Assembly (NCBI GenBank): GCA_965217565.1
Contig: CBDCIS010000003.1
Location: forward strand, 550,876-582,875
Length of the DNA: 32,000 bases
Direction: 5' to 3'
From: Dehalococcoidia bacterium
GTDB lineage: Bacteria; Chloroflexota; Dehalococcoidia; Lucifugimonadales; CATOSD01
The position numbers and the translations under genes were made by a program. A model generated the notes under the pieces. It was not told the DNA's origin. It saw only the letters and a program-made list of their open reading frames with translations, and did not search any database. Positions within the stretch are counted from its first letter, which is position 1, and every line of letters begins with the position of its first letter. Positions 1 through 32,000 of this stretch are shown in pieces.

Positions 1-8359: not shown

Positions 8360-9088
8360 CTAGATCTGGAGCACCTGGAAGCTCACGGCGTAGTCGCAGC
8401 CGAGGAGTTCACCGGTGGCGTTGGCGTTCATGCGCAGGAACATGTCGGGGTCGAAGTCGCGACCTAGGCCGGCGATGTAGGCGCGGTGCTCCTCCAGCGA
8501 GGCCACGCCCCTGTCGATGAAGTCCGTAACGTCCGCGGCGTGGGTCGGCGTGTTTGAGCCACCGATGAAGACCCGCTTGACGCCGTTCCAGGGCTCCAGG
8601 CCCTCTTCCAGAAGCTCGGGGAATATCCAGCGATTGCCGGCGTCACGGGCGGCGTCGAGCGCGGCGAGGCCGACGGAGCGGTGGTCGGCCATGTTGAAGG
8701 CACGCCCGCCCCAGGTGACGTCGAAGTTGCCGGTGACCAGCGTATCCGGACGATGCCGCCGTATCGCGCGGGCGATGTCTCTGCGCAGGGGGAGACCATG
8801 CTCTACTACGCCGTCTGTGTGGTCGAGGAACTCCACGGTTTGCACGCCCACCAGGGCCGCGCCGCTCCTCTCCTCGTCCTCGCGAAGCGGCCCCGCCTCT
8901 TCCGGCGTCATGGAGTCGATACCCGCTTCGCCGCGCGTCGCCAGCAGATAGGCAACGCTCTTGCCCTGCGACGTCCAGCGAGCCACCGCGCTCGCCGCGC
9001 CATACTCGATGTCATCGGGATGGGCCATCACGACGAGCGCCCTCTCCCAGTCTTCTGGAACGGGTTGAAGCTTGGTCTGTTCGGTCAT
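8360..9088 (-). CDS. PIG-L/LmbE-family deacetylase/amidase
   Basis: AHPDDIEYG motif near the N-terminus and a later ADHRSVG motif. The ATG overlaps the upstream stop codon (ATGA). Confidence 0.85.
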   Translation of the reverse strand: MTEQTKLQPVPEDWERALVVMAHPDDIEYGAASAVARWTSQGKSVAYLLATRGEAGIDSMTPEEAGPLREDEERSGAALVGVQTVEFLDHTDGVVEHGLPLRRDIARAIRRHRPDTLVTGNFDVTWGGRAFNMADHRSVGLAALDAARDAGNRWIFPELLEEGLEPWNGVKRVFIGGSNTPTHAADVTDFIDRGVASLEEHRAYIAGLGRDFDPDMFLRMNANATGELLGCDYAVSFQVLQI

Positions 9089-9390
9089 GCGTTACCCCTG
9101 GAGAGGCTCGAAGGGCCAAGCCATCGACTGCCGCCGGCGATTGCGGGCAGGAAGTGCACCTCGCTGTTCTCGCCGACCTTCTCCAGCATACCCAGCGGTG
9201 TCACCTCGCCATCGACCGCGACGGAAATGTTGGGCTTGATGCGGTTGCCCTCCACCAGCCGGTCCTTCATGCCGGGGTAGGCGCTCTCCAGGTTCTGGAC
9301 GATCTGCCGGACGGTCGCGCCGACCACTTCCACCTTGTGCTCGCCGGCGGTTAGGGACTGCATGAGTGAGGGGATGAATACGGTTGCCAT
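9085..9390 (-). CDS. CysO/MoaD/ThiS-type beta-grasp sulfur-carrier-like protein with C-terminal extension
   Basis: IPSLMQSLTAG...YPGMKDRL...VAVDGE...FLPAIAGG matches the CysO/MoaD pattern. The GG codons are at 9135-9130, followed by 14 further in-frame codons. Confidence 0.8.
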   Translation of the reverse strand: MATVFIPSLMQSLTAGEHKVEVVGATVRQIVQNLESAYPGMKDRLVEGNRIKPNISVAVDGEVTPLGMLEKVGENSEVHFLPAIAGGSRWLGPSSLSRGNA

Positions 9391-9407
9391 GTTTATTGTC
9401 TCTCTTT

Positions 9408-9599
9408 CTATTGAGAGCCGTTAGTTTCGGGCGAAGAGAAGTCGGGCGGCGGCTCGATGAAGGGTTCGCGCGTGGCCTCGGCATCCAGCCTGCGCTGGTT
9501 CCACTCGGACCACGTGCGCTGAACCTCAGTGCGTGCCTTGTCTAGCCTCTCCTTCTCTCGCTTCTCGAACCATCCCTTAAGCTGTTCTCCGAGTACCAT
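9408..9599 (-). CDS. Hypothetical small charged protein (63 aa)
   Basis: ORF with coding-like GC3, first gene of the minus-strand string, GGAGGG 13 nt upstream. No family recognised. Confidence 0.4.
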   Translation of the reverse strand: MVLGEQLKGWFEKREKERLDKARTEVQRTWSEWNQRRLDAEATREPFIEPPPDFSSPETNGSQ

Positions 9600-9938
9600 G
9601 ATGAGATGAGCTCCCTCCGTGATAGTAAAAGTAATCCCTGCAGACCCGATGGTAGTTCGTCCCGCCCCCTGAATGATGTTCAGGAGCGTACTGACCTTAT
9701 TGTATTGTCGCCAGTGTTGATGACTATCTCATACCAGCATACCAGAGAAATACCGATGATGTTGAGGATGACGAAAATGGCGAAGTACGCATTACGCCAT
9801 CTCGGCGATATACTCCAGATGGACTCCCTGTCAGGAGGGCGTGAGTTGTATTCGTTGCTCAATTGCTTTGCCAGACTGGCATTGGCACGCCTTTTAACCG
9901 CACGATCGATTGCCTTTCGAATCGGAGTAGAGAATTAA

Positions 9939-9965
9939 GGGGCGGGTCCTTTGGAAACCCGCCCC
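9939..9965. terminator. GC-rich hairpin terminator (9-bp stem GGGGCGGGT/ACCCGCCCC)
   Basis: Lies 57 nt downstream of the minus-strand CoxL-like stop. On the plus strand it is followed by GTTTGTGTGCC; on the minus strand by TTAATTCTC. Confidence 0.6.
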
Positions 9966-10022
9966 CGTTTGTGTGCCTACTCTGTCCTCGCCGGCATGAT
10001 GGCCGGGTCTAGGCTCCGCGCC

Positions 10023-12287
10023 CTAGCCACCATTGGCGCTTGTGGCCTCGATTATGGCGACGGGGTTCATCGGCGTCTCGAAGAGCCTTGTGCCGGTGGC
10101 GCGTTGGATGGCGTTGGCTATGGCCGGCGTTGGGGGGATGATGTTGGCCTCGCCGACGCCGCGCACGCCGTAGGGATGGCCAGGATTGGCGACCTCGACG
10201 ATTACGGTGTCTATCATAGGCAGGTCCAGGCTGGTGGGCATACGGTAGTCCAGCAGCGTGGAGTTGACCATGCCGCCGCCGTCATTCATGTAGTACTCCT
10301 CGTTGAGCGCCCAGCCTATGCCCTGCACGGAGCCGCCCTGCATCTGGCCTTCCACGTAGGACGGGTGGATGGCCTTGCCAACGTCCTGCAACGCGGTGAA
10401 GCGGACTATGTCGGTCTTGCCCGTCTCGGGGTCAACCTCCACGTCCACGATGTTGCCCGCGAAGGAGCCGCCAACGCCGGTTGGGCTGACGGACGCGGAC
10501 GCGGAGATGCCGCCTCCGGTGCGGCCAAGCTGTCCGGCGAGCTCCTTGAACGTCATGCTCAGCTCGGGGTCCGACTTCGACTCGATTACGCCGTTCTCCA
10601 TGCTGACGGAGTCCGCGTCGACGTCCCATATGGTTGCGGCGCGCTCGATCATCTGGCGCTTCACGTCCTGCGCGGCCTCGTAGGCTGCCCAGCCGGTGGC
10701 GAAGGTTGTACGGCTGCCGCCGGTTACGGCGGTGAACCCGATGGAATCGGTGTCCACCACCGAGGGGCGGAGGTCCTCGGCGGGAATGCCGAGCACCTCC
10801 GCGGCCTGCATCGAGATGGAGGCGCGGGTTCCGCCTATGTCCGTGGAGCCTTCGGTCAGGATGACGCTGCCGTCGGCGTTGACCGCGAGGTTGACCGAGG
10901 AGTCGAAGCCGATGTTGAACCAGAATCCCACCGCCACGCCGCGCCCCTGGTTTTCGCCAAGCGGCGCGCTGTAGTGCGGGTGGTCGCGCATCGCCTCGAG
11001 CATCTCCACCAAGCCCACCCTGTTGAAGGTCGGGCCGTCCACCCTGCGGGTCCCTTCTTTGGCGGCGTTCTTGAACCGCAGTTCGAGCGGGTCTATGTTC
11101 AGCTTCTGTGCGAGCTCATCGACCGCCTGCTCCACCGCGAATGCGGCGTTGGGCGCGCCTGGTGCGCGGTATGCCGCCGTCTTGGGCTTGTTGACTACCA
11201 CGTCGTAGCCATCGACGGTGCCGTTCTCGATGTTGTAGGGGGCCAGCGCGCACATCGCGCCCGCGCCAACTGGCGATCCGGGGAACGCGCCCGCCTCGTA
11301 GGCCAACTCGACCTCGGCGGCGGTTATGGTGCCGTCGCTCTTGCCGCCTATCTTGACCCTGCTCCAGGAGCCGCAGGTGGGGCCCGTGGACTCAAACACG
11401 TCGGCCCTGCTCATCACCATCTTGACGGCCTGCCCCGTCTTCCTGGACAGAAGCGCGGCGACCGGCTCAAGGTATACGGGAATCTTGCCGCCGAAGCCGC
11501 CGCCTATCTCCATTGGGGTTACTCTAATTTGCGACACGGGCATATCCAGCAACTGCGCCATCGAGTCGCGGACGGTGAACGCGCCCTGCGTGCTGCACCA
11601 GACGTGCAATCTGCCGTCGTTGTTCCAGAGGGCGGTGGCGTTGTGCGGCTCGATGTAGCCCTGGTGGACGGTCTTGGCGCGGTACTCGCGCTCGACGATA
11701 ACGTCGGCCTCGGCGAATCCCTTTGCGGTGTCGCCTTTCTTGTGCTGGAAGTGCTGGGCGATGTTGCTCGCCGTGTCGGTCTGCTCGCCGAGCTCCTCGG
11801 TCTTGAGGTCGTCGTGAAGCAGCGTCGCGCCTTCCTTCATCGCGTCCTCGACGGTGATGATCGGTGGCAATACCTCGTACTCCACGTCGATGAGGGCCAG
11901 CGCCTCCTCGGCCTCGTGCGCGCTGACGGCGGCCACGCCGGCCACGGCGTGGCCCTTGTAGAGCGCCTTGTCGCTTGCCAGAACATTGTCGCGCTCACGC
12001 TTGAGGCCGGTGTTGCCGTCGCTGGGCGGCAGGTCGCCGGCGGTCACCACCGCGCGTACTCCGGGCAGGGCCAGCGCCTTGCTGGGGTCGATGGACTTGA
12101 TGCGGGCGTGGGCGTGCGGGCTCCGCAGAATCTTGGCATGCAGCAACCCGGCGGCGGTGAAGTCTGCGCCATAGAGCGCCCGCCCAGTTACCTTGTCATG
12201 TCCGTCGTGGCGTATCGGGCGCGTGCCGACGACGTTGTACTCGACGTTCGAGAGGACTACGTTTCGCTCGTAATCGGTAGTAGTCAT
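10023..12287 (-). CDS. Xanthine dehydrogenase/aldehyde oxidase family molybdopterin-binding large subunit (CoxL-like)
   Basis: 754 aa. AAYRAPGAP motif. AAGGAGG RBS. Downstream of the FAD and 2Fe-2S subunit genes. Confidence 0.9.
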   Translation of the reverse strand: MTTTDYERNVVLSNVEYNVVGTRPIRHDGHDKVTGRALYGADFTAAGLLHAKILRSPHAHARIKSIDPSKALALPGVRAVVTAGDLPPSDGNTGLKRERDNVLASDKALYKGHAVAGVAAVSAHEAEEALALIDVEYEVLPPIITVEDAMKEGATLLHDDLKTEELGEQTDTASNIAQHFQHKKGDTAKGFAEADVIVEREYRAKTVHQGYIEPHNATALWNNDGRLHVWCSTQGAFTVRDSMAQLLDMPVSQIRVTPMEIGGGFGGKIPVYLEPVAALLSRKTGQAVKMVMSRADVFESTGPTCGSWSRVKIGGKSDGTITAAEVELAYEAGAFPGSPVGAGAMCALAPYNIENGTVDGYDVVVNKPKTAAYRAPGAPNAAFAVEQAVDELAQKLNIDPLELRFKNAAKEGTRRVDGPTFNRVGLVEMLEAMRDHPHYSAPLGENQGRGVAVGFWFNIGFDSSVNLAVNADGSVILTEGSTDIGGTRASISMQAAEVLGIPAEDLRPSVVDTDSIGFTAVTGGSRTTFATGWAAYEAAQDVKRQMIERAATIWDVDADSVSMENGVIESKSDPELSMTFKELAGQLGRTGGGISASASVSPTGVGGSFAGNIVDVEVDPETGKTDIVRFTALQDVGKAIHPSYVEGQMQGGSVQGIGWALNEEYYMNDGGGMVNSTLLDYRMPTSLDLPMIDTVIVEVANPGHPYGVRGVGEANIIPPTPAIANAIQRATGTRLFETPMNPVAIIEATSANGG

Positions 12288-12303
12288 GCTCAGGCCTCCT
12301 TGT

Positions 12304-12501
12304 TTAATTGCGAGTTTGTATTGCCCTCACGATGCGGTCAGTACGCTTGTCCGCGTACCGGTTATGCACAACAGCTATCGCGTGCACTGCTCCAGGTACC
12401 CAAACAAGTAACGTGAAACCGACATTGAGCAGAGCCTGAAACGGCTTGCCCGCAATCAGAACTGCCAGTGGTGGTAGCACGATTGCCAACAGGTAGAGCA
12501 C
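12304..12501 (-). CDS. YqaE/Pmp3-family small membrane proteolipid
   Basis: 65 aa. LAIVLPPLAVL...LLVWVPGAVHAI matches the Pmp3 two-TM pattern. GTG start with AGGAGG upstream. Lower GC than the flanking genes. Confidence 0.75.
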   Translation of the reverse strand: MLYLLAIVLPPLAVLIAGKPFQALLNVGFTLLVWVPGAVHAIAVVHNRYADKRTDRIVRAIQTRN

Positions 12502-12583
12502 AGTTCTCCTCCTGCTGTCCTACGGACTCTTGCATTCAAATGATACCTGAAGAGTCCTCCCCTCACGACATTGGACCCAACCG

Positions 12584-13063
12584 CTAGGCCTCCTGCATCT
12601 TGACTGCCGCGTCCTGAACGGCGCGCACGATCTTGTCGTAGCCGGTGCAACGGCAGAGATTGTTTGCCAGCCAGAAGCGTATCTCGTGCTCCGTAGGATT
12701 GGGGTTCTCGTCCAGCAGCACCTTTGAGGCTACTATGAATCCCGGAGTGCAGATGCCGCATTGCAACGCGGCGTTCTCCAAGAACGCCTGCTGCACGGGA
12801 TGCAGCCCCGCGGGAGTGGCTATGCCTTCGATTGTGGTAATCTCCTTGCCCTCGGCCTCGACGCCCAGCACAAGGCAGGAGGTCACGATCCTGCCGTCGA
12901 ATACCACCGTGCAGGCGCCGCAGTTTCCGTCGTTGCACCCCTCCTTGCTACCCGTCAGCCCTATGACGTCGCGCAGGCCCTCCAGGAGGCTCTGGCGGGG
13001 CTCGCACAGGAAGTCAACGTGCTCTCCATTGATGATTGTCTGAACGTAGGTCTTCGCGGGCAT
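12584..13063 (-). CDS. (2Fe-2S)-binding small subunit (CoxS-like)
   Basis: Cysteine motifs CNDGNCGACTV, CGICTPG and CRCTGY. AAGGAGG RBS. Confidence 0.95.
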   Translation of the reverse strand: MPAKTYVQTIINGEHVDFLCEPRQSLLEGLRDVIGLTGSKEGCNDGNCGACTVVFDGRIVTSCLVLGVEAEGKEITTIEGIATPAGLHPVQQAFLENAALQCGICTPGFIVASKVLLDENPNPTEHEIRFWLANNLCRCTGYDKIVRAVQDAAVKMQEA

Positions 13064-13933
13064 CTATGCCTCCTTGGCTCTCTCGATAGCAGTGTTCAAA
13101 GCTCGTCGGGTAAGCACGTTGCAGAGGTGCTTTCTGTACTCGATGGTTCCGCGCATGTCGGTGATGGGCCTCGCTGCGTTCTCTGCTATGTCCGCCGCCG
13201 CCTGTATGCTCTCGTCGTTTACCGGCTTGCCCACCAGGGCGTCGCCCGCCTCTCTCACGAAGAGCGGCGTGGGCGCGACCGACGCCAGGCACACGCGGGC
13301 GGACTTGAACGTCCCGTTGTCCAGTTCCACGGACGCGCCCACGCCTGCGACGGCGATGTCCATCTCGTTCCTGGGGATGAAGCGCAGATAGCGCGCCCCT
13401 GAGTTGGGGGCGGGAGCGGGGAAGTGAATGGAAACCAGCAATTCGCCCGCCTCGAGCGCGTTCTGGCCCGGCGCGGTGCAGAAGTCCTCCACCGCGAGTT
13501 GGCGCGTTCCGTTCGGCCCGGCTATGTTGCAGGTGGCTCCGAGGGCCACCATTACGGGGATCGAATCGCCGCTGGGAGCGGCGTTGCAGAGGTTCCCTCC
13601 AAGAGACGCCCTGCCCTGTATCTGCGTGCCGCCTATCAGCGACGCCGCGTCGATGAGGCCGGGATAGGCGTTGCTCACCGCCGCGTTGCCGTATATCCGG
13701 TAGCAGGGAACAGCCGCGCCCAGGGTCAATCCCGCCTTGGGGTCGTAGGTAATCTCGTTTAGATCGGGAATGTTCTTGCCGTCCACGACGAGATCGATCT
13801 CTCTACGCCCCCCTCTTAGCTGAACCAGCAGGTCCGTTCCGCCGGCCAGAATGCTCGCGCGGTCTCCATGCTCGGCAAGCAGGTCAACGGCTTCCCTGAC
13901 AGAATGAGGACTGTTATAGTCAATCCACTTCAA
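13064..13933 (-). CDS. FAD-binding molybdopterin dehydrogenase medium subunit (CoxM-like)
   Basis: ILAGGTDLLVQLR motif. TTG start preceded by AAGGAGG. Its stop abuts the CoxS-like start. Confidence 0.9.
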   Translation of the reverse strand: MKWIDYNSPHSVREAVDLLAEHGDRASILAGGTDLLVQLRGGRREIDLVVDGKNIPDLNEITYDPKAGLTLGAAVPCYRIYGNAAVSNAYPGLIDAASLIGGTQIQGRASLGGNLCNAAPSGDSIPVMVALGATCNIAGPNGTRQLAVEDFCTAPGQNALEAGELLVSIHFPAPAPNSGARYLRFIPRNEMDIAVAGVGASVELDNGTFKSARVCLASVAPTPLFVREAGDALVGKPVNDESIQAAADIAENAARPITDMRGTIEYRKHLCNVLTRRALNTAIERAKEA

Positions 13934-14114
13934 TAGACCACCTCCTTTTATGCTCCAATCATTTCATAGGGGTTGCCGCTCGCGCCACGAAGAAACGGGA
14001 CCGCGGAACGAGGGCAGGCGGCAAAAGTATAACAAACCTAAATTGTTAGAACAACAAGCGCAAAACTCGAATTGCCCAACTCCGCCTCTCCCGCAAAAGC
14101 GGGAGTCCACTATT

Positions 14115-14155
14115 CCCCAGCCCTTGACGGGAGGGAGTTAGGGGGTGGGTGAGCG
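14115..14155 (+). repeat. Dispersed intergenic repeat, family A-like copy
   Basis: CCCCAGCCCTTGACGGGAGGGAGTTAGGGGGTGGGTGAGCG resembles 22832-22879. It is preceded by the hairpin CTCCCGCAAAAGCGGGAG. Confidence 0.4.
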
Positions 14156-14205
14156 TCGCCTCAGCGCAAACACGTTGAACCACCCGGGGTGTGGGCCGTT
14201 TGACG

Positions 14206-14583
14206 CTACGAGTCCGGGCTGGTGGAGATGACGGCGCGCTTGTGAACCGCAACGCCTATCTTCTTGTCGCCCTCAAACGCCTCGATGGAGAAGGTGAGAC
14301 GGTTCCTGTCAACCTCGGTAAGCTCCGACTTGACCCGTACCTTGCCGCCCAACGGCGTGGGCGCCATGTGCCGCATACCGTCGACGGCATAGCCCACGGT
14401 CGTGTGTCCCTCGGGCAGACCGGGCTCCGTTGCCCGTATGCTGGCCTGCTCCATCAGCCCCAACAGCGACGGCGTGGACAGCACGTCCGCGCCGTCCCTG
14501 CCCATGCGGTTGGTGGTCATGTCCCGGGTAACCTCGGCTTCCAGTTCGAAGCTCTGCCCGGCCTGAAACTTCTCCATAGTCAT
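14206..14583 (-). CDS. Hotdog-fold thioesterase (FlK-like family)
   Basis: Pattern VLSTPSLLGLMEQA...LPEGHTTVG...HMAPTPLG...VDRNRLTF. ATG at 14583 with GGAGG 9 nt upstream. Confidence 0.7.
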   Translation of the reverse strand: MTMEKFQAGQSFELEAEVTRDMTTNRMGRDGADVLSTPSLLGLMEQASIRATEPGLPEGHTTVGYAVDGMRHMAPTPLGGKVRVKSELTEVDRNRLTFSIEAFEGDKKIGVAVHKRAVISTSPDS

Positions 14584-15013
14584 ATGCGGCTGCCTCCGCC
14601 GAACTGCTGGATTTGAGATGGTGTTGCTGCCTGTCTCCGCACTTGCTGCCAAGCACGCTGAATATAGCATAGGGAAGTATGGTACACAAGACGCGGGCGT
14701 GGACGGTCAGGCCAATCGCATATTGTTGAAGCGTGCGCGGCGGCAACACCCGACAGAGGGAACTATTCTATTATGCTTTAGCCTGGCGCAGCATTAGACA
14801 CCGTTTGCGGTTTTTGGCATACTGTGGTTAAAAGCGAGGCAAGTTGCCGAACCGACCGTGGAAGCGCTCGAGTCAGGCAACGGCAGCTAATCAGCAAAGG
14901 AATTAGTCTGACCACTAATGTCGCCAACAGGCTGTATACGGCTGGATCGTGTAGAGGGCGCGCAAGCGTGGTTTCGGAATGAACGCCTACTGGAAAGATG
15001 GAGGCAGCTAACC

Positions 15014-15844
15014 ATGCGATTCGGCGCGATTACCAACTCATTTCGGCTTCAACTTGCCGAGCAGAGCGTAGCCTCACTGGTCGAGCAGGCCATTGCGCGG
15101 GGAGCCAAGCACGTCGAACTGCGCCAGACCTGCCTGGGCGAATGCGAAACGGGCGAGGGCAAGGATTGGCGTCCCGTGCTGCCCAATCTGCGAACGCTCG
15201 TGGGCGGCTTCCCCGCTGTATCCTTCAACCTGGCTATGGCGTTGCCGTGCCTCACGAAGGCGTCGGACCCCGGCGGCGAGCAGTTCCAGGCGGCGTTGGA
15301 AGCGGCGAAGCTGGTCGGACGCGGCGCGCCCCACCTGCGCCTGGTTGACCCGGCCCGCTTCGAGGGTGCGTGGGATGTCCCCGGCAAGTTGCCGGAGGAG
15401 GCGCTGGGTGTGACCGACCTCGCGCGGGAGGCCGCCAGCCACGGGGTTACACTGTCCATCGAGAACTCGGGCCAGCCCATTCGCGCCATGACCATGCTGG
15501 TCAGAGAGGCCCGCTCCCGGCTCACCGACTCGGAGGGCGCCTACCTAGGACTCTGCCCGGACCCGGTCAACCAGTTGCGCGGCTTCCCGGACGCGGACGC
15601 CCTGGCCGAACTGGATGCCGTGCCGTTGGACATGCTCAAGATAGTTCACTTCAAGCAGACGCGCGGCGGGGACGCCCATCCCACCTTGGACACCGGCGAC
15701 CTGGATTGCGCCCGCATGGTCAGGATTCTCGAGGCCAAGGGCTACCGGGGAGCGGCTATCATGGAGATTCCGCCCCATGAGGACGTGTTCGACAACCTTT
15801 CGGCAAGCTTCGCCTTCCTCGGCGGCGTCTTCGCCGAGGGCTGA
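15014..15844 (+). CDS. Sugar phosphate isomerase/epimerase (xylose isomerase-like TIM barrel)
   Basis: ATG at 15014 with GGAGG upstream. HVELRQ, LSIENSG and HFKQ segments resemble this fold. Assignment is moderate. Confidence 0.65.
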   Translation: MRFGAITNSFRLQLAEQSVASLVEQAIARGAKHVELRQTCLGECETGEGKDWRPVLPNLRTLVGGFPAVSFNLAMALPCLTKASDPGGEQFQAALEAAKLVGRGAPHLRLVDPARFEGAWDVPGKLPEEALGVTDLAREAASHGVTLSIENSGQPIRAMTMLVREARSRLTDSEGAYLGLCPDPVNQLRGFPDADALAELDAVPLDMLKIVHFKQTRGGDAHPTLDTGDLDCARMVRILEAKGYRGAAIMEIPPHEDVFDNLSASFAFLGGVFAEG

Positions 15845-15847
15845 GGG

Positions 15848-16525
15848 CTAGGAGATGCCCGGGTCTCTGAAGCGATAGCCAACGTTCCAGATGGTCTCGA
15901 TAAAAGGAAGGTCGGCGTCCTCGATCTTGCTGCGCAGCCGCCGGATATGCACGTCCACCGTGCGCGTGCCGCCGAAGTAGTCGTAGCCCCAGATGATGCT
16001 CAGCAGAGACTCCCTCGTGTAAACTCTCCCGGGGTTGGTTGCCAGCAGCTTCAGAAGCTCATACTCCTTGAACCTGAGATTGACGCGTCGCCCCTTCAAC
16101 GAGACTTCGTAGGTGATGGGGTTGATAACCAGGTCTCCGATGCGGATTACATCGTCGTCCCCTTCCGCCTTCGTTCGCCGCAGCGCCCTCTTCGCGCGAG
16201 TTACAATCTCGCCGGGACTGGAGGGGATGACGACAAAGTCGTCGATTTCGAGCGTAACGTCAAGAGCGGCAGCCTGGCGCTCCGGTACGAGCGCGATCAC
16301 CGGCAGCCCCATTCGCGCGCAACCCCGTATGTAGCGCTTTGCGTCCGAGATCGACGTGGAGGCCATGTTCAGAAGGGCCAGGTGAGGCGACGGGCCGCCT
16401 CCGGCTGCCTCCAAGTCGGCTTCATTGGAAACGACAACAGCCTCGATGCCCTGCGCTCGCAAGGCGGCGGTCAGGTCTGACCACGGCGTGTAGTCATCTG
16501 CCAGCGGGGCTCTTCCGGTCGCCAT
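15848..16525 (-). CDS. OmpR/PhoB-family winged-helix regulator with degenerate receiver domain
   Basis: C-terminal LRFKEYELLKLL...TVDVHIRRLRSKIE...VGYRF. The receiver-like N-terminus lacks the phospho-acceptor Asp. The start at 16525 (GAGG upstream) is preferred over the TTG at 16558. Confidence 0.85.
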   Translation of the reverse strand: MATGRAPLADDYTPWSDLTAALRAQGIEAVVVSNEADLEAAGGGPSPHLALLNMASTSISDAKRYIRGCARMGLPVIALVPERQAAALDVTLEIDDFVVIPSSPGEIVTRAKRALRRTKAEGDDDVIRIGDLVINPITYEVSLKGRRVNLRFKEYELLKLLATNPGRVYTRESLLSIIWGYDYFGGTRTVDVHIRRLRSKIEDADLPFIETIWNVGYRFRDPGIS

Positions 16526-16875
16526 CAAGCGCCTCGACGAACTCGCATGGGAATCCAACCCTGGCAGGGCGTTGAGACGTTCAACTGTGCGCCAACTTGG
16601 GCTTTTGTGCGGGCGTAAGACGCAGCCATTGTGAGGCTGCTCACATTCACCATCATTTCACCGAATATAGGGCAGAAACCCTTCGATTTCAAGCCTGTGC
16701 GGTAGCGGCCCGGGGCAATCGCATCTTCGCGATAACCTCTATCGACGCGGCGCGTTGGAAATGCCTCCCGAAATGAGTGGCTATCGCGCTTTGCTTTGGC
16801 GCGCTTTTGATGTAACATAAGAGTGGCGCAATTTTGGCATTGAACCTTTTGTTTGCGGCGTTTTACGGAGGGCGA

Positions 16876-18720
<1,845 letters not shown>

Positions 18721-18819
18721 AGTTTGAAAATGCGGGTGTTCGGCTAGGTATGGTTCAAGGACCTGTCTCGTACCTCAGCATTGAAGATTTCCTTGTCGCA
18801 ATTCGCCAAGACTGAGCGC

Positions 18820-19058
18820 GTATCAGTGCATGCGCTTTCAGGGAGGCGCAAAACGACAATCTATCTCCCGATGAGGTTTTGCTGAGTGCCATCAGGGGGG
18901 GAAATCATAGCAGACTATCCCGAAAGCAAATCTCTTCCGGCAAAGAGCCGGTCCACACAGTTTGGGGATACAATCGAGAGGAGCTTCGGGTGGTGCTGAT
19001 TACCGTATATCGCCCCGACCCGAGTCTTTGGATTGACTGGCGCATCAGGAGACGATGA
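18820..19058 (+). pseudogene. Decayed DUF4258-like toxin remnant
   Basis: Family-like segments (VHALSGRR / SPDEVLLSAIRG / GEIIADYPESK / VVLITVYRPDPSLW) lie in different frames. The frame switches fall near an A-run (18850-18853), a G7 run (18895-18901) and about 18940. Confidence 0.4.
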
Positions 19059-19062
19059 GACG

Positions 19063-19250
19063 ATGGCGATTGACCAGTGTCCGGTTTGCGGCGGGCAGTT
19101 GGTAGAGAGAGAGAAGTCGAGAATACGCAGAGCAATGGGGTTGAGTCTGCCACCGTAACTATCTCCGCCGATGTCTGCCTGCGTTGCGGAGAACAGCTAT
19201 ACACCTTGGGCGCGCCTCGAAAGGGTTCGCCGAGAACTCGCTGAGGGTAG
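19063..19250 (+). pseudogene. Decayed YgiT/MqsA-type zinc-finger antitoxin remnant
   Basis: First CxxC (19078-19089) and second CxxC (19176-19187) are in different frames. There is an in-frame TAA at 19156. A (GA)n run at 19102-19116 is the likely frameshift site. Confidence 0.4.
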
Positions 19251-19374
19251 TTGCTGCGGAATGGGCCACACAAGGTCAATCTTCCGCTTGCCGCATGGAA
19301 CAAAGCAAGCGCAGAGCGAGTTAGGGGACAGACAATCGCGGCCTAGGCCGTGGAGTGTGCGCAGCATCAATCTG

Positions 19375-19983
19375 ATGCCGAACGGCGCAGAGCAAGACCG
19401 CGCCGATTCTCGATTCGAGAAGATCGTAAACGCTCATCTGGGACACGAGGAGTCCCCTGAAGGGGACCTGGATTACGTTGATTATGCCTGCGCGCCCGAC
19501 GACAGCTTGGGCAGGCAGATTGAGGATCGCATCGTCGAACGCATCCTGAAAGAGTTTTCCGGCGATAAGCTGGACTACCTTGTGGCGAGCGTGCTGAGGG
19601 CTGTAAACGATGAAATGACGTGGCCCCTGCGCGTGCGCGACAGCGGAATCGACGTGCCGACCCGCAAAGGATTCATCGGTTTCGGAGAGCCGAGATTGAT
19701 GGTGCAGATCGAATCCGGCCCCGGACCAGTGGGCATCCCCGGCTACAACAGGTTTCTCGAAAACGTGCGCGCTAACCGCGAGGACCATGGGTTGATGGTC
19801 GGTCTTGGTGGCTTCACCAAGGCGGTCCGCGAGCAAAACCAACCGGCGTTCCATCAGTTCAGGTTGTGGGGGCCGGTTGAATTGGCGCAGGCGTTGCAGG
19901 ATACCTACGACAACCTGCCGCAGGACATTCGCGCTGCCGTTCCCCTGGAGAACCGAAAGGTGCTCGTGGAGTCGGAAGCCTGA
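19375..19983 (+). CDS. Mrr-like restriction endonuclease-fold protein (possibly inactive)
   Basis: DSGIDV...MVQIESG...GLGGFTKAV...FRLWGPVEL...YDNLPQDIRAAVPLE resembles the Mrr_cat family. The position that usually holds the catalytic Lys reads Glu. Confidence 0.6.
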   Translation: MPNGAEQDRADSRFEKIVNAHLGHEESPEGDLDYVDYACAPDDSLGRQIEDRIVERILKEFSGDKLDYLVASVLRAVNDEMTWPLRVRDSGIDVPTRKGFIGFGEPRLMVQIESGPGPVGIPGYNRFLENVRANREDHGLMVGLGGFTKAVREQNQPAFHQFRLWGPVELAQALQDTYDNLPQDIRAAVPLENRKVLVESEA

Positions 19984-20022
19984 GACGGTTAACGGTGCCC
20001 CTGCCCGCGACTACCGCCTATC

Positions 20023-20892
20023 CTACATGTCCCCCACCGCTTCCTTGAAGCGCCTTATGGCGTCTATGTGCGCGTCGGGCGACGATAGGCCCGCGTTCAT
20101 CGTGTTCACCGATATGTGCGTCGCGCCAAGCTCCTTCCAGCGGTTGACGGCCTGTACCCACTCGTCGGGGGAGCGGTCGCCTATGGAGACCCAGCTTTCA
20201 ATGCCTATGTCGGAGGGGTCCCGGCCGGCGGCCCTGGCCTGGGAGCGCATGTCCTCGATCAGCGCCTGCCCCTCGTCGTTGGGCGGGAACAGGGGGAACC
20301 AGCCATCGCCCGTCTCGGCGATTCTGCGTATCGTCTGGGGCGCCCGGCCGCCGAACCACACGGGGATGGGACGCTGCACGGGTAGCGGGTTCAGCCCCGC
20401 GTCCGTCACCTTGTGCCATCGCCCCTCGTAGGTAACCAGTTCCTCTGTCCACAGCCTCCGCATCAGCTCGATCTGCTCCTCAGAGCGCCGTCCCCGGTCA
20501 TGGAAGTTCTCGCCTAGAGCCTCGTACTCCACCGCGTTCCAGCCGACACCAATGCCGAGCCGCAGGCGTCCACCGCTGAGCACATCGACCGCCGCCGTCT
20601 GCTTGGCCACGAGCACCGTCTGCCTCTGCGGAAGGATTATGACGCCGGTCACAAGTTCGATGCGCTCCGTGACGCCGGCCAGGTATCCGAATAGCACGAA
20701 CGGCTCGTGGAACAGGTTGGTATGCTGGTACGCGCCGCTCCAGCCCGGGCGGCTGCCGGCGTTCGCTCCTATCACGTGGTCGAAGGCCAGCAAGTGGTCG
20801 TAGCCGAGCGCCTCGGCGGCCTGGGCATAGTCCCGCACCCCGGACGGGTCGGCGCCTATCTCTGTCTGAGGAAAAACCACTCCAACTTTCAT
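20023..20892 (-). CDS. LLM-class (luciferase-like) F420/flavin-dependent oxidoreductase
   Basis: MKVGVVFPQTE...AEALGYDHLLAFDHV pattern. AAGGAG RBS. Confidence 0.9.
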   Translation of the reverse strand: MKVGVVFPQTEIGADPSGVRDYAQAAEALGYDHLLAFDHVIGANAGSRPGWSGAYQHTNLFHEPFVLFGYLAGVTERIELVTGVIILPQRQTVLVAKQTAAVDVLSGGRLRLGIGVGWNAVEYEALGENFHDRGRRSEEQIELMRRLWTEELVTYEGRWHKVTDAGLNPLPVQRPIPVWFGGRAPQTIRRIAETGDGWFPLFPPNDEGQALIEDMRSQARAAGRDPSDIGIESWVSIGDRSPDEWVQAVNRWKELGATHISVNTMNAGLSSPDAHIDAIRRFKEAVGDM

Positions 20893-20970
20893 TCACAATC
20901 TCCTTTGTGTTATCACGCCTGGGTTGCGCTCGTTTGCGTGGTCGAGGCATGAGACGGCGCTCGTCCCCTG

Positions 20971-21022
20971 GGTTTTCGAGCGGCGAGCCGCTGTGACGGC
21001 CCCCGCTTTCGCGGGCAAGACG
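20971..21022 (+). repeat. Dispersed intergenic repeat, family B copy
   Basis: GGTTTTCGAGCGGCGAGCC...GCTTTCGCGGGCAAGACG parallels 27692-27711 and 27754-27770. Confidence 0.5.
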
Positions 21023-21131
21023 ATTCGCGGCAACGACTCTGGCATAGTGTACTATATACGCGGCAATTGTGGCTCGCGCCCATTGGCGGGACAGCCCTAC
21101 CAATAGCGGAGAAGCTGAAGAGCGCATAGAT

Positions 21132-22565
21132 ATGGCAAGATACGACCTCATACTGTCGGGAGGGAGAGTTCTCGACCCGGCCAACGGGTTGGACGGCGTT
21201 AGCGACGTTGGCCTGAAGAACGGGGGAATCGAGCGTGTCGCGCCTGAGCTCGATCCCAACCACGCGGACAGCCTCATAGACGTAAGCGGCAAGTGGGTGA
21301 TGCCGGGCCACATCGACACGCACGCGCACGTCGCCGGTCCCGCGACGGACTGGGACCCGGCGCTCGGCTACGCGATGATGGCGCGCGCCGGCGTCACCAC
21401 CGCGCTCGACATGGGCGGCACGGGGCTCAGCCTGATTGGCGGCATCAATCGCAGGGGGGCGGGCCTGAACGTTGCAGGGCTGCTCGCGCTGGTTCCCGGC
21501 TCGACCATCCCCGGCGGCGAGCCGACTCCCAGTACGCTCGCGGACGTGGTGTCCGACGCGCTCAGGCAGGGCTGCGTTGGCGTGAAGATTCTTGGCGGAT
21601 ACTATCCGTTCAGTCCGGAGACGACCTCGAACGTCATTAGGGCAGCCAACGAGCAGACGGCCTACGTCGCGTACCACGTTGGCACCAAGGCTACGGGCAG
21701 CCACTTGGAGGGCGTGCGCGAGATACCGGACCTGGTGGGCGGCGGACGCCTCCACGTGTGCCACGTCAACTCCTATTGCCGCGGCGTGATCGACGACCCG
21801 AACTCAGAGTGTGACGAGACGCTGTCGATTCTGGAGCGCATGAGGGGCCAACTGAACTCGGAGGCGTACCACGCCGTTCGCAACGGAACCAGCGGCTTGT
21901 GCGACGCGAACGGCGACGTGGTGGCCGATGTTCCGCGCAATTGCCTGCGGCTGCGCGGCTATGCGACGACCCGCGAGGGAATGAAGCAGGCGATTCTGGA
22001 CGGCTACGCATCGGTGTTGACTCAGGTGGGCGGCCAGATAGTCTATGTCAAGGGCAGGGAGGCGCTGAGGCTGTTCGAGGGGGGAAACACCAACGTGGGC
22101 ATGAGCTTTCCCGTGAACCTGCCGACCTCAGCGTTCCGGCTGACCACGGCGAAGAACGACGCGGACGAGTTCATCGTCGATGCCGTCAGCACGGATGGCG
22201 GCTCGCTGCCGCGCAACGTGGCGATTCGCACCACGATGGCGCTGGCGCAGTTCGGCGCGCTCACGCCGCTGGAGGCGGCCGCCAAGCTGTCGTGGACGCC
22301 CGCGCGAATGCTTGGGCTGACCAACAAGGGCCACTTCTCCGAGGGAGCGGACGCCGATGTTAGCGTTCTCGACCCCGAGGTCAACAGGCCGGTCATGGGA
22401 TTCGTGGCGGGCAGGCTCATCATGCTTCACGGGCATGTTGTCGGCTCTGGAGGCACGCTCCTTGTGATGCAGGAGGGCGAGAGAACCGCTAGGAACAGCG
22501 GACTGCCCTACCAGGTCATAGACCTATCCGAGAGCAAGCTCTACGCCGGCGTGTCCCCACCTTAA
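21132..22565 (+). CDS. Amidohydrolase-superfamily metallohydrolase
   Basis: DLILSGGRVLDP...GKWVMPGHIDTHAHV N-terminal signature and a C-terminal GADADVSVLD segment. Confidence 0.85.
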   Translation: MARYDLILSGGRVLDPANGLDGVSDVGLKNGGIERVAPELDPNHADSLIDVSGKWVMPGHIDTHAHVAGPATDWDPALGYAMMARAGVTTALDMGGTGLSLIGGINRRGAGLNVAGLLALVPGSTIPGGEPTPSTLADVVSDALRQGCVGVKILGGYYPFSPETTSNVIRAANEQTAYVAYHVGTKATGSHLEGVREIPDLVGGGRLHVCHVNSYCRGVIDDPNSECDETLSILERMRGQLNSEAYHAVRNGTSGLCDANGDVVADVPRNCLRLRGYATTREGMKQAILDGYASVLTQVGGQIVYVKGREALRLFEGGNTNVGMSFPVNLPTSAFRLTTAKNDADEFIVDAVSTDGGSLPRNVAIRTTMALAQFGALTPLEAAAKLSWTPARMLGLTNKGHFSEGADADVSVLDPEVNRPVMGFVAGRLIMLHGHVVGSGGTLLVMQEGERTARNSGLPYQVIDLSESKLYAGVSPP

Positions 22566-22584
22566 TACTCCCCTCTTGGAGAAG

Positions 22585-22879
22585 AGGTCTGCCCCTTCCC
22601 CCTTGATGGCTGACAGGGGTAGGTAAATGTTGTTTCGTAGCTACAGACCATAGCTGAGACATCGCAATTGCGGCCAACGTATGTCATTCCGGGTGAGCGT
22701 AGCGAACCGAGGAATCCCAAGTTCTTGTAATGCAGATGGCTCTGGATTGCCGAGCGGCTAGCCACTTCGTGGGTTCCTCGGCTACGCTCGGAATGACATG
22801 GGCTAAGCGTACTTGCAATTCGCATTTTACCTACCCCTGTGAGCCCTTTGATGGAAAAAGATTAGGATGGGGGTGAGAC
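22585..22879. repeat. Composite nested inverted-repeat element filling a convergent intergenic region
   Basis: Outer arms are about 22600-22627 and 22826-22855. Inner arms are 22681-22717 and 22771-22799. Family A motifs sit at both ends and a family B motif at 22744-22763. Confidence 0.7.
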
Positions 22880-22885
22880 GCCGCG

Positions 22886-23890
22886 CTATTTTATCCTCGG
22901 CACCACCTCGTTGGCCATCAGGTCCAACTGCCTCAGCACCTGCTCATGGGGCATTCCGGGCCACTGCATTCGGAAGAGGATGTAGTTGACGCCGAGCTCG
23001 CTTTCGTAACGCTGGATTTCCTGGACTATGTCGTCGGGAGAGCCGAGCAGGAACCTGTCGCGGGCGAGATCCTGGTAAGGAATAGTGAAGTCCTCCTCGC
23101 CCGGCAGCGCCTTGTCCTGCCCCCATGCGGCGTAGGCGGCGTACTTGCCCTCGAGGTACGGCTGGCTCTCGAGGAAGGCCGTCTCCCTGTCTTGGGCGAC
23201 GTACATCTCTCGAATCATCGGCAGCGCGTCGGGCATGGGCTGACCCGCCTCGTCGAGCGCGTCGCGGTACATCGCTATCTGCTGGGCTATCATGGACATG
23301 GTGGCATGGGGATTGATGAGCCAGGGATAGCCCCACCGAGCGGCGCGGCGAATGGCGTTGTCGTGGTTGGCGGCGACCCAGATTGGGGGATGAGGCTTGC
23401 GCACGGGCCGAGTCGTCGGGTTTGCCCTGGGCACGTGGTAGAAGCGGCCCTGGAACTCGACCTCGTCCTGCGTCCACAGCATCTTCATCACCTCCAGCGC
23501 CTCGGTCATGCGGCCCACCCGCTCGCCCGGCCTTACCCCAAAGGCGGCGTACTCCTCGTCGCGGTAGCCCAAACCGATGCCAAAGACGAACCGCCCGCCG
23601 CAGATGGCGTCCATCGTGGCGATGGTCTCTGCCATATCGACAGGGTTGTGCAATGGCAGCAGGATGACGCCGGCGGCAACCTCCATGTCGCCGGCCTCGG
23701 CGGCCATGCGCGCGAGGAAGGGCAGAGTGGCAGGCTGCTGGTATGGCGCGGAGAGATAGTGCTGCCCCGCTGCGACGATGTCGAAGCCCGCGTCGCGCGC
23801 CGCCCGCACCTGCGCCGCGCTCTCCGCCAACTGTTCCGGCATGGAGCCGCCAGCGGCCGTCTGCGTATTGAGAAAGAGTCCAATCTTCAA
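22886..23890 (-). CDS. LLM-class flavin-dependent oxidoreductase
   Basis: 334 aa. TTG start with AAGGAG 6 nt upstream. Typical luciferase-like TIM-barrel sequence pattern. Confidence 0.9.
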   Translation of the reverse strand: MKIGLFLNTQTAAGGSMPEQLAESAAQVRAARDAGFDIVAAGQHYLSAPYQQPATLPFLARMAAEAGDMEVAAGVILLPLHNPVDMAETIATMDAICGGRFVFGIGLGYRDEEYAAFGVRPGERVGRMTEALEVMKMLWTQDEVEFQGRFYHVPRANPTTRPVRKPHPPIWVAANHDNAIRRAARWGYPWLINPHATMSMIAQQIAMYRDALDEAGQPMPDALPMIREMYVAQDRETAFLESQPYLEGKYAAYAAWGQDKALPGEEDFTIPYQDLARDRFLLGSPDDIVQEIQRYESELGVNYILFRMQWPGMPHEQVLRQLDLMANEVVPRIK

Positions 23891-23976
23891 AGGAGTCTCC
23901 TTACCGGGGATGAGCTACTCCAAAACGAGTGGAGAAGGAAGGCGGCAGTTGGGCTAGACTGGGAGTCGTTGGCGCG

Positions 23977-24540
23977 CTAGATGAGACTGGCTCCTCGGAG
24001 AGCATCATATGCGTCTTCTATCGTGTCTGCGCTGAACTTAGGCTTCACCTTGCCTACGGTGCTCAGAGCCTCGTCCTTGGACATGTTGCCATTCGGCCCC
24101 GCCAAAAGGTGGACAGTGGCGTAGAGTTCAAGAATATGGGTTTGGAGACCTGCGAGAATGTCAATGACATCATCGACGAATTCCACATCGGCATCTGTAT
24201 CCTTCTCCATTTCGTAGTCCTGAAACCACGTGTTCTCCCTAACCTGGCCAGGTGTCACATGAAAGCCAAAGCCATTGGGATCGGGCTTGATTTCGACGTA
24301 GCCAAGGGCTTCGGAGAGCGAGAGGGTATTGTCGAGATCGTTCGAATATGGGCCAAAGTAGTGCATCCTAAAACGGTAGTTTAAGGGAATGCCAACTGCT
24401 TCTTGCAGGAAGTATGAAATCTTCTGGACCTTGGTTTTGCCTATGTCACCGTGACTGTCGACAGCCCGGTCGACTATCTTTTGGATGAAGGCCAACCTTC
24501 TAACGTCCATCTCAAAGTTGTTCATAGCGTTACCTTCCAT
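23977..24540 (-). CDS. YwgA-like / DUF4065 (Panacea)-like protein
   Basis: KTKVQKISYFLQ...FRMHYFGPYSNDLD resembles the KLQK..Y...F..YGPYS.EL core of YwgA/DUF4065 proteins, recalled from memory. Starts 4 nt downstream of the HD gene. Start may be 24540 or 24525. Confidence 0.55.
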   Translation of the reverse strand: MEGNAMNNFEMDVRRLAFIQKIVDRAVDSHGDIGKTKVQKISYFLQEAVGIPLNYRFRMHYFGPYSNDLDNTLSLSEALGYVEIKPDPNGFGFHVTPGQVRENTWFQDYEMEKDTDADVEFVDDVIDILAGLQTHILELYATVHLLAGPNGNMSKDEALSTVGKVKPKFSADTIEDAYDALRGASLI

Positions 24541-24544
24541 AAAT

Positions 24545-25855
24545 CTATGCCATTATCTGTCGACAAAAGTCTCTGATCTCCTTCTCCAGTGCATCATCAT
24601 GACGGACATCCGCATATACTCTGCATTGCAAAACCTTATCGAGACTCCCTAAAGCTCTGGAAAGATTGGTTAGCGACGCCCAACGGCCATCCCGTCGCCT
24701 AACTGGCCAATTTTCATCACCCATTCTGAATCGCTCTGGATGGTCTGTTGCTCTGTCTTTCCAAGTCTGCACATGGGGATATTTCTGTTTCAATCCTTCA
24801 GGCAGATTCCTCATTGCATTATCTGCCTCAATCTGGTCGGGATGGTCACCAGTCTCATACACTGGCTTGGGATGTTGACGAGAGGCCAGTCTCCAAGCAG
24901 TGTTTCTAGCTTGTTCATCAATACGCGGGTGCAACTCAGCCAAGACTCTCCAATCGTTCCACTCGACGAATTCTGTCACCTTCTCAGGGTATCGTCCTGT
25001 CCCACAGTCTTGTCTGAGAAGTTCACCAATGAAGTCTGTCAACAGCAGATCGTATGCCCGTCGTACCGGGTGAAAGTAAACTTGGGTGAACATGAAATAC
25101 CTGGCCAGGATAAATCCTTCTATTGCGTTGATGCCGCCATGTCCAATGCCCAGTTTGAGAGTGCCATCTGGATGTTGGTCAAAGAGAGCTATCGTATCCA
25201 ATATCCTGTCCAAGTCGTACGAGCCGTACCGAACGCCACAATAAAGGGAGTCCCGAAGCAAGTAGTCCATCTTATCTACATCCCATACACTGTCAATGAG
25301 GTCTGGAACGAAGCCCACCTCGTACAACCCTCGTTTACCAAGGATCTGAGCGACTCGCTCAGCAGTCACATCCCACTCGGCACGTTGGCTATCAATTGTG
25401 CTAACAATGCCCAAATCCTCTGACAGCAGAATCTCCACGCTGTAATCCTCGTGCCGCCTTCTATCGGGGAATAGGGCATCCTCACCAGTATGCGAAAAGG
25501 GCGCGTGGCCGATGTCGTGCAGCAGTCCAGCCAAGCGGGCCTCCAGTACGATCTGATCGACTTTCGACTCAAACTCCTTCTCAGACCACCCTTGGCGCTC
25601 CTTTAGTAGCCCTCTGTGATTGGGATGTCTAAGCAACTTCCCGGCGAATCGCCCTGCGAGGTGCATCACTCCGAGGGAGTGACCGAATCGTGAATGTTCC
25701 GCGCCATGATATACATTTGAAGTCAGACCGAGTTGACGTATGCCACGCAAACGCTGGAAGGCAAGTGTATCTATTATCTCCTTCTCCCAGTCGAAAACGC
25801 CGATGTAGCCATGCACCGGATCCCTGAAGGTCTCAGTTGTTTCAGGCAGGGGCAT
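24545..25855 (-). CDS. SAMHD1-like HD-domain phosphohydrolase (COG1078; YwfO/EF1143-type putative dNTP triphosphohydrolase)
   Basis: FRDPVHGYI, QRLRGIRQLG, RFGHSLGV, LLHDIGHAPFSH and DKMDYLLRDS motifs in the canonical order. Confidence 0.9.
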   Translation of the reverse strand: MPLPETTETFRDPVHGYIGVFDWEKEIIDTLAFQRLRGIRQLGLTSNVYHGAEHSRFGHSLGVMHLAGRFAGKLLRHPNHRGLLKERQGWSEKEFESKVDQIVLEARLAGLLHDIGHAPFSHTGEDALFPDRRRHEDYSVEILLSEDLGIVSTIDSQRAEWDVTAERVAQILGKRGLYEVGFVPDLIDSVWDVDKMDYLLRDSLYCGVRYGSYDLDRILDTIALFDQHPDGTLKLGIGHGGINAIEGFILARYFMFTQVYFHPVRRAYDLLLTDFIGELLRQDCGTGRYPEKVTEFVEWNDWRVLAELHPRIDEQARNTAWRLASRQHPKPVYETGDHPDQIEADNAMRNLPEGLKQKYPHVQTWKDRATDHPERFRMGDENWPVRRRDGRWASLTNLSRALGSLDKVLQCRVYADVRHDDALEKEIRDFCRQIMA

Positions 25856-25954
25856 AGCAACTCAGTAATGGCACAAATGTTCGCTGCGTAAGAGTATAGC
25901 ACTAATCAATGGGATATTTCTACCTTTTCTCGCTGCAAACCGCAACCCCCGCGC

Positions 25955-27610
25955 CTAAAACGGCCGGTACCGGTTCGCGATGGGCATCCGGCGGTCCCGA
26001 CCGAAGTTGCGGGGGGTGATCTTGATGCCGGGTGGCGCTTGGCGGCGTTTGTACTCGTTGCGGTCCGCGAGGGTTATGGCGCGTCTTACGTCGGACTCGG
26101 CAAAGCCCATCTCGACGATCTCGTCGTAGCTGCTATCGTCTTCCACGTATGCCTTCAGGATGGGGTCCAGCACCTCGTAGCGCGGCAGGCTGTCCGCATC
26201 CTTCTGGTCGGGGCGCAGCTCAGCGCTGGGCGGCTTTTCGATTACGCTGCGGGGGATGGCGGGCGAATCGCCCAGCGTGTTGCGGTACTCGCACAGCTTA
26301 TACACCAGCACCTTCGGCACGTCCTTGATGACCGCGAAGCCGCCTGCCATGTCGCCGTAAATGGTGGCGTAGCCCGTTGCCATCTCGCTCTTGTTGCCCG
26401 TCGTCAGCACCAGCCAGCCGAACTTGTTGGACAGCGCCATGATGAGGTTGCCGCGAATGCGCGACTGGATGTTCTCCTCCGCGACCCCCCACTCCGTACC
26501 TTCGAAGCGCGGCGCCAGCGTGTTCAGGTAGGCGTCGAAAGACTCCTCGATTGGCAGCGTCCACAGTTCGATTCCAAGGTTCTGGGTGAGTGCCCTGGCG
26601 TCGAGCACGCTGCCCTCGGAAGAAAAGCGGGACGGCATAGCAACGCACACCACGTTCTCGCTGCCCAGCGCATCGACCGCCACAGCCGTCACCAGGCTCG
26701 AGTCTATGCCGCCGGAGAGCGCGACCAGCGCCTTGCCAAAGCCGCACTTGCGAACGTAGTCGCGCGTGCCCAGTACCAGCGCGGCATAGACCTCGCCCAC
26801 GTCGTCTAGCCTCGTTCGCTCCCGTGGCGGGATGGCCGGCCTGGCGGGGCGCGTCGTGTCGTCGGACGCCGTTTCGAGCTCGAGATCGACGACCACCAGG
26901 TCTTCCTCGAACTGGCTGCCCTGGATGACCATCTCCCCGTTTGGCCCGAACACCATGCTCGCGCCGTCGAAGACCAGCTCGTCCTGCCCCCCGACGAGGT
27001 TCACGTAGGCGAGGTGGACGCCGTGCCTAGACGCCAGCCCCGACACCAGGTTCTCGCGGTATTGCAGCTTCTCCGCGTGGTACGGGGAGCCGTTGATGGT
27101 CACTATGAGCCGCCCGCCCGCCCGGCTCTGCGCCACAATCGCGTCGTCATCCTCCTCGAACCAGATGTCCTCGCATACGTTGACGCCCACCGACACGCCG
27201 CCGACGTCGTATGTGGGGCAGTCCGAGCCGGGGATGAAGTAGCGCGCTTCGTCGAACACGCCGTAGTTGGGGAGACGCTTCTTGTGGTAGATGCCGGCGA
27301 GAGCGCCGTTGCTGGCGACGGCGGCGGCGTTACGCAGCCCCTCGTCATTGTCCACGAAGCCGAACACGGTGGTTATGTCCGTCGAGGCGGCGGCTATCTC
27401 CCGCGTCCGTTCGAGGTTGTCCCGGACGAACTGCGAGCGGAACACCAGGTCCTCCGGCGGGTAGCCCGTTACCGCAAGCTCCGGGAAGGCGACGAGGTCC
27501 GCGCCGAGGGCGCGCGCCCTTCCGACGTACTCGACTATCTTCTGCGTGTTGCCTTCCAGATCGCCGACGGTCGTGTTGATCTGGGCCATCGCAAGTCTGA
27601 ACGTGCGCAT
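25955..27610 (-). CDS. nadE: Glutamine-dependent NAD+ synthetase
   Basis: N-terminal CN-hydrolase domain (FPELAVTGY, KKRLPNYGVFDE, VNVCEDIW) plus C-terminal LSGGIDSS PP-loop. ATG at 27610 with GGAGGGG upstream. Confidence 0.95.
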   Translation of the reverse strand: MRTFRLAMAQINTTVGDLEGNTQKIVEYVGRARALGADLVAFPELAVTGYPPEDLVFRSQFVRDNLERTREIAAASTDITTVFGFVDNDEGLRNAAAVASNGALAGIYHKKRLPNYGVFDEARYFIPGSDCPTYDVGGVSVGVNVCEDIWFEEDDDAIVAQSRAGGRLIVTINGSPYHAEKLQYRENLVSGLASRHGVHLAYVNLVGGQDELVFDGASMVFGPNGEMVIQGSQFEEDLVVVDLELETASDDTTRPARPAIPPRERTRLDDVGEVYAALVLGTRDYVRKCGFGKALVALSGGIDSSLVTAVAVDALGSENVVCVAMPSRFSSEGSVLDARALTQNLGIELWTLPIEESFDAYLNTLAPRFEGTEWGVAEENIQSRIRGNLIMALSNKFGWLVLTTGNKSEMATGYATIYGDMAGGFAVIKDVPKVLVYKLCEYRNTLGDSPAIPRSVIEKPPSAELRPDQKDADSLPRYEVLDPILKAYVEDDSSYDEIVEMGFAESDVRRAITLADRNEYKRRQAPPGIKITPRNFGRDRRMPIANRYRPF

Positions 27611-27640
27611 TGCCCCTCCGGGCGGGTGAACCACTAAGTG

Positions 27641-27786
27641 ACTATCTCAAAACTACTCTGGAGCATCAAAGTTTCGCATCCCAACGCACGTGGATTGCCG
27701 AACGGCGAGCCATTGCGATGGGTTCCCGCCCCGTATCGGAGTACGGGGCAGGCCTTTCGCGGGAAAGACGGCACTTTTGAGATAGT
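27641..27786. repeat. MITE-like element with 12-bp perfect terminal inverted repeats (ACTATCTCAAAA / TTTTGAGATAGT)
   Basis: TIRs at 27641-27652 and 27775-27786. It contains the family B motif (27692-27711) and an 8-bp-stem hairpin GCCCCGTA...TACGGGGC. Confidence 0.7.
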
Positions 27787-27788
27787 TT

Positions 27789-28889
27789 CTAAAGCTCGTA
27801 CTTCTGCCGGGCCGCGTTATGGGCCGGGTCGTCCAGGCGAAACACGTCCGGGTTGCGCTTCGACTCGACCGCGAGCCAGTACGTGAACAGTTGCAGCGGA
27901 ACCAGGTAAACAATCGGCGTCAACGCCTCGCTCATGGCGGGGAGCGTCAGCGAGGTCTTGACCATCCCGGACAACTCGCTATCGCCCTCCTCGACCAGGG
28001 CAGCGGAGTGGCCGCCCACCGTGTTCACCGCCGCGATGATCTCGATGGCGCGGTCACGCCCACGTCCGGGCGGCGCGATGAACGTTGTCATCACGCCCGG
28101 ATGCGTCGCCACGTATGGCCCGTGCAGATACTGTTCGACCTGGAACCCCTCGGTCCTGAGATAGCTGCTCTCCTTGATCTTCAGCGCGGCCTCGTAGGCG
28201 GTGGAGGCGTTGGGGCCCCAGCCCGTGAAGTAGTGTCTCTCCGCGCCGATGCCCTCGCGCGCCCAATCGCGTATCGCGGGCTCCAGTTCGAGCGCCGCCC
28301 CCACCAAGCCGGGCAGCCGCGCCAACTCGCGCCGCAATTCGTCTGCCTCCGCACATCCCGCCGCCGCGCCAACCTCTGCTGCGAGCATGGCGAGCGCGGT
28401 CATGGCCCCCGTGTGGCTGATGGTGAAAGCGGACGACAGGTCCGCCGTGGACGTTCGCACGACGACATCCGCGAGGTCGATTCGGGCGTCCGAGCCGATG
28501 CCGGTCACCACCGCGGTCGTCGCGCCGGCGGCCTTCGCCGACTCCAACGCGCGCAGCGAGTACCGCTTCGTCCCCCGGTGGCTCATCACGATGACCACGT
28601 CGGCGGAGGTTATCGTGGGCGGGTAGGCGTCGAACTCGAATGAGTTCCAGGCGCGCGCGTCCTCGCGTCCCCCGATCGTGCGGAGCAGGTGCTCGCCCAC
28701 GAGCGCGGCGTGCCACGACGTGCCGATGCCCACGACCAACACTCGGCTGGCGGACTCGACGGCACGGGCGAGCGCGCCAATGGCGTCCCCCTCCTCCTCC
28801 AGGATGCGGCCGATCGCCGAAGGCTGGCCGTAGATAGCTTCGTACATGTGGAACGGGTGGAATGGGCGTCGTTCGGCCTGGCTGGTCAT
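27789..28889 (-). CDS. SIS-domain sugar isomerase/aminotransferase-like protein (GlmS isomerase-domain/FrlB-like)
   Basis: Two SIS halves. VVGIGTSWHAA resembles the GlmS CGTSYHA motif. AAGGAG RBS. Confidence 0.85.
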   Translation of the reverse strand: MTSQAERRPFHPFHMYEAIYGQPSAIGRILEEEGDAIGALARAVESASRVLVVGIGTSWHAALVGEHLLRTIGGREDARAWNSFEFDAYPPTITSADVVIVMSHRGTKRYSLRALESAKAAGATTAVVTGIGSDARIDLADVVVRTSTADLSSAFTISHTGAMTALAMLAAEVGAAAGCAEADELRRELARLPGLVGAALELEPAIRDWAREGIGAERHYFTGWGPNASTAYEAALKIKESSYLRTEGFQVEQYLHGPYVATHPGVMTTFIAPPGRGRDRAIEIIAAVNTVGGHSAALVEEGDSELSGMVKTSLTLPAMSEALTPIVYLVPLQLFTYWLAVESKRNPDVFRLDDPAHNAARQKYEL

Positions 28890-28901
28890 GCTTTCTCCTT
28901 C

Positions 28902-30101
28902 CTACCATGCTGCCTTGAGGAACTCGTACAGGTCATCGATGGCGTCGGCCCTGGGGGCGCCCCAAGAGAACGACGGCTCCTCCGCGTCGTCCTCGGCTAT
29001 GGAGCGCATGTCCCCTTCGGGCACGCCTAGGTCTCGGACACGCGTGGGCAGCCCCAGCGACTTCAGGAAATCGGTAACCGCGACGGTCGCCGCCTCCGCT
29101 GCCGCCGCGTCCGACATCCCCTCGCGCTTTACGCCAAGCAGTTCGGCCAGCCTGACCTGTCCCGACATTAGGGCGTCGCGATTGCGCCGCATGTTGGCGG
29201 AGACGAACGCCGCGCCCGCGGCCCCCTGCCCGATGCCGTCGTAGCGATACCTGATCTGCCGGTCGAGGCTCGTGCTGACGCCACCCCCACCGACGCCCGC
29301 CGCGTCCGACGCGCGGTTCGCCAGCAGAGCCGCCGCCGCGAGCTGTATGCGAACGTCGGGGTCGTCCGGCCGGGCTGCCAGGCCCGGCATGTACGTGAGC
29401 GAAAGCTCCAGGGCTTCGCGCAGGTCGGCGTAGCTGAACGGGTTGAGGTTCCGCGACTGCAGCGAGCCAACCACGCCGTTGAAGGTGGTCGTGGCGGTGT
29501 CCAGGTACAGCGACAGGGGAGCCGTTAGAAGCGCTTCGCCGTCCAGGATGATGGTGGTTGGGCGCACCTTGGGGTCGAACAGTTCCAGGCGATGCGGGCG
29601 CTTGTTGTCCAGCACCGCCGCGCCGCCGCGATTCGCTCCGTTGGTGGGCGTGGTCAGCACGAGGATGTTGGGCAGCTTGGGCTTCGTCAGGCGTGGGCTG
29701 ACTGGCGCCTGTCCCGCCGGGTGCTTGGTGCAGAGGTCGTGGACGCTGCCCTCCTCGGCCAGCAGGATAGTGACGGCCCGCGCCGTCACCACCGCGCTGC
29801 CGCCTCCAACGGCGATTATCAGGTCGGCCTCCGCGGCCCGGGCCGCCTCGACGCCAGCCTCGACAGAGGGAATCGGCGACTCTTTGCGTGCGCCCGCGTA
29901 TGCGCCGGCGTACATGTCGCCCAGCGTCCTGTGAACGCGGTCGGGGAGGTTGGTTTCGCGGGCGACGGTGGGGCTGCAAACTGCGAAGGCGCGCTTTGCG
30001 CCAAGGCGCCGAGCCTCTCCATTCAGGTGCGACAGCGCGTCCATGCCCGCGTAAACACGCACCCCAGGGTCTCGGTAGCGATAGGACGAGGCTTGCGCCA
30101 C
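28902..30101 (-). CDS. Iron-containing alcohol dehydrogenase-family protein
   Basis: IAVGGGSAVVTARAV glycine motif and overall Fe-ADH-like layout. The GTG at 30101 is preferred because AAGGAGG lies 5 nt upstream; the ORF track opens at the TTG at 30128. Confidence 0.7.
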   Translation of the reverse strand: MAQASSYRYRDPGVRVYAGMDALSHLNGEARRLGAKRAFAVCSPTVARETNLPDRVHRTLGDMYAGAYAGARKESPIPSVEAGVEAARAAEADLIIAVGGGSAVVTARAVTILLAEEGSVHDLCTKHPAGQAPVSPRLTKPKLPNILVLTTPTNGANRGGAAVLDNKRPHRLELFDPKVRPTTIILDGEALLTAPLSLYLDTATTTFNGVVGSLQSRNLNPFSYADLREALELSLTYMPGLAARPDDPDVRIQLAAAALLANRASDAAGVGGGGVSTSLDRQIRYRYDGIGQGAAGAAFVSANMRRNRDALMSGQVRLAELLGVKREGMSDAAAAEAATVAVTDFLKSLGLPTRVRDLGVPEGDMRSIAEDDAEEPSFSWGAPRADAIDDLYEFLKAAW

Positions 30102-30199
30102 GACGGCCTCCTTCTCATGGCCTATCAAATGCCAATGGCGTAACTTTCGACTATGGTGATAGTGGCATTATACATCCAACGGGCCGCGTGGTGCGGGGG

Positions 30200-30970
30200 T
30201 TACTCGTGCTGGATTTTATCAGCGTAAACCATCTCCATGCGTAAGCCCTTTGAGTCTTTCGGAGGCATAGCCGGCAGCGTTCTGAGCAGGTACCGCTTAC
30301 CGAGACAGACCTCCCGCGCTGTAACCGCGGCAACGAGCGCGTCGAGAATGTCGTCCTTGGCGACGCACTTCCTCATAAACCTGTCCATTGTGCAGCGGTA
30401 GATTTCGTCCGTTCGAGGTTGGATGCGCTTCAAGACCTCTTTGCGTTCACGCCTACCTTCGCGCCTCGTCTTCTTATGGCACATGGCCTGATTTTGATTC
30501 AAAGCCCAAAAGCAAAGCTCCGGGTGGGCTTCCCGAATCTCTGGAGATTCGCCCCCCTTGCGGTCGAGCAAGAAGTCGTCAACCTCTCCGATCTTTGGGA
30601 TTATGTTATGGGTCTGCTGATTGATCATCTTGCCCATCAGCTGTTTTGCTACGCTCTTCGCTACTTCATAATCCCGGTTACTCCTCAGTTGGCGCGCCGC
30701 CTCACGACTGGGCACGGGGAAGACGCTCGAACTTCGAGGATTGCCCAGCTTCCTGCGCGCCTCGGAGTCGCAGTCTCTATGACCTGTTTCGTCGCTCAAC
30801 CCAATCGGGATGTCCACCAGAATGAGATACGCCTTGTTGTAGTAGGCGACTAGGTCGGCGAACTTCGCGAACACCTTGTATTCGTCGTTGTCTTTCTCGT
30901 CGAACCCCACGCTGAACCAGCCGGCCTTGCAGCCGTCCACGCCTACGTACTTGGAGTTGCTCCTAGACAT
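30200..30970 (-). CDS. DUF429-family protein (predicted RNase H-fold nuclease)
   Basis: VGVDGCKAGW, LVDIPIGL, RDCDSEARRKLG..SSSVF, HPELCF and DDILDALV motifs. AAGGAG RBS. About 45-50% GC. Confidence 0.75.
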   Translation of the reverse strand: MSRSNSKYVGVDGCKAGWFSVGFDEKDNDEYKVFAKFADLVAYYNKAYLILVDIPIGLSDETGHRDCDSEARRKLGNPRSSSVFPVPSREAARQLRSNRDYEVAKSVAKQLMGKMINQQTHNIIPKIGEVDDFLLDRKGGESPEIREAHPELCFWALNQNQAMCHKKTRREGRRERKEVLKRIQPRTDEIYRCTMDRFMRKCVAKDDILDALVAAVTAREVCLGKRYLLRTLPAMPPKDSKGLRMEMVYADKIQHE

Positions 30971-31052
30971 GGTTCACTCCTTAATGGAAATGGGTGAAAG
31001 CGGCGGCGGCAGACCATTTTCATGCAAACGTCCCGTGTTGGCAATGCCGGCA

Positions 31053-31554
31053 CAGGGTCTTTCGATTATTGCAATCTGGGCAAGCCCGCTCGACCTGAAC
31101 ATGTCGAAAGGCCATCCGCCAATCCCACATCCTCCGAATCCCACAATCGCAAAACCCCCGTAGGGGCTCGCCGCTCGGCAATCCTGATTCTGACAACACC
31201 TCCTTGACATACACGAACAATAATGCTACCATGTCTCTATTCACGCACACGCTGCCGCCATCTAGCTCGAACACATAGACATCCTGTATAGAAGACGAAC
31301 TCATCCCCAGTATCTCTGAATCGTCAATTCCTGATTCTGGCGACAGTGCAAAACCCACAGAAAACAGGGTGGCATTTCATGGCAAACAGCCGCGAACCTA
31401 CCGCACTTCCAGGCAGAACACTGGTAAACATCCTGCAAAATTCCAGACACCCCAAGTAGGGATGCATGAAAATACGATACCCACAGGGCTTTTGCCGTCA
31501 GCGAGTACATCCCGAGTCTGGCAGCGCCTGCACGCGAACAATCGAAAGACCCTG
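31053..31554. repeat. About 500-bp non-coding segment bounded by 18-nt inverted repeats (17/18)
   Basis: CAGGGTCTTTCGATTATT at 31053-31070 pairs with the reverse complement of 31537-31554 (CAGGGTCTTTCGATTGTT). Confidence 0.6.
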
Positions 31555-31571
31555 AATGTCGGCACACAAAG

Positions 31572-31599
31572 CCCCCTCCAGCCATCCGCATGGAGGGGG
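31572..31599 (-). terminator. Hairpin terminator (9-bp stem CCCCCTCCA/TGGAGGGGG) for the partial minus-strand gene
   Basis: Lies 31 nt downstream of the stop at 31631. It is followed on the minus strand by CTTTGTGTGCC. Confidence 0.55.
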
Positions 31600-31630
31600 G
31601 CTTGGCGGGCGCGTCGCGTGACGCCAGACG

Positions 31631-32000
31631 CTATGGGCTGTATCCGGTTGCAGGCCGTGTCGTGCTGCCCACAGGCGCGTCGCGGGTGATATGCGCCAAC
31701 AGGAAAGAGAAGTCGTGGTACGCCTCCAGGCTGCCGAGCGGCCTGGACAGCGACTCCAGTTGGTCCTGCAAGTCGAACAGGTCGTAGTACACGTTGGAGA
31801 AGTCCGAGTCGCCGGGGTACGGAAGCCCGCTGTACAGGTCGGCTGACAGCGCGACAATCGCGCCCAGCCGCGTCAGCGCATCGCCCGGCGAATCGAAGTC
31901 CGTGTCGCGTCTGACCAGTATCGAGGCGTGCTGCCTGTTGGACTCGTTGCTGACGGGCGTAACCCACCGGAGTTCGACGCTGCCCAGCTCGACGGGCGCT
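31631..32000 (-). CDS. Hypothetical protein, C-terminal 122 codons (5' end outside the window)
   Basis: Hand translation of the minus frame starting at 31999 is open to the window edge with a balanced composition (...DALTRLGAIVALSADLYSGLPYPGDSDFSNVYYDLFDLQDQLESL...). The listed overlapping ORFs are Arg-rich shadow frames. Confidence 0.5.
   Translation of the reverse strand, partial: APVELGSVELRWVTPVSNESNRQHASILVRRDTDFDSPGDALTRLGAIVALSADLYSGLPYPGDSDFSNVYYDLFDLQDQLESLSRPLGSLEAYHDFSFLLAHITRDAPVGSTTRPATGYSP

Follow-up and report, generated by a model that had tools for sequence, protein, structure and literature searches.

A YwfO-like dNTPase gene and a YwgA-like, DarG-related partner gene in a Dehalococcoidia genome: a widespread two-gene module and candidate for partner-restrained nucleotide depletion

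Two adjacent genes in a 32,000-nt stretch of a Dehalococcoidia genome (the whole stretch is called the window here) represent one instance of a two-gene module, widespread and co-inherited, that joins a YwfO-like HD-domain enzyme to a YwgA-like small protein. To judge from its sequence, the enzyme is a full-length dNTP triphosphohydrolase of the SAMHD1/EF1143 type whose catalytic residues are all intact. The small protein is clearly homologous to the toxin-binding domain at the C-terminus of DarG; it matches that domain over its full length and stands alone. These likenesses point to a model, to which we give about an even chance, in which the pair would be a partner-restrained dNTPase, that is, a nucleotide-depletion module resembling either a type II toxin-antitoxin (TA) system or an abortive-infection system. 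dNTP depletion is an antiviral strategy common to animals (SAMHD1) and bacteria (Dgt-type dGTPases and Clover), and how cells avoid poisoning themselves with dNTP-depleting enzymes is an active question.

The two genes and their products

The pair lies between genes for a 559-aa NAD synthase (nadE) and a 334-aa Bac_luciferase/LLM protein. Both ORFs stand where the first-pass annotation of this DNA had placed them (Table 1), and the motifs that it had read in them are present, namely RFGHSLGV, LLHDIGHAPFSH, and DKMDYLLRDS in the HD protein and KVQKISYFLQ...YFGPYSNDLD in the small ORF. The 4-nt gap that it gave between the genes holds for the mechanical ORFs, but not for the likely start of the partner at M6. 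The partner product is probably the shorter of the two listed forms because, among 24 aligned homologues, no start lies before the residue equivalent to M6, with one exception, and because an SD-like sequence precedes the M6 ATG. That exception, P0016, has a five-residue N-terminal extension of its own. Spacers in homologous loci measure ~4-30 nt or are replaced by short overlaps. The promoter-like site, ~38 nt upstream of the HD start, is a weak candidate, as the regional count of such sites is not above the shuffled expectation.

Table 1. Features of the two-gene locus, in window coordinates
Feature	Position	Strand	Remark
HD gene (SAMHD1/EF1143-type, COG1078, YwfO-like dNTP triphosphohydrolase, by sequence)	24545..25855	-	436 aa
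Partner gene (YwgA-like, stand-alone DarG C-terminal-domain homologue)	23977..24525	-	182 aa, likely start M6
Partner, mechanical ORF	23977..24540	-	187 aa
Spacer, HD stop codon to likely partner start	24526..24544	-	19 nt, read from the sequence
SD-like GGAAGG within the spacer	24533-24538	-	7 nt before the M6 ATG
Promoter-like site TAGAAA-18-TATACT with TG extension	25893..25922	-	consensus scan only, 9/12 matches
IS insertion site of public contig L001, after HD residue 75	25628..25633	-	blastn against the window
H59 codon, first metal-binding histidine (RFGHSLGV)	25679..25681	-	invariant among 75 HD proteins
H113-D114 codons, HD dyad in LLHDIGHAPFSH	25514..25519	-	invariant, 75/75
D194 codon, fourth metal ligand in WDVDKMDYLLRD	25274..25276	-	invariant, 75/75

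The assignment of the larger protein to COG1078/SAMHD1, already made in the first-pass annotation, is upheld by Pfam, phmmer, residue conservation, and Foldseek. The protein matched the Pfam families PF01966 HD (40.9 bits, cut-off 22) and PF19276 HD_assoc_2 (32.4 bits, cut-off 23.1). A phmmer search of the PDB retrieved 2hek (8.6e-49), EF1143 (2o6i/3irh/4lrl, 1e-43), and SAMHD1 (~1e-19). Its AF2 model (pLDDT 82.8) aligned over the full length with EF1143 (Foldseek E 2e-18, TM 0.71-0.73) and with SAMHD1 (TM up to 0.77).

Residue conservation was assessed among 75 non-identical HD proteins, all of them linked to a partner. Apart from the metal ligands listed in Table 1, R56, H117, H122, H135, D197, and R201 were invariant (75/75), and Y198 and D202 were conserved in 74/75. 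The public contig L001 encodes R at the H59 position. By motif comparison, we equate D194 with SAMHD1 D311, and the other residues are equated with those of SAMHD1 in the same way. In whole-length fold and catalytic residues the HD protein resembles EF1143 of E. faecalis, the Aquifex protein 2hek, B. subtilis YwfO, and human SAMHD1. Allosteric regulation by nucleotides is known in this group. To our knowledge, none of these four has been described with a protein partner of the YwgA-like kind.

The small partner is harder to place by standard family models. It matched no Pfam family, nor did 10 distant representatives of its family, and a phmmer search of the PDB returned only noise (GlnRS, E 0.7). 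Profiles of DarG, by contrast with Pfam, recognized it over their C-terminal part: the PADLOC DarG profile at 4.5e-15 (positions 158-326 of 329) and NCBIfam antitoxin_DarG at 8.5e-12 (positions 165-333 of 338), the latter scoring 45 bits (cut-off 250). An hhalign comparison with 11 DarG proteins aligned residues 11-187 of the partner with DarG 169-345 (99.3%, E 3e-20). Further support comes from the AF2 model of the partner (pLDDT 91), whose sole significant match in a Foldseek search of the PDB was chains B/D of 7yk3 (TM 0.60, E 1.3e-4). Consistent with this, genome matches that carry both QKIxYFLQE and FR[MI]HY[FY]GPY were of two kinds: stand-alone proteins beside an HD gene, and the C-terminal half of DarG, in macro-domain proteins that adjoin DarT. 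A fold search in the viral collection BFVD returned only uncharacterised archaeal-virus proteins.

The kinship of the small protein to antitoxin domains that the first-pass annotation had suspected is therefore seen with PADLOC, NCBIfam, hhalign, and Foldseek, with the C-terminal domain of DarG as the relative found. Its specific likeness to DUF4065/Panacea fared less well. No direct Pfam match exists, because the window protein does not hit PF13274 even at E<=1, and the likeness stands only through sub-threshold relatives and through the statement in PMC13621843 that DUF4065/Panacea proteins are homologous to the DarG C-terminal domain. HD-linked relatives of the partner scored 23.6 (L041, E 1e-4, the best value among them), 18.8 (L038), and 14.9 bits (L036) against PF13274, for which the cut-off is 25.7. 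As these scores stay below threshold, the partner family lies at the edge of the Panacea/DUF4065 model. The proposed kinship to YwgA is borne out by naming: the protein belongs to a family that JGI calls YwgA, since 11 clusters among the best profile matches carry the name 'uncharacterized protein YwgA'. P0356, the single named cluster whose context was examined, lies directly after an HD gene.

Pairing, spread, and base composition

It had been proposed that the two genes form a conserved module, and the co-occurrence check bears this out across several phyla. In an HD-centred metagenome sample, the partner was found directly downstream wherever the sequence continued for 450 nt or more beyond the HD gene (70/70 loci), and contexts centred on the small protein contained an HD gene or an HD remnant in every case examined. 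In other words, the pairing is obligate. As no related locus examined lacks this pairing, chance adjacency of the two genes is ruled out. The pair was found in Chloroflexota, Zixibacteria, Ignavibacteria, Desulfobulbus, Desulfocucumis, Planctomycetia, and Terriglobales. The two proteins also diverge together, with a correlation of r = 0.90 that 0/999 Mantel permutations reached.

As in type II TA systems, the two genes form a conserved bicistronic unit with under 100 nt between them, and they recur in several species in variable genomic context. The partner subfamily was always found with an HD gene and never swapped partners. Given this absence of swapping, its behaviour is that of a dedicated subunit and not of a promiscuous antitoxin. 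Searches for the partner in viral contigs, a phage collection, and a plasmid collection found nothing beyond DarG proteins, an absence that sets the pair apart from many TA modules.

The pair also differs from its surroundings in base composition. The first-pass annotation described a low-GC islet between nadE and the LLM gene, at about 48% GC against about 65%. The dip is real but smaller, with 50.6% in the pair and 62.5% in the rest of the window (12 points lower), and the lowest 500-nt windows range from 47.8 to 50.4% GC. It comes mainly from third codon positions, as GC3 is 0.53 and 0.61 in the pair and 0.85-0.87 in nadE and the LLM gene. Does this dip mark a recently acquired foreign islet specific to the window genome, as had been suggested? 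The dip within the window is what such an islet would show, but the comparison with other hosts makes this reading very unlikely. Pair GC was below that of the flanks in 27/27 loci, by 7-16 points (mean 11.4), in hosts of 42% to 67% GC, so that a low GC content is not evidence of recent acquisition. Furthermore, pair GC follows that of the host: it was 0.31 in Ignavibacteria, where the flanks are at 0.42, and 0.57 in a host with flanks at 0.67. Groups of related genomes (e.g. L011-L013 and L022/L024/L029) have the same insertion context, indicating vertical inheritance within lineages. No direct repeats, integrase, or tRNA were seen beside the pair when the ORFs and gene tables were read by eye. 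On a wider scale, a flanking gene was shared in only 18/253 pairs of Chloroflexota loci. Together with the GC deficit in 27/27 loci, this gives the pair the signature of an accessory gene set.

Proposed restraint of the enzyme and comparison with known systems

How would the partner act on the enzyme? In the proposed model, the HD enzyme would hydrolyse dNTPs to deoxynucleosides and triphosphate, and the partner, encoded in the same operon at a distance of 19 nt beyond the HD gene, would bind the dNTPase directly and keep it restrained. If the partner were lost, titrated, or displaced (for example by phage infection or stress), dNTP depletion would be unleashed and DNA replication would stall. 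Binding between the two proteins, inhibition as opposed to activation, toxicity of the enzyme alone, and any phage phenotype are predictions of this model. The idea of restraint comes from the homology of the partner to the toxin-blocking domain of DarG and from the mode of action of Panacea antitoxins, which neutralise toxins through complex formation. As far as sequence comparison goes, every characterised relative of the partner is a domain that blocks a toxin, either the DarG C-terminal domain or Panacea.

The C-terminal domain of DarG binds and inhibits DarT according to Jankevicius 2016, as cited in PMC8832971, and to Deep 2023, as cited in PMC13621843; the title of the latter work, as given there, describes the domain as a protein-binding mimic of ssDNA. 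DarTG (7YK3) consists of the ADP-ribosyltransferase DarT and of DarG, a macrodomain joined to the C-terminal domain, and its toxin-binding domain is the part homologous to the window partner. The two systems are also alike in that the enzyme gene comes first, the neutraliser (a predicted one in the window pair) comes second, and the bicistronic spacing is tight. However, DarG has a macrodomain and DarT as its neighbour, whereas the window partner has no macrodomain and adjoins an HD dNTPase. True DarG proteins at L040, L043, and L051 matched Macro with 74-93 bits, and the window partner had no Macro match. With neither a macrodomain nor a DarT, the pair is excluded from DarTG.

Panacea/DUF4065 systems offer a second comparison. 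PanA and SocA (PMC8832971) share with the window partner a small neutraliser-type domain with the signature K-x-Q-K-x-x-Y-x-x-Q ... G-P-[VY], and their conserved two-gene TA-like layout is that of the window pair. The G-P-V motif of Panacea has been reported to be critical for neutralisation. In the partner, G63-P64 is invariant and the third residue is Y65 and not V, conserved at >=90% in the alignment, giving GPY in place of GPV. The two also differ in that PanA swaps partners freely, whereas the window partner belongs to an HD-only subfamily. The main text of the Panacea paper (PMC8832971) contains 0 occurrences of terms for HD-domain or phosphohydrolase toxins.

The closest functional analogue of the proposed mechanism is Clover, whose two-gene operon encodes a dNTPase effector and a second product that restrains it (PMC12265719). 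It consists of the dGTPase CloA and the Pol-beta-type nucleotidyltransferase CloB, and CloA is potently toxic when CloB is not there to restrain it (PMC12265719). The means of restraint would differ, as CloB makes the inhibitory nucleotide p3diT whereas the window partner resembles a protein-binding antitoxin domain; no nucleotidyltransferase domain was found in it with Pfam, NCBIfam, or PADLOC. Dgt-type anti-phage dGTPases (PADLOC dGTPase; NF041026) are likewise HD-superfamily nucleotide-depleting dNTPases, but they are single-gene systems. The HD protein matched PADLOC dGTPase with 36.6 bits over the N-terminal residues 27-129 only, NF041026 with 27.1 bits (cut-off 400), and TIGR01353 with 37.3 (cut-off 152), and such scores, far under the cut-offs, exclude it from this class. 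The pair had been called undescribed, and it was not described as a system anywhere in the literature searched for ywgA/ywfO, for COG1078/EF1143, and for antitoxin with triphosphohydrolase.

A broader generalization from sequence, which we consider tentative and somewhat unlikely, is that bacterial SAMHD1-type dNTPases of the YwfO clade each have an inhibitory protein of their own from the DarG-CTD/Panacea superfamily, and that YwfO-YwgA would be a widespread, unrecognised protein-gated nucleotide-depletion module. One possible site of contact is suggested by the mimicry of ssDNA that Deep 2023 reports for the DarG C-terminal domain together with the solved structure of SAMHD1 in complex with DNA (8d9j). 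The partner may dock on the nucleic-acid or oligomerisation surface of the enzyme, which would be set free once phage DNA interferes or the partner is lost. If the generalization were true, the fold common to DarG-CTD, Panacea, and YwgA would serve as a general 'enzyme muzzle', and the B. subtilis pair would be included in an immune or TA module. The link between HD enzyme and partner provides a concrete, cheap-to-test hypothesis for the long-uncharacterised ywfO and ywgA of B. subtilis. It would add a nucleotide-pool enzyme to the toxins handled by this antitoxin fold, and could offer a route of dNTPase regulation that is based on a protein instead of a nucleotide. In that species the two genes are presumably a core chromosomal pair, and we take ywgA to be absent from the list of essential genes, which would speak against strong toxicity of the enzyme alone there.

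Could the partner instead be mainly a winged-helix autoregulator of its operon, or a factor that binds DNA or ssDNA, and not an inhibitor that binds the enzyme? Many type II antitoxins repress their own operon, and the N-terminal half of the partner model runs helix-helix-hairpin-helix-hairpin, with weak MarR/SlyA-like Foldseek matches (E 0.3-1, probability 0.1-0.5). We nevertheless hold this reading to be highly improbable. The MarR-like matches are not significant, and the partner is acidic overall (its pI is 4.7, and residues 101-140, counting from M6, carry a net charge of -10), a property seldom seen in DNA-binding proteins. In addition, its significant homologue is the DarG domain that Deep 2023, as cited above, describes as binding a protein.

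Genomic setting and the housekeeping alternative

A serious rival to the partner-restrained reading, although one that we think unlikely, is a housekeeping role. Here a chromosomal dNTPase would trim or sanitise dNTP pools, a function also put forward for EF1143, YwfO, and Caulobacter Dgt, with no TA or anti-phage role, and the partner would be a dedicated regulatory or scaffolding subunit (an activator, a specificity factor, or a localiser). The strict 1:1 pairing and the co-divergence are in keeping with a heteromeric enzyme whose subunits are both obligatory, and the family is named after ywgA of B. subtilis. A housekeeping role as nucleotide hydrolases has been discussed for YwfO-like proteins (PMC4993169), and bacterial dNTPases have roles in the cell cycle (PMC12186491). 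The lack of the pair in the phage, viral, and plasmid collections searched also fits such a role. However, a housekeeping gene pair would hardly show foreign-like codon usage in all 27 hosts and a differing location in most genomes. In addition, the only characterised relatives of the partner are toxin-neutralising domains. If the housekeeping reading were true, the pair would still define an unnoticed regulatory subunit of a widespread dNTPase.

The neighbourhoods of the pair bear on both readings. At the window locus, and at many others related to it, the pair is surrounded by ordinary metabolic genes, which fits a housekeeping pair. The window locus is not part of a defence island, and PADLOC would call no system there. 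In Desulfobulbus, on the other hand, HmaA (649 bits) and HmaB (390 bits) stand on either side of the pair, and a position inside an Hma defence operon is unexpected for housekeeping genes. At other loci, AbiU, an LmuB-like ATPase, or PDC-S26 with an integrase and transposases is found nearby.

Natural disruptions of the HD gene provide a further observation that a housekeeping function would not lead one to expect. Four independent IS insertions were found in the HD gene with the partner intact, an IS5-family element in L001, an IS3-family element in L058, IS21 in L059, and an IS5-family element in L098/L099, amounting to repeated knock-outs in natural populations. No IS insertion was found in the partner gene among the loci examined, but this asymmetry is not statistically significant alone, as the HD gene makes up ~70% of the target and 4/4 insertions in it have p ~0.24. 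Frameshift-like splits of the HD gene in L011, L029, L038, and L049 were left out of the decay count because they lie on low-coverage long-read contigs, and some of these 'frameshifts' may be long-read assembly errors. The L001 insertion is 848 bp long with inverted repeats and two transposase ORFs, and the window does not carry it. At L018, the partner has been retained and the HD gene is reduced to a remnant.

The gene pair and its two products

The low-GC islet consists of two minus-strand ORFs that form an operon between the NAD synthase and luciferase-like monooxygenase genes, as the first-pass annotation had described. A 187-aa ORF starting 4 nt after the HD gene exists, but its product is probably a 182-aa protein preceded by a 19-nt spacer, because all 24 aligned homologues begin at the equivalent of M6 or later (the exception, cluster P0016, is extended by five residues of its own at the N-terminus) and an SD-like GGAAGG lies 7 nt ahead of the M6 ATG. 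Within the HD coding region, a sigma-70-like site (TTGACA-16-TAAGAT, only a 10/12 match to consensus) could allow transcription of the partner independently of the HD start.

Features of the window discussed in the text
Feature	Window position	Strand	Remarks
HD ORF	24545..25855	-	436 aa; RFGHSLGV, LLHDIGHAPFSH, DKMDYLLRDS
Small ORF	23977..24540	-	187 aa; KVQKISYFLQ...YFGPYSNDLD
NAD synthase (nadE)			559 aa; upstream neighbour of the pair
Luciferase-like monooxygenase (LLM)			334 aa; downstream neighbour of the pair
Mrr_cat restriction-endonuclease-domain protein	19171-19983	+	270 aa; E 4e-5; slightly GC-poor stretch
Sigma-70-like site	25269-25296	-	
Empty site of the IS5-family element	25628-25633		
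NYN-domain protein	6168-6869	+	233 aa
Ankyrin-repeat protein	2513-4456	+	647 aa

The HD protein is, as first annotated, a member of the SAMHD1/EF1143 (COG1078) family. It scores above the Pfam thresholds for HD (PF01966) and HD_assoc_2 (PF19276), and it matches Aquifex 2hek (E 8.6e-49), its closest solved relative, the E. faecalis dNTPase EF1143 (E 1e-43), and SAMHD1 (E about 1e-19). Its AlphaFold2 model (pLDDT 82.8) can be superposed from end to end on EF1143, with TM 0.71-0.73, and on the SAMHD1 of fungi and human, with TM up to 0.77. The catalytic residues are intact. Across 75 non-identical homologues with the same kind of partner, there is no variation in the metal ligands (H59, H113, D114, and D194) or in R56, H117, H122, H135, D197, and R201; Y198 and D202 are kept in 74. 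Models of Dgt-type defence dGTPases cover only the N-terminal 100 residues, far under their cut-offs, and this assignment was rejected.

The small protein aligns with the C-terminal half of DarG in both the PADLOC model (4.5e-15, positions 158-326 of 329) and the NCBIfam model (8.5e-12, positions 165-333 of 338). A structure model with 25 homologues as input (pLDDT 91) has one significant PDB match, the DarG chain in 7YK3, the DarTG complex from M. tuberculosis (E 1.3e-4, TM 0.60). Insignificant matches to MarR-like folds are all that points to a winged-helix autoregulator; the protein is acidic (pI 4.7), which argues against that reading and leaves it very unlikely. Scanning genomes for the two best-conserved peptides, QKIxYFLQE and FR[MI]HY[FY]GPY, gave two kinds of loci: stand-alone proteins of ~180 aa adjoining an HD gene, and macro-domain DarG proteins of 341-378 aa adjoining DarT. 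Profile-profile comparison of the small-protein family with 11 DarG proteins placed residues 11-187 on DarG 169-345 (99.3% probability, E 3e-20). The small protein is thus a stand-alone homologue that corresponds to the C-terminal domain of DarG over its full length.

The original YwgA/Panacea lead holds in part. Eleven of the best profile matches carry the JGI name 'uncharacterized protein YwgA'. Relatives that sit beside HD genes in Desulfocucumis, Ignavibacteria, and Zixibacteria match PF13274 below its threshold (best E 1e-4, 23.6 bits against a cut-off of 25.7), and homology between DUF4065 proteins and the C-terminal domain of DarG is stated in PMC13621843. The window protein itself has no Pfam match, DUF4065/Panacea included, even at E<=1. 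The partner is a YwgA-family protein, homologous to the DarG C-terminal domain and at the edge of Panacea. The family comprises 2,762 clusters (50% identity) at E<=1e-3 in the profile search; the top 150 all stand alone and mostly have 164-197 aa, apart from a few shorter fragments. The small proteins of two other loci, L039 from Desulfobulbus alkaliphilus (6001-6546) and L041 (5995-6528), also match PDC-M19A, a candidate model of PADLOC, at E 8e-6 and 6e-5, which suggests that the same domain occurs inside this uncharacterised defence candidate.

Co-inheritance and composition of the pair

An HD/HD_assoc_2 gene of about 390-460 aa lies directly upstream of the small gene in every readable context. 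Among Chloroflexota loci it is intact in 23 and decayed in two (L018 and L030), and the arrangement recurs in Zixibacteria, Ignavibacteria, Desulfobulbus alkaliphilus, Desulfocucumis palustris, and four distant members with 25-33% identity to the reference member of the diverse small-protein alignment. The gene order is reversed in one Planctomycetia locus. The co-occurrence check proposed at first pass bore out the pairing: an HD-centred metagenome scan gave 80 loci (35-69% identity), and a YwgA-like ORF follows the HD gene in all 70 with >=450 nt downstream, on the opposite strand in one. Pairwise identities of HD proteins and partners are strongly correlated (r = 0.90; 0 of 999 Mantel permutations reached this value). 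The pair is inherited and diverges as one unit, and the window copy is an ordinary example of a widespread uncharacterised module.

The GC dip of the window pair is smaller than first estimated (~48% versus ~65%) but exists, at 50.6% versus 62.5% in the remainder of the window. It falls chiefly on third codon positions, with GC3 of 0.53 and 0.61 in the pair versus 0.85-0.87 in nadE and the LLM gene. The dip had been read as horizontal acquisition. However, the pair lies 7-16 GC points (mean 11.4) under its flanks in 27 of 27 loci (L011-L041) whose flank GC ranges from 0.42 to 0.67. Because every locus shows the deficit, it does not point to recent transfer into the window genome, and a recent foreign islet there, which this universal offset contradicts, is highly improbable. 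Low GC is instead a family trait: the pair has foreign-like codon usage in all hosts, as genes of the mobile or accessory pool typically do. Other causes of the offset could be xenogeneic silencing or selection that keeps expression low. Only 18 of 253 pairs of Chloroflexota loci have a flanking gene in common, and a few locus groups have many in common, which shows vertical inheritance within lineages and an otherwise generally variable location.

Loss of the HD gene and a proposed model of restraint

The window comes from a public ENA contig (L001) that matches it at 99.9% and carries an extra 848-bp IS5-family (IS427/IS1031-like) element after HD residue 75 (8045-8892). In this element, two transposase ORFs overlap, and the inverted repeats read GAGGGTGTGTGAGAAGT. 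The contig also carries a change in a catalytic histidine, H59R. Since the window HD gene is intact, with neither the element nor H59R, the two versions are expected to differ in HD enzyme functionality. Likewise, three population variants with ~97% nucleotide identity encode one identical small protein: L060 retains an uninterrupted HD gene, which an IS3-family element splits in L058 (2905-4208) and IS21 splits in L059 (1592-4112). In L098/L099, a different IS5-family transposase lies between HD residues 75 and 83 (L098 549-1911). Two different IS5-family elements thus occupy a near-identical place, HD residues 75-83; the HD genes of L098/L099 each share about 50% identity with that of the window. 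The AT-richer linker that follows helix 56-75 may therefore be a hot spot for insertion. At L018 (5823-7343), only HD residues 391-436 remain beside an intact partner, with a 702-aa opposite-strand ORF in place of the lost part. The small gene there is followed by a short pair that, judged from sequences alone, resembles a Phd/YefM-like and PIN-like toxin-antitoxin. An intact HD gene with a broken partner was not seen among the loci examined. HD-only loss is the asymmetry that a toxin-antitoxin pair predicts; it is not significant alone, because it comprises four or five events and the HD gene makes up 70% of the target.

How would the partner act on the enzyme? The most likely reading, to which we give an even chance, is that the partner restrains the dNTPase. 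The small acidic protein would bind the enzyme and restrain it, as the homologous DarG domain restrains DarT. If the partner were lost or displaced, the enzyme would deplete dNTPs and replication would stop. The analysis establishes what the two proteins are, that the catalytic site is intact, the operon layout, the obligate co-occurrence and co-divergence of the pair, and its accessory-like composition and pattern of decay. That the proteins bind, which way regulation runs, how toxic the enzyme is, what triggers it, and whether phages are affected are parts of this model that we infer. Because SAMHD1 has been solved with DNA (8d9j, among the fold matches of the HD model) and the DarG C-terminal domain is reportedly an ssDNA mimic, the partner may, as a speculative refinement, sit on a surface that the HD enzyme uses for nucleic acids or for oligomerisation. 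Clover is a functional precedent for a restrained dNTPase, as its CloA is strongly toxic when the partner CloB is missing; CloB, however, acts via an inhibitory nucleotide (PMC12265719).

The pair is neither Clover nor a Dgt-type dGTPase system, nor is it a Pfam-defined PanA system, as the small protein has no PF13274 match. Nor is it DarTG, as both the macrodomain and DarT are missing. The PADLOC check proposed earlier came out negative, in that no PADLOC v2 model would call the pair, and a literature search did not find it described as a system. The pair joins an antitoxin-type domain to a class of enzyme that is new for it, and gives a dNTPase a partner of a new class. The pair offers a clear, cheap experimental path and some surprise value for the defence, toxin-antitoxin, and dNTP-regulation fields.

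Genomic neighbourhoods

The pair lies close to defence systems in some loci but not in the window. In Desulfobulbus alkaliphilus DSM 24258 (L039 1248-9619), it is flanked by hmaA (SNF2 helicase, 649 bits) on one side and by hmaB (DUF1156 adenine methylase, 390 bits) on the other, both from the PADLOC candidate defence system 'Hma', so that it resembles a cassette placed inside another system. At other loci the neighbours are AbiU, an LmuB-like ATPase, and PDC-S26 together with an integrase and transposases. The viral contigs, phage records, and plasmids searched yielded no copy of the pair. The window surroundings are metabolic or non-defence (amidohydrolase, LLM, NadE, SIS, Fe-ADH, FtsH, and a CoxM-like protein); among them, the Mrr_cat protein ~4 kb off is the sole product with a defence flavour.

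Such metabolic neighbourhoods, together with the monogamous pairing and the B. subtilis namesake, fit a housekeeping dNTPase with a dedicated regulatory subunit. The composition, mobility, IS insertions, and Hma-embedded copy fit it less well, and we consider it rather unlikely. The ywgA gene is presumably not essential in B. subtilis, which argues against strong toxicity in that host.

Two other window genes stand out. The NYN-domain protein, with a predicted RNase fold, lies on another low-GC patch (0.53), and the ankyrin-repeat protein, with repeats nearly throughout (Ank, E 8e-86), is unusual for a Dehalococcoidia-type genome.
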